Shown: positions 1 through 64,000 of the stretch, in pieces
Layout: each line of letters begins with the position of its first letter
Numbering within the stretch: the first letter of the stretch is position 1
Assembly: GCA_038231275.1 (NCBI GenBank)
Contig: JBBRLQ010000016.1
Span: 128,001 to 192,000, forward strand
Reading direction: 5' to 3'
Origin: Polyangiales bacterium
GTDB taxonomy: Bacteria; Myxococcota_A; Polyangia; Polyangiales; Polyangiaceae
DNA: 64,000 bases
Notes under the pieces: generated by a model
Seen by the model: the letters and a program-made list of their open reading frames with translations, nothing else
Database searches by the model: none
What the model was told of the DNA's origin: nothing
Made by a program: the position numbers and the translations under genes

Positions 1-1
1 G

Positions 2-217
2 GCGTACCTTGGCGAGATCCGCGTGCCGACGCTCATCACCACCGGCACGCGCGACCTGCTCACGCCTCCCACCACCGCCGAGCGGATGCATCGCATGATC
101 CGAGGCTCGGAGCTCTTCGTCGTGCCGGGCGCTACGCACTACATCGTCGCCGAGTACCCGGACGCGTTGTGCGACAGGATCGCGACGTTCCTCGCACACG
201 TCGACGGTTTGGGCTAG
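2..217 (+). CDS. Alpha/beta hydrolase, C-terminal part (5' end outside window)
   Basis: Open frame from window edge: LGEIRVPTLITTGTRDLLTPP...VVPGATHY, the typical Asp/His end of an alpha/beta hydrolase. Confidence 0.8.
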   Translation, partial: AYLGEIRVPTLITTGTRDLLTPPTTAERMHRMIRGSELFVVPGATHYIVAEYPDALCDRIATFLAHVDGLG

Positions 218-227
218 ACGATGGATC

Positions 228-1103
228 GTGAAGTTTGCGCTCGTCACCGCCGCCGCAGCCCGTGATCTCGACGAAGACCTCCCCTTGCTCACGGCGGCGC
301 TCGCCAAGCGCGACGTCGCGGTCGACGTCGTCGACTGGGACGACGCGAACGCGCGGTGGGGCTCGTACGACGCCGTCGTGGTGCGATCGCCGTGGGATTA
401 TGCCCCGCGGCGCGACGCGTTCGTCGAGTGGGCGCGCGGCGTCGGGTCGCCGCTGTTCAACTCGGCGGAGGTGCTCGCGTGGAACACCGACAAGCGCTAC
501 CTCCAGCACCTCGCCACGAGCGGGGTCGCGATCACGCCGACCCTGTTCGTTGCGCCGGGAGAGTCGGTGACGCTCCGCGGTGGGGAGATCGTCGTCAAGC
601 CCACGATCTCCGGCGGCGCGAAGGACACGGCGCGGTACATGGAGAGCGAGCGGGCGCAAGCGAAGGCGCACGTCCAGGCCCTGAACGCGGCGGGGCGAAC
701 CGCGATGATTCAGCCGTACATGGTCTCGGTTGACGCGCGCGGCGAGACAGCGCTCCTCTTTTTCGGCGGCGTCTTCAGCCACTCCATAACGAAAGGGGCG
801 CTCTTGACGCGCGGCGCCGGCTTCGTCGAGGGCCTCTTCGCGAAGGAGCGGGTCGTGACCCGCGCGCCGACCGCCGCCGAACGCGCCCTCGCCGAGGCGG
901 CGCTCGACGCGGTGCCGATGGGCCGCAGCGCCCTCGCCTACGCGCGCGTGGACGTGGTGCTCGGCGACGACGGCGCGCCGATGGTGCTGGAGCTCGAGCT
1001 CACCGAGCCGAGCGTATTCCTAGGTCACTCGGAGGGCGCCGCTGATCGCTTCGCCGACGCGCTCCTCGCGCACGCGATCAAGGCGCGAGATAACCGGACG
1101 TGA
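228..1103 (+). CDS. ATP-grasp ligase (RimK/glutathione synthetase-like)
   Basis: RSPWDY, WNTDKRYL, VVKPTISGGA, MIQPY, YARVD, VLELELTEPS motifs. Confidence 0.85.
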   Translation: MKFALVTAAAARDLDEDLPLLTAALAKRDVAVDVVDWDDANARWGSYDAVVVRSPWDYAPRRDAFVEWARGVGSPLFNSAEVLAWNTDKRYLQHLATSGVAITPTLFVAPGESVTLRGGEIVVKPTISGGAKDTARYMESERAQAKAHVQALNAAGRTAMIQPYMVSVDARGETALLFFGGVFSHSITKGALLTRGAGFVEGLFAKERVVTRAPTAAERALAEAALDAVPMGRSALAYARVDVVLGDDGAPMVLELELTEPSVFLGHSEGAADRFADALLAHAIKARDNRT

Positions 1104-1878
1104 CGACGCGACCGGCGAAGTCGACATAATCGTCGGCGACGTCGAACGTCTGCGGATCGTGGGGGCGGTTCGTGATCATCGTGTCGTGGAGGCAGTTGCT
1201 GGTCGCGCACCCACTGCCCGTCGCGTCGACCACGAAGGTCTTCGCGCCGTGGTACTGCGGGGCGATGGCGCGGAGGAACGCGCCGTTGCGCGAGAGGCCG
1301 ACGCCCGGCTCCGACGCGTACACGAACGTGAGCGATGCGAGCTTACCGGCGATGGCGAGCGTCAGCCCGTCCTGGCCGCCGTCGAGATCGAAGTAGTGGG
1401 TCTTCGCGCGGAGATCGGCGGTCAAGACGCCGAGCAGCTCGTGGGCGACGAACGCGCCGCTCGAGTGGGCGACGACGTAGATCGCGTCGGGAGGATCGGC
1501 GGCGAGGTGCGCCGCGAGCGCGGTGTTGCCGATCTCGCGCGCGCGGTAGAGCGCGTCGCGCGGCCCTTGCGACGCGTAGACGGCGCCGAGATCGAGGTCG
1601 GTGCCGCGCGCGGCGACGAGCGCGTCGGCCCACGACTGCGCGTGCTCGGGGTGCGCGCCGTAGCCGCCGTAGACGACGAGCGCGGCGCGGCCGGTGCCGA
1701 ACGTGCGTCCGGCGATTCCGCGCGAGACGTCGGACCATCCCGCGCGGTTCGTCGTCGACGCCTGATCGGTCGCCTCGGGAGACGCGTCGGCGACCGAGCC
1801 CGAGCACGCGGCGAGCGTGCCGACGGTGGCGATCAAGGCGGCTGCGACGAGCGCGCGACCCACGGCGGCGAAAACCAT
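1078..1878 (-). CDS. Lipoprotein with putative alpha/beta hydrolase fold
   Basis: Lipobox LAAC; nucleophile-elbow-like VVAHSSGAFVA; GC3-biased frame. Confidence 0.65.
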   Translation of the reverse strand: MVFAAVGRALVAAALIATVGTLAACSGSVADASPEATDQASTTNRAGWSDVSRGIAGRTFGTGRAALVVYGGYGAHPEHAQSWADALVAARGTDLDLGAVYASQGPRDALYRAREIGNTALAAHLAADPPDAIYVVAHSSGAFVAHELLGVLTADLRAKTHYFDLDGGQDGLTLAIAGKLASLTFVYASEPGVGLSRNGAFLRAIAPQYHGAKTFVVDATGSGCATSNCLHDTMITNRPHDPQTFDVADDYVDFAGRVVTSGYLAP

Positions 1879-1934
1879 GCCCTACACTGTCACACATTGA
1901 CCGACGCGCAAGCCGGCCTCATGGAAGCACGCAG

Positions 1935-2786
1935 ATGACCACGAAAATTCCGTCGAGGCTGGTTCCCGGTCTCGTGCCGCCCAGGACGAGCGCCGGTGGC
2001 GAGGACGTACAAGAGGAGTGGTTCGTCTTCCGGGGTGGAGAGCTTCTCGTCGGAGACGCGGACGCCGCCCTCCCTTCGCGGGACGCGTCGCGCGATCTGC
2101 GCGCGGCGGGCGACTCGATCTACTTGGGCACGATGGACGGCGCCGCGTGCTTCGCCCTCGCGCTCGCGTCGGATTCCGTCGCACCGCCGTCGTGCTCGTT
2201 CGCCGGGCTGCGCGCGCTCTTCATGAAGCTGCCGCGCGAGAGGTGGCATGCCGCAGGACGCGCGCTCCAGCTCCTCGAGTGGGATCGGACGCATCGCTTC
2301 TGCGGCGCGTGCGCTACGCCGACCTTCACGATGGAGGGCGAGCGCGCGAAGAAGTGCCCGAAGTGCGCCCTCACGGCATATCCGCGCGTCGCGCCGGCGA
2401 TCATCGTCCTCGTGCATCGCGGGGACGAGGCGATCCTCGCGCGCGGTCCGCGCACGCCGGCGAAGTTCATGAGCACGCTGGCCGGCTTCGTCGAACCGGG
2501 CGAGTCGCTCGAGGAGACGCTCGCCCGCGAGGTCGCAGAGGAGGTCGGCGTGCGCGTCACGAACGTGCGCTACTTCGGGAGCCAGCCGTGGCCGTTCCCG
2601 CATTCGCTCATGGTCGGATTCTTCGCGGAGCACGCCGAGGGAGAGGTCAGACCCGACGGCGTCGAGCTCGACGACGCGCGCTGGTTCCGCTTCGACGCGC
2701 TCCCCGACGTTCCGCCGAGCATCAGCATCGCGCGACAGCTCATCGACGCATGGGTCGCGTCGCGCTCGGGCGGTGCGCCGATCTGA
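1935..2786 (+). CDS. nudC: NAD(+)/NADH diphosphatase (NudC)
   Basis: Zn ribbon RFCGACA...CPKC, YPR, Nudix box AGFVEPGESLEETLAREVAEEVG, SQPWPFPHSLM signature; ATG at 1935. Confidence 0.95.
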   Translation: MTTKIPSRLVPGLVPPRTSAGGEDVQEEWFVFRGGELLVGDADAALPSRDASRDLRAAGDSIYLGTMDGAACFALALASDSVAPPSCSFAGLRALFMKLPRERWHAAGRALQLLEWDRTHRFCGACATPTFTMEGERAKKCPKCALTAYPRVAPAIIVLVHRGDEAILARGPRTPAKFMSTLAGFVEPGESLEETLAREVAEEVGVRVTNVRYFGSQPWPFPHSLMVGFFAEHAEGEVRPDGVELDDARWFRFDALPDVPPSISIARQLIDAWVASRSGGAPI

Positions 2787-2822
2787 CGCGGATCAGGCGC
2801 GACCAGGCGGCGTCAGGCGCCC

Positions 2823-3686
2823 TCAGGCGAGCGTCGCCCAGCGCCCGCCGTCGGTGCTGAGGTGGACCGCGCGCTCTCCGACGGCGAGGATGCCCTTCGC
2901 CGCGGCCGCCAGCGCGAAGACCGGCTCGGCGAGGACGAGGCGCGGCGCCTTGCCGTCGATGCGCCATACGCTCGTGCCATCGGCGACGAAAAGAGCGTCC
3001 TCGAGGACGGCGATCGCCGTGGGCCGGAGCTCACCGATCGCGATCGTCCGCCACTTCACTCCCGCGCCGACGAGCGCGACGCCCTGGCCCGCAACCACCG
3101 GCTGCCCACCCGGACGCGACGCCGCGCACGTCCACTTGGCCTCCGCCGGCAAGCTCGCCGGCTTCCAGCCATGGGCACCACGCGACCACGCCGCGCCTTC
3201 GGTCCCGAACGCCCACGCCGTGCCGTCCGAATCGCCGGCGACGCCCGCGAGCGCGCCCTGCTCGATCGTGCGGTACGTCGAGAGCTTGACGGCAGAGAGG
3301 CGCGGCAGCGGCGGCGCGATGCCCCACGGCTCCCAGCTCTTCTGCGCGCGGCGGTAGATCCGTCCGGCCGTACCGAACGCCACGATCGCGCCGCCGGCGA
3401 GCTGCGTCACGCCGCGGAGGGTCGGCGACGCTTTTCGGTCGGTCACCTTTCCGATACGGCCGCCCCCGGCGTCGACAACGAGCGTCTGCCCCGCAGGTCC
3501 GATGACGACCACTCCGTCCCCTTCGGGCGCAACGCCGACCGCGGCCCAGGGCGCGCGTGAGAGGCGCGAGAGCCGCCCTCCCTTCAGCCGCCAGACGACG
3601 GCCTCGGCCTCGCCGTCGCGGTGACCGACCAAGATGGGGCGACCGCCATCGGCGAACGCGGCGGCGGAGAAGCGTCGTCCGGGCAC
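2823..3686 (-). CDS. Hypothetical protein, possible beta-propeller (BNR/YCF48-like repeats)
   Basis: Repeated AFG-x-x-G...W units and terminal STDGGRW; GC3-biased frame. Confidence 0.5.
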   Translation of the reverse strand: MPGRRFSAAAFADGGRPILVGHRDGEAEAVVWRLKGGRLSRLSRAPWAAVGVAPEGDGVVVIGPAGQTLVVDAGGGRIGKVTDRKASPTLRGVTQLAGGAIVAFGTAGRIYRRAQKSWEPWGIAPPLPRLSAVKLSTYRTIEQGALAGVAGDSDGTAWAFGTEGAAWSRGAHGWKPASLPAEAKWTCAASRPGGQPVVAGQGVALVGAGVKWRTIAIGELRPTAIAVLEDALFVADGTSVWRIDGKAPRLVLAEPVFALAAAAKGILAVGERAVHLSTDGGRWATLA

Positions 3687-3693
3687 GGCGACC

Positions 3694-4557
3694 TCAGCGC
3701 GCGCTCCAGCGCGGATCGTCTTCGATGACCCACTCGAACCCGCGGCGGATGTTGTCCATCACGGCACCGGTATACACGTGACCGGCCCCCTCCGTGTAGA
3801 CGGTGCGCGTGAGGACGCCGACCTTGTCGAGTCGGACCGCGACGCTCGAGCTCTGGGAGAGGCACTCCTCTTGTCCGCACACGAAGAGGATGCGCTTGCC
3901 GCCGGTCGCGCCGAAGATGGCGATGCGATCGGGGGTCCATGCGTCCTGGCCGCCCTCGATCAAGATCGCGCGGGGATAGCGGGCGGGCTCCGTCGCAAGG
4001 ATGCCGACCGACGCGAACGCGCCGCGCGAAAATCCGATGTAGAGGACCGCGGTCTTGTCGACGTAGCCGGGGTAGTGCTTGTCGAGGACGGCGAGGTCCG
4101 CGTCGACCTCGATGGCGAGCGTCTGCGGGCTCTTGAACCAGAAGTTCGGGTAGTTCTTCTCGGCGGGGCGCGTGCCGCGCGGGCACACGAGGAAGGCGCG
4201 CGAGCCGACGACGCCGTGCATCGACTCGCAGTAGGCCTCGGGCGTCTCGGCGTTGCCGTGGACGCCGAGGACGATGGGGCGCGGCGAGGTGGCGCCGTTC
4301 GGCGGATACACGACGACGTCGCCCCATTCGGGAACGGGGAACGTGTCGAAGGCATCCCACGCGATGAGCGGCTCGAGCCGACCGACCGGCGCCGCTGTGA
4401 CGCCCGCCTCGGCGCCGGTCGGCGCGGGCGTGGGCTTCTTCTCGACCTTGGCGTCGGCGCGTGTGCACGACGGCATGCGCGAGCACGACACGGCGAGCAG
4501 CGCGAGGGCGACATGGAAGATCGTGGCGCGCGACCCGAGCACCGTCCCATCCGACAT
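3694..4557 (-). CDS. Lipoprotein esterase, alpha/beta hydrolase fold
   Basis: Lipobox-like LAVSC, VLGVHG, GFSRG nucleophile motif, EGAGH; start chosen at ATG 4557. Confidence 0.75.
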   Translation of the reverse strand: MSDGTVLGSRATIFHVALALLAVSCSRMPSCTRADAKVEKKPTPAPTGAEAGVTAAPVGRLEPLIAWDAFDTFPVPEWGDVVVYPPNGATSPRPIVLGVHGNAETPEAYCESMHGVVGSRAFLVCPRGTRPAEKNYPNFWFKSPQTLAIEVDADLAVLDKHYPGYVDKTAVLYIGFSRGAFASVGILATEPARYPRAILIEGGQDAWTPDRIAIFGATGGKRILFVCGQEECLSQSSSVAVRLDKVGVLTRTVYTEGAGHVYTGAVMDNIRRGFEWVIEDDPRWSAR

Positions 4558-4633
4558 CGAACGCGCCCGGCGCGCGCGCCGACTCCCCGTTTTGTCTTGC
4601 TGGGAGGGCATCCTTGCGGAAGGCTTCGCGCCC

Positions 4634-5566
4634 ATGGCGTTCACGTTCGACTCGATCCCGTCCCTCCGTGGCCGCACCCTCGTCGTGACCGGCGGAAACA
4701 GCGGGATCGGCTTCGAGGCCGCGCGCATGTTCGCGAAGGCCGGCGCGCGCGTGATCCTCGCGTGCCGCGATGCCGGCAAAATGAAGGCGGCGCGCGAGCG
4801 CATCGGCGCGGAGACGGCAGGCGCCGAGATCGAGGAGATCCCGCTCGATCTCGGAGACCTCGCCTCGGTGCGCGCGGCGGCGGCGGAGATCCGCGCACGC
4901 GCGCCGGCGCTCGACGGCCTCGTCAACAACGCAGGCGTGATGGCCCTGCCCGACCGCGAGACGAAGGACGGCTTCGAGATGCAGGTCGGCACCAACCACC
5001 TCGGCCACTTCGCGCTGACCGGCCTGCTCCTTCCGGCGCTGCTCGCGGCGCGGTCCGCCCGCGTCGTGACCGTGAGTAGCCTCGTGCACCTCCAGGGCAA
5101 GGTCCTGCTCGAAGACCTCCCGAAGCCTAGAAAATATGGCGAATGGACGGCGTACGCGCGGAGCAAGCTCGCCAACGTCCTGTTCGGCTACGAGCTCGAT
5201 CGACGCGCGAAAGCCGCGGGGACGAAGGTGGTGAGCGTCGTGTGCCATCCCGGATATTCGGCGACGAACCTGCAGAGCGGCGGGGCGCGGATGGGCGGCT
5301 CCGCCTTTCAAGGAGGCATCATGAAGATGTCGAACGCGGTCATCGCGCAAGCGCCGGACATGGGCGCGCTCCCGACGGTGTACGCGGCGACCGCGGAGGA
5401 CATCCGCGGCGGCGAGTTCGTCGGACCTGGCGGCCCCTTCGCCATTCGCGGGTATCCGAAGATCGGCGCTTCCAGCAAGGCGTCGCACGACGAAGGCCTC
5501 GCGCGCGCGCTCTGGGAAGCGTCGGAGAAGCTCACCGGCGTCACGTACGCGTTCGGCGCGGCATGA
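4634..5566 (+). CDS. Short-chain dehydrogenase/reductase (retinol dehydrogenase/WWOX-like)
   Basis: TGGNSGIG, NNAGVM, NHLGHF, YARSK catalytic motif. Confidence 0.95.
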   Translation: MAFTFDSIPSLRGRTLVVTGGNSGIGFEAARMFAKAGARVILACRDAGKMKAARERIGAETAGAEIEEIPLDLGDLASVRAAAAEIRARAPALDGLVNNAGVMALPDRETKDGFEMQVGTNHLGHFALTGLLLPALLAARSARVVTVSSLVHLQGKVLLEDLPKPRKYGEWTAYARSKLANVLFGYELDRRAKAAGTKVVSVVCHPGYSATNLQSGGARMGGSAFQGGIMKMSNAVIAQAPDMGALPTVYAATAEDIRGGEFVGPGGPFAIRGYPKIGASSKASHDEGLARALWEASEKLTGVTYAFGAA

Positions 5567-6324
5567 CCAGCCCGCGGCTCGGCGAGTGGCTGCGCGAGGG
5601 GCCGTTCGCGCTGGCGATGTCGAGCGGCTTCTTCGGCTTCTTCGCGCACTGCGGCGCGCTGACGGTGCTCGAAGACGAGGGGCTCTTGCCGTCGCGCGTC
5701 TCCGGCTCGAGCGCAGGCGCCTTGGTCACTGGCGCGTGGGCGAGCGGGCTCGACGCGGCGCGCCTCGCGGGCGAGCTTCGCGTCCTCCGTCGCGGGGACT
5801 TTTGGGATCCGCGGCCCGGCGCAGGCCTCCTCCGCGGCGCGCTCTTTCGCGCGCGCCTGGACGCGCTCCTCCCCACCACCGACATCGCCCGCTGCCGCAC
5901 GCGCGTCGCGATATCGACCTACGACGTCCTCGCGCGCCGCACGCGCGTGCTGGAATCCGGCGGGCTCGCGGCGGCCATCCACGCGTCGTGCGCGGTGCCC
6001 TTCATGTTCCACCCGGTGCGGCTCGACGGGCGCATCCTCGTCGACGGCGGCGTCGCCGATCGCCCCGGCCTCGCGGGAATGCCCGCCGGTGAGCGCGTCC
6101 TCTTCCACCACCTCGCGTCGCGCTCTCCGTGGAGAAGGCGCGGCAGCGCGTCGATGGAGCTTCCGTCGCGCGACGGGCTCGTGGCGGTGGCGATCGAAGG
6201 GCTCCCCCGCGTCGGTCCATTTCGCCTGCACCAGGGCGTGCACGCGTTCGACGCGGCCCGCCGCGCGATGCGCGAGGCCCTCGCCCGTCCCGTGGAGGGT
6301 GGCGCGGTTCGCCTCTCGGCCTGA
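5563..6324 (+). CDS. Patatin-like phospholipase
   Basis: SSGFFGFFAHCG, GSSAG, ASCAVP, DGG motifs; ATGA overlap with SDR stop. Confidence 0.9.
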   Translation: MTSPRLGEWLREGPFALAMSSGFFGFFAHCGALTVLEDEGLLPSRVSGSSAGALVTGAWASGLDAARLAGELRVLRRGDFWDPRPGAGLLRGALFRARLDALLPTTDIARCRTRVAISTYDVLARRTRVLESGGLAAAIHASCAVPFMFHPVRLDGRILVDGGVADRPGLAGMPAGERVLFHHLASRSPWRRRGSASMELPSRDGLVAVAIEGLPRVGPFRLHQGVHAFDAARRAMREALARPVEGGAVRLSA

Positions 6325-6380
6325 CCGGTTCACCCGTTCGTGCGACTTGTGCTTCCTCGCGCGGGAGTCACATTGAAGGG

Positions 6381-6803
6381 ATGCAGGCCCTGGTTCAATC
6401 CCTCGCGGACACGATGTCGCTCTCGAGCTTGCTCGACGAGCTTCGCCGCCAGGTCGGCGCGTTCGAGCTCGGCGATCATTGGACGCAGGGCGAGTTCCAC
6501 CACGACGTCGTGCTCCGCTTCGAATCGCAGGACCGGCCTCTCGCGCTGGTCGTCGCGACCAACTGCAACGGCGGAGTGAAAGAGGTGCTGGCCTTCGACG
6601 TCACTCCCGAGAGGTACGCGCTGTGGCACTGGCGCTGCCCGCACGTCGCGGATTTTTCGGGCACGCTGCCGCCGATCCTTGCGCGGGCGACGACGACACA
6701 CTTCTTCGACCCGTGCGCGCTCCTCGTCGACGACGCGCGCAGCGAGCTGCTCCCCGAGCACCGCGTCCGGCAACGAGGCGGCGGGTGGTGCTCGAAGGTG
6801 TAG
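6381..6803 (+). CDS. Hypothetical protein (His/Cys/Trp-rich)
   Basis: Protein-like composition: HWTQGEFHHDVV, TNCNGGVKE, WHWRCP, RQRGGGW. Confidence 0.7.
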   Translation: MQALVQSLADTMSLSSLLDELRRQVGAFELGDHWTQGEFHHDVVLRFESQDRPLALVVATNCNGGVKEVLAFDVTPERYALWHWRCPHVADFSGTLPPILARATTTHFFDPCALLVDDARSELLPEHRVRQRGGGWCSKV

Positions 6804-6827
6804 CGCCCGAAGGTGTAGAGTGAGCGC

Positions 6828-7031
6828 ATGCATCGCGCGCTCGTCCTCGCCGCCGCCCTCACGCTTTTTGGTTGCCCGCCGAGCGGCGAAAAGAGAGGGA
6901 CGCCTGCTGTTCCCGCCGCGTGCGCGAAGGTCGGCGATTCGTGCGAGTTTTCGCCTGGGAAGCTCGGGAGCTGCGTCCAGAAAGACGAGTGCACCACGCC
7001 GCCGTGCCTCGTCTGCCAGTCGCAGCACTGA
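6828..7031 (+). CDS. Small Cys-rich lipoprotein
   Basis: Signal peptide plus LFGC lipobox; six further Cys in about 35 aa. Confidence 0.75.
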   Translation: MHRALVLAAALTLFGCPPSGEKRGTPAVPAACAKVGDSCEFSPGKLGSCVQKDECTTPPCLVCQSQH

Positions 7032-7081
7032 CGCGCGGTCCGCCGCGTGGCGTCCACTGCGACGGGTTTTGCCGACGGCCG

Positions 7082-7351
7082 CTAGCGCTGCAGCTCGCGG
7101 CGCAGGCGCAAGCCGTCGCGCAGCGTCCACGCGCCGCCGCCCCAGAAAATCGCGAGCGCGAGCCACGCCAGCGCGGGCGGCGGGCCACCGTGCCCCATGA
7201 CCACCGCGACGATCGCTCCGCCCCCCACGAGCCCCATCACGCCCGTTACGATGCGCTTGTACGCGATAGCCTGCGCGATCCGGCGATCGACCGTCTTGGG
7301 GAGGGCGGGCGTCTTCGGCAGAGCGGGCATCTGGAGGGAGAGCTTTAGCAT
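7082..7351 (-). CDS. Small two-TM membrane protein
   Basis: Two hydrophobic segments (IVTGVMGLVGGGAIVAVVM; LAWLALAIFWGGGAW); start may be 7351 or 7330. Confidence 0.65.
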   Translation of the reverse strand: MLKLSLQMPALPKTPALPKTVDRRIAQAIAYKRIVTGVMGLVGGGAIVAVVMGHGGPPPALAWLALAIFWGGGAWTLRDGLRLRRELQR

Positions 7352-7405
7352 CCATTCGTTGCGCGTCACGTGGGACGAGGCCGACTGACCGTGTAGATTC
7401 ACCAC

Positions 7406-8437
7406 GTGCGCGCCGCGCCCGCTCTCGTCCCCGGGCTCGCGCTCGTCGCGGTGCTTGTCATGGCGCCGGCGCGCGCGTATGCAGAGACGAGCCCGACCGT
7501 GCACGTTGACTACGCCGCGCCGTCCGGGTGTCCGGGCGAGCGCGCGTTCGTCGATGAGCTCGTGGCGCGAGCTCCGCGCGCGCGCGTCGCGGTGCCGAGC
7601 GAGCCGGCGCGAACGTTGATCGTGCGCGTCGCGGCGCGCCAGGGTCATTTCACCGGTCGCCTGAACGTGCGCGCGCTCGACGGAGGCGACACGGAGCGCG
7701 AGCTCGGCGCGGACAGCTGCGCGGAGCTCGTTTCGGCGCTCGCCCTCGTCGCGGCGGTGGCGGTGGACCCTACGGTCGCTTCGACCGCGACCGCGACCTC
7801 GACCCCGACCTCGACCTCGACCCCGACCTCGACCCCGACCCCGACCCCGACTCCGACTCCGACTCCGACCCCGACTCCGACTCCGACCCCGACTCCGACT
7901 CCGACCCTGACTCCGACTCCGACTCCGCATCTCTTTCATGTCCGCGTCGTGGTGGGGAGCGAGGCGGTCTCGGGTCCATTGCCCGATGTGGTCGTCGGGT
8001 TTCCCGTCGTGAGCCTCGACGTCGACAAGGAGACGACCGATCTCCTGCGCCCCGCCTTTCGCGCGAGGTTCGTGACGGCGAGCGACGACGCGGCGAGCGC
8101 GCGGTTCGTGTGGACGGCGGGGAGCCTCGAGGGGTGTCCGATCGGGGGGGTGCTGGGGCCGGTGGGCGCCGCGGCGTGCGCGCGAGGCGAGGCGGGCGCG
8201 CTGTATGGGCGAGGAGCGGTCGGGCCGAGCCGGGACCGAACGACGCCCTGGGTTGCCCTCGGCCCGGTGGGGCGCGCGCGCGTCGAGATCGTCGGGAACC
8301 TCGGGCTCGAAATCGAAGGGAGCCTATTTTTCCCGGTCGTTCGCGATCGGTTCACCCTCGAGTCGGGGGCGACGGTCTTTCGACCGCCGGCCGTCGGCTG
8401 GGCCGTGGGAGGTGGGGCGTCCGTGATCATTTGGTGA
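7406..8437 (+). CDS. Secreted protein: N-terminal Cys-pair domain, Pro-Thr linker, putative OM beta-barrel (ECF module 1, gene 1)
   Basis: Signal peptide, (PT)n linker, amphipathic beta-strands ending in Trp; paralogous to 51616-52629. Confidence 0.7.
   Translation: MRAAPALVPGLALVAVLVMAPARAYAETSPTVHVDYAAPSGCPGERAFVDELVARAPRARVAVPSEPARTLIVRVAARQGHFTGRLNVRALDGGDTERELGADSCAELVSALALVAAVAVDPTVASTATATSTPTSTSTPTSTPTPTPTPTPTPTPTPTPTPTPTPTLTPTPTPHLFHVRVVVGSEAVSGPLPDVVVGFPVVSLDVDKETTDLLRPAFRARFVTASDDAASARFVWTAGSLEGCPIGGVLGPVGAAACARGEAGALYGRGAVGPSRDRTTPWVALGPVGRARVEIVGNLGLEIEGSLFFPVVRDRFTLESGATVFRPPAVGWAVGGGASVIIW
7785..7927 (+). repeat. Hexamer tandem repeat (CCGACY-like)n encoding Thr-Pro linker
   Basis: Direct reading of ccgact/ccgacc units. 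Confidence 0.95.
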
Positions 8438-8479
8438 TCGTGAGGTGCGCGGCCGGACATTTCGGCGGCAGGGCGTAGG

Positions 8480-9115
8480 ATGGGAAACGTGGCGACGTTG
8501 CAGCCGGGCGGTTTCGGAGCGCCCATCGACATCGGGTCGTCCGAGGAGAGCTCAGCGCCGCCCGTGTCGCGCGCGCAGGTGCGACTGCGCGGTGACGCCG
8601 AGGTGCGGTTTCGCGCGATGGTCGACGGGCATTTCGATTTCATTTGGCGATCGCTCCGCGGCCTCGGCGTTCCCTCCGCCAACGCCGACGACGCAGCCCA
8701 GCAGGTGTTCCTCGTCGCCGCGCAGAAACTGGAGCTCATCGCCGCCGGCAGCGAGCGGAGCTTCCTCTTCTCGACAGCGCGCGGGATCGCTGCGAACGCG
8801 CGGCGATCGCGCGCGCGCAGCCGCGAGGTCCCGGAGGAAGGCGCCCTCGCAGAGCCGGTGGACGGCGCACCCGATCCCGAGCAAGAGGCGGCGCGTGCGC
8901 AGGCGCGGCGCGTCCTCGAGGGAATCCTCGAGGGGCTGTCCGACGATCTACGGAGCGTGTTCGTCCTCTTCGAGCTCGAAGGAATGACGACGATGCAGAT
9001 GGCGGAGCTGCTCGGCGTGCCGATGGGCACGGTGGCGTCGCGGCTCCGTCGCGCGCGCGAGGAGTTTCAGGCCGCGACCAAGCGATTCCAAGCGAGCCGA
9101 GGGGGACGCACATGA
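8480..9115 (+). CDS. ECF sigma-70 family factor
   Basis: Region 2 DFIWRSLRGLGV..ADDAAQQVFL; region 4 LRSVFVLFELEGMT..MAELLGVPMGTVASRLRRAR. Confidence 0.95.
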   Translation: MGNVATLQPGGFGAPIDIGSSEESSAPPVSRAQVRLRGDAEVRFRAMVDGHFDFIWRSLRGLGVPSANADDAAQQVFLVAAQKLELIAAGSERSFLFSTARGIAANARRSRARSREVPEEGALAEPVDGAPDPEQEAARAQARRVLEGILEGLSDDLRSVFVLFELEGMTTMQMAELLGVPMGTVASRLRRAREEFQAATKRFQASRGGRT

Positions 9116-9927
9116 CCGAGCCGCGACGACTCCTCGACGAAGGCGGCGACTTCGATCGCGCCCTCCTCCACGCGTGGAAAGACGAGCAGCCATCGCCGCG
9201 CGCGCGCGCGGAGCTGTTCGCGCTGGCTGGGCTCGCGGCGACAGGCGCGGCGGCCGTAGGTGCAGCAGGTGCTGCAGGTGCGGCAGGTGCGGCAGGTGCG
9301 GCCGGCTCGATCGCGCCGAAGGCCGCGGCGGGCGGGCTCGCGCTGGCCAAATGGATCCTGGTCGGCGCCGCTGCGCTCGGCGCGACGAGCGCCCTGGTCG
9401 TCTACGCGCGCCGCGACGCCGCAACGCCGCCCCTCGCCGCGTCCACCGTGGCATCGCCGTCGCCGATCCCCACGGTCACGCCTGCGCCTCTCGTCTCGCC
9501 CGTCAGCACCGTTCCTCCCGCCAACGTACCCGCTCCCCTCGCCACTCCGTCGACCCCCGCGACTGCCGTGGCCACCGCGACCGCCGCCGTCACTGCGAAG
9601 ACGACGACGAAGCCGCGCGACACGGCCGCCAGCACAGGCTCTCTCGCCGATCAGATCGCCGCAATCGATCGCGCGCGCGCCGCGCTCGAAGCCGGTGACG
9701 CGACGGACGCGCTCCGCCTCGTCGACGACTACGAGGCGCGCTTCGGAGGCAACGGCGCCGCGTTTCAACAAGAGGCCGACGTCATTCGCATGGACGCGCT
9801 CGTCCGGCAGGGTGATGGCGCAAAGGCGACGCGCCTCGGCACGCGCTTCCTCGCGGCGCATCCGCAGAGCCCTCACGCGGGTCACGTGCGCGCGCTCGTC
9901 GAAAGCCAGGGCGGCGCCGCGCCGTGA
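9112..9927 (+). CDS. Putative anti-sigma factor (TM, Pro/Thr linker, TPR-like C-terminus)
   Basis: ATGA overlap with sigma; short cytoplasmic N-terminus, TM helix, helical domain ending FLAAHPQSPH. Confidence 0.75.
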   Translation: MTEPRRLLDEGGDFDRALLHAWKDEQPSPRARAELFALAGLAATGAAAVGAAGAAGAAGAAGAAGSIAPKAAAGGLALAKWILVGAAALGATSALVVYARRDAATPPLAASTVASPSPIPTVTPAPLVSPVSTVPPANVPAPLATPSTPATAVATATAAVTAKTTTKPRDTAASTGSLADQIAAIDRARAALEAGDATDALRLVDDYEARFGGNGAAFQQEADVIRMDALVRQGDGAKATRLGTRFLAAHPQSPHAGHVRALVESQGGAAP

Positions 9928-10454
9928 GCCGCGCCGTCTGGGCCGCGCTCGTGCTCTCGCCCTTCGCGTCCCTCGCGCCGTTCGCGCTCGCCTGCGGTAC
10001 CGACGTGAGCCTCGGCGGGACGCCAGACGCCGCCGCGCCCGACGTCGTAACGGTCGATCTCTCGCTCGACTGCCAGCCTTGCCTCACGCAGACCGACTGC
10101 ACGCCGTCCGCGACCTGCGGCGTGTTCGCCGGCGACTCGTTCTGCGCGACCGCGTGCCCGGAAGGCACGGGCTGCGAGCGCGACGAGACGTGCGACGCCA
10201 TCACGACCGTCGGCGGAGCGGCGATCAAGGCGTGCGTCCCCAACGGTGGCGTGTGCGCGCCGGAGATCGGACCGGCGCTCGACGGAGCGATCCTCGATCG
10301 CTGCGGCGCGCTCGACGGCCCCACCGTCGTCACGTCGGCGTGCCACTCCTGCGGCAAGTACTCGAGCGACTGTCAGGGCAACGGCTGCTATGGCGGCTGG
10401 TGGTGCAACACGAGCACCCGCAAGTGTCAGAGGCCGCCGAAGACGTGCCCGTGA
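9924..10454 (+). CDS. Cys-rich lipoprotein (ECF module 1, gene 4)
   Basis: GTGA overlap; lipobox ALAC-GTDVSLGG; many Cys. Confidence 0.8.
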   Translation: MSRAVWAALVLSPFASLAPFALACGTDVSLGGTPDAAAPDVVTVDLSLDCQPCLTQTDCTPSATCGVFAGDSFCATACPEGTGCERDETCDAITTVGGAAIKACVPNGGVCAPEIGPALDGAILDRCGALDGPTVVTSACHSCGKYSSDCQGNGCYGGWWCNTSTRKCQRPPKTCP

Positions 10455-10688
10455 TCCGCGCGCCTCGCAACGCCGACGGCGCGTCGCGACGCGTCTCCGG
10501 CGCCTCCTCGGTCGAGACAGAACTCCTCTCCGCGCTGCGCTCGTCGCTACGGTTCATCGGCCCCTCACAGCCTGTCGTACGCGCCATGGGCGAGGAGATT
10601 CCCCGGCATTTTCCCGCAAATTCGTAGCGATCCGAAGAGCCGCCTCGCGCGTATCCCGAGATGGCCCTGGGCGCGCTACCCTGATCGG

Positions 10689-11645
10689 ATGCGCCTCGCG
10701 CGAAACGTCGTCGCCTTCGCGATCGTGCTCACGGGCGCGGCGTGCGGCCTCGACCTCACGGGCACGGCAAACCTCTCGACCGACGACGACGGCGGGACGA
10801 CGGGCACGGACGGTTCCATGGACGCGCCCGGCCACGCCGACGCGACGAGCGGAACGGACGGCTCCTCTGCGCGTGACACCGCCAGCGACACGGCCACGCT
10901 CCCCGACACCGCGCCGCCGGTCGACGCGGGCATCGACACGGGCGTCGACGCGTGCGGTCCGATCGTCGTCATCCGCGACGACTTCGGCAGCGGCATCGGC
11001 GCCGCGTGGACCAAGGTCGGCTCTGCGACTGCGACGACCGCCGGAGGCGCGAACGGACCGTTCGTCACGTTGACGCCGCTGCAAGGCGGACAACAGGGCG
11101 AGCTCCTCTATGCGACCGCGCAACCGCTCGGGACGTTCCGCGTCGACTTCCAGTTCTACATGAGCACGGGCGGCCAGAGCCCCGTCGCCGACGGCCTCAC
11201 GTTCGCGTGGTTCGATCGCGCGACCGGCTTCGGCACCGCCGTCGGCGGCAAGGGACTTGGCCTCCCGAGGACGACCGGCGGCTACGCCGTCACGTTCGAC
11301 ACCTGGCAGAATACCGACATCAACGATCCGTCGAGCCCGTACTTCGGCGTCCTGAAGCTCGACTCCGCCAAAGACCCCGGCACCTTCGACTGGCACGGCG
11401 GAAGCTCGTCCCAGCTTCCGCTCATCGCGGGCGTATGGCACACGGCGCAGATCGTGGTCGTCGCCGGCAACGTTCGACTCATCGTGGACACGATCCCGTT
11501 CTTGAGCGGAATCACGACGACGCCCATCGTGAGCGGCGCGTTCGGCTTCACGGCAGCGACGGGAGGCGGTAACCCGATCGGGGTCGCGCTCGACAACGTC
11601 GTCTTCGCGATTCCGAATCCCGCGTGCCCGAGCGCGTTCCCTTGA
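10689..11645 (+). CDS. Lipoprotein with L-type (legume-like) lectin domain
   Basis: Lipobox GAAC; ADGLTFAW, YAVTFDTWQN, GFTAATGG motifs. Confidence 0.85.
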   Translation: MRLARNVVAFAIVLTGAACGLDLTGTANLSTDDDGGTTGTDGSMDAPGHADATSGTDGSSARDTASDTATLPDTAPPVDAGIDTGVDACGPIVVIRDDFGSGIGAAWTKVGSATATTAGGANGPFVTLTPLQGGQQGELLYATAQPLGTFRVDFQFYMSTGGQSPVADGLTFAWFDRATGFGTAVGGKGLGLPRTTGGYAVTFDTWQNTDINDPSSPYFGVLKLDSAKDPGTFDWHGGSSSQLPLIAGVWHTAQIVVVAGNVRLIVDTIPFLSGITTTPIVSGAFGFTAATGGGNPIGVALDNVVFAIPNPACPSAFP

Positions 11646-11669
11646 ACCGTCGCGAGGAGGGCGGCGCGG

Positions 11670-12266
11670 CTACTTGCAGCTCGGCGCGCACGTGCCGGTG
11701 ATGCAGTCGTTGTAGGCTTTCTGATCGGCCTGCGCCGCGGTGTATTTCGCCTGGCACGCGTCGCGGCACACCTTCGCGCCGGTGCCGCCGCCGCCGTCGC
11801 CCGCGCCGCCGCCGTCACCGCCACCGTCGCCGCCGCCGCCTCCGCCGCCACCACCTCCGCCGCCTTCCTTCCCGGCATCACCGGTCGCGGCGTCCTTACC
11901 GCCGTCGCCCGCGCCCGAGCCGGGCACCGGGCAGTCGATGAGGCACTGCTGGAGAAGCGCGCAGCTCGTGTCGTTGATGACGCACGTGACGGTCGCCGCG
12001 CAGCAACTCTGCTGCATGCACGTGGTGCAGGTGTCGCTCGAGAACGAAATCCCCGATGCCTTCAAGTCGCACGTGCCGCCGGTCCCCGACGAGGCCGGCG
12101 TCGTCCCGCTCGCTCCGCTGGAGCCGCTCGACCCTTGCTGCTGGCCTGTCGTGTCGGGGAGCGGCCCTTCGGTCGGCGACGAGGTCGAGTGCTTCGACGA
12201 GCATCCGAAGACGAGCGCAGACGCTAGAAAACCCACACCGCACGACACGAGAAGGAGGGAGCGCAT
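11670..12266 (-). CDS. Cys-rich lipoprotein with poly-Gly insert
   Basis: Lipobox VFGC; CTTCMQQSCC...C..LQQCLIDC...C.DAC...CITGTCAPSC. Confidence 0.8.
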   Translation of the reverse strand: MRSLLLVSCGVGFLASALVFGCSSKHSTSSPTEGPLPDTTGQQQGSSGSSGASGTTPASSGTGGTCDLKASGISFSSDTCTTCMQQSCCAATVTCVINDTSCALLQQCLIDCPVPGSGAGDGGKDAATGDAGKEGGGGGGGGGGGGDGGGDGGGAGDGGGGTGAKVCRDACQAKYTAAQADQKAYNDCITGTCAPSCK

Positions 12267-12464
12267 TACCCGATGTGAAGCATGCGACGTGCCCTCGCTT
12301 CGCCGCCATTTTTCGCGGTCGCCATAAATGTCCGCGTGGATCTGAGGCGAACCAGCAGCGATCGCCTCTGCCCCTGGTTCGCCGTCGCCAATGGAAAATT
12401 CCGGCGTGTGCGGACAGCCTGGATCGGCCCCGCGCGCGCGTCGATCCGCTACTCTCACGTGCGA

Positions 12465-13508
12465 ATGCGCGCGTGCCTCGGCCTCGTTCTCTGCGCCGCG
12501 CTGGCGTTCGTGAGCTCTGGGTGCGCGTCGCTCGATTACCTCGCGCAGGCGTCCGCGGGACAGGACGACCTCCTCACGCGGAGCCTCCCGATGGAGCGCC
12601 TCCTCCGCGAGAACCGCTTGCCGCCGCGCACGCGTCGGCTGCTCGAGGAGATCCCGCGCGTGAAGGAGTACGGCGAGGCCAACGGCCTCCGCGCGACGAA
12701 CAACTACACCAAGTACGCGCGCCTCGATCGCGACGCCGCCGTGTGGATCGTCAGCGCGTGCGAGCCGCTTCGTTTCCGCTCGCGCACGTGGACGTTCCCG
12801 ATCGTCGGCACCATCACCTACCTCGGCTGGTTCCATCGCCCCGACGCCGACGTCGCCGCCGACAAACTCCGCGTGCAAGGCTGGGACGCCGACGTCCGTC
12901 CTGCGGGCGCGTACTCGACCGCGGGGTGGTTCGACGATCCGCTCTTGTCGACGATGATCGGACGAGGCCCCGAGGCGCGCGGGGGTCTCGTGAACACCAT
13001 CTTCCACGAGTCGACGCACGCCACCTTCTTCGTCGCCGGACAGTCGCGCTTGAACGAGAGCGTCGCCAACTTCATCGGGGACGCGCTCGCCATCAAGTAC
13101 ATGAAGGAGGTCGTGGGCGAGGACGCGAAGGAGACCATCGCGTACCTCGCCAGCGAAGAGCGCGGCAAGAAGCGCGAGGTAATAATGCACGCGGCGTACG
13201 GCGAGCTCGAGGCGCTCTACGCGTCGTCGCGAACACGCGAGGAGAAGCTCGCGGAGAAGGCGCGCATCTTCGGCAAGCTCGAGAAGGACCTGACGAGCCG
13301 GCGCAAGCTGACGAACGCGTCGCTCGTGCAGTTCAAGACGTACCACTCGGGCGAGAAGGAGCTCGAGGAGCTGCTCGCGTCATGCGGCGGCGACGTGAAG
13401 CGGCTCGTCGCGCTCCTCTCGGTCTGGCAGCACGAGCCGTTCACGGTCGATCAGGCGGATCCGGCGAAGCTGATCGCGCCCTTGGTCGCCAAGGGCTGCG
13501 CCCGCTGA
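12465..13508 (+). CDS. Putative Zn-dependent aminopeptidase lipoprotein (DUF2265-like)
   Basis: Lipobox SSGC; WTFPIVG, AYSTAGWFDDPLLST, FHESTH (HExxH), NES. Confidence 0.85.
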   Translation: MRACLGLVLCAALAFVSSGCASLDYLAQASAGQDDLLTRSLPMERLLRENRLPPRTRRLLEEIPRVKEYGEANGLRATNNYTKYARLDRDAAVWIVSACEPLRFRSRTWTFPIVGTITYLGWFHRPDADVAADKLRVQGWDADVRPAGAYSTAGWFDDPLLSTMIGRGPEARGGLVNTIFHESTHATFFVAGQSRLNESVANFIGDALAIKYMKEVVGEDAKETIAYLASEERGKKREVIMHAAYGELEALYASSRTREEKLAEKARIFGKLEKDLTSRRKLTNASLVQFKTYHSGEKELEELLASCGGDVKRLVALLSVWQHEPFTVDQADPAKLIAPLVAKGCAR

Positions 13509-13510
13509 TC

Positions 13511-13581
13511 AGGGCCTGACCGGAAACGCCGGTCAGCCCTTTCCTTCAGGAGCATTTCGCTCCGCTGCGCTTCGCTCCAGT
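13511..13581 (-). repeat. Dispersed double-hairpin (REP-like) element, copy 1
   Basis: Highly similar to 59992-60061; hairpins GGAGCG-AAA-TGCTCC and CTGACCGG-N5-CCGGTCAG. Confidence 0.8.
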
Positions 13582-14220
13582 TCAGTCGGCGACGAAGCCG
13601 TTCTGCTTGTGCGTTCCGTCGCAGAACGGCTTGTTCCTCGACCCGCCGCAGCGGCACAGCGCGCACTTCTTCATCCGCTGGATCGTGCGCCCGGTGCCCG
13701 ACACGATCTCGACGCTCCCCGCCAGGAGCAGCGGGCCGTTCTTCGCCAGCGTGACGTCGAGGAGACCGTCGCGGACGTCGAGCGCTGTGCTCTCGGTCGT
13801 CTTCGGCTCGCCGGTCGCTTCGAATGGGACGCCATGATGGCTCGTGTCGCAATAGGGCTTGTTCTTCGAGGCGCCGCAGCGGCAAAGCGTCGCGCGAAAG
13901 GCCCGGCTTCCCGCGATCGAGAGGTCTCCGCGAAGGGCGATGGGGCCGTTCTCGAGCACCCGCGCGGTGTTCACCTTCGGCGTCTGCTCGTTCGGCCCGC
14001 CGTCGAGGCGCTCGTACGCGATCGCGCCCGACGGGCAGTTCTCGGCGAGCTTCGCGACGTCCTCGGGCGTGGCGGCGTCGGGGCGAATCCACTCGCCCTC
14101 CACGTTCGGCACGAACACGTCCGGCCTTCCGAGCACGCACCCGCGCGAGTGGATGCATTTCTTGCCCTCGAACCGGATGAGGACCGTCTTGCCGCGGATC
14201 TCTTCGATGCCGTCGCCCAT
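13582..14220 (-). CDS. CDGSH iron-sulfur protein with N-terminal divergent 4Fe-4S domain
   Basis: CIHSRGC...CPSGAI; two LCRCG.S.NKP.CD..H motifs. Confidence 0.95.
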   Translation of the reverse strand: MGDGIEEIRGKTVLIRFEGKKCIHSRGCVLGRPDVFVPNVEGEWIRPDAATPEDVAKLAENCPSGAIAYERLDGGPNEQTPKVNTARVLENGPIALRGDLSIAGSRAFRATLCRCGASKNKPYCDTSHHGVPFEATGEPKTTESTALDVRDGLLDVTLAKNGPLLLAGSVEIVSGTGRTIQRMKKCALCRCGGSRNKPFCDGTHKQNGFVAD

Positions 14221-14230
14221 GCGGCGTACT

Positions 14231-15304
14231 CTACTTGATCGGCGGCGGCGGCGGGACGGTGACGGTGACCTTGGTGGTGACGCCCGCGCCGGACCAGCCG
14301 TTCGAGAACGAGAACGACGCGCCGGAGATCGCCGCGCCCTTGCCGGTGCTCGTGTCGACCGTGAGCAGCGTCGGCGGCGTACCGGTCTGGTTGCGCGAGA
14401 AGCCGTACACGTCGCCGCCCCAAACGCCGAGCCCGAACACGTCGCCGAAGCCGATGCCGTTGCCGGGGTTCGTGCCGGAGCCGCCGTAGATTCCCGAGAG
14501 GAGCGAGGCCGCGGGCGAGCCGGTGTACGCGGCGCTGAGGGCCGTCATGTCGATGCCGACGAGGAAGTCGTCCGTCGTCTCGCAGCCGGTGCCCTTGCTC
14601 GTGCACGAACGGATCGTGGCGAGGCCGGTCGGCTTCTTGTTCGCGTCGGTGTAAAAGACGATGTCGCCCGACAGCGCAAGGATGTGCCCCTTGTGCTTGG
14701 TGTCGGTACGCGGATCGTTGCCGAAGCCGCCGAGGTCCTTGATGGCGCCGTTGGTCTGGTCGATGAACCAGAGCTCGCCGTCGCCGTCGCCGCCGACGAG
14801 GGCTTCGTTGGGGCCGAGGACGCCCGCGGGGGCGAAGGCGAGCGCGAAGAACTTCCCGGTCGTGTTGATGCCGGCGAGCTTGGTGAGCTGCACGCTGCCG
14901 GCGCCCGACGGGAGCGCCGCCTTGTAGACCGCGGTCTGCGAGTTGACGAACACCTCGCCGTTGCCGTTCACGGCGACGTCGGTGATGTTGTCGGTGCCGT
15001 TGCCGGCGAACTTGCCGACGAGCGTGATCGCGTGGGTCTTGGGATCGAGCGTGTAGAGGCTGTCGTCGGTGTTCGCGTAGATCGTCGTCGTGACGGTGAC
15101 CGAGCCGTCCGGGGGAGCGGCCGTGCCGCCGTCGCCGCCGAAGTTTTCACCACCATCGCCGCCCGTTCCGCTGCTGCCCGAGCTTCCGGAGCTTCCTCCG
15201 CCGCCGTCGACGTCGTCGAAGCCGGGGTTCGCGGCCTTCGCGACGCATGCCGCCGCGCCGACACACAAGAGGAGTGCGAAGTACCGAGTCGAAGCGCGAG
15301 CCAT
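14231..15304 (-). CDS. Lipoprotein, probable beta-propeller
   Basis: Lipobox AAAC, Gly/Ser linker, IYANTDDSLY, ITDVAVN, LSGDIV, FGLGVWGG repeats. Confidence 0.75.
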   Translation of the reverse strand: MARASTRYFALLLCVGAAACVAKAANPGFDDVDGGGGSSGSSGSSGTGGDGGENFGGDGGTAAPPDGSVTVTTTIYANTDDSLYTLDPKTHAITLVGKFAGNGTDNITDVAVNGNGEVFVNSQTAVYKAALPSGAGSVQLTKLAGINTTGKFFALAFAPAGVLGPNEALVGGDGDGELWFIDQTNGAIKDLGGFGNDPRTDTKHKGHILALSGDIVFYTDANKKPTGLATIRSCTSKGTGCETTDDFLVGIDMTALSAAYTGSPAASLLSGIYGGSGTNPGNGIGFGDVFGLGVWGGDVYGFSRNQTGTPPTLLTVDTSTGKGAAISGASFSFSNGWSGAGVTTKVTVTVPPPPPIK

Positions 15305-15438
15305 TGAAGGACCTCCCGGGGGCGCATTCCTTAGCGCCCCCCTCCCCTCCGGGCAAACCGGATCGCGAATGAGACGGTAACCAAACGGCCGGCGGGGCCG
15401 CGAGCCCCGTTTATTGCGACATTCTCGTCACTTGGGCG

Positions 15439-16002
15439 TCACTCCCGCGACGCGTCGGAGGCACCGGCGTCCGAGGGAATCGGCGTGATCGTGCAGGTCG
15501 CCGCGTCGTACCGCGTCCCGGCGAAGAGCCCCGGGAAGATGCGCTGGGTGACGAAGTCGGCGTCGTCCTGCGAGAGCGCGCTCCCGGCGGCGCAGTCTCC
15601 GTCGAACCGCGCGGGCGATACCTGGATGAGCGCGAGGTCGCCGCGCGCGACCGAGAGCTTCCCTTTCGAGCGCAGCGCGACGAGCTTCGTGGGTGGCGCG
15701 CCCGACGAGGGATCCCAGGCGACCGCGAGGACGACGTAGACGGTGTCCTCCGTCGGCACGGTCCGCAGCTCGCCCGACGTCGCGCCCGGCGTCACCGGAT
15801 CGAGGAAGAGCGTACTGGCGAACCACGCGCGGTAGACGACCGTCTGCGTCGCGGGATCGCCTCCGTCCACGAGCGCGGGGTAGTCGTTCTCGACGGACGC
15901 GGTCGTCGGCGTCTCGGTGTCGCAGGCCGCAAGCGCGGTGAGGGCCGTGAGAGCAACGATGGCCACGGTGGCGCGGAGGAGGAGCGTGGGCGGCGATTTC
16001 AT
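15439..16002 (-). CDS. Hypothetical lipoprotein downstream of TonB-dependent receptor
   Basis: Lipobox LAAC; starts 11 bp after receptor stop with GGAG RBS. Confidence 0.75.
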   Translation of the reverse strand: MKSPPTLLLRATVAIVALTALTALAACDTETPTTASVENDYPALVDGGDPATQTVVYRAWFASTLFLDPVTPGATSGELRTVPTEDTVYVVLAVAWDPSSGAPPTKLVALRSKGKLSVARGDLALIQVSPARFDGDCAAGSALSQDDADFVTQRIFPGLFAGTRYDAATCTITPIPSDAGASDASRE

Positions 16003-16012
16003 CGGCTCTCCT

Positions 16013-18586
<2,574 letters not shown>

Positions 18587-18706
18587 CGAGCCTCTCTCCA
18601 CCTACGTCTGCCTCTCCTTCGTGGATCGGTCGGCGAGCGTATCATGATGAGAACACGGCCCTTCCGACTGGTGAGCGATGGCCCCGCGTGCTACGGCACT
18701 CGCGCG

Positions 18707-19408
18707 ATGAGCGCCATCCTCCTCGGCTGCTTGCTCGGACTCGCGCAGGGCGTTCGCCATGCGCTCGAGCCCGATCACGTGACCGCGGTGTCCACGCTGG
18801 TCGCCGGGCAGAGGACGCCGCGGCGGATCGTGTCCTTCGCGGCGATCTGGGGACTCGGCCACGCGCTTACGCTGCTCATCGTGGGCGGCGCGCTCGCCCT
18901 CTTCCGCGCGCAGATGCCCGCGCAGGTCGCCGACGCGTTCGAGCTGGTGGTGGCCGTGATGCTCGTGGGCCTCGGCATCCGCGCGATCGCGAAGGCCCGT
19001 GCGTGCGCAAAGGCCGGGCGCATGTCGCGCTCGCATTCGCACGCGCACGCGCACGACGACTCGGGCGCGGGCGCGCGTGTGCAGCCTCTCGGCGTCGGGA
19101 TCGTGCACGGCCTTGCCGGGAGCGGCGCACTGGCAGCGCTCGCGAGCACGTCGTTCGCGTCGCGCGGAGCAGGCGTGCTGTTCATCGCGATCTACGGCGC
19201 CGGTGCCGCGGTCGGAATGGCACTCCTCGCCGCGGCCGCTGTCCTCCCGATGGCGCGCATCGCGAAGAGCGCGACCGCGAGCGCCGTGTTGATGGCAACG
19301 GCGGGGCTCCTATCCATCGCGCTCGGCGCCGCGTGGGGATGGCCAGTCGCGAACCGCCTCGCCGCGGGAGCCCCTCCCCCCGCGCCCGCCGCTCAGCTTG
19401 CGCCCTGA
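18707..19408 (+). CDS. Nickel/cobalt permease, NiCoT/UreH-like
   Basis: RHALEPDHVTAV signature, WGLGH, His-rich loop HSHAHAH, GIVHGLAGSG. Confidence 0.9.
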   Translation: MSAILLGCLLGLAQGVRHALEPDHVTAVSTLVAGQRTPRRIVSFAAIWGLGHALTLLIVGGALALFRAQMPAQVADAFELVVAVMLVGLGIRAIAKARACAKAGRMSRSHSHAHAHDDSGAGARVQPLGVGIVHGLAGSGALAALASTSFASRGAGVLFIAIYGAGAAVGMALLAAAAVLPMARIAKSATASAVLMATAGLLSIALGAAWGWPVANRLAAGAPPPAPAAQLAP

Positions 19409-19417
19409 ATCGCCCCG

Positions 19418-21991
19418 TCAGCCGAACCAGTACGCGAGCTTCACGAGCACCACGTCGGTGGCCGGTCCCTTGCCGACCGATCCGAAGTGCAACCCGCCTA
19501 CGTCGTTCGGCCCCAGCGTCACGTTCGGCTGCTGCGCGCGCGTGTACACGAGGAAGAGCGTCGAGCCGAGGCGGTACTCCCAGCGCACGACCGCGTTGAC
19601 GTTGAGCACCGCCTCCTCGAAATCGGGATTGCCCGGCAACACTCCGACGAACGGCGTCAAGTCGCCCACGCGCACCGCCGAGCGCGGGCCGCCCGCGGTG
19701 AACGACGAGAACTCGGTGTAGTGCCCCGATGCGACGAGGAGCTGTCCGTACGTCTGGAGCGTGAGGCGTGGCGTAAACGTGTAGGTTGCACGAATCGTCG
19801 CGCCGAGGGCCTTCGCCTCGAGCTTGCCGAAGAGGTACTGCGACGGGCCCGCGCCGAGGCCGACGAAGCGCGGCTCGCCGAAGGTGTAAACGGCGGTGGG
19901 CAGCACCTCGACGTCGAGCTGCGTGAGTACACGGAAGAGGACGCCCGCGGTCGCGTTGAAGATGAGCCCGCCGTTCGTGACCCACTGCGACTGCGTCTCC
20001 GCGTGGAAGCTGACCTTCTTCGTCGGATCGCTCTCGACCTCGAGCTCGTAACCGGCGAGACCCGAGCGCTGGAGCGCGGTGCCGTCGCCGACTTCCCGGT
20101 CGTCGAAGTAGGCGGTGCGGTAGTGGGCTTCGGTAAAAAACTTCCAGTAGTTGTCGAGCGTGCCCGAGACGTTCAGCTGGTAGCCGCCGCCGAGATCGCG
20201 GCCGTCCAAGTTGTAGCGGTCGAAGTACTCGAGCTTCGCGTGCGCCTCGAGGAACACCCACCACTTCTCGAGCTCGCGGTACTCGAGGTCGAGTCGCCAG
20301 CGGTAGTTGTTGGCGCGGCGATCGAAGCCGAGATCGTTGACGTCGAGCTTCCGGTCGTTGAACTCCGCGTTGAGCGCTCCGACCCAGTGCTTGCCGCCCT
20401 CCTTGGAGACGGTGCCTACCGCGCCGGTGCCGATGTCGCCGGGTTGAATCGTAGTGCCGTCGGGGACGTGGCGCGGCGAGCCGTTCTGCAGCTCGGACGC
20501 GACGGCCTGGCCGTTGACGAGCCAGTCGCCGGCCTCGGACCGCCACTGCCCGTCGACGCCGACGACGTAGGCGTTGTTGAAGCAGCGTGAGCCCGCCGGG
20601 ACGACGCTGCTCGGACCGGCGTGGAGCGCGGGGTTGAGCGAGCGCACCGCCGACGTCGCGTCGATCGCGTTGGGGCAGAGTTGGCCGCCGTTCGCGAGGC
20701 GCGCATGGCCGGACGTCGGCTCGGCGTAGTCGACGGCCGTGCCCATGATTCCGAGGTACGCCTTCTCGCTGAGCTCGCGTCTGAGGCGCAGCACGTTGAA
20801 CGCGGCGAGCGGCTCCACCGATCGCGTGACGCGCGTGCCGTCGCCGAGCTGGACCTGCACGTCGTTCTTCGCGGTGAGGGCCTGGAGCGTCCCGATCGTC
20901 CATCCGTCGGCGATGCGGCCGGTCAGCTTGCTGGCGCCGTAGATCGTGGGGGCGGACGGGACGTCGACGAGCTGCTCGGCGTTCACGGGATCCGTGCGGA
21001 GCTGCGGCGCGTCGGGCGAGCGACCGATGCGGCGCGTGTAGAGGAGCTGGATCGGCGTGGAGAACACGTCGACCCCCTCGAGGAAGAACGGGCGCTTCTC
21101 GGGGTAATACGTCTCGAAGTTCGTCAAGTTCAGGACGAGCTGATCGGCCTCGACCTGCGCGAAATCCGGGTTCACCGTCGCGTCGAGGGCGAGGTCGTAC
21201 GTCGGGTGCCATTTCACGTCGAGGCCTGCGCTCGCCGAAAAATCGGTGCCGTGCGCGAGCTGCGTCGACGCCGCGTCGCGGTGCTCCAGGCGCCCAACCA
21301 CGAACGGGCGCAGCTCGAACGGAGTCTTGGCGGTGAGGCCGCTCAGCCCATCGAGCTTTCCATAGCGGGAGACCTCACCGCCGGCGTCGCGCGGGATGAA
21401 GCTCCACTCGTCGGTCTCCTGCCGCTCGGACACACGCCGCTTGGCCTGCATCGACCACGACTGCACGGCGACGTCCGGAAAGCGGAGGATGTGGAGCGGG
21501 ATCTTCATCTCCACGGTCCACCCGGTGGCGGTCACGCGCGTGCGCGCTTCCCAGTTCTCGTCCCAGTTCTCGGCGGTCTGCGTGTCGGCGAAGCGCAGCG
21601 TATCGGTGAGCACGCCCGACGCGTTGACGCGGAACTCGTACGCGCTCTTGGAGTCGCCGCGCGTACCGAACGCGATCGAGACCCAGTCCGACTCGACGAG
21701 TCGCCCGCGCCGCGTCAATCGCTCGACGATCTTCGAGCGGGCTTGCTCGCAGTCGAAGGCGACGTAGACCGCCTCGTCGTCGTACACGATCCGGAGCGTC
21801 GTCGTTTCGCTGGGCGCTTGCCCTTCGTCCGGGAATTTCTGCGTGAACGCCGTCGACGCGGGCGTCTGTTTCCATGCGGCATCGTCAAGGACGCCGTCCA
21901 TCGTGGGCGCGGACGAGACCCGCGTGGCGACCAGGTGCGGGACCGGCCGAGGCGCGGTCGCCTGCATCGGCGGGAGAGCGAAAGGAAACAC
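19418..21991 (-). CDS. DUF5916-family outer-membrane protein with N-terminal CBM9-like domain
   Basis: PTMDGVLDDAAW, RIVYDDEAVYVAF, ATVNPDFAQVEAD, PEKRPFFLEG, C-terminal KLAYWF. Confidence 0.85.
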   Translation of the reverse strand: MFPFALPPMQATAPRPVPHLVATRVSSAPTMDGVLDDAAWKQTPASTAFTQKFPDEGQAPSETTTLRIVYDDEAVYVAFDCEQARSKIVERLTRRGRLVESDWVSIAFGTRGDSKSAYEFRVNASGVLTDTLRFADTQTAENWDENWEARTRVTATGWTVEMKIPLHILRFPDVAVQSWSMQAKRRVSERQETDEWSFIPRDAGGEVSRYGKLDGLSGLTAKTPFELRPFVVGRLEHRDAASTQLAHGTDFSASAGLDVKWHPTYDLALDATVNPDFAQVEADQLVLNLTNFETYYPEKRPFFLEGVDVFSTPIQLLYTRRIGRSPDAPQLRTDPVNAEQLVDVPSAPTIYGASKLTGRIADGWTIGTLQALTAKNDVQVQLGDGTRVTRSVEPLAAFNVLRLRRELSEKAYLGIMGTAVDYAEPTSGHARLANGGQLCPNAIDATSAVRSLNPALHAGPSSVVPAGSRCFNNAYVVGVDGQWRSEAGDWLVNGQAVASELQNGSPRHVPDGTTIQPGDIGTGAVGTVSKEGGKHWVGALNAEFNDRKLDVNDLGFDRRANNYRWRLDLEYRELEKWWVFLEAHAKLEYFDRYNLDGRDLGGGYQLNVSGTLDNYWKFFTEAHYRTAYFDDREVGDGTALQRSGLAGYELEVESDPTKKVSFHAETQSQWVTNGGLIFNATAGVLFRVLTQLDVEVLPTAVYTFGEPRFVGLGAGPSQYLFGKLEAKALGATIRATYTFTPRLTLQTYGQLLVASGHYTEFSSFTAGGPRSAVRVGDLTPFVGVLPGNPDFEEAVLNVNAVVRWEYRLGSTLFLVYTRAQQPNVTLGPNDVGGLHFGSVGKGPATDVVLVKLAYWFG

Positions 21992-21995
21992 GCCG

Positions 21996-22973
21996 TCAGT
22001 TCGCCGCGCGACCGTCCCACGCCGTGAGATCGAGGGCGGCCTTCACCGCCTTGGCGAGCTCCACCGACGGGCCACGGCCCCAGTAGTGGAGGAAGAGGAT
22101 GCGCGGAGTCTCCCCCGTCATGTGGTGGTGAATGGCGACGATGTCGACGCCGGATGCGCGGAGCGATTTCAGGACGGGCTGGAGCTCGGCCTCCGACACG
22201 GCGAAGTCACCGTCGACGACCGCGGCCTCGTCGGTTCCAGCGAACGCCGCCCACGTGCTCACGCCCATCGCCTTGCCCACGGAACAGCCGCACGACGCCG
22301 TCGCCTTGCGTCCCATCGTCGCTTTGTACATTCCGTCCTTCGCGACGCCCTTCACGCCAAGGGACGCGTCGAGCTTCGCGCCGTCGATCTTGCTCGGCGA
22401 CGCGAGCGCGGGGCGATCTGTGCGCGCGCGAGGCGTGGGGGATTTTTGCCTTATCGCTTTCTGCGCGTCGAGAGCGGCGCGGACGCCCTTGCCGAGGCGC
22501 TCGACGGTTCCCTCCCCGCCGATGTGCATGAAGAAGACGCGCGGCGTGTCGTAGAAAAAATGGTTGTGGAGCGCCGTCACTTCGACGGAGCCGTCGAGGA
22601 GCGCGCTCATCATCGGGTTCACTTCGTCCTCGAACGCGACGAGATCGCCCATGACCATCGCCTCTACACCGGGCTTCTCACCCGGCGTGAACGCGGCCCA
22701 CGACGTCAGCCCCATGAACGGCGGCATCGTCCAGCCGTCGACGGCGATGGGAACGTCGGCGCGCGGGAACGAGACCTTCACGGTGGCGTCTTGCGACTCG
22801 GGCTTGCCGCCGGTCGAGGCCGCGACGGCCGCCGGATCGATCGGCTTCGCCTTTGGCGTCGCGCTCGCGGTGGTGGCCGGAGGAGGAGTCGCCGGGGGCG
22901 TCGCGGGTGCCGACGCACAAGCGAACATGAGGAGTGAGGCGGCTGCGGCGAGGGCAGACTGGAACGCGCGCAT
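21996..22973 (-). CDS. DUF1259 (LppY/LpqO-like) lipoprotein, two domains
   Basis: Two repeats: MGLTSWAAF...TALHNHF...FFMHIGG and MGVSTWAAF...AIHHHM...LFLHYWG. Confidence 0.9.
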   Translation of the reverse strand: MRAFQSALAAAASLLMFACASAPATPPATPPPATTASATPKAKPIDPAAVAASTGGKPESQDATVKVSFPRADVPIAVDGWTMPPFMGLTSWAAFTPGEKPGVEAMVMGDLVAFEDEVNPMMSALLDGSVEVTALHNHFFYDTPRVFFMHIGGEGTVERLGKGVRAALDAQKAIRQKSPTPRARTDRPALASPSKIDGAKLDASLGVKGVAKDGMYKATMGRKATASCGCSVGKAMGVSTWAAFAGTDEAAVVDGDFAVSEAELQPVLKSLRASGVDIVAIHHHMTGETPRILFLHYWGRGPSVELAKAVKAALDLTAWDGRAAN

Positions 22974-23021
22974 GACTGGCGTCCTACCACGCGCGCGACG
23001 CTGCGAGGACGCGATCCGGCG

Positions 23022-23200
23022 TCATGGCGCGCCGCACGCGGGAGAGCTTCGACCTTCGAGCGAGACCGTCGCGCACGTCGTGAGGCCCACGGCCGCGCAG
23101 TCGACCGTCACGGGCACGCCGCGCTGACATCCTTTCAGCGTGGTGCCCGCGCATTCCTCCACGCACGACGGCGCGCTCGTGGGGATGCACGCGCGCGAGA
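23022..23200 (-). pseudogene. 3' fragment of a Cys-rich secreted protein
   Basis: CIPTSAPSCVEECAGTTLKGCQRGVPVTVDCAAVGLTTC with no credible start or signal peptide. Confidence 0.55.
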
Positions 23201-23229
23201 CGTCCCATGGGCGTCCGGCCGCGGGGCGG

Positions 23230-23419
23230 CCAGCTCGGAAAGGTGCAGACTGCACGCGGTGGAAACGCGTTCAGCTGCGCCATCCTCACGAGCAGCTGCA
23301 CGGCCGGCGACGCCGGATCGTGCGGACCCGTCGTGTGCTGGGGCGCCAACGGCAGCGGGCAGCTTGGCGCCGACGCGGGTGCGACGTCGAGTGTTCCCGT
23401 ATCGGTGTTGGCGCCGTAA
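23230..23419 (+). pseudogene. 3' fragment of an RCC1-repeat protein
   Basis: GGNAFSCAIL...VVCWGANGSGQLG...SSVPVSV is a single terminal RCC1 blade. Confidence 0.7.
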
Positions 23420-23428
23420 CGGCCGAGC

Positions 23429-24472
23429 CTAGAACTGCCCGGCCGCGCCGAACGTGCCGAGGCCGATCGTCGGAGAGATCCACGCGGTGGCCGGCTTCTT
23501 CGGCGCGGTCACGAGGAGGATCACGCCCGCCGCCGCCGCGACGCCGCCCACGACGAAGGCCACCGTCGAGATCGTCCCCATCGAGTGGTAGCTGTCGAGA
23601 TCGGAATTGAACTGGGTCGCGTCGCCCGCGCTACACGGCTTTGTCGCGCACGCGTTGCTCGAGAGATCGCTGTGCTTGCCCATCGCGATGATGCCGGTGA
23701 TGACGCCAACGAGGACACCGGCGCCGCCGACGCCGATTCCGACGTAGCCGAGCGTGCGGTTCATGGATCCGCCGTTCGTCGAGACGTCCGCGCCGGGAGG
23801 CGGCGGGTTGCCGGTCGTGGGCGGCGGCGCCTGCGGGTCGGTCGGCGGCGGCACCGGGGCGACGACGGCGGTCGGATCGCGCTCGAGGGCGAGCGTGAAC
23901 GTCGCGGCCTTTCCAGGATCGACGGTGAACGTCCCGTCGCCGGCCTTCATGCCGGGCGCCTCCGCGTGCACCGCGTGCTTGCCCGGGTTCACCGGACGCT
24001 CGAGGCCGAGGGCTGCGCTGGGGACGACCGCGCCGTCGAGCGTGACCTTCGGACCATCGGCGCCGGTGACCGTGAGCGTCACCTTCGACCGCTTGCCGGC
24101 GACCGTCTCGATCTCGGTCTTCGCGTCCTCGATGGCGCGCACGATCGTTGGGTTCGCGCCGGGCGGCGCACCCTCGAGGATGATGCGGTGGTAGCTCTCC
24201 CACGACTCGATGTACTTGCCCTGCTGCGCCTGCGCGCGCGCGAGGCCGAGCATCAGCGTCGGCGCGTGGTAGAGCGCGTCGGCTTGCGCGAAAAGCGTCT
24301 CGGCCCCCGCGTAGTCCTTCTTCTCGAGCGCTAGGTTGCCCTTCTCGCCGAGCTCGCGCGCTTGCCCGCGGTTCGCCTCGTTCTGCGCGCTCGCCGAAGA
24401 AGCGCAGAGAAGCGTGGCGAACGACAGCGCGACGCACGAGCGCGAGAACCGAGTCAGGCGTGACAAACGCAT
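23429..24472 (-). CDS. TPR plus PEGA domain protein with C-terminal membrane segments
   Basis: Signal peptide, helical TPR-like region, VTLDG...VNPGKH.V PEGA, Gly-rich TM hairpin. Confidence 0.85.
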   Translation of the reverse strand: MRLSRLTRFSRSCVALSFATLLCASSASAQNEANRGQARELGEKGNLALEKKDYAGAETLFAQADALYHAPTLMLGLARAQAQQGKYIESWESYHRIILEGAPPGANPTIVRAIEDAKTEIETVAGKRSKVTLTVTGADGPKVTLDGAVVPSAALGLERPVNPGKHAVHAEAPGMKAGDGTFTVDPGKAATFTLALERDPTAVVAPVPPPTDPQAPPPTTGNPPPPGADVSTNGGSMNRTLGYVGIGVGGAGVLVGVITGIIAMGKHSDLSSNACATKPCSAGDATQFNSDLDSYHSMGTISTVAFVVGGVAAAAGVILLVTAPKKPATAWISPTIGLGTFGAAGQF

Positions 24473-24746
24473 TCGAAGCCTCCTCTAGAGGACTGAGAGT
24501 AGAGGAGCGAGCCTATCGCATCGACGCGCGCGACCGCCAGCGACTACGACGCGCCGGACGCGCCGACTCGAGTAGGGCGTCATGCCGAAGTGAGGGCGGT
24601 TGTGCAGCGACTGCACGCGTTTTTCGCCGGGACTGCACTCGCCGTGCACCGGCGCACGCGCGTGCTCGCGGCTCCCACATTTTTGGCGTGAACGTTCTTC
24701 CTGTGGTGCTGGGAGAGTGATAGCTGTCAAATGAAGGGGCTTCTTG

Positions 24747-25160
24747 ATGGGACTTCGAACAAAGCTTCTCCCTGCTCTCTTCATTGCGGTGATCGTCGCC
24801 GCGGGAGGGTGCACGGGCGTGCTGGGAGATTTCTCCAGCGCGCAGATCGACGCCGATGGCGGCACGCTGCCGACCGGTGACTCCGGCGGAGACGTGAACA
24901 CGCCGCCCCCGCCGCCACCCGACGACGGCGGAAGCGACGCGCCGGTCGACATCGACTCGGGCTTCGACGCGGGTGTGGACTCGGCGATCCCGCTCGGCCC
25001 TCCCGGCAAGCCCGGCCAGTCCCTCACGGGCGGCGGCACCCTGGCGAAGAGCACGAACTACAAGGTTTGGGTCGCGGTCGGTGAATCCCCCGGTGGGCAG
25101 ATCACCTCGACCTCGACCTCGTACAAGCTTCAGAGCGGCGTGATCGGCGCGACGCAGTAG
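24747..25160 (+). CDS. Lipoprotein, putative fibre anchor
   Basis: Lipobox AGGC, Asp/Gly/Pro linker, C-terminal GGGTLAKSTNYKV...GE...STSYKLQSG. Confidence 0.75.
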   Translation: MGLRTKLLPALFIAVIVAAGGCTGVLGDFSSAQIDADGGTLPTGDSGGDVNTPPPPPPDDGGSDAPVDIDSGFDAGVDSAIPLGPPGKPGQSLTGGGTLAKSTNYKVWVAVGESPGGQITSTSTSYKLQSGVIGATQ

Positions 25161-25169
25161 TCGCAGGAG

Positions 25170-26195
25170 ATGAGCATGTCTACGAGAGCGATCGGTGGGT
25201 TGGCACTCGTCATTGGCTTGGGTTGGTCGTCGGTCGGTCACGCCGTGCCGCAGCTCCTCACGGAGCAGGGGCGCTTGCTCGACAAGAACAACATCCCCAT
25301 CACCACGCAAGTGACGATGAAGTTCAGCATCTACGCTGCGCCGGCGGCAGGCACCGCCGCGTGGACGGAGACGCAGTCGATCACGCCCGACAACGGGTTC
25401 TTCTCCGCAGAGCTCGGCTCGGTGACGCCGTTCACCGCAGGGCTCTTCGACGGAACGCCGAAGTACTTGGGCCTTCAAGTCGGCGCCGATCCGGAGATGT
25501 CGCCGCGCCAGCCGATGCTGACCACGCCGTACGCGCTCGTGTCCGACAACGCGACCGGCGACATCACGCCGAAGACGGTGTCGGTTGGCGGCGCGGTCGT
25601 CATCGACAAGACCGGCAAATGGGTGGGCTCGCCAACGGGGCTCGTGGGTCCGCAAGGACCGGCCGGTGCCACCGGACCGGCGGGACCGACGGGCGCGCCG
25701 GGGGCGGCGGGAGCGCAAGGACCGGCGGGACCGGCGGGACCGGCGGGACCGGCGGGCCCAACTGGCCCGCAGGGTCCAGCAGGCGCGACGGGCCCGCAGG
25801 GACCCGCAGGTCCGCCGGGACCGGTCGGGCCGATGAGCACCAGCCAGACTGGCCCATTTTCAGTCCCGGCCTCTGCCTTTACCTACAGCTTCCCGGTCCA
25901 GATCAACATCGGCGCCGCGAAGAGCTGCTTCGTCACATCCACGGGTTTCTTGTCCAACAATCCGGTGCTCACAGGGTTGAACCAAACCTATCCGGCTTAC
26001 AACGGAGGCGGGAGTGGTGACGTGAGGTCCGTCTACGGAGGTTACATGCCGTCGTCATCGTCGGCGTTCTCGTCCACGACCTATTCGTCCGTGTTCAACC
26101 TGACCCCGAATACGGTCTACCAGTTCGGATGTGCCCTCTACGCCGCGGTTGCACAGGGCGCCGGTTATTGCACCGTCTCCGTTGCCTGTTACTGA
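25170..26195 (+). CDS. Collagen-like fibre protein
   Basis: Signal peptide, QGRLLD...NGFF..ELG...PRQ....PYA N-domain, 22 consecutive Gly-X-Y triplets (25638-25835), C-terminal tip domain. Confidence 0.85.
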
Positions 26196-26210
26196 GAGCC
26201 TCGTGACGTC

Positions 26211-27503
26211 GTGTCTCTCTTCGCGTTGAGCGACGCCGCGTGGCGCGTCGTCCTGCTCTACGCGCTTGGCGTGGCGCCCTACGCGGCGCCGCCCGAGGGT
26301 GTGGGCGCGCGCACGCCCGTCGTCGCCGCAGTGCGGTTCGCGATCTTCGTGGCGATCGCGCTCGCGCTCACCATCGTCGTCCGCCGCGCTGGCGCTAGGC
26401 ACCCGCGCTTGGCGCTCCTCGCAGCGCTGAGCCTCGTAGGCGTACCCATTGCGGCGTTCGTCTTCGCGGGCGACCGCGGACCGCTCGCGCGAGGCGCGTG
26501 GGTCGCGACGCCGCTCGTCTGGTGCACGATTGCTGCGGCGCTCGGCGGCCCGGCGGCCGCGCGTCTGTCGCGTGGAGCCGGCGAGCGGGTGGCGCGTCGG
26601 ACGGCGGTCGGTCTCGTCGCGGTGGGCCTGACGCTCGGCGCGGCCAGCATCGCGCTCGCCGCGCCGCAGCTCATGTCACGCGACGCGCTTTGGACACGCG
26701 CCATGGCGATCAATCCGGGCGATGAGAACGCGGCGCGCGCGATCGCCCTACGCGCCCGAGGGCGCGGGGATGCGCACGGCTCGTACGACACGTTCGCCGC
26801 GTGCCTGCGCCTGAAACCGAAGAACTGCGGCTGCGCCGAAGGCCTCGCCGAGGACGCCACCGACCTCGGGCGCCACCTCGACGCCCGCACAGCACTCGAC
26901 GCTACGGTCACGTGCCCGCCGACCGCGCACCGCATGGCGCTGACGGCCGAGGCCCTCGTCGGAACGCGCGCGCTCGACGAAGGCATCCGCGAGGCCGATC
27001 TCGCGCTCGCCCAGTCGCCCGATGACGCGCGCGCCACGTACGCGCGCGCGTGGGGCACGTACCTGAAGGGCAATGGCACGTCGGCACGCGCCGACGCCAA
27101 GCGCGCCGTCGAGCTCGGACGTGGCACGCAGGCGCGCCTCCTCTATGGGCTGCTCCTCTATGTCGCGGGCGATCTAGACCTCGCTTCTGCGGAGTTTCAG
27201 GCCATCCTCGCGTCGGAGCCGAACAACGTGCAGGCGACGTACGACTCGGCGCTCGTCGCGCAAAAGAAAAGTCAGTACCGCGAGGCGCGCGAGGGATACC
27301 TCCGTACGTTGAAGCTCGAGCCGAGCATGGCGGACGCGCGCTACAACCTCGTCGTGCTCACCCAGGGGCTCGGCGCGACGATGGAGGCGCAGCACCACCT
27401 CGACGAGTTCGTCGCGGCGTACCCGAACGATCCTCGCGCAACCTCGCTGCGCCAGCTGCTGACCGCTCCGCCGCCCCGCCGTGCCGTTACCCTCGGGAAC
27501 TAG
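26211..27503 (+). CDS. Membrane protein with TPR repeats
   Basis: Several N-terminal TM helices followed by TPR-like repeats (EPNNVQATYDSA, EPSMADARYNL). Confidence 0.8.
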   Translation: MSLFALSDAAWRVVLLYALGVAPYAAPPEGVGARTPVVAAVRFAIFVAIALALTIVVRRAGARHPRLALLAALSLVGVPIAAFVFAGDRGPLARGAWVATPLVWCTIAAALGGPAAARLSRGAGERVARRTAVGLVAVGLTLGAASIALAAPQLMSRDALWTRAMAINPGDENAARAIALRARGRGDAHGSYDTFAACLRLKPKNCGCAEGLAEDATDLGRHLDARTALDATVTCPPTAHRMALTAEALVGTRALDEGIREADLALAQSPDDARATYARAWGTYLKGNGTSARADAKRAVELGRGTQARLLYGLLLYVAGDLDLASAEFQAILASEPNNVQATYDSALVAQKKSQYREAREGYLRTLKLEPSMADARYNLVVLTQGLGATMEAQHHLDEFVAAYPNDPRATSLRQLLTAPPPRRAVTLGN

Positions 27504-27608
27504 CAAGAACGCCACGTAGTGCCCATTTGCCACACCAGCCCTCGCTTGACGTCGACCTTTCGCGTGAGCGCAGGCAGAACAATACTAGGGAGGCTATAGT
27601 TAAAAGCC

Positions 27609-27625
27609 TTGGCACAGCGCATGCT
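27609..27625 (+). promoter_or_regulatory. Sigma54 (-24/-12) promoter upstream of OmpA gene
   Basis: TTGGCACAGCGCATGCT: GG-N10-GC with TGGCAC; AT-rich tract upstream; AGGAGG RBS at 27661. Confidence 0.7.
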
Positions 27626-27672
27626 GCCGCGCTCACTTGAAAATCGAAAGCTCGACCCCAAGGAGGTTACCC

Positions 27673-28215
27673 ATGCGCCCCATCGTTGCCCTCTCTCCCC
27701 TGACGCTCGCCGCCGCGCTGATGCTCGGCTGCGCGGACAAGCCCATCGTGAATCCCCCCCAGACGCCGGTCCACCAAACGACGACGACGACCGCAGCGCC
27801 GCCTCCCGCGAAGGCGCCCGATCAGAGCGGCCGTCCGCTCCTCGTCTCCGATGACATCGTGAAGGCGTGCAACCTCCAGCTTGGCAATGTCGAGTCCGCG
27901 CCGAAGTTCGACTTCGACAAGACCGATCTGTCACCGACCGATCGCAACGTGCTTCAGCAGATTGCGACGTGCGTGACGACCGGCCCGCTCAAGGGTCGCA
28001 CGCTCAAGCTCATCGGACGCGCCGACGCGCGCGGCGAGGCCGAGTACAACATGGGCCTCGGCGAGCACCGCGCCGACAGCGTGAAGCGCTACCTCGGAGG
28101 CCTCGGCGTGCCCGGCGGCCAGGTGACCGAGACGTCGCGCGGCAAGCTCGACGCGACGGGGACCGACGACGCGACGATGCAGCGCGATCGCCGCGTCGAC
28201 ATCGCGCTCCAGTAA
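27673..28215 (+). CDS. OmpA/Pal-family peptidoglycan-associated lipoprotein
   Basis: Lipobox MLGC; FDFDK, GRADARGEAEYNMGLGEHRA, SRGK, DRRVDI. Confidence 0.92.
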   Translation: MRPIVALSPLTLAAALMLGCADKPIVNPPQTPVHQTTTTTAAPPPAKAPDQSGRPLLVSDDIVKACNLQLGNVESAPKFDFDKTDLSPTDRNVLQQIATCVTTGPLKGRTLKLIGRADARGEAEYNMGLGEHRADSVKRYLGGLGVPGGQVTETSRGKLDATGTDDATMQRDRRVDIALQ

Positions 28216-28246
28216 CTCCAGCGGCTCCAGCTTGGAGAGAGCGGCG

Positions 28247-28726
28247 TCAGCGCAGCGGTGCGAACATGTCGGCGAGGGAGCGGGCTCCTTCGCCGCGGAT
28301 TCGGCGCTGCGCTTCGGCCCACGCCTCCGAGGGGCTGCTCGGCGCGGTCTCGTCGTCGGAGGCGCGGTGCCAGCTCCATTGCTCGACCAGACGCGCGCCG
28401 CCCACGCGAAAGAGCGCCACGCCTTGCGTCTCGCGCAGGGCGCCGTCGCGTGACCTGCGGATCGTCGCCCGCGCGGCGACCAGATCTCCGTCGGCGCCGA
28501 GGATCTCGAACGCGATGTCCGCATCAGGGTGGGCGGCGCGAAAGCGGGGGACGAGCGACCGCACCGCGGCGGGCCCGAGGACGCCGGGCTGCGCGTGATC
28601 GAGGTACCCCGGCCCGAGCACCGCGTCGGCCACCGCGCCCTCACCGGTGCTCCACATCTCGAAGTACCGTCGCACGAGCGCCTCGCTCTCCAGGACCTGC
28701 GAGCCATGATTCGGGGGGATGCACAT
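28247..28726 (-). CDS. SnoaL-like (NTF2 fold) ester cyclase family protein
   Basis: ALVRRYFEMW, YLDH, FRAAHPD, ADGDLVAAR, LFRVGGARLVEQW; AAGGAG RBS. Confidence 0.8.
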   Translation of the reverse strand: MCIPPNHGSQVLESEALVRRYFEMWSTGEGAVADAVLGPGYLDHAQPGVLGPAAVRSLVPRFRAAHPDADIAFEILGADGDLVAARATIRRSRDGALRETQGVALFRVGGARLVEQWSWHRASDDETAPSSPSEAWAEAQRRIRGEGARSLADMFAPLR

Positions 28727-28757
28727 GCGGGGCTCCTTTCGTGCGGGCGGTCGCAAT

Positions 28758-28810
28758 CGGAACGCTGCTTCCGTTTAATAGTTATACGGAACCTCCCCTC
28801 CGCTTGTCAA
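28758..28810 (-). promoter_or_regulatory. Sigma70 promoter with overlapping palindromic operators
   Basis: Minus strand TTGACA-N18-TATAAC; two CGGA-N8-TCCG sites (28758-28773, 28787-28802). Confidence 0.7.
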
Positions 28811-28878
28811 CGCACGCCGGAGACCCTTCTTTTCCCGCGGATTCGCCGAGTGCGAGGGGCCTGGGCTAGACTGCCGCC

Positions 28879-29922
28879 ATGGCTCGTCTTCGCATTGGAA
28901 TTCTCGGCGCCACTGGCCTCGTCGGGCGCGAGACGATCGACCTCTGCCTCCGCGCGTGGCCCGACGCGGAGCTGCTTCTCTACGCCAGCCGAGACCAATC
29001 GACGAAGGTCGCCGGCAAGGAGCACCCCGTCCACGCCGCCACGCGCCTCGAGGCAGAGGACGCTCCGCGAGGCGATCTCGCCTTCGTCGCGCTCGACGAC
29101 GACCACAGCAAACGCTACGTCCCGCGCCTCCTCACGCTCGGCTACCGCGTCGTCGACAAGAGCAACACGTACCGCGCGGATCCGAACGTGCCGCTCGTCG
29201 CCGCCGGCGTGAACGACGATCTCGTCGACGACAAGGTCCACCTCGTCGCGAATCCCAACTGCACGACCATCCCGCTGGCGCTCGCGACCGCGCCGCTCCA
29301 ACGCCGCTTCGGCCTCACCGCCGCGACCGTGAGCACCTACCAAGCCGTCAGCGGCGCCGGCGTCGCCACGCTCGATCAGTTCCTCGCCGAATCGCAGAAA
29401 GGGTACGCCGAGCCCGATCGGCTCGGCCTCCGCTTCGATCCTGCGCGCTACGCTGGCAACACGGTCCCCCACAACGGCGGCACCGACGACAGCGGATTCT
29501 CGTCGGAGGAGCGCAAGCTCGTCTTCGAGAGCCGCAAGATCTTGCGCCTCCCCGAGCTCGCGATCTCGGCGCAGTGCTGCCGCGTGCCGGTGGCCGTCGG
29601 GCACTACGAGAACGTGTGGCTCACGCTCGGGGAGAAGGCCCCGCTCGAAGAGATCGCGCGCACGCTCGCCGACGCGCGCGAGGCCCCGTTCGTGAAGCTC
29701 CTCGGCGGCGCCGCGGGCGAAGGACTCAGCTCCGTCGCCTGCGTGCACGATCGCGATCGCACGCTCGTCGGTCGCGTGCGCCTCGACCCGCGCGACGTGT
29801 CGGGCAAGAGCCTGTGCCTCACGGTCGTCGCGGACAACCTCCGCCTCGGGGCGGCCACCAACGCCGTTCGCATCGCGAGTCGTTGGCACAGGGCGGCCGA
29901 CGCGGACCTGCGCCGAGGCTGA
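28879..29922 (+). CDS. asd: Aspartate-semialdehyde dehydrogenase
   Basis: GATGLVG, VVDKSNTYR, ANPNCTT catalytic Cys, TYQAVSGAG, RVPVAVGH, DNLRLGAATN. Confidence 0.92.
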   Translation: MARLRIGILGATGLVGRETIDLCLRAWPDAELLLYASRDQSTKVAGKEHPVHAATRLEAEDAPRGDLAFVALDDDHSKRYVPRLLTLGYRVVDKSNTYRADPNVPLVAAGVNDDLVDDKVHLVANPNCTTIPLALATAPLQRRFGLTAATVSTYQAVSGAGVATLDQFLAESQKGYAEPDRLGLRFDPARYAGNTVPHNGGTDDSGFSSEERKLVFESRKILRLPELAISAQCCRVPVAVGHYENVWLTLGEKAPLEEIARTLADAREAPFVKLLGGAAGEGLSSVACVHDRDRTLVGRVRLDPRDVSGKSLCLTVVADNLRLGAATNAVRIASRWHRAADADLRRG

Positions 29923-30081
29923 GTCCGCGCGGATCCATAGGCGACGGCGCCGCGACTCGGGTCGCGAAGGGCTGCGATCTCGCGAGAGGCCGGCGCGGCG
30001 AAAAGAGGGCCACCTCGCGAATCCCCGCGAATTCCGCGGTGGCACGCGCTGGTGCGGTGCTTGCTCTAGGAGGGCTCCGGC

Positions 30082-31089
30082 ATGAATGGAAGCCTCTCGA
30101 TCCTGGTCATCCGGGCGTTGCATACCGCGCTGTCGCGCGACGGTGAGAGCGGCGACGAGCTCTTGCGTGCGCTCGACATCCCGCGCGAGCTGCTCGAACG
30201 AGGAGACGCGCGCCTCCCCGCCGCGGTCGTCTTCCGCGCCATCGAGCGTGCCGGCGCGCTGAGCGGCGATCCGTGCTTCTCGCTCCGCGCGGCCAGTGCG
30301 ATCCCTCTCGGGACCATCGACGTCCTCGACTTCGCGATGCGCAGCTCCGCCACGATGCGTGAAGCGCTAGAGCGCGCGGTCCGCTACTTCGCGCTGATCG
30401 ACGATTGCAGCGAGCTGCGCCTCGACGAGTCGGACGGCGTCGCGCGCCTCTCCGTCTCGCGGCGCATCACGACGTCGCCGCGCGTCGCCACCGAGCTCCT
30501 CTTCGCGGTCCTCCTCTCGCGCGGCCGCCTCCTCACCGGCGCGCCGTGGCCGCTCCGCGAAGTGCATTTCCTCGCCGGCCCTCCCGACGACGCCGCGCCC
30601 CACCGCCGGTTCTTCGACGCGCCGGTCGTCTTCGCCAGCGTGCGCAACGAGCTCGTCTTCGACGCGGCTTGGCTCGACACGCGCTGCGCCGAGGTCGACG
30701 CCGAGCTCTCCGCGTTCTTCGAGCGCCACGCCGAGGCGCTCCTCGCGCAGGTACACCAGCGCACCGAGCTCTTGGATCGCGTGCGCGCCGCCATCGCGGA
30801 ACCCGCCGCCGGCGCGGATCCGTCGCTGGAGATCACCGCGCGGCGCATCTCGCTGAGCCCGCGCACCTTGCAGCGCCGCCTCGAAGCGGGCGGCACGTCG
30901 TACAAAGCGCTCGTCGAAGAAGTCCGCCGCGCCCGCGCCTTGGCGCTCCTCGCCGACCCGCGCGTCGGGATCGCGGAGATCGGCGCGACCGTCGGCTACG
31001 GCGACGCGCGCGCGTTCTACCGCGCGTTCCGGCGGTGGACCGGCTCGACGCCCGCGAAGGTGCGATGCGAGATGGTCCAGCGCGCCTGA
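30082..31089 (+). CDS. AraC-family transcriptional regulator
   Basis: N-terminal arabinose-binding-like domain; C-terminal SPRTLQRRL...GYGDARAFYRAFRRWTGSTP. Confidence 0.95.
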   Translation: MNGSLSILVIRALHTALSRDGESGDELLRALDIPRELLERGDARLPAAVVFRAIERAGALSGDPCFSLRAASAIPLGTIDVLDFAMRSSATMREALERAVRYFALIDDCSELRLDESDGVARLSVSRRITTSPRVATELLFAVLLSRGRLLTGAPWPLREVHFLAGPPDDAAPHRRFFDAPVVFASVRNELVFDAAWLDTRCAEVDAELSAFFERHAEALLAQVHQRTELLDRVRAAIAEPAAGADPSLEITARRISLSPRTLQRRLEAGGTSYKALVEEVRRARALALLADPRVGIAEIGATVGYGDARAFYRAFRRWTGSTPAKVRCEMVQRA

Positions 31090-31117
31090 ACGCCCCGGCT
31101 GAGGGACGACGGGCCGA

Positions 31118-32581
31118 TTACTGACAGACGATCGTGGTTCCCGGGCCGTTCGGACCGACGCATTTCTTCGGCGCGACGCAGTACTGGCCGCTCGCGATGC
31201 TGCCATTTTTGCACTCGAACGCGCCGGGGTTGATGGGGCTGCAGTAAAGCCCGTCCGCTTTGCCGACGCACGTGTCGCTGCCCGTCGGCGCAGAGGCAAC
31301 GGTCCCCTTCTTGATCGCCGCGGCGGCGACCCATCCGAAGCGTCCGGCCATCTCGCCGTACACGAAATACATCTTGCCGACGACCTTCGTACCGGCGTGC
31401 GTCGCGTCCTTCGTTTCGTAGAGCGCGATGCGGAGGATCGTGCGGTGGCTCGCGCTGGTGGACTTGAGCCGCTTGAACGCGAGGGCGCCGGCCGAGACGA
31501 CGAACGTGTCGGTGGCGGCGCCGCCGACGAGCGGAGTCTGGTACGCGAGGTTCAGGACGTTGCCGTCGCGGAGCATGTAGTCGCGCGCCTTCTCGCTGAC
31601 GTCGGGTCCGCTCTTGGGGCGAATCTTGAGCTGCGCCCACGCGGGCAGGCAGGTGGTCGACACGTAGGACGCAGGCGCGCAGCCGTAGTCTTCGGCGGAC
31701 TTGACGACGTACGACGTGGCCGCGAAGGACGAGCCCGCGCGCGGGGGAAGATCGTAGCGCTTGAACGCCGGGTCGGTGATGCCGGCCGCGGCGACCCACC
31801 CGCTCGCCGAGTGTCCGCCCGCGTCGACCGAGAACGCGTACACGTACTGCTTCTCGGTGGCGCTCCCCGCGACGGTCATCTTCTTCAGCTGCCCGAAGTT
31901 GATCTTCACGCACGGGTGTCCGAGGTTCGTCGGCGCCATCGCATCGGAGTAGCAGCCTCCCTCCACCACCCCGCGCGCGGTGCCGGAGCCGTCGTAGAGC
32001 TGCTCGCCGGCGGCGAGATCCCAGCGACCGAGCTTCTCGATGATGGCGTTGCGCGCCGTCCCGTGCACGCCGCGCAGCGCACGAATGGCGCGGGGCGGGA
32101 GGTAGCGGTTGCGCCCCGGTTGGTTGTTCGCGAATTGGCAGTTGTAGGCGGAGCCGCGGCAGGTGCAGCTCGCGTTGAGCGGGTTCTTCGGGCACGAGAA
32201 CTGAGCGGACCACCACGTCGGGTCCGTGAGGATCCCGACCGACGACGACTCCGACGCGAGAAGACCGGTCATCGGCGGATCCGGCAGGATTTCCGGCAGA
32301 TCGTCGGGGGTCTCCGCGGTGTCGAGGAGATCGCCGTCGGGCGCGGCGTCGCTGGCCTGCGGCCAATCGGTGGCGAGGAGCTCCTCCTCACTCGCGGCCT
32401 CGTCGGCGACGAGCTCGTCATCGCCCACGTCGAGCGCGGCGAGATCGGCGTCGGCGCTCGACCCTCCACCGGAGCCGACCGGCACAGTGGGCGCGGTCTC
32501 CCCCGACGAACAGCCGGCGGCGAGGGCGATGAAGACGAGAGAGGGAACCGGGAGGCGGCGGATCGTGCGCGATGTGCTCAC
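31118..32581 (-). CDS. Hypothetical lipoprotein (acidic linker, two GWV motifs, Cys-rich C-terminus)
   Basis: Lipobox AAGC; long GC3-biased ORF. Confidence 0.75.
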   Translation of the reverse strand: MSTSRTIRRLPVPSLVFIALAAGCSSGETAPTVPVGSGGGSSADADLAALDVGDDELVADEAASEEELLATDWPQASDAAPDGDLLDTAETPDDLPEILPDPPMTGLLASESSSVGILTDPTWWSAQFSCPKNPLNASCTCRGSAYNCQFANNQPGRNRYLPPRAIRALRGVHGTARNAIIEKLGRWDLAAGEQLYDGSGTARGVVEGGCYSDAMAPTNLGHPCVKINFGQLKKMTVAGSATEKQYVYAFSVDAGGHSASGWVAAAGITDPAFKRYDLPPRAGSSFAATSYVVKSAEDYGCAPASYVSTTCLPAWAQLKIRPKSGPDVSEKARDYMLRDGNVLNLAYQTPLVGGAATDTFVVSAGALAFKRLKSTSASHRTILRIALYETKDATHAGTKVVGKMYFVYGEMAGRFGWVAAAAIKKGTVASAPTGSDTCVGKADGLYCSPINPGAFECKNGSIASGQYCVAPKKCVGPNGPGTTIVCQ

Positions 32582-32694
32582 TTCATGAGCATAGCGGGCC
32601 ACCAAGCGTCAGCCATGGGCCAGTGGCGCCGATCTCATGGCGCCCGAAGCCGCACGGTCTTCAGGATCCGCGCGAAGCTCCGCGCCGAGGCTCG

Positions 32695-33285
32695 TCAGAG
32701 CGGGCACTCCGCGCGGAGCTCCCCGCCAAGGAGCACGAAGAGATGCTCGCCGGCCACGAAGAGCGGCTCCTTGGAGCGGAGCACGCGCGACAAGAGGAGG
32801 CCTCCCTCGACGCTCGCGAGGACCAGCGTAGCAAGCTCCCCGGCGCGCTTTCGCTTCACGCCGTTCGCCACGAACTGGTCGCGCAGGAGGCCGCACCACC
32901 GCTCGAACGCCTTGCGGCTCGCCGCGGTGATGGCCGCCGACTCCGGCGTCGACTCGAGCGCGACCGTCGCGACGGGACATCCCTCGATGTAGTCGCTCTC
33001 GGCCAGACGCTCCGCGCTCGTGCGGCACCACGCGCGCACCGCCCCCGGCAGGCTGCGCGTCTCGACGAGCAGCTCGCGCATCTGCGCGACGACGACGTCG
33101 GAGCCGAGATCGATCGCGGCGACCCCGAGCTGCTCCTTTCCACCAGGAAAGTGGTGGTACGCAGAGCCCCACGGCGTGCCCGCCGCCTCCACGAGCGTGC
33201 GCCACGACGTCGCGTGGTATCCCTGCCGGCGGAAGAGGTGCACCGCCGTCTCGATCATGCGCTGGCGCGTCGACGCTTCGGGCAT
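32695..33285 (-). CDS. TetR-family regulator (LmrA/YxaF-like)
   Basis: TRQRMIETAVHLFRRQGYHATS...GSAYHHFPGGKEQL HTH; GCPVATVALE. Confidence 0.92.
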   Translation of the reverse strand: MPEASTRQRMIETAVHLFRRQGYHATSWRTLVEAAGTPWGSAYHHFPGGKEQLGVAAIDLGSDVVVAQMRELLVETRSLPGAVRAWCRTSAERLAESDYIEGCPVATVALESTPESAAITAASRKAFERWCGLLRDQFVANGVKRKRAGELATLVLASVEGGLLLSRVLRSKEPLFVAGEHLFVLLGGELRAECPL

Positions 33286-33353
33286 GCCGCTCAGCGTAGC
33301 ATCGGGCGCGCGGGCTTCGCCGGTCGGCGGGATGTCTTGGCCTTCGCGGCTGC

Positions 33354-33935
33354 TCATGGAGCCGGCGTGAAGACGAAGTCGCGCCCCCCGGTCGACGGCG
33401 TGTGGTCGGCGTCCGCGCCCGCCGTACCGTGACAGGCGACGCACACCGTGCGCGCGAGACCGCCGGCGCCGAGCCCGTCGGCGACCACACCGGCGCCGTC
33501 GTGCGGGAGCTTCGTCTGTCCGCCGACGCGCGCGTACCAGTACCAGCCGTCCCCGCCGGCGCGATCGGCGTCGCTCTTGACGGTGACCGCGTAGCCAGCG
33601 GGCTCACGGTCCGTCGCGCGGAGGTAAAGCTCCTCTACCGCCGCCGCGCCCACGGGCCACGGCGCCTCGCTGCCCGCCGCAGCCGACAACACGTCATTCG
33701 CGCAGACGCGACCGAGGCCATGCGGCGACGGCGATCGCGCGCCGTGAATCGCGGCCTCGCAGCGCCAGGTCTTGTACGCGCCGTCCGCGAGCCACGCTTC
33801 GATCGCCGCTCCGCCCGGTGGCGGGGTCTGCGCTGTGCCAGTCGCGGGCGCAGGTCCAGCCGCCGGATCGGCGGCGCTGCACGCTGCAACGAAAAAAAGC
33901 GCGCCGAAAGACGCGAGGGTGCGGGGGGAGATCAT
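33354..33935 (-). CDS. c-type cytochrome lipoprotein, cytochrome P460/c'-beta fold
   Basis: Lipobox VAAC; WPVGAAAVEEL, AVTVK..GDGWYWY, C-terminal CVACH, RDFVF. Confidence 0.75.
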   Translation of the reverse strand: MISPRTLASFGALFFVAACSAADPAAGPAPATGTAQTPPPGGAAIEAWLADGAYKTWRCEAAIHGARSPSPHGLGRVCANDVLSAAAGSEAPWPVGAAAVEELYLRATDREPAGYAVTVKSDADRAGGDGWYWYARVGGQTKLPHDGAGVVADGLGAGGLARTVCVACHGTAGADADHTPSTGGRDFVFTPAP

Positions 33936-33950
33936 GGGTCCAGCCTCCTT

Positions 33951-34040
33951 GGTAAGACGATCGTCCTACCCCCACTACGTAATAGGACGATCGTCCTCGT
34001 CAAGCCCTCGCGGGCCATCGAAAGTAGGACAAGCGTCTTA
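33951..34040. promoter_or_regulatory. Three palindromic operator sites (TARGACGATCGTCYTA-like)
   Basis: GGTAAGACGATCGTCCTACC (33951), TAGGACGATCGTCCTC (33983), TAGGACAAGCGTCTTA (34025). Confidence 0.8.
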
Positions 34041-34079
34041 ACGCGGGGTTGCGAGGCGAGAAGAGGCGCGCGAAGGCTT

Positions 34080-34523
34080 CTAGACGACCGGAGGCGGGCT
34101 CTCGGAGCGCCGAAGCCAGCGCATGCTGGGGCGCGGGGGCCGGTGAGGATCGAGGAGCGCCGTCGCGTACTTCTGGAGCTGCTGTCGCGTGAACGGCTTG
34201 CGCAGGAAGGCGTTGGCGCCGGCGTCCTCGGCGTAGGCGATCGCCGCGGGCGACGCTTGATCGCTCATGATGAGGATCTGCACGGAGAGCAGGGAGTCGT
34301 CCCCGCGAATCAGCTCGCAGATGTCGTAGCCGGAGTTGCGGGGCAGGTTGAGGCTGACGATGGCGAGGTGCGGCGGCCGCTCAACGACGCTCTCGAGCAC
34401 GTCCTCGAAGCGGACGACGACCGAGACGTCGCAGTCGATCTGACGGAGGGCCTCGACGAGGGAATCGACGATGCGCGGATCGTCCTCGACGAGGAGCACG
34501 CGCTTCTTGGTGTGGGTCGACAT
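34080..34523 (-). CDS. Stand-alone receiver domain protein (atypical)
   Basis: RVLLVEDD, LPRNSGYDICE, GANAFLRKPF; Ser at phosphoacceptor position. Confidence 0.85.
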   Translation of the reverse strand: MSTHTKKRVLLVEDDPRIVDSLVEALRQIDCDVSVVVRFEDVLESVVERPPHLAIVSLNLPRNSGYDICELIRGDDSLLSVQILIMSDQASPAAIAYAEDAGANAFLRKPFTRQQLQKYATALLDPHRPPRPSMRWLRRSESPPPVV

Positions 34524-34529
34524 GCCCTC

Positions 34530-35888
34530 TCAGCTCGCCCCGCGCCCTGTCAGGACGACGGGCACGGTCTTCAGGATCAGCTTGAAGTCTTCCTTGAGGC
34601 TCCAGTGATCGATGTACTGCATGTCGAGGTACATCCAGCGCTCGAAGGAGATCTCGCTGCGGCCACTCACCTGCCACACGCACGTGAGGCCGGGGCGGAC
34701 CGAGAGCCTCCGTCGCTGCCACGCCTCGTAGCGCGCCACTTCGGTAGGGACCGGCGGCCGGGGGCCGACGACGGACATCTCGCCGCGGAGCACGTTGACG
34801 AGCTGCGGGAGCTCGTCGATCGAAAATTTGCGGATGAAGCGGCCGATGCGCGTGACGCGCGGATCGCGCTTCATCTTGAAGACCGGGCCGCTCTGCTCGT
34901 TCGACGCCGCGAGCTTCGCCTTGAGCGCCTCGGCGTTCACGACCATCGATCGGAACTTGAGCATGAAGAACGGCCGTCCGTGCTGGCCGACGCGCTCTTG
35001 CTTGAAGAGAACGGGGCCCTTCGACGTGATCTTGATGAGCGCTGCGACAGCGAGGAGCAGCGGCGCGAGGGCGGCGAGCGCGAAGCCCGATGCGACGATG
35101 TCGAAGAGACGCTTCACGCGCATCTGCATCGGGTGCCGCTCGTAGCTCAAGAAATGGATGTACCCGTCGGCGAGGGCGCTCTTGTCCGCGGGGCGCGCGC
35201 GGTCGAGGCGATACGGGGTCGCCGGCAACGCGAACGGGACGCCGAAACGCTCGCAGACGCGGATCGCCGATTGCATCGCCTCGCCATCTGCGTTCGACGT
35301 TCCCGCGAGGTAAACCTCGCTGACGTGGCGCTCGCAGAGGACACGCTCGAGGTCGGCGCTCTGGCCAAGGAGCGACGCCGGCAAGCGATCGCACGGGGCG
35401 TCGGCCGGTAGCGACAGGTAGCCGGCCAGGGTGCGCGCGCTCTCGGCAATGGATATGCCGGTGTGGCGGCCCAGGGTGCCGCTCCCAACCACGAGGACGT
35501 CATCGTGCTCCGCCTCGGCGACGGCGCGCGCGCCGGGGAGCATGAACCGAATCCAGAGCGTGGCCGGCCAGACCACGAGGACGTAACGGAGGACGTTCGG
35601 CGAAGGCGCGACGAATGCGACCGCGCCAACAGCGACGGCGCTGGCGATCACGAGCAGCGTGGTCAAGGCGAGGTCTCCCGCGAGCCCTTGCTGGGCGCGG
35701 CGCGCGTCGTAGTGACGAAGGACGCGGCTTCCAAACAGCCAAATCAAGAGGGCGAGCCCGGTGGTAAGTGCGGTTGCCGCCCACGGACGCCCGATCGTGG
35801 CGACGAGCACGCCGGCAGAGACCGTGAACCCGTCCGCGCCCAGGTTGATGCGCGACGTCCGGGTGTTGGCAGCGAGGCGTGAGAGCAT
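34530..35888 (-). CDS. Polyprenyl-phosphate hexose-1-phosphate transferase (WcaJ/EpsZ-like)
   Basis: KRLFDI, GPVLFKQERVG, KFRSM, DPRVTRIGRFIRKFSIDELPQLVNVLRGEMSVVGPRP, RPGLT..WQVSGR. Confidence 0.95.
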   Translation of the reverse strand: MLSRLAANTRTSRINLGADGFTVSAGVLVATIGRPWAATALTTGLALLIWLFGSRVLRHYDARRAQQGLAGDLALTTLLVIASAVAVGAVAFVAPSPNVLRYVLVVWPATLWIRFMLPGARAVAEAEHDDVLVVGSGTLGRHTGISIAESARTLAGYLSLPADAPCDRLPASLLGQSADLERVLCERHVSEVYLAGTSNADGEAMQSAIRVCERFGVPFALPATPYRLDRARPADKSALADGYIHFLSYERHPMQMRVKRLFDIVASGFALAALAPLLLAVAALIKITSKGPVLFKQERVGQHGRPFFMLKFRSMVVNAEALKAKLAASNEQSGPVFKMKRDPRVTRIGRFIRKFSIDELPQLVNVLRGEMSVVGPRPPVPTEVARYEAWQRRRLSVRPGLTCVWQVSGRSEISFERWMYLDMQYIDHWSLKEDFKLILKTVPVVLTGRGAS

Positions 35889-35900
35889 GCTGCACCAAGT

Positions 35901-35917
35901 AGCAAAAACACCGCCAG
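35901..35917 (-). promoter_or_regulatory. Probable sigma54 promoter for the sugar transferase
   Basis: Minus strand CTGGCGGTGTTTTTGCT, GG-N10-GC with TTGCT at -12. Confidence 0.55.
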
Positions 35918-36079
35918 CTCCGCGATGTGCAACTCCCCGCGCAATCCGGCCTCATTCCGTGGTGCGGCGTGCAGAAGTGCACTCCATGTGCGACCGATGC
36001 GCAGCCTGCGCATCGCGCCCGTCCACATTCTGTGGATGCAGGCACCACATGCACGCCGCGGCGCGGGATTCGCCCAGCG

Positions 36080-38497
36080 TTACTCTGCCGCGCGGTCCGA
36101 GTTCGCCGCGAGGACCTCCGCGACGATCGCCTGGAGGGCCTCGGGACGGAACGGTTTGTCCAGGACCGGATTTTTCACGACGCGGACGAACTCGCGCGCC
36201 TCCGCCGTGACCGCACCGCCCGAGACGAAGACCATCTTTTTCGCCTCCTCGGGCGACGTCGCGGTCAGCTTGGCGTGGATTTCCATTCCGGAGAGGCCTG
36301 GCATTTGGAGATCGCACAGAATGACGTCGAACGCAGGTCCACGCGCTATCCAGTCGAGCGCCTCGGCGCCGTCGGCGGTCACCTCGACCTCGTGCTCGGG
36401 TTCGAGCAGCCAGCGCACGCTGCGCGCGAAGCGGATCTCGTCGTCGACCACGAGCACGCGACCGCGCTGTGTCGGCACCGCCGGACCGAACGATGCAGGC
36501 ACCGGCGACGGTGTCGTGACCACCTCGCCCGTCGCCGCCGGCAAGAGGACGCGCACCGTGGTGCCCTTCCCTTCCGTGCTGTCGACCATGATTTCCCCCC
36601 CGCTGGCGCTGACGATCTGATGGCAGATGGATAGACCGAGACCCGTCCCGCCTCCGGGCCCCTTCGTCGTGAAGAAAGGCTCGAAGATGCGCGGGAGGAC
36701 CGCCGAGGGAATTCCGCCGCCGGTGTCCTCCACCTCGACGAGGGCGCGTCCGTCCGGCGCGGTGCCGGTGCGCACGCGGAGGACGTTCTCGCCCGGCGCC
36801 GCCGACATCGACTGCATCGCGTTGACGACGAGGTTCAAGAGGACCTGTCCCATTCGTCCTTCGCTCGCGTAGACGGGCGGCGACGCCCCGAGGTCGGTGA
36901 CCAGCTTGGCACGCCGCCCGATGTCCCCCGACGCCATGTTGAGCGCGACGGTCATCACCTTTGCGAGGTCCACGAGCGAGCGCTCGCCGTCTCCATCACG
37001 AGAGAGCGTCTTCAGATCGCGCACGATCGTCCGAATCCGCGCGGCCCCCTCCAGCGAGTCGCGCACCGACTGCTGGAGCGCGTCGAGGTCCGCCGTGCCT
37101 TCAGGGAGGACCAGGGCTGCCAACCTGCGCGAGAGCCCCTCGAGGTTGGCGATGATGAAGGCCAGCGGCGTGTTGATCTCGTGTCCTACGCCGGCGGCGA
37201 GCGTCCCTACCGTCGCCATGCGCTCGGCGAGGGCAAGCTTGGTCCGGATCCGATTGCGCTCGGTGACGTCGCGGCACGTCACGACCATGTGCTCGGGCGC
37301 GTCGCCGTCTTCCTGCACGGGCGAGACGTGGACGTCGATCTCCACCTCGGCGCCGTCCCGACGGAGAATGACCATCTCGCCCTGGAACGGCTGGGCGGCG
37401 ACGAGCGCCTCCTCGATCCGTGGCCACTCGTGCGTGGCCGATGGTCCTCGACCGAGGAGCAGCGCCGGCGTCTTGTCGAGCATCTCTGCCTCGTCGTATC
37501 CCGTGAGGCGCGAGACCGCGTCGTTGGTGAAGAGAATGCGTGGACCCGCGGGCGGCCGCTCGAGATCGGTGATGAGCACCGCCTCGCCGGAGGCGCGAAC
37601 CGCGGCGGCGAGCAGCGCGACCTGCCCCGTCGCTTCCGCGCGCTCGGCCGTCGCCGCCGCGAGGAGCAGCACGGTCAAGTAGACGGTGCTCATGAAGAGC
37701 TGCAAGAGGAGCACGTCGTCCACGCGCTTCCCGAGCGCGAAGGGGCCGTAGCCAAGCGACGTCGTGACGATCGCCACCACCGACGTGGCCGCGGCGGCGA
37801 TCGCTGCGCCGCGAGGCCCGAAGCGGAGCGCCGCCCACATCGCGCACGGAAAGACGAGGAACGCGGGCGAATGCGTCGCCGAGCCCAGCGCGGGACGACC
37901 GCTGAAGACGATCGCACACGTCAGCGCGAAGAGCACCGCGACCGCGACGGCCTCGAGGTGCGGACGCTGGAGCGCGCGCGGCGAGCGTGCCCTCAACGTG
38001 AAGACCACCGGCGCAATCATCATCATCCCCATGGCGTCGCCGACGCACCACACCGCGGCGGAGCCAGGCGCGGCAGCCCAGCGCAAACGCCCCCAGGCCG
38101 CGAGGAGCCCGACGCCCATCATCGCCCCGAGCGCCGACGTGACGACCGCGCTGCCGACGAACGCGAGCACGTCACGCACGCGCGCGAGGCGGCGGTCCAC
38201 GGCGAGGCGACGGAGAAGCCAGGCGCCGGTGAGCGCCTCGATCGTTCCGGCCGTCGCGAGAAGCGACGAGAGCGGCGTATGGAGGCCGCCGAGGCGCGCG
38301 GTCATGAAGCTCCCCAGCCAGACGCCCGGCGCGTAACGTGGACCGGCAAGCGTGAGCACCACCAACGTCAGGCCCGCGGGCGGCCACATCGGGCTGACCC
38401 GCGCGTTGCCCACCGGGACGAGCTGCCCAGCCTTCGCGGCCAGGACGAACGCCAGCGCGAGCGCGAGTAAACGCAAGATGTAGGCAGCGATCTTCAT
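36080..38497 (-). CDS. Hybrid sensor histidine kinase (MASE1-PAS-HisKA-HATPase-REC)
   Basis: WPPAG MASE1, [14 protein letters not shown]-box, [32 protein letters not shown]. Confidence 0.95.
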
Positions 38498-38696
38498 GCG
38501 ACAGGCAGGGCTTTGGCTTCGCGGACGGGCGTCTGCAGCGTCGTCTCATTCCCCCAAGAATCGTAGACGTTTCTAAGCCAGACGGCCGCCGCGCGCCACC
38601 CCCAAGCGGTTACCGCGACGTGACGATGGTCCCGTTCGGTAACGCGGAGACCCCGCGCGATTCAGCGACACGCCTTGTCCCGCCGACGTTCCGTCG

Positions 38697-38713
38697 CTGG
38701 CACCGGCCTTGCG
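38697..38713 (+). promoter_or_regulatory. Sigma54 promoter upstream of RND efflux operon
   Basis: CTGGCACCGGCCTTGCG, near-consensus TGGCAC-N5-TTGC. Confidence 0.75.
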
Positions 38714-38755
38714 ACAGAGCCCCGCGCTCTGACTGGTCGACGCTCCTCCTGCCCG

Positions 38756-40114
38756 ATGACGTTCCCCCGAGCCGCCGTCCACGCGGCGACGCTCCTACTT
38801 GCGCTCGCGGTCGGAGGCATCGCGCGCGCCGAGACGCCGTCCGCGACGGGCGCGACGTTCACTCCGCGCGCTGCGCTCGATCTCCCGTCGATGATGCAGC
38901 TCGTCGCGCGACGGTCGGCGGCGGTGCAGGCCGAAATCCTCAACCGCGAGCTGGCATCGGCCGAGGTTCGCCAGTCGCACCTCCTCGGCAACCCGACGGT
39001 CGACGCGACGTGGGGCACGATCCCCCTCGGCGAGACGAACCCGCCGCACTTGGGCTCGCCGCTGACGTCGGTGCCGAGCTACGGCGTCGGGCTCGCCTAT
39101 ACGTTTCCGCTCGGCAAGCGCGGCCCTCGTCAGGAGCGTGCCGCGGCGTTGGAGGAGAGCGCCCGCTCGGGAGTGACGGCGACGGCTCGTGCGCAGGCGC
39201 TCGACTTGGCGCGCATCCTCGGTACGGCCGCGGTCGCGGGGCTGCGCGTCGAAGGGCTCGGCGGTCTCGTCGCGCAAGAGCGCGGGAGCATCGCGCTGGC
39301 AGAGAGCAGACTGTCCGGCGGGTTCGGCACGCCGCTGGACGTCGATCGGCTGAGGATCGAGCTCAATCGCACGGAGCAGCAGGTGCTCGACAACGAAGGG
39401 GACTACCGCGACGCGCTCACAGCGTGCGCCAGCCTCCTGGGCCAGCGGTGCGAGGCGTTTCCGAGCAGCGACGAAGCGCGCGAGTTCCTCGTCGCGTGGG
39501 TGAAGCGCGCGGAGGGCATCGACGGGAGAGGCGCCGCGCTCGAGACGCGACCGGACGTGCGCGCGCTGGAAGCGGCGGGCCGCGCGGCGATCGCCGAGGG
39601 CTCGTTCGCCTCCGCGCAGGCGCTCCCCGATCCGACCGTGCGCCTGGGGTACGTGTACGACCAGTTCGTCGCGTCCGGGAATCAGGCGCACTCGCTGAAT
39701 CTGTCGCTCCAGTTCCCGTTGCCACTGTTCGACCACGGGCAAGCGCTGCGCGACGCGGCCGACGCTCGGCGGAGACGCCTGGGAACGCAGCGCGAGCGCG
39801 TGCTCACGGTCGCTAGGGTTCGGCTCACCGTGCTCCGGGACCTCCTCGATGTCCGCGAACGAAGACAGGAAGTGATCGTCATGCAGATGCTGCCGCGCGC
39901 GCGAACCGTCGTGAGCGATCTCGAGAAGGCCGCCGCCACACGCCTGATCCCGCTCACCGATGTCATCCAGGCCCGTCGAACGCTGAGCGAGGTCTTGCTG
40001 CAAGAGGCGGAGAGCTATGGCGACGCGTTCCAGGTCGCCGTGAACCTCGTCGAAGAGTCGGCCTCCGGCGTCGCCGACGTCGATCCGCGCGCGACCCGTG
40101 CGGGTGCGCCGTGA
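38756..40114 (+). CDS. czcC: Outer-membrane efflux protein, TolC/CzcC family
   Basis: Signal peptide, NPTVD, FPLGKRG.R, RPDVRA, QFPLPLFDHGQ; first gene of RND operon. Confidence 0.8.
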   Translation: MTFPRAAVHAATLLLALAVGGIARAETPSATGATFTPRAALDLPSMMQLVARRSAAVQAEILNRELASAEVRQSHLLGNPTVDATWGTIPLGETNPPHLGSPLTSVPSYGVGLAYTFPLGKRGPRQERAAALEESARSGVTATARAQALDLARILGTAAVAGLRVEGLGGLVAQERGSIALAESRLSGGFGTPLDVDRLRIELNRTEQQVLDNEGDYRDALTACASLLGQRCEAFPSSDEAREFLVAWVKRAEGIDGRGAALETRPDVRALEAAGRAAIAEGSFASAQALPDPTVRLGYVYDQFVASGNQAHSLNLSLQFPLPLFDHGQALRDAADARRRRLGTQRERVLTVARVRLTVLRDLLDVRERRQEVIVMQMLPRARTVVSDLEKAAATRLIPLTDVIQARRTLSEVLLQEAESYGDAFQVAVNLVEESASGVADVDPRATRAGAP

Positions 40115-41271
40115 CCGGCAAGCGCGGACGCAAGGGTTTCGCGCTCGGCGTGATCGCCGGCTCGGTGGTGACGGGCCTTGTCACGGTGCTCGTCCTCCCG
40201 AAGCTCCTGCACGTGACGCCGCCCGGCCCCGCGCCCGCGTTCTCCGTCGACGGCGACTCGGTGCACCTGAAGCCCAAGGCGGTGCCCATGAGCTTCGAGA
40301 CGGCGCGCGCCGAGCTCGGCCCCCCGCTCGCGCGAAACCCCGTCACGGCGCGCGTCGCGACCATCGAGTCGCGCACCGCCCCGAGCTTCGCGCCGCTCGA
40401 CGGCCGCGTCATCCAGCTCGCGGTCCACGTCGGCGATCACGCAAAGCAAGGCGACAAGCTCGTCCTCGTCCGCAGCGGAGACCTTGCGTCCATGCAGCGC
40501 GATCTGCGCGCCGCGCAGCTCTCGATCCGCACCAAGCAAGCGCTCGCCGATCGCTTGAAAATCCTCGTCGATGCGCGCGCAGCGTCGCGCAACGATCTCC
40601 TCGTCGCCGAGAGCGAGCTCAGCGAGGCGAACCTGTCCGCCTCCGCCGCCGGCGCCAAGCTGTCGTCGCTCAGCGTGAAGCAAGAGGACGAAACCAGCTA
40701 CTGGGTCCTTGCGACGCGCTCCGGCACGGTCGTGCAGCTGGATGCCGCGCCGGGCAAGCAGGTCGGGCCCGACAAGGACAAACCGATCGCGACCGTCGCC
40801 GATCTCGACGAGGTCCTGGTCGTCGGCGACGTGCCGCAGAAGGAGGCCGGCTCTGTCAGCGTCGGCATGGAGGTCCTCATCACCGTCCCCGGCGTCGCCG
40901 GGCAAGAGGCGATGAAGGGGCGCGTCGAGGTCGTGTCCGACGTCCTCGACTCCGAGCGTCAGACCGTCCCCATCCGCATCAAGGTCGCCAACATCGGGCA
41001 TCGTCTCCGCCCCAACGAGTTCGTGCAGGCGTCGTTCGCGCCGCCGGCCGCCGACGAGGTCTTGAAGGTCGCCACCGAGGCGGTCGTCAGCGACGGCGCG
41101 ATCTCCGTCGTCTTCGTCGAGGTCACCCCGGGCGTCTTGCGCCGGCGCCCCGTCAAGCTCGGACGCCAGAACCGCCAGCAGACCGAGATCCTCGCGGGCC
41201 TCGTCGCAGGCGAGCGCGTCGTCGTGCGCGGCGCGCTCCTCTTGCTCAACGCCGTCGACGTGAAGGGCTGA
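40111..41271 (+). CDS. czcB: RND periplasmic adaptor, CzcB/CusB family
   Basis: APLDGRV...VGD, coiled coil, SGTVV, TVADLDEV, RLRPNEFV, GL.AGERVVVRGA. Confidence 0.85.
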   Translation: MTGKRGRKGFALGVIAGSVVTGLVTVLVLPKLLHVTPPGPAPAFSVDGDSVHLKPKAVPMSFETARAELGPPLARNPVTARVATIESRTAPSFAPLDGRVIQLAVHVGDHAKQGDKLVLVRSGDLASMQRDLRAAQLSIRTKQALADRLKILVDARAASRNDLLVAESELSEANLSASAAGAKLSSLSVKQEDETSYWVLATRSGTVVQLDAAPGKQVGPDKDKPIATVADLDEVLVVGDVPQKEAGSVSVGMEVLITVPGVAGQEAMKGRVEVVSDVLDSERQTVPIRIKVANIGHRLRPNEFVQASFAPPAADEVLKVATEAVVSDGAISVVFVEVTPGVLRRRPVKLGRQNRQQTEILAGLVAGERVVVRGALLLLNAVDVKG

Positions 41272-41274
41272 TCG

Positions 41275-44200
41275 ATGTTCGAGGCGATCGCGGACGCATG
41301 CCTGAAGCACCGGCTCGGCGTCCTCGTGGGCACGCTCATCCTCTCCTTGTGGGGGGTGTGGGCGTACCTCGGCCTCACGATCGAAGCGTTCCCCGATCCG
41401 ACCGACACGCAGGTGCAGGTCATCACGCGCTCGGCCGGCCAGCCCGCCGAGGAGATGGAGCGCCAGGTCTCGATCCCCATCGAGCGCGCCGTCAACGGGA
41501 TGCCCGGTCTCTTCCGCGTTCGCAGCATCAACCTCTTCGGCCTCTCGTACATCACCCTCACCTTCCGCGACGGCGTCGACGCCTATTTCGCGCGCGCGCA
41601 GACGATCGAGCGGCTGCGGCTGGTCGATCTCCCGGAGGGCGTGCGCCCCGAGCTCGGCTCGCACTCGACGCCGATCGGCGAGATTTACCGGTACACGCTG
41701 AAGTCGGAGACGAACGATCCGCTGGAGCTCCGCACGCTCGAGGACTGGGTCGCGCGCCCGCGCCTCCTGCAGGTCGACGGTGTCGCCGACGTGATCAGCT
41801 ACGGCGGCCTCATCCGCGAAATCCAGGTGCGCCCCGATCCCGTCGCGATGGCCGCGAAGCGCCTCACGATGGGCGACCTCGAGGACGCGCTCAAGCACGC
41901 GTCGATCAACGCATCGGGCGGCGTCCTCGAGCGGGGCGCCGAGCAGCTGGTGATCCGCAGCGAGGGGCTCTTCCAGAGCGTCGCGGAGATCGGCAGCGTC
42001 GCGGTGGCCTCGCGCAGTGGAACGCCGATCTTCCTCTCGGAGGTCGCGTCGGTGCACGTCGGGTGGATGCCGCGCCAAGGCATCGTCGGTCGCGGCGAAG
42101 AGCACGACGTCGTCCAGGGCATCATCCTCATGCGCCGCGGCGAGAACCCTACGGCGGTCCTCGAGCGCGTGCGTGAGAAGGTCGACCAGTTGAACCACGA
42201 GGCGCTCCCCAAGGGCACCAAGCTCGAGGTCTTTTACGATCGCACCGAGCTCGTCTCCAAGACGCTGTCGACCGTCGGCAAGAACCTCCTCGAAGGCGCG
42301 GCGCTCGTCACCATCGTGCTCTTCGTCTTCCTGCTCGACATCCGCGCCGCGCTGATGGTCGCGACCCTCATCCCGCTCTCGCTCATGTGCGCCTTCGTGT
42401 ACTTACGGTCGCGGGGCATGGCGGCGAACCTGCTCTCGATGGGGGCCGTCGATTTCGGCGTCATCGTCGACGGCGCGGTGGTCGTGGTCGAGGCGATCGC
42501 CGTGCGGATGGTCGGGCTTGAGCACGTACCACCGGCAAACCACGAGAGCGAGGTCGGCGAAAGGATCCGGCGCGCGGTGAAGGACGTCGCACGCCCGACG
42601 TTCTTCGCGCTCCTCATCATCATGGCGGCGTACCTCCCCATCTTCCTGCTGGAGCGCGTCGAGGGGCGCATCTTCGCGCCGATGGCCCACACTGTGGTCG
42701 CGGCGCTCGGCGGCGGCCTCGTCTTCTCGGTCACGCTCATTCCCGTCCTCGCGACGTTCGCGTACCGAAAGCCGAGGCCGCACCACGAGTCACCCATCCT
42801 CGTCGCCGCGAGCCGCGCGTACCTCCCTACCCTGCGCGCGGCGCTTCGGCGTCCGGCGCTCGTCATCGGCGTCGCGGTCGTCGCGCTCGTCGCGTCGGTG
42901 CGCCTCCTCGGCACGCTTGGCAGCGAATTTTTGCCGGAGCTCAACGAAGGCGCGATGTACCTCACGTTCACGCTGCCCGCGAACACGTCGCTCAACGAAG
43001 GGCGCCGAATGGAGCCGGTGCTCGCGGAGATCATCGACCGGTTCCCGCAGGTCCAGTCGCGCATCAGTCAGCTCGGAAGGCCGGAGGACGGGACCGATCC
43101 GAAGCTCGCCAACAACCTCGAGTTCTTCGTCAAGTTGCGGCCCGCAGAGGAGTGGCCCAAGGACACGCCGACCCTCGGCGCGCTCATGACGAAGATGAAC
43201 GACGCGATGAGCACCATCCCGGGCGTCGAGGTCAATTTCTCCCAGCCGATCCGCGACAACGTCAACGAGAGCATCGCGGGCCAACAGGGGCAGGTGGCGC
43301 TGAAGATCTTCTCGAACGACATGGCGGAGCTCAAAATCGCGTCGGATCAGGCAAAATCAGCCCTCGCCGCGGTGTCCGGCATCGCCGATCTCGGGATCGT
43401 GAAGAGCGGCGTGCAGCCGCAAGTGAAGGTGAAGCCGAAGCGCGATCAGCTCGGGCGCTTCGGCCTCACGATGCGCGACGTGCAGGCGTTCCTCGCGACG
43501 GCGCTCGGCGGCAGCGCGGTCGCCACGATCTGGGAGGGCGATCGCTCCTTCGACATCGTGCTCCGCCTCCCCGACGCGTCGCGCGACACGGTCGAACAGC
43601 TCGAGGCGCTCCGCATCCCGACGCAGAGCGGCGCCTTGGTCCCGCTCGGCTCGGTCGCGGACGTCACCGTCGGGTACGGCCTCGCCGCCATCAACCGCGA
43701 GAACGCGCAGCGCTACGTCGGCATCCGCATGAACGTGCGCGGCCGCGACCTCGGCGGCTTCGTCGACGACGCGCGCAAAGCCGTCGAAGCGAAGGTCGAG
43801 AAGAAGGCCGGCATGACGCTCGAGTGGGGCGGCGAGTTCGAGTCGAAGGAGCGCGCGATGAAGCGCCTCGAGCTCGTCGTGCCGGTGGCGCTCCTCATCA
43901 CGTTCGGCCTCCTCTTCAACGCGTTTCGCTCTGTGTCGCTGGCGGTGCTCGTCCTCCTGAACGTGCCCTTCGCGCTGGTCGGCGGCGCGGTGGGTCTCTG
44001 GCTCTTCGAGATGCCGGTGTCGATCGCCGCGGCGGTCGGCTTCATCGCGCTCGTCGGCCAGGCGGCGCTCAACGGCGTGCTCGTTCTTTCGGCGGTGGAG
44101 GCGCGGCGTCTCGAGGGGTGGTCGCTCGACGAAGCGATCGTCCACGGCGCCAACGATCGCCTGCGCGCCGTGCTCATGACCGCCGCCCTCGCGGCGCTGG

Positions 44201-44475
44201 GCCTCATTCCCGCGGCGATCTCGCGCGCGATCGGCTCGGAGATGCAGCGACCGATGGCGGTCGTCATCGTCGGCGGTACCGTCTCGGCGGCGACGCTGAC
44301 GTTGATCGTGTTGCCGGTGATGTACCGCGCCGCGATGCCGTTCCTGAAACGCATGGGGACGCTCGCCGAGGTCCCCGATCTCAAGACGATCCCTCCTCCG
44401 CCCGTCGTCGCGACCGATCTCGACGCGTCCGACGCGCCGGATGCGCACGACGCTCCGGTGACCAAGCATGGATGA
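41275..44475 (+). CDS. czcA: Heavy-metal efflux RND permease, CzcA/CusA family
   Basis: IEAFPD, NLLSMGAVDFGVIVDGAVVVVE, EFLPELNEG, NFSQPI, RLRAVLMTA. Confidence 0.92.
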   Translation: MFEAIADACLKHRLGVLVGTLILSLWGVWAYLGLTIEAFPDPTDTQVQVITRSAGQPAEEMERQVSIPIERAVNGMPGLFRVRSINLFGLSYITLTFRDGVDAYFARAQTIERLRLVDLPEGVRPELGSHSTPIGEIYRYTLKSETNDPLELRTLEDWVARPRLLQVDGVADVISYGGLIREIQVRPDPVAMAAKRLTMGDLEDALKHASINASGGVLERGAEQLVIRSEGLFQSVAEIGSVAVASRSGTPIFLSEVASVHVGWMPRQGIVGRGEEHDVVQGIILMRRGENPTAVLERVREKVDQLNHEALPKGTKLEVFYDRTELVSKTLSTVGKNLLEGAALVTIVLFVFLLDIRAALMVATLIPLSLMCAFVYLRSRGMAANLLSMGAVDFGVIVDGAVVVVEAIAVRMVGLEHVPPANHESEVGERIRRAVKDVARPTFFALLIIMAAYLPIFLLERVEGRIFAPMAHTVVAALGGGLVFSVTLIPVLATFAYRKPRPHHESPILVAASRAYLPTLRAALRRPALVIGVAVVALVASVRLLGTLGSEFLPELNEGAMYLTFTLPANTSLNEGRRMEPVLAEIIDRFPQVQSRISQLGRPEDGTDPKLANNLEFFVKLRPAEEWPKDTPTLGALMTKMNDAMSTIPGVEVNFSQPIRDNVNESIAGQQGQVALKIFSNDMAELKIASDQAKSALAAVSGIADLGIVKSGVQPQVKVKPKRDQLGRFGLTMRDVQAFLATALGGSAVATIWEGDRSFDIVLRLPDASRDTVEQLEALRIPTQSGALVPLGSVADVTVGYGLAAINRENAQRYVGIRMNVRGRDLGGFVDDARKAVEAKVEKKAGMTLEWGGEFESKERAMKRLELVVPVALLITFGLLFNAFRSVSLAVLVLLNVPFALVGGAVGLWLFEMPVSIAAAVGFIALVGQAALNGVLVLSAVEARRLEGWSLDEAIVHGANDRLRAVLMTAALAALGLIPAAISRAIGSEMQRPMAVVIVGGTVSAATLTLIVLPVMYRAAMPFLKRMGTLAEVPDLKTIPPPPVVATDLDASDAPDAHDAPVTKHG

Positions 44476-44875
44476 GCGCATGAATCCTCCCCACGACACG
44501 CCCAGCTACGAGCTCTCGCAGGAGCAAAACGTCGACATGCGCAGCATCGGCACACACGCGATCGTGTGGGGCGGGGTCTGCGGAGCCGTGGCCGTTTTGT
44601 GCCTCGCGCTCAGCGTCGCGGGCGCCGCCGGCAAGCTCCATGGTCCGGGGTGGCGGCTCTACGCGCCGATTGGCGCCGTCAACGCGATCCTCGCCATCAA
44701 CTTCGTGATCGCAGGCCGTGATTTTCGCGCGGCGATTCACCGTCCGGGCTGCGACATCACGCACGTGATGGCCGGCCTCTCGCACCTCTCTCGCGCGGTG
44801 CAGGTGCAAATCGTCGTGGCGCTGGTGTTCGTCGCGGTCGTCACCGCCGCGACGCTGTTCTTCGGAGGCTCGTGA
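44468..44875 (+). CDS. Small membrane protein (paralog 1)
   Basis: YELSQEQN...three TM helices...DITHVMAGL; overlaps czcA stop. Confidence 0.75.
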   Translation: MDERMNPPHDTPSYELSQEQNVDMRSIGTHAIVWGGVCGAVAVLCLALSVAGAAGKLHGPGWRLYAPIGAVNAILAINFVIAGRDFRAAIHRPGCDITHVMAGLSHLSRAVQVQIVVALVFVAVVTAATLFFGGS

Positions 44876-45252
44876 CCATGGCCGAGTACGAGTTCTCCTC
44901 CGGCCAGAACGAGGTCGTCGAGCGCTTCGGGAGGCGCGCGCAGAGGCTCGGGGCGATCTCCACCGCCGGAGGATCGCTGTGTTTGCTCGCCGCGGTCCTC
45001 GGGATCCGCATCGAGGCCGACGCGTCGCGCATCCTCCTCTTCCTCCTCGCGTCGCTGCCGCAGCTCTCGGTCGGGCTGTCGTTCCTCGGCGCCGGACGCG
45101 ATCTCGTCGGCGTCGTGGAGACGCAAGGTCATGACGTGACGCTGCTCATGGACGCGATGCGAAACCTCGCCGTGGCGTTGCGCGTCCAGATCGCCATGAC
45201 CGTGGTTTTCCTGGTGCTCGTGGCGGCGGTGGCGTTGGGCGTCTTGGCGTGA
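44872..45252 (+). CDS. Small membrane protein (paralog 2)
   Basis: YEFSSGQN...three TM helices...HDVTLLMDAM; GTGA overlap. Confidence 0.75.
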   Translation: MTMAEYEFSSGQNEVVERFGRRAQRLGAISTAGGSLCLLAAVLGIRIEADASRILLFLLASLPQLSVGLSFLGAGRDLVGVVETQGHDVTLLMDAMRNLAVALRVQIAMTVVFLVLVAAVALGVLA

Positions 45253-45275
45253 GCGCGCCTTCGGGCGCGCGGTGA

Positions 45276-46184
45276 TCACGAAGACGGGCACGCGAGAGGC
45301 GGGAGCGTGTCGGCGTTGGCGCCGCGGGCGACACGAGCGGCGCGCTCGAGAACGTCGCGATGGACGTCGATCCGCGTGAGGCGAGTGAACGCGGACGTGC
45401 CGCGGCTGACGACGCCGACGACGGTGCCGTCGCGCGCGATCGCAGGACCGCCCGAGTCACCGTGCTCGGCTCCGACGAAGAGGAAGGTCTCTCCTCCGCC
45501 GATGCCGCTCAGCGTGCCGCCGTCGTGCGTGCGGCGATGGTCGGCGCCACCGTAGCCAACGAGGATCACCGTCTCGCCCTCGGCGGGCGCGGCGTCGACG
45601 CGAGGACGCAGGACCGGCGCGCCCGGGATCTCGCGATCGAGGACGAGCGCCGCGAGATCCGCGCCGCCGCTTCTGCCGTCGAACGGACAGCCCGGCGTGA
45701 CGATCGCACCGACGCGCGCGCTTCCCCATAAAACACCGTCGGGCGCGAGCTCCACCGAGAGCTCCCGCGCGCCGAGCTCGACGCGACGGACAGGGTCCCC
45801 CTCGTGGCTCATCACGCAGTGACGCGCGGTGAGGACGACGCGCGACGCGACGAGCACGCCCGAGCAACGCCCGGCGCCAGAGAGCACGTGGACGACGGCG
45901 TCCTCCTCGTGGCGCAGACCGAGTGCCTGCGCGAGCGGCACGCGCCCAGGCACGAGCACCTCATGCTCGGTCGCGGCGGGGAGATTCGGCGTCGCGGAAT
46001 GCCGTCCGATGAGGGTCTCCTCGAAGGGAAACGTGAGGGCGATTCCCATCGCCGTCGCCGGGCGCGCGTTCGGCTCCGCGCCTACCGTGGTCACGGGGCT
46101 GAGGGGCCCAATCGTCGGGCGTCCAGCGCACCCGAGCCCGCCGAAGCCGAGCGCGAGCAGCATGCCGAGAGCGTACCTGCCCAT
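45276..46184 (-). CDS. Trypsin-like (S1) serine protease lipoprotein
   Basis: CSGVLV, VLTARHC, DLAAL, GDSGGP catalytic triad. Confidence 0.92.
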   Translation of the reverse strand: MGRYALGMLLALGFGGLGCAGRPTIGPLSPVTTVGAEPNARPATAMGIALTFPFEETLIGRHSATPNLPAATEHEVLVPGRVPLAQALGLRHEEDAVVHVLSGAGRCSGVLVASRVVLTARHCVMSHEGDPVRRVELGARELSVELAPDGVLWGSARVGAIVTPGCPFDGRSGGADLAALVLDREIPGAPVLRPRVDAAPAEGETVILVGYGGADHRRTHDGGTLSGIGGGETFLFVGAEHGDSGGPAIARDGTVVGVVSRGTSAFTRLTRIDVHRDVLERAARVARGANADTLPPLACPSS

Positions 46185-46353
46185 CCCCGCCTCCTTCGGT
46201 GATCCCACTCCAAGAAGCGGGCCGGGATCGTCGGCGACGCTTGATCCAGGGCTTGTCGCAGGCAACACCGAAGGAGCGGGATCATCAGGCCCCACCGCGC
46301 GCCGCGCCCCGGGGCGTTTCGCGCTCGAGGGTGGTAGGGTCTCGGCCGACGTC

Positions 46354-47673
46354 ATGCGAATCCCGCTCCGCCGCCTCCTCCTCGCCTCGCTCGTCTCGCT
46401 CGTCACCGCGTGCGCCGATGCTCCCCCACCGCCGCCGCGCGCGCCCAACCCGGCCCGTCAGCTCGGCGCCGAGAACGAAGCCCCCACCGCCGTCGTCGAG
46501 CGCGCGCGAGCCCTCCACGCCGCGTCGATCGTCGTCGACACCCACGACGACATCACCTCCAAAATCCTCGACGGCGGGTTCGACCTCGGCAAGCCCGACG
46601 GCAAGGCGAGCACCGATCTGCCGAAAATGAAGGCGGGCGGCATCACCGCCGAATTTTTCTCGATCTACGTGGACGCCGACATCAAGAACCACGCACGCCG
46701 CGCGCTCGACATGATCGACATCACCTACCAGCAGATCGAGCGCCACTCCGACCTGCTCTTCCTCGCCACTACCGCGGAGGACATCCGCCGCGCGAAGCGG
46801 GACGGCAAGATCGCCATCTTGATGGGAATCGAAGGCGGGCACGCCATCGAGAACTCGCTCTACGCGCTGCGCAACTTCTATCGGCTCGGCGTCCGCTACA
46901 TGACCCTCACGCACACCAACACCAACGACTGGGCAGACTCGGCGGGCGGCTTCGGCAAGCCCGCGGAGGTGCGCCACCATGGGCTCTCTCCGTTCGGCGA
47001 GGAGGTCGTGCGCGAGATGCAGCGCATCGGGATGCTCGTCGACGTGAGCCACGTCTCCGACGAGACGTTCGAGGACGTCGCGCGGGTCGCCGTTGCGCCG
47101 ATCATCGCGTCGCACTCATCTGCGCGCGCGATCGCGGCGAATCCTCGCAACCTCACGGACGATCAGCTCCGCGCCATCGCGAAGAACGGCGGCGTTGCGA
47201 TGGTGAACTTCTACCCCGGCTTCATCGACCCCAAGCGCATCGCCGCCGACGTCGCGTTTTTCAAGAAGCACGCCGACGAGATCAAGACGGTCCGTGAGAC
47301 CTACAAGGACGATCACGCCAAGATGTACGAGGAGCTCGGCAAGATCATGAGGGCGAACGCGCCTCCGCCGACGCCGCTGTCGGTGCTCATCGATCACATC
47401 GACCACGTGGCGAAGGTCGCGGGCATCGATCACGTCGGCCTGGGGAGCGACTTCGACGGCGTGCCATCCCTCCCCGAAGGCCTCGGCGGAATCGACGGCC
47501 TCCCCAAAATTACGCTCGAGCTCGTCAAGCGCGGGTACAAGGACGAGGACGTGAAGAAGGTGCTGGGGGAGAATTTCTTGCGCGTGCTCGCCGCGGCGGA
47601 GGCACATGCAAAAGAGACGAAGACGACCCTCTCCGGCGATGGCAGCACGAAGAAGCTGACCACCGGGAACTAG
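46354..47673 (+). CDS. Membrane dipeptidase (M19) lipoprotein
   Basis: DTHDD, GIEGGH, YMTLTH, VDVSH, IASHS, DHVGLGSDFDG, LGENFLRV. Confidence 0.95.
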   Translation: MRIPLRRLLLASLVSLVTACADAPPPPPRAPNPARQLGAENEAPTAVVERARALHAASIVVDTHDDITSKILDGGFDLGKPDGKASTDLPKMKAGGITAEFFSIYVDADIKNHARRALDMIDITYQQIERHSDLLFLATTAEDIRRAKRDGKIAILMGIEGGHAIENSLYALRNFYRLGVRYMTLTHTNTNDWADSAGGFGKPAEVRHHGLSPFGEEVVREMQRIGMLVDVSHVSDETFEDVARVAVAPIIASHSSARAIAANPRNLTDDQLRAIAKNGGVAMVNFYPGFIDPKRIAADVAFFKKHADEIKTVRETYKDDHAKMYEELGKIMRANAPPPTPLSVLIDHIDHVAKVAGIDHVGLGSDFDGVPSLPEGLGGIDGLPKITLELVKRGYKDEDVKKVLGENFLRVLAAAEAHAKETKTTLSGDGSTKKLTTGN

Positions 47674-47706
47674 CCAAGCCTTCTTGCAGTCGCGGTGTCA
47701 CACTTC

Positions 47707-48576
47707 ATGGGCGCGCACCGATCTCCACGCGAGGCTTCGTTGACCAAGAGCGATCGTGCACTCTCGACCGTCACGATGGCGCTCTTGGCGTGCTTGGTGG
47801 TCGCGTGCGCGGATCGGAAGGCCGAGGCGACACGGACCGGTGCCCCGATCTCTTCGGCATCGGCGGCATCGGCGGTGACGGACGCGACGGCACCGACTGC
47901 GGCCAGCGCGGCGGCTCACACGGAAGACCCTGCTCCCTCGCCGCCGCCGCCCGCACACGTAGAGGCGCTCGCCGTGCCTGGCGATCTCCCCGCGTCGATC
48001 GTTCGGCGAATGGAAGGTGCTCCGCCGCGCGTCGTCTTCCTGCCCGGCATCTGCTCGAACGCGGCAGCGTACCTCACGGCGTTTCCCGAGGCGGCGGCGC
48101 GCGCGGGCGGCGTCATCGCGATCGACGGGGACCAACCGTGCCGCGGCGCGCCGGGCTTTCGCACGTTCACGTTCGACGTCGACAAGCAGCACAAGCGCAT
48201 CGAGGCCGCCCTCGGGGCGAGCGGCCTCTCGACGATCCCGGACGAAGGCGTCACGGTCGTCGGCTACTCGCAGGGCGCGGCGATCCTCGAGTTTCTCGCG
48301 CATCGGTACCCGAAGCGGTACGCGCGCATCGTCATCATCGCGCCGCCGTCGGATCCGTCTCCCGGCCATTTTGCTGCCACGCGAGGTGTCGTCACGATGT
48401 CGTGCTCCAACGACGTACCGCAGCGCATGAAGGCGGCGTCGAAGGGCATCGCCGCGATCGGAGTACCGTCGACCTATCTGGAAATGCCGGGCTGCACGCA
48501 CGGGAACATCGCGGACGGCGAGGCGACGTTCGATGGCGCGTTTACGTGGCTCGACGATCACGCGCGCGCGCCGTAG
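47707..48576 (+). CDS. Lipoprotein esterase, alpha/beta hydrolase fold
   Basis: Lipobox VVAC, GYSQG, MPGCTHG; start uncertain. Confidence 0.75.
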   Translation: MGAHRSPREASLTKSDRALSTVTMALLACLVVACADRKAEATRTGAPISSASAASAVTDATAPTAASAAAHTEDPAPSPPPPAHVEALAVPGDLPASIVRRMEGAPPRVVFLPGICSNAAAYLTAFPEAAARAGGVIAIDGDQPCRGAPGFRTFTFDVDKQHKRIEAALGASGLSTIPDEGVTVVGYSQGAAILEFLAHRYPKRYARIVIIAPPSDPSPGHFAATRGVVTMSCSNDVPQRMKAASKGIAAIGVPSTYLEMPGCTHGNIADGEATFDGAFTWLDDHARAP

Positions 48577-48588
48577 CGATCGCGAGCG

Positions 48589-49191
48589 TCACCGTGTGCG
48601 GAACCGAACGGCCTTCGCGGTGAGGGTCGTCCCCTTGCCTTCGCCCCCCTCGCCGTGCTCGAACTCGACCTCGACGAGGAGATCGGCGTGGGCGGAGCGC
48701 GCTTTGTCGAGCAGCACCTGGAACGCGTGCTCTTCGCCGCCCATGTCGCCCTTGACCTCGAGCTTGCTGATCACGTCGTACGCGCGCCCCTTGACGAGAT
48801 CGTTGCAGCGCACGGCCATGCCGGCCAGGTGCGTCGGCTCCTTTCCGCCCTCGCCGTGCTCGAACTCGACATGGATGACGGCGTCGGCGCCGAGCTTTGC
48901 GGCGCGGCGCTTCAGCGTCTCCAGCGCCTGGTCGGTGCTCTCCATTTTCCTGTGCACGTCGACCGGACCGAGCGCCTCCACGGGGCAGCCGATGTCGGCG
49001 GTCTGCATGACCTTGATCTTCGCGGCCCTCGCGACCGTCACCGGATCGTCGGGCACGCTCTCGTCTTCGTCGTGATCGGCGCCCGCGCTGCCCGCGCCAT
49101 GCTCGTCGCCCTCGGTCGCCGCCGGCTTTTGCGGCTGGCATCCGACCATGACCATCGAGCACGCGAGCAGCGAGATGAGAATCCGTCGCAT
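48589..49191 (-). CDS. Lipoprotein with two YbjQ-like (heavy-metal-binding-like) domains
   Basis: LKRRAAKLGADAVIHVEFEHGEGG and KARSAHADLLVEVEFEHGEGG repeats. Confidence 0.75.
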   Translation of the reverse strand: MRRILISLLACSMVMVGCQPQKPAATEGDEHGAGSAGADHDEDESVPDDPVTVARAAKIKVMQTADIGCPVEALGPVDVHRKMESTDQALETLKRRAAKLGADAVIHVEFEHGEGGKEPTHLAGMAVRCNDLVKGRAYDVISKLEVKGDMGGEEHAFQVLLDKARSAHADLLVEVEFEHGEGGEGKGTTLTAKAVRFRTR

Positions 49192-49212
49192 GGCAGTCTC
49201 CTTCTTTTCGTT

Positions 49213-49665
49213 TCAATCGACCGGGTACGGAACGGCGGGCAGGAACTTCACGGCGAGTCCCGACAAGTGCGTCGGCTCGCCCTGCGCCTCCCCGTGGTGG
49301 AACTCGACGCCGACGACAGCGTCCGCGCCGAGGCGTGCGGCCTTCGTCTGGAGCGCATGGAGCGCGCCGTCGTGCTTGCCCATCTCTTCGTGCGCGTCGA
49401 CGACCCCGACGACCTGTGCAGGGCGATCGAGGTGCGTCGATTGGAGGATCAAGACGCGCGACGGATCGCCAGCGGCGCGGCCGGCGTTGGACGGCGAGCT
49501 CGCCTCGCTCCCCTGCATGTGTCCCGTCGTTTGGTAGACGGTCACCGGATACGACAGGTTCTGCGAGTACGAGTACGACGACTGGGGGTGAAACTCCGGG
49601 TGGTACTCGCTCTGACACGCCGCCAGCGGCAACGAGAGGAGAGCGGTCAGGAGGAGCTGCTTCAC
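49213..49665 (-). CDS. Lipoprotein with one YbjQ-like domain
   Basis: Lipobox LAAC; LQTKAARLGADAVVGVEFHHGE..GEPTHLSGLAV; GTG start with GGGAG RBS. Confidence 0.75.
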   Translation of the reverse strand: MKQLLLTALLSLPLAACQSEYHPEFHPQSSYSYSQNLSYPVTVYQTTGHMQGSEASSPSNAGRAAGDPSRVLILQSTHLDRPAQVVGVVDAHEEMGKHDGALHALQTKAARLGADAVVGVEFHHGEAQGEPTHLSGLAVKFLPAVPYPVD

Positions 49666-49872
49666 GATGGCCACTCCCGGTCCCCTCTTCACGCGCCATG
49701 CCACGCGTCGCGCACGCGCAACTCCGCTGGCGTGCGCGGCGCGGAGAGGATCGAGCGGGACAAGACGCGTCGCACGCGGGCGTCGACTCAGGCGCCGAGG
49801 TCGTCACGCGGCTCACCGAGCGCGTCGAAGCGCCTAATTTCGGCTGGCACGTCGCGTGGAAGAGCCGTCGGC

Positions 49873-50262
49873 ATGCGAACAGGTACACGCCACGCCACGA
49901 ACGCCTTCCTCGCGGTCTTGCTGCTCGCGCTCACCACGGCGGGCGGCCTCTTCCTCGACGCCGGCGACGATTTCGGAAAGCTCGCCCCCGCCCGGCGCGA
50001 GCTCGCCGTGTCCGATGGGCGCTTCGAAGCATGGTCGCTTCAGCTCGCGCCGGTGGAAGCCGACGCGCCTCCCCCGACTCCCGCCCCACCCACGCCCCGC
50101 GCGCCGAAGCGACACGCGCGCCGCCCTCGTCTGGCGAGGCTTCCGCCGTTGCCGCCGTTGCCGCCGGTAGGGCGCGTAGAGAGCGATGGGCCCAAGGTGC
50201 CTTCCATCAACCCCGGCGTGACGGCCGCGGTTGGGTCGCCGGGGGTGACCGCGCGACCGTAG
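49873..50262 (+). CDS. Hypothetical protein (TM plus Pro-rich)
   Basis: N-terminal hydrophobic helix and Pro-rich tail; weak support. Confidence 0.45.
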   Translation: MRTGTRHATNAFLAVLLLALTTAGGLFLDAGDDFGKLAPARRELAVSDGRFEAWSLQLAPVEADAPPPTPAPPTPRAPKRHARRPRLARLPPLPPLPPVGRVESDGPKVPSINPGVTAAVGSPGVTARP

Positions 50263-50279
50263 AGGCCTATTCTGACGCC

Positions 50280-50594
50280 ATGCGAACGCTCGGAGCTCCT
50301 GCGTGTGTGGCGATGCTGATGGTGAGCGCCGCCGGGTGCGCGACGGTGACGACGGCGCCCGAGGCTTCACGTCCCCAGCAAGTCGAGCTGCTTCGCGGCG
50401 CGAAGATCGAGGTGAGCGACGCCATCAAAGCGGCGACCACGAAGGCTCCCGGACGCGTGCTCGACACCGAGCTGCGCGCGAAGGGAGGCCACACGGTCTG
50501 GGAGGTCGACGTCCTTACGGCCGACGGGAAGGTCGTCGAGGTCGACGTCGACGCCACCTCGGGCCAGGCGGTGGACTCGGAAGAGCATCGCTGA
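50280..50594 (+). CDS. PepSY domain lipoprotein
   Basis: AKIEVSDAIKAA...PGRVLDTEL...WEVDV...EVDVDATSGQ. Confidence 0.88.
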   Translation: MRTLGAPACVAMLMVSAAGCATVTTAPEASRPQQVELLRGAKIEVSDAIKAATTKAPGRVLDTELRAKGGHTVWEVDVLTADGKVVEVDVDATSGQAVDSEEHR

Positions 50595-50595
50595 G

Positions 50596-51414
50596 ATGCG
50601 CCTCGCGCAGACTCTGATCGCCCTCGCGGTGCTCGTCGTGGGGTGCAAGGGGAGCGAGAGCGCGGGGAAGCCGGCGACGCCAAGCGCGTCGGCTCCTGCC
50701 TCGAGCGCAACGGCGAGCACGAGCGCGAACGCGAACGCGATGGCGGCGACGTCCGCGAGCGCGATCGCCAGCGGGGACGCCGGCGCGAGGATCGCGCGCA
50801 CGACGGGCGGAGTCGCCGGAGCGGCCGAGACGCGCTTCGTCTTCGACGCGGACGCGGCCGGCGCGGCTCCGGCAGGCTTCACGTCGCTTCGAACGGGGAG
50901 CGGGCGCGTGGGGAGTTGGATCGTGCGCGCCGAAGGAGATGGCCCCGGCGCGCCGATGATCCTCGCGCAGACGGACGCGGATCCCACCGACAATCGCTTC
51001 CCGATGCTCCTCGCCGACGCGCCCGTCCTCGCGGACGTCCAGGTGTCCGTCCGATGCAAACCCGTGTCGGGGAAGGTCGACCAAGCGTGCGGCGTCGTGT
51101 GCCGCGCGAAGGGCGCCGACGACTACTACCTCGCGCGCGCAAACGCGCTCGAGGGCAACGTCCGCCTCTACGTGGTCGAGCACGGCAAGCGCCGCCAGCT
51201 CGAAAGCTACTCGGGCGCAGTCACGGGTGGGCAGTGGCACAAGCTCGCGCTCTGGTGCCACGGCGCCGGGCTCAGCGTCTACTGGGACGAGGCGCGGGTG
51301 CTGCGACAGGCCGACAAGACGTTCACCGAAGCCGGCAAGGTCGGGCTTTGGACCAAGGCAGACTCGGTCACCTACTTCGACGCCCTCGTCGTTCGCGAGA
51401 TGTCGAACATGTAG
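50596..51414 (+). CDS. Lipoprotein with ConA-like (DUF1080-like) domain
   Basis: Lipobox VVGC; DQACGVV.R..DDYYLARANALEGNV, GKVGLWTKADSVTYFD. Confidence 0.75.
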   Translation: MRLAQTLIALAVLVVGCKGSESAGKPATPSASAPASSATASTSANANAMAATSASAIASGDAGARIARTTGGVAGAAETRFVFDADAAGAAPAGFTSLRTGSGRVGSWIVRAEGDGPGAPMILAQTDADPTDNRFPMLLADAPVLADVQVSVRCKPVSGKVDQACGVVCRAKGADDYYLARANALEGNVRLYVVEHGKRRQLESYSGAVTGGQWHKLALWCHGAGLSVYWDEARVLRQADKTFTEAGKVGLWTKADSVTYFDALVVREMSNM

Positions 51415-51615
51415 CGCTCCGGGCCCCGGCGGCCGTCGTCGGTCGCCCACGTGGGCATGTAAACGACGACCCAGTCCAAGTGAACATGACCGTCCACAGC
51501 GCGTGCCTCGCCACGCCTCGCGAGGCGCGAACGGATGACGCCCGGAGGATCCACTCCACCTCGTGAGGTGTTGAATCCCTTGACTGACCCGGATGCGTGA
51601 ACTAACCGCCGTCCC

Positions 51616-52629
51616 GTGGGATCTCGCGCCGCGTCGTCCCTCGCGCTGGCCTGCTTCGTCGTCGTGAGCGCCGCAACGACCGACGCGCGCGCCGACGGCG
51701 ACGACGTCGCCCTCGACTGGGTCGCGCCCTCCGAGTGCGCGACCGGCGCGCACGTTGCTGCAGAAATCGCGCGCCTTCGTGCGGGGCCACCACGCGTGCG
51801 GGTTCGAGCACACGCGCGCATCACGCGCGACGCGAACGCGTGGTCGTTGGAGCTGACGACGGAGATCGACGGCGCCGAGCACAAGCGCGCATTCCAGGCG
51901 GCGACCTGCGGAGAGCTCTCGGACGCGGCGGCGACGGTGCTCGCGCTCGAAACCGCGGGCGAGCCGACCCCAACCCCGACCCCGACCCCGACCCCAACTC
52001 CGACGCCGACGCCGACCCCGACCCCGACCCCGACTCCGACTCCGACCCCGACGCCGACGCCGACGCCGACCCCGACTCCGACGCCGACTCCGACTCCGAC
52101 GCCGACCCCGACGCCGACTCGTCCCTTTGCTGCGGGGGTTGGCGTCGTTGGAACGGGAGGCGCGGTCGGTCCCTTCGCGCTCGGCGCCGCAATCGTGGGA
52201 GCGTGGACGCCGGGCCACGAGCGTGCGGAAATCATGGCCTCGTACAGCCCCCCGACCCGTGTAGATCGCACCGATCTCTCCATCGGCGGCAACTTCAGCC
52301 TCCTCCTCTTCGGCGTCGCGGCGTGCCACGTCTTCGGAGACGGCGTCTTCCGCGCGGGGCCGTGCGCCGGGATCGAAGCTGGGCGGATCGGCGCGGTGGG
52401 CGTCGGCAACGCAGTGCAGACTCCGGAGCCGACGGGCGGCGCATGGGTCGCGCCGAAAGCGTCGGCCCTCGCGCTGGTCTCGCTGGGGCGCTTCGCGCTC
52501 CGAATCGAAGGAGGCGCCGTCATCCCGCTCGTTCGAAATACCTTCACGATTACAGGGGTCGACCAGGTTTACCGCCCCGCCGCAGTGGTTGCCAGAGGGG
52601 GATTCGGCGTCGAGGTCGCGTTTCCGTGA
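51616..52629 (+). CDS. Secreted protein: N-terminal Cys-pair domain, Pro-Thr linker, putative OM beta-barrel (ECF module 2, gene 1)
   Basis: Paralog of 7406-8437: WVAPSEC, TCGELSDA, (PT)n, terminal GFGVEVAF. Confidence 0.72.
   Translation: MGSRAASSLALACFVVVSAATTDARADGDDVALDWVAPSECATGAHVAAEIARLRAGPPRVRVRAHARITRDANAWSLELTTEIDGAEHKRAFQAATCGELSDAAATVLALETAGEPTPTPTPTPTPTPTPTPTPTPTPTPTPTPTPTPTPTPTPTPTPTPTPTPTPTRPFAAGVGVVGTGGAVGPFALGAAIVGAWTPGHERAEIMASYSPPTRVDRTDLSIGGNFSLLLFGVAACHVFGDGVFRAGPCAGIEAGRIGAVGVGNAVQTPEPTGGAWVAPKASALALVSLGRFALRIEGGAVIPLVRNTFTITGVDQVYRPAAVVARGGFGVEVAFP
51964..52119 (+). repeat. Hexamer tandem repeat encoding (PT)n
   Basis: ccgacc/ccgact/ccgacg units. Confidence 0.95.
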
Positions 52630-52685
52630 CGACAATCGTTCCGCCGGCCACTCAACGAGAGTTGGGACCTTCGCTTTCCCCATCC

Positions 52686-53285
52686 ATGACCCTTCGCTTG
52701 GTAGACGCCCCCAACGTCCGAGATGCGGCGCACGAGACGGCCGACGGCGTCGTCGCATTTGCAGATCTGTACGACGCGCACGCCAGCTTCGTCTTTCGCG
52801 TCGTCCTTCGCCTCGGCGTAGGGCGCGACGCCGTCGAAGACGTCGTGCAGGAGATCTTCCTCGTCGTTCATCGTCGGCTCGAAGAGTTCGAGCAGCGTTC
52901 GAAGATCCGCACGTGGATCTACGGAATCGCCGTTCGCGTGGCGCGCACGTATCGGCGAACGCTGGCGCGGAAGCACTTGAATCCCGAGAATGGCCGCGAA
53001 GAGCTCGAATCGCACGTGTTGGCGGACGACGCGACGCGCGCGCCGGATGCAGTGCTCGAAAAGGCGCAGGCGGCCGAGCTCGTCGTGACGATCCTGGAAG
53101 AGCTCGACGACGAGCTGCGTGAAGTGTTCGTTCTCGCGGAGCTCGAAGAAATGACGGCGATCGAGATGGGCGAGGTGCTCGGCGTGAGCGCGAACACGGT
53201 GGCATCGCGCTTGCGATTGGCGCGACGCGATTTCGATCGCGCGCTCACCCGAGCGCGTGCCCGCGACGAATGGAGGATGCGGTGA
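52686..53285 (+). CDS. ECF sigma-70 family factor
   Basis: LYDAHASFVFRVVLRLGV..VEDVVQEIFL..RTWIYGIA; LREVFVLAELEEMT..TVASRLRLAR; alternative GTG start at 52626 overlaps upstream stop. Confidence 0.95.
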   Translation: MTLRLVDAPNVRDAAHETADGVVAFADLYDAHASFVFRVVLRLGVGRDAVEDVVQEIFLVVHRRLEEFEQRSKIRTWIYGIAVRVARTYRRTLARKHLNPENGREELESHVLADDATRAPDAVLEKAQAAELVVTILEELDDELREVFVLAELEEMTAIEMGEVLGVSANTVASRLRLARRDFDRALTRARARDEWRMR

Positions 53286-54145
53286 GCGATCTGAGCCGAG
53301 AGGCCCGCGCCCTGCTCTCGCGCGCAAAGAGCTCCGATCACGGCCTCCCCGACGCCGCGTCGCTCGCGCGCACGCGAGGCAGCGTCCTGCGTCGTGCGGG
53401 AATGGGCGCCGCGGCGGGCGTAGCGACCGCGGCCGCGAGCACGGCGACGAAGGCGGCCCCCGTCCTCGTCGCAGCAGGCGCGACGGGAGTGTCTGTTTCG
53501 GTGACTGCGAAGGTCGTGCTCCTCGCGGCGCTCCTGACGGGCGGCGCGGTGGCCGCCGTATCGATTCCGAGCGCTCCGACGCCGAGCGCGCGGGTGGCGG
53601 TCGCAGTGGCTCCACACGGGCCAAGCCGAGCGCCCGAGTCGAAGCAAACGGCCGCACCGCCGCCGGTGGCGACTCCGAGCCCGACTCCGACGCCGACTCC
53701 GACGCCGACTCCGACGCCGACGCCGGCTCCGACTCCGGCTCCGACTCCGGCTCCGACTCCGGCTCCGACTCCGGCTCCGACTCCGGCTCCGACTCCGACG
53801 CCGACTCCCGTTCCGCCCGCGTCTCCGGTTTTTTCGACGGCGTCCGATCCGGCGCCTCTTCCGCCGCCCCCGCCCCCTCTTCCGGGCCTGTCGTCGGACA
53901 TCGCGCACCTTCGCGCGTCGCAAGCCGCGCTCGCGGCCGGAGACGCGCGAACGGCGGAGCACGAAGCGGCGCGCGTGTCAGCGACTGGGCCGCTCGCAGA
54001 AGAGCGTGACGGCATGCTCACCCTCGCGGGGTGCGCTCTAGGAAGCGACGCAGAGGCCGCGCGCCAGGGGACGGATTTCGTGCAGAGGCATCCGTCGTCC
54101 GCGCTCGTGCCGCGCGTGCGTTCGGCGTGCGGCAATTCGATTTGA
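53282..54145 (+). CDS. Putative anti-sigma factor (TM, PT/PA linker, TPR-like C-terminus)
   Basis: GTGA overlap with sigma; ends [18 protein letters not shown], paralogous to 9112-9927. Confidence 0.75.
53670..53810 (+). repeat. Tandem 6/12-bp repeat encoding (PT)n(PAPT)n
   Basis: ccgactccgacg and ccgactccggct units. Confidence 0.95.
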
Positions 54146-54191
54146 TCACGAAACGGCGCGTAGCGGTCACCCACGTGACGAAGAGGTGATC

Positions 54192-54872
54192 ATGACCATC
54201 CGAGCTTTTCATCGCGTATTCTTGACGGCCGCCGCAACCGCAGCGGTGCTCGTGGCGTGCGGAGGCGACATCGCCATTGGTTCTTCGCAGAACCCGCTCG
54301 TCGGCGACGCGTGCGCCGTCTCCGAATGCGGAGCTACGCCGTTCACGTGCAGCAACGGCGCGGCCACCGACGTCGCATGTACGCGTCATCAAGGCGCATG
54401 CACGTGGTCGGGGAAATGCCCCGGCGATTGTCCACCCGCGAAGTGCGCGGACGAAGCCGTGGGATGCGCAGGCAGCTCCGCGGACGGCGGGCCTATCACT
54501 CCGCTTTTCCCGACCAACTTGCGTTGCGCCCCCAGCGCGTTCCGCGGCGTCGGCTCGGCGCCCGCCGATCAGTGCGAGATCCTCTTCGAATGCGCGCCGA
54601 AGCCCGTCGTCACGTGCGCGGCATCGGCATGCGCGAACCAAGGTTTCGCGTGTTTGACGGGGCCCGCAACGAACCTGCGATGCGTGCCCGATCCGAACGC
54701 CGGTGTAGGGTCCAACCCGGTGGGCGCCTGCCTGCTCCTCGGCGATTGCCCGTCGGGCAACGATGCGTCCGCGGGACCCCCGACGCCACCACCGACGTCA
54801 GCGCGGGAAACGGCAACGACGCCTCCGTCGACGCCGGACGCTGACTGGAGCGAAGCGCTGCGGTCGCTGTGA
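54192..54872 (+). CDS. Cys-rich lipoprotein with three internal repeats (ECF module 2, gene 4); probable frameshift near 3' end
   Basis: Lipobox LVAC-GGDIAIGS; three six-Cys repeats, two with TNLRC.P...GVGS.P. Confidence 0.8.
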   Translation: MTIRAFHRVFLTAAATAAVLVACGGDIAIGSSQNPLVGDACAVSECGATPFTCSNGAATDVACTRHQGACTWSGKCPGDCPPAKCADEAVGCAGSSADGGPITPLFPTNLRCAPSAFRGVGSAPADQCEILFECAPKPVVTCAASACANQGFACLTGPATNLRCVPDPNAGVGSNPVGACLLLGDCPSGNDASAGPPTPPPTSARETATTPPSTPDADWSEALRSL

Positions 54873-54880
54873 CCGCGTAC

Positions 54881-55318
54881 TCAGTGCGATCCGACGAGCG
54901 CAGTCGCGATGAACAGGGCCGAACAAATCCACACGGCCGCGGCGGTGATCACGAGCGAGATCCTCACCGCGGGGCGCTGCAGGAATGGGGTCGACGGGAA
55001 GACGGACCGATACACGACCGATGCCTCGGGCTCGGGCGACTCCACTGCGAGCCAGAACTCGTCGAAGCGGCGCTGCGACTCCTGGTCGCGCGGCGGAGCG
55101 ACCGTGACGCGGACATGGATCTCGGTGAGGGCCGCGTCGTTTTCGTCGTCGGCGAAGAGGTCTTGCGTTCCCGCGGCCATGGCGCCGGTCGAATCCGGCA
55201 CGAGCTCGAGGTGCGGCCGCGCGCGCCAGGACACGCTCGACGCAGCGGCGTCCACGTCGACGATTTCGAGGGGGAAACGTGGAAGAACCTTGCGAGAATC
55301 GTCGGCGGTAGCGGGCAC
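54881..55318 (-). CDS. Hypothetical protein with C-terminal TM helix
   Basis: Acidic low-complexity region then ISLVITAAAVWICSALFIATALV; start uncertain. Confidence 0.5.
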   Translation of the reverse strand: MPATADDSRKVLPRFPLEIVDVDAAASSVSWRARPHLELVPDSTGAMAAGTQDLFADDENDAALTEIHVRVTVAPPRDQESQRRFDEFWLAVESPEPEASVVYRSVFPSTPFLQRPAVRISLVITAAAVWICSALFIATALVGSH

Positions 55319-55474
55319 GGGCAGACCTTTCGTGGCGGTGGCGGCGCCAGTGTTCCTCAGAATCGGCAACCTGCAAGCCCAGGCGACGCTTTTTCTCCGT
55401 CTCTTTGCGCAATCGCGCGCAACGGGGACCGCCAAACCCGTCTCGAGAGGCGCTTTTCGTCCTGACGGCTGCGC

Positions 55475-56092
55475 TTACCCCAGACCGTGCTCTTTCGCGA
55501 TCGCCGCGTTCTTCGCGTCGCCTCGCTGCGCCGCCGGCCGCGCTCCGAGTCGCTCGGCGTATTCCCCGAGGGTGGGGCTCGGCTCGAGCATCTTGAAGCG
55601 CAACATGAAGCGGAGCGTCCCGCCGAAGATGCAGTCGGCCATCGAGAAGCGGTCGCCCAGGACGAAGGTCCGTCCTGCGATCGCGCTCTCCATCGCGCCG
55701 ACCATGCTCTCATACGTGCCCCATCCGACCTGGCCGGGCTTGAACTGCCCGCCGGAGCTCTTGGCCGACATCGCCGGCTCGATGACCGACGGCGCGAAGA
55801 GCGACCAGCGCAGATAAGGACCCCGCTCCGGATCGTCAGGCGCCGGCGCCAGCTTCCCGAGCGCGTACCGGTCAGCGAGGTAGAGCCCGATGGCCGCCGA
55901 CTCGGTCACGACGACATCGCCGTCGCGCAAGATGGGGACCTTCCCCATCGGGTTCAGCGCGAGGACCTCCGGAGACTTCTGCGCGTTCTTCATGAGGTCG
56001 ACGAAGGCCAGCTCGTAGGGAGCCCCGACCTCCTCGAGCATCCAGAGCGTGTTGGCGGCGCGCGAGTAGGGGTGGTGGTACAGCGTGATCAT
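55475..56092 (-). CDS. Glutathione S-transferase
   Basis: TLYHHPYSRA, LNPMGKVP, TESAAIGLYLAD, LGDRFSMADC. Confidence 0.95.
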   Translation of the reverse strand: MITLYHHPYSRAANTLWMLEEVGAPYELAFVDLMKNAQKSPEVLALNPMGKVPILRDGDVVVTESAAIGLYLADRYALGKLAPAPDDPERGPYLRWSLFAPSVIEPAMSAKSSGGQFKPGQVGWGTYESMVGAMESAIAGRTFVLGDRFSMADCIFGGTLRFMLRFKMLEPSPTLGEYAERLGARPAAQRGDAKNAAIAKEHGLG

Positions 56093-56120
56093 CCGGTTCA
56101 TCCTCCTCGCGGGAGATTAC

Positions 56121-56597
56121 TCAGCCGCGGCGTGCTGCGTCGATCGCCGCGACGTCGATCTTGCGCATCGTCATCATCGCCGAAAACGCGCGTTTGGCCT
56201 CGGCGCCCCCGGCGGCGAGCGCGTCCGTGAGCGTTCGCGGGGTGATTTGCCAGGAAAGGCCCCAGCGGTCCTTGCACCATCCGCACGCGCTCTCTTGCCC
56301 ACCATTGCCGACGATCGCGTTCCAGTAGCGATCGGTCTCGGCTTGGTCGTCCGTCGCGATCTGGAAGGAGAACGCCTCGGTCTGCTTGAACTGCGGGCCG
56401 CCGTTGATACCCATACAAGGAATGCCGAGGACGGTGAACTCCACCGTGAGCACGTCGCCTTCCTTGCCGCTCGGGAAGTCGCCGGGTGCCTTGTGAACGG
56501 CGGTGACCTCACTCTTCGGGAAGGTCGCGGCGTAGAAGCGCGCCGCGTCGTGGGCGTCTTTGTCGAACCACAGGCAGATGGTGTTCTTCGGCGTCAT
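56121..56597 (-). CDS. VOC family protein (PhnB/3-demethylubiquinone-9 3-methyltransferase-like)
   Basis: ICLWFD..A.DAARFYA..FP, GINGGP.F, CGWCKDRWGLSWQI, MRKIDVA. Confidence 0.92.
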   Translation of the reverse strand: MTPKNTICLWFDKDAHDAARFYAATFPKSEVTAVHKAPGDFPSGKEGDVLTVEFTVLGIPCMGINGGPQFKQTEAFSFQIATDDQAETDRYWNAIVGNGGQESACGWCKDRWGLSWQITPRTLTDALAAGGAEAKRAFSAMMTMRKIDVAAIDAARRG

Positions 56598-56702
56598 CGT
56601 GGTGGGCTCCTCGTGCTCCGATTGGCGTGAAGACGCGGGAGCGTACTTCGAATCACGTGCCCAAGCCGAGCGCGATGAGTCCCCGTCGCGCGCGATGGGG
56701 AA

Positions 56703-57166
56703 ATGCGGCAGATCCATTCGGATTGGTGCGCCCCCGCGTCCGGGCAGACGACCATCTCGGCGTTCGACTCGACGCCGCCGAGCCAAGCGACGATCGCGGC
56801 CGCGATGCACACCAACCACGGCACCACCCTCCCGAACGTCGTGCCCGCGCTCAACCACTTCCAGCACAAGAACGCGTACATCCTGTCGACGGTGTCGAGC
56901 ACGAGCGGCCTCTTCAACCTGGTTCACTACAACACGGACTTCCGCACGCTCCGCTCGTCGCAGGCGTGCGCGGCAAATACCTCCCCACCTGGGCGGCGCA
57001 CGGCTTCGACGGCTACCACGCGATCGCGCCGGACGGCTGGATCCAAAGCGGCAGTCGCTACTGGATCCGGGATCCGCTCCAGGTCTCATGGCGCGGCGCG
57101 CACGCGTTCCCCGCCTCGACGGTCATGACCGTGGTGCCAGGGTTCACGTCGCAGGTCGTCCGGTAA
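56703..57166 (+). pseudogene. Frameshifted C39-like cysteine peptidase
   Basis: Q..SDWCAPAS and PSQATIA in one frame; APLVAGV..GYHAIA..G..YWIRDP in the other; shift near 56935-56948. Confidence 0.6.
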
Positions 57167-57239
57167 CGAAGATAGAAAAAGAGAGCGCGGCGCGCAGGAA
57201 TCCGCGAAATTCGGCGCCGCAAGTGTCTACGCTTCTAGG

Positions 57240-58439
57240 ATGACCGACGGCGGGCCGATCGATCCCGAGCTCAGCGCGAAGAACGCGCGGCTTCGCTACG
57301 TGAGCGACGACCGACCGGGGCTCTCGCGCGAGCGGATCGGGACGAGCAACGACTTCAGGTACCTCACGGCCAGCGGCGACGAGATCGACGACGAGGCGAC
57401 GCTGGCCCGCATACGCTCGCTCGCCATTCCCCCGGCGTGGGAGAAGGTCTGGATCTGCCCGCTCACCAACGGCCACATTCAGGCCACCGGCCGCGACGCC
57501 AAGGGCCGAAAACAATACCGCTACCACTCGCGGTGGCACGCGGTCCGCGACGTCACGAAGTATGCACGCATGATCGACTTCGCGACGTCGTTGCCAAAGA
57601 CGCGCGCGGCGATCGAGGTTCATCTCCAGCGGCCTGGGCTACCGCGAGAGAAGGTGCTGGCCACGATCGTCCGGCTGCTCGAGGTGACGTGCATCCGCGT
57701 GGGGAACGAGGAGTACGCGCGCAAGAATCGCTCGTACGGCCTGACGACGCTGCGCAATCGTCACGTCGACGTCTCGGGGAGCTCGGTGCGCTTTCGGTTC
57801 CGCGGCAAGAGCGGCCAGGCGCACGTCATTCGGATGAAGGACCGGCGCCTCGCGCGGATCGTCGCGCGGTGCAGCGAGCTGCCGGGCCACGAGCTCTTTC
57901 AATACATCGACGACGAAGGCGTGACGTGCACGGTGGAGTCGTCGGACGTGAACGCGTACATCAAGGAGATCTCCGGCGGCGACTTCACCGCGAAGGATTT
58001 CCGCACCTGGGTGGGGACGGTGAGCGCGGTGCGGGCGCTCCGCGAGCAGGCGCCCGCGGCGTCGGGGAACGACGTGAACAAGCAGCTCGTCGCCGCCGTG
58101 AAGCTCGTCGCCGATCGCCTCGGGAACACGGCGGCCGTCTGCCGAAAATCGTACATCCACCCTGCGGTCATCGACGCGTGGGTCAACAGAGGCGGCTCCG
58201 ACTCGATCTTCCCACCGCCCCCGAGCTCGCTGATTGACGCGAGCCCGCCGACGACGGCGAGCCGCGTCGCCGGCGAGCTCGTCGTGAACGTGAACACGCC
58301 GGAGGACGACCTCGACGCCGACGAGCTCGCGACGCTCAGGTTCCTCCAGAAGAACCCAAGCGACGAGGACGAGGCCCGCGCGCTGCGCCGCAAGCTCTTG
58401 AAGAGCATCTCGGCGGCCCGTGAAAAGAAGGCCTCCTGA
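57240..58439 (+). CDS. DNA topoisomerase IB (bacterial/poxvirus type)
   Basis: LAIPPAW, HIQATGRDAKGRKQYRYH, IRVGNEEY, FRGKSG, KDFRTW, LGNTAAVCRKSYIHP. Confidence 0.95.
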   Translation: MTDGGPIDPELSAKNARLRYVSDDRPGLSRERIGTSNDFRYLTASGDEIDDEATLARIRSLAIPPAWEKVWICPLTNGHIQATGRDAKGRKQYRYHSRWHAVRDVTKYARMIDFATSLPKTRAAIEVHLQRPGLPREKVLATIVRLLEVTCIRVGNEEYARKNRSYGLTTLRNRHVDVSGSSVRFRFRGKSGQAHVIRMKDRRLARIVARCSELPGHELFQYIDDEGVTCTVESSDVNAYIKEISGGDFTAKDFRTWVGTVSAVRALREQAPAASGNDVNKQLVAAVKLVADRLGNTAAVCRKSYIHPAVIDAWVNRGGSDSIFPPPPSSLIDASPPTTASRVAGELVVNVNTPEDDLDADELATLRFLQKNPSDEDEARALRRKLLKSISAAREKKAS

Positions 58440-58568
58440 CTGCGGCGCGGCGACGGCTGCCGGAGCTGGCCCACGCAAATCCCCGCCTCGCGCAGCCGTT
58501 GAGACCAACCGATGGTGGCTCCGCCGAGCTCCAGCCGCCGCGATCCGCTCGAAGCGGGTACGTTCCGC

Positions 58569-59351
58569 TCAGAACGGCGGCACGCGCACGATGTCCGACT
58601 TCTGCGAGCGGACGGTGCGCGGCGGCACGACGCGCGGAGGAGCCATGCGCGTAGAAACGAAGCGCGGGGGCGGCGAACGGAATCGCGCGGCGGCCATCGT
58701 CATCGGGCGCTTCGGCGCCGTCGTCGCGATCGGATCGACCACCTCGAGCGTCGGCCGCAGCGCCTTCGTGAGCACCGACGCGCTCGCCATGCGCGACCAG
58801 ATCGTGGTGTGCTCGGAGCACTGCTCGGATTGAACGACGAGCGCGACGAGTAGAAGAACGATCCCGACAGAGAGCAGCCCGGTCGCGACCATCCAGTGCG
58901 CCGGTCCGCGCCCACGCAGGAGCGACCTCACGACGCCCGCCGGCGACGCGAACGAGCTGGGTCGCTCCTCGCGCGCGTCGTGTCCCTCTTCGAGGAGCAG
59001 CGTCTTGCGCGGCGGCGGCAGGGGGGGCAGCGATGGCAGCGGTGGCAGCGATGGCAGCGGTGGAGGCTCGACGACCGAGCAGAGATCGTCACCGTCCAGG
59101 TACACCGGCGTCGGCTCCGCCGGGCGCGGCTCCGACGAAACGAGCACGACGCCGCTCGCCGCCGACGCCGGCACCGAATCGGGCGACTCCTCCTCGCGAG
59201 CGATCGAGTCGGCGAGCAGCTGCGCGAACTCGGCGGTCCTCACGGTGGGCTCGCTGTCCTCGTCTTCGGGAACTCCCAGCGTCCGAACCCGCCAGGCCAT
59301 CGCCGGCGTCGCCAGCGGGCCGCTCGCAGTATCCGTGGACGCGGAAGCCAT
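58569..59351 (-). CDS. Hypothetical single-pass membrane protein, acidic/Pro-rich
   Basis: EDEDSEPT, (PPLPSL) repeats, one TM helix, C-terminal IVRVPPF; start uncertain. Confidence 0.55.
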   Translation of the reverse strand: MASASTDTASGPLATPAMAWRVRTLGVPEDEDSEPTVRTAEFAQLLADSIAREEESPDSVPASAASGVVLVSSEPRPAEPTPVYLDGDDLCSVVEPPPLPSLPPLPSLPPLPPPRKTLLLEEGHDAREERPSSFASPAGVVRSLLRGRGPAHWMVATGLLSVGIVLLLVALVVQSEQCSEHTTIWSRMASASVLTKALRPTLEVVDPIATTAPKRPMTMAAARFRSPPPRFVSTRMAPPRVVPPRTVRSQKSDIVRVPPF

Positions 59352-59520
59352 ATCCCACGGTGATGCAATCCTCGTGCGCAGTTGTAACCCCGCGAGAAAA
59401 CGCATCGGTCCGGAGAAGAACCGACGTCTCGCAGTCCTCTCTATGGACTCGGCCTCCACGGCAACACGGGCGTCCGGGTGCGAGAGCGTGCGGCAACTGG
59501 TCACGTGCCCATCGCCGCGC

Positions 59521-59979
59521 TCAAGGGTGCTTCGTGCCCGCCTTCAGCATCACGAGCGTCTTGGCGATCCGGCGTGCCTGCGTCTCCGGTTTCTTCGCGC
59601 CGTCCACCCACGCTGCGTATTCCTTGCGGTGCGTGTACGCGAGCGCGTCGAAGATGCGCTTGGCCGCGCGGTCCTTCGTGAGCGCACGCGCCAGCGCCGG
59701 CGGCACCGTGACCTCGCGCTCGGCCGTGTCGAGCTCGAGCTTCACCTGGATGCGGTCGCCGATCTCGATGACGGCGGCGGCGCGTATCTCCTCGCGGAAG
59801 CCGACGTAGGAGCGACCGCCGTACACCGCGACGGTCGTGCGTAGCTCCACGCCGTTGACCGTGGCCTTCACCTTGGGCCGCGCCGAGCCGAACGCTTTGC
59901 GGACGTCGAACGGGATCTCGACGACCGGTCGCTCGCCCGCCTCGCCCCCCAGGATCGCCTTGAAGGTCTTCGTCGTCAT
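59521..59979 (-). CDS. DUF1905 plus YdeI/OmpD-associated domain protein
   Basis: VEIPFDV..FG..RPKVKATVNG; VPPALARAL...FDALAYTHRKEYAAWV..AKKPETQARRI. Confidence 0.9.
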   Translation of the reverse strand: MTTKTFKAILGGEAGERPVVEIPFDVRKAFGSARPKVKATVNGVELRTTVAVYGGRSYVGFREEIRAAAVIEIGDRIQVKLELDTAEREVTVPPALARALTKDRAAKRIFDALAYTHRKEYAAWVDGAKKPETQARRIAKTLVMLKAGTKHP

Positions 59980-59991
59980 CGTCTGGAGCTC

Positions 59992-60061
59992 AAGGCCTGA
60001 CCGGAAGAGCCGGTCAGGCCTTTCCGCCAGGAGCGTTTCGCTCCGCTGCGCTTCGCTGCAC
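59992..60061 (-). repeat. Dispersed double-hairpin (REP-like) element, copy 2
   Basis: AAGGCCTGACCGG-AAGAG-CCGGTCAGGCCTT perfect stem and GGAGCG-TTT-CGCTCC; matches 13511-13581. Confidence 0.8.
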
Positions 60062-62113
60062 TCAAAGCGCGCACGACGCGCCGACGCTGCAGCAGTACGC
60101 GCCGCAATTGAGCGTGCACTTCGCGTCGTCGGCCGTGTAGTAGCCGAACGCCACGGACCGCTCGTGCGCCGGGAGCTTGCCGACCCGCGGGCTCGCGTCC
60201 GGTCCGACCCACGGCCACGTCGTGCCCGCAGGCCACCAGGCGGGCCGCGTCGCGCGGTAGAGAGACGACGGGAGTGTCTGCGTCGACGCCGGGAGGTTCG
60301 TCGTGAGGGGCGACGCGTTCCACATCGTCTTCTGGTTCACGGTGTCGAAGTTCCCCGTCAGCCAGAGCGTCGTCCACGCCACCTTCGTCTGATCCAGCAG
60401 GAAAATCGATGGACCGCCGCCGCCGATGTACGTCTTCGACGTCGCAGGGGCCCCAGCGCCCGTCCCCGTCGTGCCGAGATCGGCGGGCAGGAGCAGCGCC
60501 GCGTTCGCGGTGCTGCCGAGCACGTTGCCGATGACGGTGAACTTCGTGTCGGCGGCGTCGATCTGCAATGTCCCGACGTTCGAGTACTGCGGCGTGAACG
60601 GCTGACTCCACACGATCGCGCTCGTCGCCTGGCCCGGGATGCTCGGCGACCACTGGCTGGACGCGTAGTTCCGGAAGAACGTGAGATAACCCGCGTTGCC
60701 GTGCGTCGCCGACGCCGCGAGGTGCGGCGCCCAGTTGCCCTCCATGAGCTCCATGTGCGGGAACGCGCAGTGGCAGTCGATCGACGCCTCCTGGAAGCCG
60801 TCGTCGTTGTTGCCGTTGCACGCCCACGAGTTGTCCGCGTAGTTGTAGCCAGCGACGTTGCCGCCGCCCGAGTTGTTGAACACGATCGGCTTGTTCATGA
60901 AGCGCGCGATGTTGTTCTCGATGAGGTTGTCCGCAGCGCCGCACGCCACGACGATGCCGTAGTTGTCCTGCGCGAAGCCGTAGCTCGACGAGTTGTGCAC
61001 GTGGCTGTCGCGGATCACGCAGCGGTAGGTGCCGACGAGGCGCATCGGCATTCCCGAGGTCGTCCCGTCGACCTGGACGTCCTTCACCCAGCTGTACGCT
61101 GCGTTCGACACCTCGACGCCGCCCGCGTTTTGTCCGGGGTAGCCGCCCGGCTTTCCGCCTTGCACGCGCAGGTGCTCGACGCCTGCCCACTTCGTCACCG
61201 AGCCGCCGGCCTTGGAGATCTGCGCTTGCTGAGCGGTCGCGAACGTCCAGTGCAGTGGCGTCGTCAAGGTGAGCGTGGTGCCGGTGACCTTCGCGATCTC
61301 GACGCGCTCGCTCGTGCCGTGGCCCGCGGTCCGCTTGAACGCGCCGCCGCAGTCGCCGTCGTCGACGTCGCCGATGTTCGTTTGATCGACCAGCGCGAGA
61401 TCGCCGGCCGCGAAGCCGGCGGCGCTCGCCACCTCGATCGTGGCGGTCTCTTTGAGCGCATCCTTGGTGAGGAGCGGCTGCGAGGCGGAGACGAAGGCGC
61501 TGTTGTAACAGACGGTGTCTTGCTCGGTGCCGATCGAAACGACCGACCCGCCCGCGGTCGCGACCAGCGTGGTCGTGCTCGCCCCCTCCGAGCCCGCACC
61601 GCGCAGAACGACGCCGCTCGGCACGTTGATCGTGGCCCCGACGCTGTACGTCCCCGCCGCCAGCATGACGACTTGGTTCTTTCCCTTGCAGCCGTCGAGC
61701 GCGCTCTGGATGGCCGTCGCCGCGTTGCCTGCTTGCACCGGCACGGTCGCGCAGATCGTCGCGCGGACAGGGAGTCCGTCGACGCCGAGAGGGCTTCCCG
61801 TCGGCGTGTCCGCGAGGATCCCGGGGTTCCACGTCGTGGTGAAATCGGGATTGAGAAGGCCGGGCGGCGGCGCGTTGCACGGACCGCCGTCGCATGTCGC
61901 GGGCCCCCCATCGGCCACTGGTCCGCCGTCCGATCCGGGTCCGCCGTCCGATCCGGGCCCGCCGTCGGTGACGGTCCCGTCGGCCTGCGGTCCTCCGTCG
62001 CCGCTGGGGGCCGACGACGCGTCATCCCCACCGCACGCGCCCCCGCCGAGCGACGCGACGAGCGCGAACGCGACGCCAAGCCCGATCCCTGAACGCGAAA
62101 GGTCAGACTTCAT
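60062..62113 (-). CDS. Lipoprotein with right-handed beta-helix (pectate-lyase-like) domain
   Basis: Lipobox GGAC, DGGPGS repeats, TAIQSALD.C...LAAGTY...SGVVLRGAG, Asn ladders DNLIENNI, GNVAGYNY. Confidence 0.85.
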   Translation of the reverse strand: MKSDLSRSGIGLGVAFALVASLGGGACGGDDASSAPSGDGGPQADGTVTDGGPGSDGGPGSDGGPVADGGPATCDGGPCNAPPPGLLNPDFTTTWNPGILADTPTGSPLGVDGLPVRATICATVPVQAGNAATAIQSALDGCKGKNQVVMLAAGTYSVGATINVPSGVVLRGAGSEGASTTTLVATAGGSVVSIGTEQDTVCYNSAFVSASQPLLTKDALKETATIEVASAAGFAAGDLALVDQTNIGDVDDGDCGGAFKRTAGHGTSERVEIAKVTGTTLTLTTPLHWTFATAQQAQISKAGGSVTKWAGVEHLRVQGGKPGGYPGQNAGGVEVSNAAYSWVKDVQVDGTTSGMPMRLVGTYRCVIRDSHVHNSSSYGFAQDNYGIVVACGAADNLIENNIARFMNKPIVFNNSGGGNVAGYNYADNSWACNGNNDDGFQEASIDCHCAFPHMELMEGNWAPHLAASATHGNAGYLTFFRNYASSQWSPSIPGQATSAIVWSQPFTPQYSNVGTLQIDAADTKFTVIGNVLGSTANAALLLPADLGTTGTGAGAPATSKTYIGGGGPSIFLLDQTKVAWTTLWLTGNFDTVNQKTMWNASPLTTNLPASTQTLPSSLYRATRPAWWPAGTTWPWVGPDASPRVGKLPAHERSVAFGYYTADDAKCTLNCGAYCCSVGASCAL

Positions 62114-62197
62114 GACGGTGCTCCCGGGTTTGCGCCCGCCTTTCGACAGCCGGCGCGAGGTGCAGGCATGCTCGCATGCGGATGAGGTCTGGTCACC

Positions 62198-63340
62198 TCA
62201 CCGGGTCATCGCCGGGAGGATATATTCGGTGAGGAGGCGATCGCTCTGCTCGTGCATCCCCTTGGTGTTGAAGTTGGTGCTGGTGATGACGACCACGAGC
62301 CCCATGGCCGGGAACACCACGGCCTTGTTCCCGCCGTTGCCGGTCATGTAGAACGCGGCAGTCTTCGGATCGGTCTTGACGAAGGTCTGAAGCCAGAAGA
62401 AGTACCCATACTCTTTCTCGTCGTCGATCTGCGCGTGCGGCGACGTCGACGCTTTGACCCACGCCTCGGGGACCACGCGCACGCCGTTCCATGTGCCGCC
62501 GTTCAAGTAGAGCTGCGCAAGCTTCAAGAGATCACGGCTACGTAGGCGCAGCCCGCCGCCGGTCTGCGCGGTCCCCATCGGCGTGGACGGCCACTCGACG
62601 CTCTCGATCCCGAGTGGCCCGAAGAGGCTCGCCTTCGCGAAGTCTTGGACGGACGTCTTCGTCGCGCGCTCGAGTAGCGCGCCGAGTAGCGAGGCGCCGG
62701 CGGTGCAGTAGCTGAACGCGCGGCCGTGAGGTGAGTCCTTTGGCCTTTTCTGCCACGGCGCGAAGCCCTTGATGGGGAGGCCGAGCGTGAAACGCGTCCA
62801 GTCCTCGGTGACGTACATCCGCTCCTCGTTGCCTTGCGAGAACTGGTTCCAGTCGTCGCACTCCAGGAGCGAGCTCATCGTGAGGAGGTCCTCGACGGTG
62901 ATGGCGTCCTTGCGCGGATCGGGGTTCGCGAAGGGGCGCTTGTCGCCGAAGTAGCTCGTGACCTTGGCGCCGACACCCGGGACCTTGCCCTTGTCGATGG
63001 CGATGCCGACGAGCACCGACGTGATGCTCTTGGACGCCGAGCGCGTGTCGCGGAGCGTCGTGGCGTCGCCCTCGTAGTACTTTTCGAAGGCGAGCTCGCC
63101 GCCGCGCGAGACGAGGACGCTGCCGACCTTCTTGAAGGTGCCGGCGCGTATCGCGGTGTCCATCGCGTCGAGGCGCGAGAGCGCGCCTGCGTCAGCCGCG
63201 GTGGCGGCGGCGTTGACGGTCGCCGGAAGCGACGGGGCCAACGGAGCGGCGGATGCGGCCTGGACGGGCGCGGTCGGCGGCGGCGCGGCGGGAGAGCACG
63301 CGAGGAGCGCAGCGAACGCGACGAGGAGGGAGCGGTTCAC
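62198..63340 (-). CDS. Serine hydrolase, beta-lactamase-related (NylB/AmpC-like) lipoprotein
   Basis: RSASKS (SxxK), LLTMSS, FSYCT, LFGPLGI, YGYFFW, TGNGG. Confidence 0.92.
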   Translation of the reverse strand: MNRSLLVAFAALLACSPAAPPPTAPVQAASAAPLAPSLPATVNAAATAADAGALSRLDAMDTAIRAGTFKKVGSVLVSRGGELAFEKYYEGDATTLRDTRSASKSITSVLVGIAIDKGKVPGVGAKVTSYFGDKRPFANPDPRKDAITVEDLLTMSSLLECDDWNQFSQGNEERMYVTEDWTRFTLGLPIKGFAPWQKRPKDSPHGRAFSYCTAGASLLGALLERATKTSVQDFAKASLFGPLGIESVEWPSTPMGTAQTGGGLRLRSRDLLKLAQLYLNGGTWNGVRVVPEAWVKASTSPHAQIDDEKEYGYFFWLQTFVKTDPKTAAFYMTGNGGNKAVVFPAMGLVVVITSTNFNTKGMHEQSDRLLTEYILPAMTR

Positions 63341-63341
63341 G

Positions 63342-63743
63342 CTAGAACCACATGTCCGCGACGCAGCGGCCGTCGCGTGGCAAGTCTTCGAACGCGTCGA
63401 GGCCGTCGAAGTGGTCGATCGGCAGGCGAGCGACGGACGCAGGCTCCGCGAGGCGTACGTTGACGGCGATGCGGCGGCGTCCGTTCGCGTCGACCTCGAG
63501 GCCGCGCCAGCACGCGACGCAGCCGCAGCTCGCGCAAAAATGGATCTCGAGCGACGGCTTCGGCTTTCCCTTGCGCGTGTACACGGCCGTCGGGCCCGTG
63601 ACCTTGATCCGCTCGCCTTCGTAGTCGTAGATCCACAGCACGCCGTAGCGGCGGCAGAGCGTGCAGTTGCACGCCGTGGCCGAGTCGGGCATGCCGTCGA
63701 AGGTCCAGCGGAGCGCGTCGCAGTGGCAGGTGCCGGTGAGCAT
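63342..63743 (-). CDS. GFA (CENP-V/Mss4-like) family protein
   Basis: GTCHC, ACNCTLCRR, HFCASCGC, IAVNVRL. Confidence 0.92.
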   Translation of the reverse strand: MLTGTCHCDALRWTFDGMPDSATACNCTLCRRYGVLWIYDYEGERIKVTGPTAVYTRKGKPKPSLEIHFCASCGCVACWRGLEVDANGRRRIAVNVRLAEPASVARLPIDHFDGLDAFEDLPRDGRCVADMWF

Positions 63744-63888
63744 GCGACGAATGGTACTCCCGCTTTCGGCCGCGCGATCACGCCCGTCGACGCGACGCTT
63801 CCGACGAAGGCGCGCCGGGGATACGCTTGTACGGTTGGCTGCGGACAAGGAAATCGGGAGCGCGGAGACCCTCATCGCCGGCGAGGCT

Positions 63889-64000
63889 ATGTCCGTCGGA
63901 GCCGATGCCATCGATCGTTCACCGAGCCTCGTCGCCGGCCGGTACGAGGTGCTCGGCCTCCTCGGCGTGGGCGGCATGGGGCGCGTGTACCGCGCGCGCG
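63889..64000 (+). CDS. Ser/Thr protein kinase, N-terminal start (truncated by window)
   Basis: VAGRYEVLGLLGVGGMGRVYRAR is Hanks kinase subdomain I. Confidence 0.85.
   Translation, partial: MSVGADAIDRSPSLVAGRYEVLGLLGVGGMGRVYRAR

Follow-up and report, generated by a model that had tools for sequence, protein, structure and literature searches.

A paralogous barrel, sigma factor and TPR-protein gene module of a sediment myxobacterium as a candidate two-protein bridge to ECF sigma factors

Introduction

To our knowledge, two ways exist by which an outer-membrane protein acts on an ECF sigma factor via an anti-sigma factor, namely TonB-dependent transducers and single-chain Dma proteins. The latter were reportedly presented in 2024 and are thought to be confined to Bacteroidota. 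In Dma1 of Bacteroides, an anti-sigma domain is joined to an 8-stranded outer-membrane barrel via a disordered periplasmic region, and the authors state that no similar proteins were found outside Bacteroidota (PMC10927553). The module analysed here resembles the Dma systems, as these are described in that paper, in that an ECF sigma factor would be controlled by parts that run from a sigma-binding end in the cytoplasm through a single helix in the inner membrane and a long disordered region in the periplasm to an 8-stranded barrel in the outer membrane. Further likenesses are the several paralogous systems per genome and the lipoprotein, which in the Dma case (NigD1) belongs to the regulon. 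Unlike Dma, which is one polypeptide, the module consists of two proteins, each having a tether and a globular periplasmic domain, and these domains are predicted to dock. The barrel and the single-pass protein are encoded by separate ORFs that flank the sigma factor gene, in the window as well as in 54 of the 60 related loci. Dma1 is also annotated as OMP_b-brl_2, whereas the module's barrel family has no Pfam match, and the module differs further in having its barrel gene upstream of the sigma factor gene and in its phylum, which is Myxococcota as judged from the nearest Atlas clusters.

Separate anti-sigma and barrel proteins are recorded for the ECF21 subgroups s9, s16 and s28 (PMC7826278 supplement), where a single-pass anti-sigma factor and an outer-membrane beta-barrel are likewise encoded beside the ECF sigma factor. 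These subgroups are from Bacteroidetes and have the two genes at positions +1 and +2 after the sigma factor gene, and an N-terminal docking domain, a TPR end and a mutual contact do not form part of their description in the text available to us (PMC7826278). In signalling of the FecA/FecR/FecI type, contact with the outer-membrane protein is reported to protect the anti-sigma factor from proteolysis (PMC11637429). There and in the Pseudomonas systems, the N-terminal periplasmic domain of an outer-membrane protein contacts the C-terminal periplasmic domain of a single-pass anti-sigma factor, as is predicted here, and many paralogous systems occur per genome (PMC11637429, PMC9249621, as far as these accounts were available). 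The module differs in having no TonB-dependent 22-strand transducer, plug, STN or FecR domain, and in that its barrel is 8-stranded with no obvious transport role. An ECF operon containing an 8-stranded OmpA-type porin, with suspected sensing of envelope state, is also known from Pseudomonas (SigX/CfrX/CmpX/OprF, ECF102; PMC7826278). OprF, however, has a C-terminal peptidoglycan-binding domain and no N-terminal docking domain, a mechanosensitive channel is present in the operon, and the account available describes no contact between barrel and anti-sigma factor. In Myxococcus, the bulky periplasmic domain of the anti-sigma factor DdvA is described as blocking cleavage by RseP (PMC11506125). 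Given these systems, the statement of the sequence-only reading that no characterised example was known is not supported as written and needs qualification; the two-protein form of surface-to-sigma wiring seems not to have been described before.

Among the classified sigma factors, a group that fits by description is ECF210, which is listed only for Sorangium, Sandaracinus and Chondromyces; it comprises 139 variants, for which neither a regulator nor a conserved promoter motif is described (PMC7826278 supplement). The module's sigma factors likewise form a myxobacterial, order-restricted and highly paralogous clade that lacks a shared promoter motif, a likeness that is one of description only. 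The other myxobacterial candidate groups ECF216, ECF220 and ECF267 have different described partners in the accessible part of the same source (PMC7826278).

Results

The host is a sediment myxobacterium whose genome carries approximately 15 copies of the barrel, sigma factor and TPR-protein gene set, and the window (the whole 64,000-nucleotide stretch of DNA that was analysed) holds two of them. For copy 1 (7406..10454), the earlier claim of four co-oriented genes was borne out by four ORFs on the plus strand. Gene 1 (7406-8437, 343 aa), the outer-membrane barrel partner, is divided into a signal peptide (approximately residues 1-26), a periplasmic N-domain (27-126; 7484-7783) that carries the invariant Cys pair C42 and C105, a Pro/Thr tether (127-176) and an 8-stranded barrel (177-343; 7934-8434) whose last residue is W. 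The ORF of the ECF sigma factor (8480-9115, 211 aa) has an uncertain start codon. Gene 3 (9112-9927, 271 aa) encodes the anti-sigma-like single-pass protein, with cytoplasmic helices (approximately 7-46), an Ala/Gly spacer, a hydrophobic segment (approximately 76-99), a Pro-rich periplasmic tether (approximately 100-175) and a five-helix TPR domain (176-271). Gene 4 (9924-10454, 176 aa) encodes the Cys-rich lipoprotein, with 19 Cys beyond the lipobox Cys. As read in the DNA, the ATG of gene 3 overlaps the sigma factor stop in ATGA at 9112-9115, and the GTG of gene 4 overlaps the anti-sigma stop in GTGA at 9924-9927.

The fold of gene 1 was deduced from an AlphaFold2 model with a mean pLDDT of 81.7, in which the N-domain exceeded 93 and eight long strands were found within residues 177-341. 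The barrel matched OmpW (Z 16.1, rmsd 2.6, 161 aligned), NspA (Z 15.9), OmpA (Z 14.7) and OprF-N (Z 14.4) in structural comparison, and NspA (E 2.3e-5) and OmpX (TM 0.68) in Foldseek, with probability 1.00. By its modelled fold, gene 1 is a small 8-stranded outer-membrane beta-barrel of the OmpA-TM/OmpX/OmpW/NspA kind, and its proposed build of signal peptide, Cys-pair domain, Pro/Thr tether and barrel was upheld. The signal-peptide-like N terminus was read from the sequence by eye, and one of the genome's own copies (contig 17) has no recognisable signal peptide. An aromatic residue is last or penultimate in 94 of 100 family members, and Cys is conserved at C42 (97/100), C105 (100/100), C244 and C258 (96/100 each). 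For the N-domain the fold matches were middling (N-domain of TolB, Z 8.9; TraT, Z 8.5; CsgG, Z 8.1), in a range of Z values that may reflect no more than a common arrangement. No Pfam family, including OMP_b-brl, OmpA_membrane and OmpW, was found in the two gene 1 copies of the window and 36 representatives of the barrel family, and all of the 30 nearest Atlas clusters lacked a common Pfam family. At a clustering threshold of 50% identity, the family amounts to 12,217 representative clusters. Of 100 genomes sampled from the order, 62 contained it, and a genome may have up to approximately 15 diverged copies.

Gene 2 of both copies is, by its profile matches, an ECF (group 4) sigma-70 factor having the sigma-2 and sigma-4 regions only. 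The copy 1 protein scored 70.1 bits against TIGR02937 (sigma70-ECF; cut-off, 42.9) and E 4.5e-12 for Sigma70_r4_2, while its Sigma70_r2 match, at 22.1 bits, was slightly below the cut-off of 24. The copy 2 protein scored 83.5 bits against TIGR02937, and both of its region matches passed (Sigma70_r2, E 1.3e-12; Sigma70_r4_2, E 1.4e-10).

In the model of gene 3, five helices occupy residues 178-267 in a C-terminal domain of pLDDT 97-98; the three short N-terminal helices had a pLDDT of approximately 76, and the membrane segment was poorly modelled. The TPR end matched BamD by profile (9pxg_D, E 4.6e-6). BamD was also the top match in Foldseek (5waq, E 1.3e-2), with BamD and other TPR domains in the top rows at an rmsd of approximately 2 over approximately 90 columns, none at E ≤ 0.001. 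Among 46 homologues of gene 3, Pfam gave only YfiO (in 10) and TPR_14 (in 11), the matches of the window protein itself lying under the curated cut-offs. From profile and model, the C-terminal end is a TPR domain like the N-terminal repeats of BamD/YfiO, which bears out the proposal of a single-pass protein whose Pro-rich tether leads to a TPR-like end. Pfam anti-sigma domains (zf-HC2, RskA, FecR) were found in 0 of the 46 homologues. Gene 3 is a putative anti-sigma factor, which would bind the sigma factor by its N-terminal helices. TonB-dependent receptor, STN and FecR families of Pfam were found in none of the eight window proteins, the 36 barrel representatives or the 46 gene 3 homologues, in agreement with the earlier claim that a TonB receptor and a FecR domain are absent from the module. 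A motif search upstream of the barrel or sigma factor genes gave no shared promoter motif, and autoregulation and a regulon are thus unsupported by it.

That the N-domain of the barrel protein meets the TPR domain of the anti-sigma factor had been proposed from the sequence, and this contact passed co-folding with controls. Gene 1 residues 27-126, when co-folded with gene 3 residues 170-271, gave an ipSAE of 0.82 (runs of 0.81, 0.82 and 0.82) against a best value of 0.04 among three controls, this score being a model confidence and not a measurement. The partner's pLDDT was no lower than 85, and agreement between the runs was 83% of contacts or more. Of 157 solved complexes, 116 attained this mark, as did 2 of 215 mismatched pairs, which is a rough guide, as our own alignments lie outside that calibration. 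The interface comprises the best-conserved residues of both domains, R98 (45/46) and E221 (45/46), and other positions vary. The N-domain of gene 1 is accordingly predicted by the model to dock on the TPR domain of gene 3. The tethers, of median length 44-56 residues in gene 1 and 82 in gene 3, are jointly longer than the periplasm needs, which makes a taut mechanical link unlikely.

Copy 2 has the same gene order on the plus strand. Its gene 1 (51616-52629, 337 aa) shares the architecture of copy 1 and matched the family profiles for the barrel domain (E 4.5e-53) and the N-domain (E 2.2e-33). The ECF sigma factor (52686-53285) has 199 aa from the ATG at 52686, a GTG at 52626 being an alternative start. 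The anti-sigma-like protein (53270 or 53282 to 54145), with a Pro/Thr/Ala tether and a TPR-like end, matched the TPR-domain profile at E 4.4e-27. Its true start is probably the GTG at 53282, which forms a GTGA overlap with the sigma factor stop, rather than the ATG at 53270, because the orthologue of the same genus (L033) begins at the corresponding codon and there, too, the overlap is -4. Gene 4 (54186-54872, 228 aa) encodes a Cys-rich lipoprotein with a canonical lipobox and a post-Cys tag. Translational coupling of the last three genes, as claimed from the sequence, holds for copy 1, but in copy 2 a gap of approximately 40 nt separates the anti-sigma gene and gene 4. The assignment of 51616-54872 as a paralogous second copy stands for three of the four genes. 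The sigma factors were the sole significant pair in BLASTP (40% identity, E 1e-32), with genes 1, 3 and 4 giving E values of 1.6, 14 and 0.52, respectively; genes 1 and 3 were found to be homologous between the copies by profile comparison, whereas the gene 4 products resemble each other only in features: each has a lipobox, is rich in Cys and bears a short tag near the N terminus. The module is more than a duplicated pair, since the contig bears a third copy beyond the window and approximately 15 are present genome-wide.

Conservation elsewhere was assessed in 60 of the 80 barrel-domain matches from outside the host genome, which gave 60 loci from 15 related genomes. The sigma factor gene was directly downstream of the barrel gene, on the same strand, in 54, an order that is far beyond chance, and the synteny expected by the sequence-only reading is thus found in other genomes. 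The TPR protein was third in all 45 loci with enough DNA, the other 9 of the 54 having less than 1,350 bp to the contig end. Six barrel genes were without a detected downstream sigma factor gene; two of these six, L079 and L056, have only 312 bp and 746 bp to the contig end, respectively. The 4-nt overlap of sigma factor stop and anti-sigma start was present in 35 of 39 related loci and 8 of 8 close own copies, and the gap between barrel and sigma factor genes was 17-222 nt. Of the four-gene unit originally claimed, the three-gene core of barrel, sigma factor and TPR protein is conserved, but a lipoprotein gene in the same orientation comes next at only 21 of the 44 related loci that could be assessed and at 9 of the genome's own 14, and its sequence varies. 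Within the host genome, 15 of the 53 ECF sigma domains, including that of copy 1, group in a single clade (support 98/90), and 14 of the 15 adjoin a profile-detected partner gene (13 barrel and TPR, 1 TPR protein only); the diverged partners of the fifteenth were spotted by eye.

Both gene 4 products have a hydrophobic stretch and a lipobox Cys and are, by this pattern match, Cys-rich bacterial lipoproteins. The copy 1 product matched no Pfam or NCBIfam family, and its nearest Atlas clusters were Cys-rich Myxococcota proteins, all scoring below 0.9. The post-Cys tag (C, 1-6 residues, V/I/L-x-V/I/L-G), a motif that was defined after looking at these lipoproteins, occurs in 16 of 30 module-adjacent lipoproteins, including both in the window. 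Genome-wide it occurs in 21 of 1,578 proteins of a crude lipoprotein call, at least 7 of the 21 beside modules.

Discussion

The best reading, to which we assign a probability of roughly 0.55, is that two proteins of each module bridge the periplasm and thereby control a single ECF sigma factor. Gene order, folds and family sizes were computed for this reading, and the contact between N-domain and TPR domain was predicted; it is inferred that gene 3 binds the sigma factor, that the Cys form disulfides and that release is proteolytic, and the same holds for the regulon and for what the signal would be. Dma1, the ECF21 subgroups with separate proteins and DdvA offer analogies in its favour. Points against it are that Pfam anti-sigma domains were not found in the gene 3 homologues, that the N-domain has middling fold matches, that a shared promoter motif was not found, that six of the 60 barrel genes have no sigma factor gene detected downstream and that one own copy has no recognisable signal peptide. 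Gene 3 would be anchored in the inner membrane, where it would hold the sigma factor on the cytoplasmic side by its short N-terminal helices and extend the small TPR domain into the periplasm on a Pro-rich tether of approximately 80 residues. The product of gene 1 would be exported by Sec and inserted into the outer membrane as an 8-stranded barrel, from which the Pro/Thr tether of approximately 50 residues would hang a disulfide-stabilised alpha/beta domain in the periplasm. This domain would dock, mainly via the invariant Arg98 and its second helix, on the TPR domain around the nearly invariant Glu221. The anti-sigma factor would be shielded for as long as the contact is intact. Some change at the outer membrane or the cell surface may loosen this contact, candidates being loss or misassembly of the barrel, an agent at the conserved last surface loop of the barrel, or a neighbouring tagged lipoprotein. 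The loosened tether or TPR domain would then be open to cleavage in the periplasm, after which proteolysis within the membrane would free the sigma factor. The latter would transcribe the operon that encodes it, together with the lipoprotein gene that shares this transcript.

The same predicted contact would serve a relay in which the Cys-rich surface lipoprotein is the ligand sensor, passing its signal to the barrel, whose N-domain relays it to the TPR domain. At the loci counted above the lipoprotein gene follows the anti-sigma gene, in places overlapping its stop (offsets of -3), and a tag common to otherwise unrelated proteins suggests a shared docking partner in the module. This relay is considered unlikely, since approximately half of the modules have no adjoining lipoprotein gene, so that the lipoprotein cannot be obligatory for the relay; moreover, the lipoproteins are unrelated in sequence, some being RCC1 propellers, which fits outputs equally well, and the tag was defined post hoc. 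In another reading the barrel is an output or a neighbour, a merely co-regulated envelope protein with no share in sigma factor control, and gene 3 alone senses via its TPR domain. Target genes lie beside the sigma factor gene in many ECF operons, the barrel gene with its 17-222 nt gap is not translationally coupled to the sigma factor gene, and six of the 60 barrel genes have no detected sigma factor gene downstream. It is nevertheless unusual for a mere target to keep its order in 54 of 60 loci and in approximately 15 diverged paralogues per genome, and co-folding united the best-conserved residues of both periplasmic domains where controls gave 0.04 or less, so that this arrangement was judged very unlikely.

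The likeness of the TPR domain to BamD raises another reading, that the module reports on outer-membrane protein assembly, the TPR domain binding the unassembled barrel or its C-terminal beta-signal rather than the folded N-domain, in the manner of DegS and RseB for sigma-E. The N-terminal repeats of BamD, which are implicated in binding substrate beta-signals, are the best matches of the TPR domain (9pxg_D and 5waq), and the canonical aromatic end of the barrel family would provide such a signal. These matches are, however, weak and generic, the predicted interface involves the N-domain, and a single general stress needs no set of approximately 15 diverged, co-duplicated pairs per genome; this reading was deemed highly improbable. 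The bridge reading is thus preferred. A distinctly unlikely elaboration of it is that each of the approximately 15 modules forms a private line for one tagged lipoprotein, whose tag is read by the cognate barrel protein. The result would be a feedback circuit across the envelope that is non-covalent, independent of TonB and repeated in many orthogonal copies. The tag might be threaded through or alongside the barrel to the surface or be bound by the N-domain, occupancy of the barrel protein might alter its grip on the anti-sigma TPR domain, and export or surface state of the lipoprotein might in this way be coupled to its own transcription.

If the bridge reading is true, the module would be a third solution to the connection of outer membrane and sigma factor, in which two tethered proteins meet in the periplasm. 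It would explain a large block of the genes labelled "hypothetical" in big myxobacterial genomes, and a poorly understood myxobacterial sigma factor group would gain a likely regulator. As naturally occurring trans-envelope switches that are possibly orthogonal, the pairs could be used in studies of specificity or in engineering, and the predicted interface gives testable residues, Arg98 in the barrel protein and Glu221 in the anti-sigma factor.

A further co-oriented gene on the plus strand (10689-11645) begins 235 nt downstream of gene 4 of copy 1 and encodes a lectin-like lipoprotein. Its membership of the module is uncertain, and no such gene follows gene 4 at the orthologous locus of the same genus. 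The product matched the PF18483 legume-lectin beta-barrel at E 1.5e-12, yet under the curated cut-off.

Organization of the two gene sets in the window

The sequence-only reading had described two sets of four co-oriented genes encoding, in order, a barrel partner (gene 1), an ECF sigma factor (gene 2), an anti-sigma-like TPR protein (gene 3) and a lipoprotein (gene 4), and both sets were found as open reading frames on the forward strand, at 7406-10454 (copy 1) and 51616-54872 (copy 2). The overlaps held to couple translation in copy 1, ATGA at 9112-9115 and GTGA at 9924-9927, were also present in the sequence. In copy 2, the sigma stop codon TGA (53283-53285) is overlapped by a GTG at 53282. 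This GTG appears to be a likelier start for gene 3 than the ATG at 53270, because the N terminus read from it resembles that of the orthologue from the same genus (locus L033), which has the usual 4-nt overlap.

The only curated families (Pfam, NCBIfam) detected in both copies were those of the sigma factors (TIGR02937, 70.1 and 83.5 bits, cutoff 42.9). Genes 1, 3 and 4 of both copies matched no curated family in these databases and gave just low-complexity Pro/Thr matches and one subthreshold TPR match. The two sigma factors share 40% identity (BLASTP, E 1e-32). When the other genes of the two copies were compared by BLASTP, none of the E values was significant (1.6 for gene 1, 14 for gene 3 and 0.52 for gene 4), and profiles had to be used instead. 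Downstream of copy 2, an ordinary glutathione S-transferase gene on the opposite strand (55475-56101; GST_N, E 7.6e-17) marks the end of the module.

Multiplication of the module within the genome

The window belongs to contig 16 of a 9.28-Mb assembly (164 contigs, 94% complete). A tblastn search of this genome with the two halves of gene 1, the Pro/Thr stretch being omitted, yielded eight full-length paralogues. Downstream of each come an ECF sigma gene and a gene 3-like open reading frame, in that order, and the sigma stop and gene 3 start have a 4-nt overlap in 8/8. When full-length gene 1 was the query, 112 matches were obtained, mostly just the (PT)n stretch in unrelated open reading frames; linkers of Pro/Thr repeats, such as genes 1 and 3 contain, are abundant throughout this genome.

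Profiles from alignments of the eight paralogues (A1 to A4) were searched against the whole genome and detected 11 barrel domains, 12 N-domains and 15 TPR domains. The 15 best-scoring sigma-domain matches in the genome are the module sigmas. In a maximum-likelihood tree of the genome's ECF sigmas, for which the 53 of 58 sigma-domain matches covering at least 120 profile positions were used, these 15 form one clade, a statement that rests on the branch support (98/90). Thirteen of them adjoin both a barrel gene and a TPR gene, each detected by profile. The clade sigma on contig 6 adjoins a TPR gene, with a very weak barrel match, and the one on contig 5 adjoins diverged barrel-like and anti-sigma-like open reading frames that were recognized by eye. 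Since the module sigmas fall in one clade with their partner genes adjoining, the modules have multiplied as units in this genome.

One extra TPR-domain match, on contig 36, has as its neighbor a sigma that does not belong to the module clade. A third module on contig 16 (43447-47569, locus L011), outside the window, has as its fourth gene a 526-residue lipoprotein with RCC1 repeats (PF25390, E 3.2e-58). On contig 17 (163203-164141; L015:704-1642), a close gene 1 paralogue without a signal peptide-like N terminus begins directly after the stop of the upstream gene, the N-domain, barrel, sigma and anti-sigma being otherwise intact. Truncation or decay of this copy is one possible explanation, an assembly or start-site problem another.

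Conservation of gene order in related genomes

Of the 20 nearest genomes, 16 had matches to the barrel profile (1 to 10 each), among them 12/12 of the same family. For synteny, 60 of the 80 barrel matches outside the genome itself, from 15 genomes, were scanned with the profiles of this analysis; they were taken from the best E value down to 1.9e-10, and five in that range, mostly at contig edges, were omitted. In 54/60 loci the barrel gene is immediately followed by a sigma gene on the same strand; the synteny of the window is conserved in related genomes. A TPR domain follows the sigma in 45 of these 54 loci, and in the remaining nine the contig ends within 1,350 bp. Among the 39 loci with all parts and an assignable start (L043, a fortieth, has no assignable start), the overlap between sigma stop and anti-sigma start is 4 nt long in 35 and 1 nt long in 2; the other two have a 1-nt gap and a misassigned start, respectively.

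No sigma gene was found directly downstream of the barrel gene in six of the 60 loci. In two of these the contig ends soon after, at 312 bp (L079) and 746 bp (L056). The other four (L036, L076, L083 and L084, from relatives G007, G018 and G014) lack a downstream sigma despite sufficient room, and in L084 and L076 a TPR-domain gene is nearby on the opposite strand. These four may be orphan or rearranged modules.

Over a wider range, the barrel profile matched 62 of 100 other genomes of the order, mostly large genomes and from many families. At the phylum level at least 10 of 200 genomes matched, nine of them in the window's own order, a figure that is an undercount because 18 candidates per genome were scored. 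A related-locus search among genome contigs with a single protein gave no confirmed relative.

Gene 1 is predicted to be an outer-membrane barrel

The profile of the C-terminal domain of gene 1 gave 12,217 matches at E ≤0.001 among 1.84 billion representative proteins, 5,187 of them at E ≤1e-10 and 19 at E ≤1e-30. Among the best 150, the domain ends at the C terminus in the full-length matches, which are mostly of 270 to 410 residues, and about 30 shorter ones are essentially the domain alone. The family is largely without annotation: none of 36 barrel-family matches scanned (0/36) has a Pfam family, and the 30 nearest Atlas clusters of gene 1 are all "hypothetical protein" with no common Pfam family, the commonest phylum being Myxococcota. 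With the N-domain as query, a word-indexed search recovered only 8 proteins, all of them unnamed and lacking a Pfam domain.

The AlphaFold2 model of gene 1, built from an alignment of 100 sequences (A5; mean pLDDT 81.7), has a disordered signal-peptide region, a beta-alpha-beta-beta-beta-alpha domain (residues 31-120, pLDDT >93), a low-confidence Pro/Thr stretch and eight long strands between residues 177 and 341. The strands were matched to OmpW (Z 16.1, rmsd 2.6, 161 aligned), NspA (Z 15.9), the OmpA membrane domain (Z 14.7) and the OprF N-domain (Z 14.4), and Foldseek gave NspA, Ail and OmpX. The claim that gene 1 is an outer-membrane barrel thus holds computationally, from the eight-strand model and its OmpW, NspA and OmpA matches. 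The best fold match of the N-domain was the N-terminal domain of TolB (Z 8.9, 97 aligned, rmsd 2.6-2.9), followed by TraT, CT253, CsgG and ribosome hibernation factors (Z 8.0-8.5), values in a range that may mean just a common arrangement.

In the 100 family sequences, R98 is invariant, and an aromatic residue is last or next to last in 94. The cysteines C42 (97/100), C105 (100/100) and, on neighboring strands, C244 and C258 (96/100 each) are conserved; two disulfides are presumed for the protein. Such barrels usually have both ends on the periplasmic side, so the N-domain would be periplasmic, with the single long loop (residues 311-330) facing outward. This loop bears the conserved P310, R313 and F316.

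The TPR protein and its predicted contact with the N-domain

The gene 3 model, based on 46 sequences (A7), begins with three short helices (pLDDT about 76) and a poorly modeled Ala/Gly and hydrophobic segment; a disordered Pro-rich stretch then leads to a five-helix C-domain (residues 178-267, pLDDT 97-98). The profile matched a BamD chain (9pxg_D, E 4.6e-6, residues 24-102) and other BamD entries weakly. Foldseek gave no match at E 0.001; its first hit was Neisseria BamD (E 1.3e-2, rmsd 2.3 over 86 columns), and other TPR domains came next. Pfam recognized TPR_14 in 11/46 members and YfiO in 10/46, and FecR, zf-HC2 and RskA in 0/46. The TPR-like end ascribed to gene 3 was confirmed by these profile, Pfam and fold matches. 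Its putative anti-sigma role is deduced from position, translational coupling and topology.

The proposal that the N-domain meets the anti-sigma TPR domain was examined by co-folding gene 1 residues 27-126 with gene 3 residues 170-271, using alignments paired over the same 46 loci (A6 and A7). The score was 0.82 (runs of 0.81, 0.82 and 0.82), against 0.04 for the best of three controls, with partner pLDDT of at least 85 and at least 83% of contacts agreeing between runs. Of solved complexes, 116/157 attain the mark used for such scores, as do 2/215 mismatched pairs; these counts are approximate here, since our own alignments were used. The contact stands as a computational prediction. A score of this kind could also come from the model's memory of a solved complex; this seems unlikely because we know of no solved complex of this type.

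On the N-domain side, the predicted interface is formed by residues 86-88 and 95-102, which lie in strands, and by the second helix (104-123); on the TPR side it is formed by helices 177-189, 217-228 and 252-258. It includes the best-conserved residue of each domain, R98 (45/46) and E221 (45/46); gene 3 position 181 is Glu in 41/46. The remaining interface residues differ from paralogue to paralogue, as would be expected of pair-specific contacts. The median tether is 44-56 residues long in gene 1 and 82 residues long in gene 3, and the two together are more than enough for crossing the periplasm.

Comparison with known systems

The module is strongly conserved and largely unannotated. It most likely represents outer-membrane-linked control of an ECF anti-sigma factor. 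The closest characterized system is Dma1/Das1 of Bacteroides. As described in the original report (PMC10927553), Dma1 joins a sigma-binding end, within a single polypeptide, to a membrane helix, a disordered region in the periplasm and an outer-membrane barrel of eight strands, and the authors detected no comparable protein outside Bacteroidota. The module would work like Dma split into two proteins that are predicted to dock in the periplasm. With its predicted contact between an outer-membrane protein's N-terminal domain and the anti-sigma C-domain, it also resembles cell-surface signaling of the FecA/FecR/FecI type. The module falls outside both families, because its barrel and anti-sigma are not one polypeptide, unlike Dma, and because it has neither the TonB-dependent transducer nor the FecR domain of cell-surface signaling. 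According to PMC7826278, anti-sigma and barrel are separate proteins in some ECF21 subgroups, and ECF210 is a myxobacterial group (Sorangium, Sandaracinus, Chondromyces) listed there without a known regulator or promoter motif. No description of the barrel, sigma and TPR module in Myxococcota was found in full-text searches; subscription journals and supplementary tables may contain one.

The sigma factor would be released by periplasmic cleavage followed by intramembrane cleavage. This is proposed by analogy, one analogue being DdvA of Myxococcus, for which PMC11506125 describes RseP as blocked by a bulky periplasmic domain.

Promoter search

Counts of two-block motifs (5-mer, 15-18 nt, 4-mer) and 6-mers gave only GC-rich words, both upstream of barrel genes (60 sequences) and in barrel-sigma gaps (62), and these words were also common in coding controls. 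A scan for sigma-70 promoters gave 0 sites. The 42 nt that separate gene 1 from the sigma gene in copy 1 contain a block, at 8455-8477 (+), that is conserved with the same-genus orthologue and could be a promoter or a translation signal. A pattern made from it had 2 matches in the window against 0.74 expected, a number reached by 20 of 100 shuffles; it is not enriched and gives no evidence of a regulon.

Lipoproteins associated with the module

Whereas the barrel and the contact put forward in the sequence-only reading stood computationally, its definition of the module as a four-gene unit was not upheld: a co-oriented lipoprotein gene starting no more than 700 bp downstream of the anti-sigma stop was found in just 21 of 44 assessable related loci and 9 of 14 loci in the genome itself. 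Its assignment of the lipoprotein as the sensor does not hold, or not yet. The module lipoproteins are mutually unrelated in sequence, and many are Cys rich; they include one RCC1 propeller and one 639-residue protein without a Pfam family. The region after gene 4 of copy 1 is not conserved in the orthologous locus of the same genus.

Sixteen of 30 module lipoproteins share a tag directly behind the lipidated Cys (C, 1-6 residues, V/I/L, any residue, V/I/L, G). Genome-wide, 21 of 1,578 crudely called lipoproteins carry it, at least 7 of the 21 beside modules, and the contrast is indicative only, because the pattern was defined after the module lipoproteins had been seen and the genome-wide call over-predicts. 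The shared tag suggests that these lipoproteins have a functional link to the modules, with roles as sensor, cargo and output all compatible.

Two further lipoproteins lie near the window's modules, one at 10689-11645 (+), 235 nt after gene 4 of copy 1, with a subthreshold legume-lectin beta-barrel match (PF18483, E 1.5e-12), and one at 50596-51414, immediately before copy 2, whose lectin-like match is weak. No tie of either to the modules was found. The module on contig 60 runs off its contig at base 1, and a lipoprotein open reading frame at the start of contig 5 (base 112) shares its post-Cys tag with the lipoprotein of that module's orthologue in the same genus; contigs 5 and 60 may be neighbors in the genome.

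Follow-up and report, generated by a model that had tools for sequence, protein, structure and literature searches.

The four genes at 51616-54872 on the plus strand of the window, a stretch of 64,000 nucleotides from a Polyangiales bacterium, are, by their sequence, one copy of a gene set that is repeated many times in myxobacteria. It is composed of a gene for a predicted barrel (gene 1), an ECF sigma factor gene, an anti-sigma-like gene and a lipoprotein gene, in this order. In our preferred reading, held with slightly less than even confidence, a tag next to the lipid of the lipoprotein would join the outer face of the predicted 8-stranded barrel as a docked beta-strand, while the periplasmic domain of the barrel protein would grip the predicted anti-sigma factor. 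A change at the surface lipoprotein would then release the ECF sigma, and the freed sigma would transcribe its own sigma/anti-sigma genes and the lipoprotein gene, thus giving a feedback. The features are as follows.

51616-52629, plus strand: gene 1, 337 aa; signal peptide, two-Cys periplasmic domain, Pro-Thr linker and predicted 8-stranded outer-membrane barrel
51694-51960, plus strand: N-domain of gene 1, beta-alpha-beta-beta-beta-alpha with an invariant Cys pair (alignment A1; model pLDDT 94)
52114-52626, plus strand: barrel of gene 1, predicted 8 strands with long outer strands, a loop-4 hairpin and a conserved Cys pair (pLDDT 91, pTM 0.84)
52627-52653, plus strand: promoter-like bipartite site 1, which shares bases with the stop codon of gene 1 and precedes the sigma gene; score 14.0
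52686-53285, plus strand: ECF sigma; longest frame from GTG 52626, likely start ATG 52686
53270-54145, plus strand: anti-sigma-like gene; short N-terminal helical part, one hydrophobic helix, Pro-Thr linker and TPR-like C-terminal domain (53873-54142)
54146-54172, plus strand: promoter-like site 2, before the lipoprotein gene, with the pattern of 52627-52653; kept in ortholog L059
54186-54872, plus strand: lipoprotein; likely start ATG 54192, lipid Cys at 54258, then tag, three six-Cys repeats and Pro/Thr tail
54258-54281, plus strand: post-lipid tag CGGDIAIG, its conserved part being hydrophobic-x-hydrophobic-Gly
54312-54749, plus strand: three six-Cys repeats (54312-54419, 54429-54593 and 54615-54749)
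7406-10454, plus strand: copy 1 of the module; other sigma subclade, unrelated lipoprotein body, same tag

All four open reading frames were found in place, and the gene order of 51616-54872 is identical at 7406-10454, as the first-pass annotation had described. The motifs which it quoted also occur in both copies: APSxC, CxELxxA, the barrel Cys pair before EAG and the Trp in gene 1, LxxxIAxxxxxxAALxAGDA and FxxxHPxSxxxxxVR in the anti-sigma. All-frame ORFs were fed to the profile searches because a codon-based gene caller missed the copy-2 anti-sigma and lipoprotein. The source genome contains 15 barrel-sigma-anti-sigma sets, and the barrel gene is present in 16 of 20 relatives. Barrel and anti-sigma are separate genes in 15 of the 15 sets of the genome and in 73 sets of the relatives. 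The cultured relative Pendulispora brunnea also possesses gene 1 (LZC95_49350), known there from gene 1 alone. A pattern scan of genome contigs with the sigma as query returned mostly unrelated ECFs and recovered one module, L146 (Nannocystaceae). The genome's caspase-barrel operons have a tail without match to the barrel profile (E 0.08 and 1). The literature searched gave no description of such a barrel/sigma/anti-sigma/tagged-lipoprotein switch.

The position of the lipoprotein gene is less fixed than the earlier four-gene scheme implied. It is also situated upstream, divergent or fifth, with the tag still tied to the module. In 29 of 70 modules automatic detection gave no downstream lipoprotein, and hand inspection of the 7.5-kb locus showed no tagged lipoprotein in about half of those 29 either. 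C2-type modules have a different, barrel-like gene in fourth position, and their gene-1 barrel nevertheless retains the outer-loop residues. Both this and the modules lacking a tagged lipoprotein speak against the docking reading. The barrel-like genes of C26 and C36 showed only a marginal match to the barrel profile. One lipoprotein at the start of contig C5, picked out by the genome-wide tag search, is the continuation of the C60 module, on the basis of a 10-base overlap and of the same gene standing fourth in orthologs L049 and L050.

Gene 1 matched no named family in Pfam, NCBIfam or Atlas. The listed fold matches of its N-domain were tied among HPF, the TolB N-domain and LptE-like folds (Z 7-7.7); STN was absent among them and gave no Pfam match. 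The C-terminal part is predicted to form an 8-stranded barrel of the OmpA class, as its model aligns with OmpA at TM 0.69-0.76 and also matches Ail, NspA, OmpX and OmpW. This 171-residue, 8-strand model contains no plug domain, and no TonB-receptor family match was found. The outer face, to which we assigned 77 of the 171 positions, holds 16 of the 25 most conserved barrel positions, while the sides are close to one another in mean conservation (outer 1.09, middle 0.98, periplasmic 1.00). The N-domain probably binds the TPR domain of the anti-sigma; the similarities of the two domains are correlated with sigma and barrel controlled (partial Mantel r 0.26).

The sigma factor matched Pfam Sigma70_r2 and r4_2 and TIGR02937 above cut-off and has regions 2 and 4 only. 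It likely starts at ATG 52686 and the lipoprotein at ATG 54192, rather than at the longest-ORF starts, because of the promoter-like site, the ribosome-binding site and the ortholog. The third gene overlaps the 3' end of the sigma gene, and its layout was read from sequence in 15 paralogs; on the basis of position and layout it is predicted to encode the anti-sigma factor. No anti-sigma Pfam family was found, nor was FecR at E 0.1 in either copy. The N-terminal part has no Cys/His zinc motif, and no CHAT match was obtained. Pfam, NCBIfam and Atlas gave no family for the copy-2 protein, and the copy-1 paralog showed weak TPR_14 and BamD matches.

The promoter-like site at 52627-52653 has p 0.005 when compared with the sites that follow 1475 other stop codons, and is kept in ortholog L059. 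Its counterpart at 54146-54172 was preferred to the matrix's best site before the lipoprotein gene, 54175-54201, which was dropped because it runs across the start codon and has no conserved counterpart in the ortholog. The pattern shared by the two sites has three occurrences in the genome, two of them being the defining sites themselves, and the search for further targets of the copy-2 sigma found none (1 extra match; 0-3 at other spacer lengths). Over the genome, p<0.05 was obtained for the motif in just 7 of 15 sigma regions and 6 of 15 post-anti-sigma regions. Upstream of gene 1, bipartite-motif enumeration gave nothing convincing, and a sigma-70 scan over 51400-55000 found no site. A TTGACT-17-TAACCG look-alike before gene 1 was set aside. 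For this region the listing contained no RNA holder. As the promoter-like motif is predicted before the sigma gene and several lipoprotein genes, the lipoprotein probably belongs to the targets of the sigma.

The two lipoproteins of the window begin with CGGDIAIG and CGTDVSLG and, as had been noted, are unrelated thereafter, without significant similarity (best BLASTP E 0.32). The Cys spacings of copy 2 (4,6,9,6,5 / 4,6,19,15,5 / 4,6,9,15,5) confirm the three six-Cys repeats, and 18 of 18 repeat Cys are kept in ortholog L059. No Pfam family and no usable Atlas match was found for this protein. The bodies of 57 module lipoproteins fall in 40 families. The proposed conserved three-gene scaffold and variable lipoprotein are supported. 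The variable part had been called Cys-rich; its variability holds, but only 32 of the 57 are Cys-rich. Lipoproteins are not assorted at random, since orthologous modules within a genus keep orthologous lipoproteins. A family match was found in 11 of 50 lipoproteins scanned, including STIG1, RCC1, DUF1554, Dickkopf, Kazal, GH8, PD40 and DUF4215, which we take to be typical of extracellular proteins; no SusD match was found in these 50. The module lipoproteins may lie at the cell surface. Lys at +2, the inner-membrane signal in M. xanthus according to the excerpted text of PMC3222651, occurs in 0 of 58 listed module lipoproteins.

The first-pass annotation had taken CGxD(V/I)x(L/I)G as the shared post-lipid peptide. 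This strict pattern was found in 0 of 1150 non-module lipoproteins of the genome, but it was rejected as a module-wide tag: the Asp is missing in other genera (0 of 31), is found in 1 of the 6 homologs of the copy-2 lipoprotein, and stands three residues before the last hydrophobic residue in 24% of 57. What survives is the module specificity of a tag redefined as Cys followed by V/I/L-x-V/I/L-Gly, the Gly usually being at +8 to +10. This form occurs in 12 of 31 module lipoproteins and in 3 of 1150 lipoproteins outside the modules, and among Cys-rich proteins only in 9 of 15 against 3 of 203. A looser form was found in 9 of 10 module lipoproteins of held-out distant genomes. The tag is a real, module-specific post-lipid peptide. 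Of the two outcomes that would have spoken against the first-pass proposal, a peptide equally common in unrelated lipoproteins and a random choice of fourth genes, neither was seen. Its predicted covariation with gene 1 was found, in that tag similarity tracks barrel (r 0.16) and N-domain (r 0.17) above sigma (0.11) and TPR (0.04), but it is weak and confounded by kinship, and with a partial r of 0.12 against 0.13 barrel and N-domain cannot be told apart. When a 57-row alignment of the barrel was co-folded with residues 1-32 of the lipoproteins (57 rows, same order), ipSAE was 0.00 in both runs and the partner fold uncertain, which leaves binding neither favoured nor disfavoured.

Since the lipoprotein gene looks like a sigma target, its product may be output cargo as much as a sensor. 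It would then be an adhesin, lectin or enzyme displayed by the barrel via the tag, and what the switch would sense is barrel occupancy or a general envelope cue, rather than any ligand of the body. Such a role is consistent with the promoter-like site of the sigma gene being found also on the lipoprotein gene, even when divergent (p 0.022 and 0.005), with the agreement of site pairs inside modules in C12, C17 and C23, with enzyme-like folds among the bodies (GH8, nucleoside hydrolase), and with body families recurring in different sigma clades. In cell-surface signalling, however, receptors too are targets of their own sigma (PMC11637429, in excerpt), and therefore regulation leaves the cargo or sensor role undecided. 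Fifteen parallel switches with one cognate lipoprotein each would fit separate inputs better than one general cue, and we consider the cargo role unlikely.

The place where the tag acts can also be read differently. It is rather improbable that it is a sorting or export signal for another machine, or binds the periplasmic N-domain of gene 1, instead of docking on the outer face of the barrel. In 30 of 57 lipoproteins the last hydrophobic residue occupies +7, the position where Ala directs FibA export in M. xanthus (PMC3222651, in excerpt); moreover, tag covariation is equal for N-domain and barrel, and a few tagged lipoproteins sit far from any module. A general export signal should nevertheless be common among the genome's other Cys-rich lipoproteins, and the 3 of 203 in this matched background disfavours it, while bodies of extracellular appearance fit a periplasmic site poorly. 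Very improbable is that the tag is a relic, in which body exchange leaves the promoter, the signal peptide and the first residues in place in the module, with no selection on a contact. Body exchange does appear to occur downstream of the tag, and promoter and tag travel together. Against this, the hydrophobic-Gly pair is conserved while signal peptides and residues past the Gly are not, and the tag persists in distant families and in all well-supported sigma clades, across which barrels are about 21% identical on average.

The module can be compared with known systems. SusC/SusD with ECF/anti-sigma and RcsF-OmpA likewise pair a barrel with a surface lipoprotein as receptor or sensor; in the former a single lipoprotein fold goes with a TonB-dependent transporter, SusC, and in the latter RcsF signals to a phosphorelay. 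Unlike these, the module has about 40 body families behind one tag. DdvS/DdvA has a zinc-binding anti-sigma domain and a periplasmic TPR-CHAT protease domain, whereas the module anti-sigma has neither the Cys/His motif nor a CHAT match. Among the groups of the 2021 ECF classification, ECF210 comes from Sorangium, Sandaracinus and Chondromyces, and ECF35 has one-helix anti-sigmas, some with periplasmic TPR; compared by description only, neither has a barrel or lipoprotein context in the excerpted text (PMC7826278).

The module resembles FecA/FecR/FecI and Pseudomonas Fox, as described in part of PMC11637429, in its outer-membrane barrel with an extra N-terminal periplasmic domain, its membrane anti-sigma with a periplasmic C-terminal domain, its ECF sigma and its likely autoregulation. 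It differs from FecA in the 8-stranded barrel without plug in the model and without TonB-receptor Pfam match, from FecR in the TPR-like domain without FecR match, and from cell-surface signalling in general in the separate tagged lipoprotein as likely input and in the promoter-like site after, not before, the barrel gene. Dma1/Das1 of Bacteroidota is a precedent for an 8-stranded barrel tied by a disordered linker to ECF sigma control and wired to the anti-sigma (PMC10927553, in excerpt). Dma1, however, is one polypeptide of another phylum, while the module encodes barrel and anti-sigma separately, in two genes whose products have periplasmic domains that face each other, and adds a lipoprotein partner. 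The module would act like cell-surface signalling or a split Dma1, yet is a member of neither. For retention of a surface lipoprotein that arrives by another route, CglB with the outer-membrane barrels GltA/B/H of Myxococcus xanthus is the precedent; that motility complex has no sigma/anti-sigma, and the excerpted report, which also mentions RcsF-OmpA, describes no shared N-terminal tag (PMC9946355).

It is possible, though on balance doubtful, that the module is a plug-in receptor system, in which nearly every extracellular domain could be docked, through a tag of eight residues close to the lipid, on a pore-less mini-barrel that is connected through the periplasm with its own sigma. Myxobacteria would then obtain up to fifteen or more surface sensors working in parallel by swaps of the body only, without TonB energy or transport. 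The known trans-envelope sigma switches depend on a TonB-dependent transporter or on one protein that spans both membranes; the module, if so, would signal via a small barrel whose lipoprotein can be exchanged. It offers a role for the 15 sigmas in these sets among about 90 sigma-like ORFs of the genome. The tag gives a short, testable handle on the means by which some myxobacterial lipoproteins are retained or exposed at the surface, and, if portable, would be a ready part for surface display and synthetic surface-to-gene sensors.

The source genome (9.28 Mb, 69% GC) contains the window at positions 128001-192000 of contig C16. Four open reading frames in a common order and all the motifs quoted in the first-pass annotation were found in copy 1 (7406-10454) and copy 2 (51616-54872) of the module, and copy 2 is a real observation. 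The copy 2 lipoprotein is unrelated to that of copy 1 and, as claimed there, possesses three six-Cys repeats. Its lipid cysteine is at 54258, six homologs show 46-57% identity, and a search for its family gave no assignment. The anti-sigma and lipoprotein genes of copy 2 (53270-54872) are weakly codon-biased; a gene caller trained on codon usage overlooked them, and they may be omitted from automated annotation.

The genome has 79,308 reading frames; searching them all iteratively identified 15 sets with the order gene 1, sigma, anti-sigma, and two further sigma/anti-sigma pairs of different layout. The C-terminal domain of gene 1 is predicted to form an 8-stranded barrel (pLDDT 91), with structural matches to OmpA, Ail, NspA, OmpX and OmpW. 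The model of its N-domain has a beta-alpha-beta-beta-beta-alpha pattern (pLDDT 94); the fold matches to HPF, the TolB N-domain and LptE-like proteins were tied (Z 7-7.7) and may reflect merely a common arrangement. In the third gene product a short N-terminal part precedes a single hydrophobic helix, which a Pro-Thr linker connects to a TPR-like C-terminal region.

Clusters resembling gene 1 were found mainly in Myxococcota, the best named homolog being from Pendulispora brunnea. The N-domain profile gave 114 matches, representing 16 of 20 relatives, and had matches in 13 of 120 genomes sampled across the phylum (with no more than 43 candidates scored per genome). After omission of 14 matches near contig ends, 100 were retrieved, and 73 of these belonged to complete three-gene sets. 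Downstream regions were analyzed in the 70 sets with at least 600 bases 3'.

A lipoprotein directly 3' of the anti-sigma was detected automatically in 41 of the 70 modules. The post-lipid tag (CGGDIAIG in copy 2) had been proposed to follow CGxD(V/I)x(L/I)G, and this strict form occurred in none of the 31 lipoproteins found in 57 modules from outside the genus. A broader pattern, C-x(2,5)-[VIL]-x-[VIL]-G, was present in 12/31 of these against 3/1150 non-module lipoproteins of the genome, so the tag is not equally common in unrelated lipoproteins; the 31 are only partly held out, because patterns were broadened after module lipoproteins had been inspected, the background is one genome scanned with a permissive predictor, and related sequences are not independent. 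Among Cys-rich proteins alone the figures were 9/15 and 3/203, and the looser C-x(3,8)-[VIL]-G matched 22/31 and 106/1150. Held-out searching added 21 loci, with 14 complete sets in standard order and 10 with a lipoprotein next; the looser pattern was present in 9 of the 10, including two orthologs of each other and L146, scored from the second of two nearby cysteines. In a profile of 57 pairs, V/L/I reached 95% followed by Gly at 87%, with V/L/I at 73% two positions before and Asp at 24%, percentages which are inflated since pairs were picked for tag-like starts (L046, L048, L067, L073, L110, L134, L135 and genome sets C2, C5, C6 and C9 were left out).

The lipoprotein is gene 4 in both window copies, but elsewhere in the genome it is also divergent (C12, C5) or fifth (C23). 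By hand inspection, 10 of the 15 sets had a neighbour with the looser pattern, four had a variant (Ala or Pro replacing Gly, or Phe-Gly) and C2 had none. Among the 29 modules lacking automatic detection, hand inspection turned up about 6 tagged lipoproteins that lay downstream and had been overlooked, and about 7 in an upstream or divergent position; none was seen in the remaining loci. The reverse end of the contig carrying the C60 module (C60:1-200, L015) overlaps the start of C5 (C5:1-987, L145) by 10 bases; the lipoprotein there is the absent fourth gene, an arrangement shared by orthologs L049 and L050.

Several variant loci were also observed. In one subtype (C2:173752-174381, L001; L052; L061) the fourth gene encodes a secreted 210-residue barrel-like protein, with no tagged lipoprotein nearby. 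Rearranged sets (C36:64189-67620, L014; L229; L230) have the order sigma, anti-sigma, barrel gene, lipoprotein; the C36 set has a zinc-motif anti-sigma, an N-domain without Cys and a start that resembles the tag, with Ala in last place. Cys-rich tagged lipoproteins at C8:16617-17426, C3:187948-188517 and C20 (near 84400-85300) are not close to any module, lack a clear promoter-like site and are possibly clients in trans. A second post-lipid motif, approximately C-x-A-hydrophobic-hydrophobic-G-hydrophobic, occurs at C1:309480-310901, where the preceding gene encodes a protein with a C-terminal helix-hairpin tail, at C1:536259-537422, and in more genes on C1, C26 and C52. Two caspase-like-plus-barrel genes (C7:68202-71985, C9:179720-182576) adjoin ECF and anti-sigma-like genes; their tails gave no match to the module's barrel profile, and the C7 lipoprotein begins with another peptide. 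In the window, a lipoprotein immediately 3' of copy 1 (10689-11645) has a weak legume-lectin-like domain and no tag pattern, and two neighbouring small exported paralogs (48589-49704, minus strand) show internal repeats and the common motif G-A-D-A-V-x-x-V-E-F-x-H-G-E.

A bipartite motif lies at or 3' of the gene 1 stop and reappears 5' of lipoprotein genes. The copy 2 sites follow one common pattern, kept in the ortholog:

52627-52653, plus strand, promoter-like site
54146-54172, plus strand, promoter-like site

The -35-like element often coincides with the TGA stop of gene 1, here and in relatives. Two subtypes, T[GC]ACG[GA]A and GTGATC, were seen, one per window copy. A matrix trained on the 57 other-genus modules, with seeds picked by eye and regions after other stop codons as background, scored at p<0.05 in 7/15 sigma-upstream and 6/15 post-anti-sigma regions of this genome, and in relatives at 6/24 spaced against 1/17 coupled lipoprotein genes. 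Two divergent lipoproteins gave p 0.022 and 0.005; the fifth gene of C23 had no scoring site, and no site of this type was seen for gene 1. As the motif 5' of lipoprotein genes is shared with the sigma-upstream site, the lipoprotein gene is likely a target of the module's sigma, judging from sequence.

The tag would dock on the barrel, and the surface lipoprotein so held would be the input to the switch, a reading we favour tentatively. Docking is hinted at by tag similarity, which follows gene 1 more closely than it does the sigma or the TPR domain, by a bias towards the outer face among the barrel's best-conserved positions (16 of the top 25, sides hand-assigned from the model's strands), by extracellular-type bodies and by the precedent of CglB, a surface lipoprotein retained by outer-membrane barrels (PMC9946355). 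Against docking, the observed covariation is weak and of the same strength for the barrel as for the N-domain, mean conservation hardly differs between the sides, and some modules have no tagged lipoprotein. The lipoprotein could instead be cargo, or barrel occupancy be sensed, which we regard as rather unlikely; somewhat less probable still, the tag would be a sorting signal (compare lipoprotein sorting signals of M. xanthus, PMC3222651) or bind a periplasmic site. That it is a relic appears improbable. In the docking scheme, the gene 1 N-domain would contact the anti-sigma TPR domain, to which a single partial correlation points.

The module would work like cell-surface signalling (PMC11637429) and like a split Dma1 (PMC10927553), but falls outside both; comparison also extended to SusC/D, RcsF-OmpA and DdvA. 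Its sigmas may fall in a group of the ECF classification PMC7826278. No description of module or tag was found by a full-text literature search, most subscription papers being outside its reach.

The 57 lipoproteins analyzed represent 40 families of 84-731 residues, and 32 are Cys-rich. Pfam matches were obtained for 11 of 50 scanned bodies, including STIG1, RCC1, DUF1554, Dickkopf, Kazal, GH8, PD40 and DUF4215. The fourth genes do not vary randomly, as same-genus orthologous modules retain the same body. In the sigma tree, copy 1 and copy 2 fall in different clades. The same body families reappear in separate well-supported clades, which fits body exchange or repeated recruitment behind one tag.
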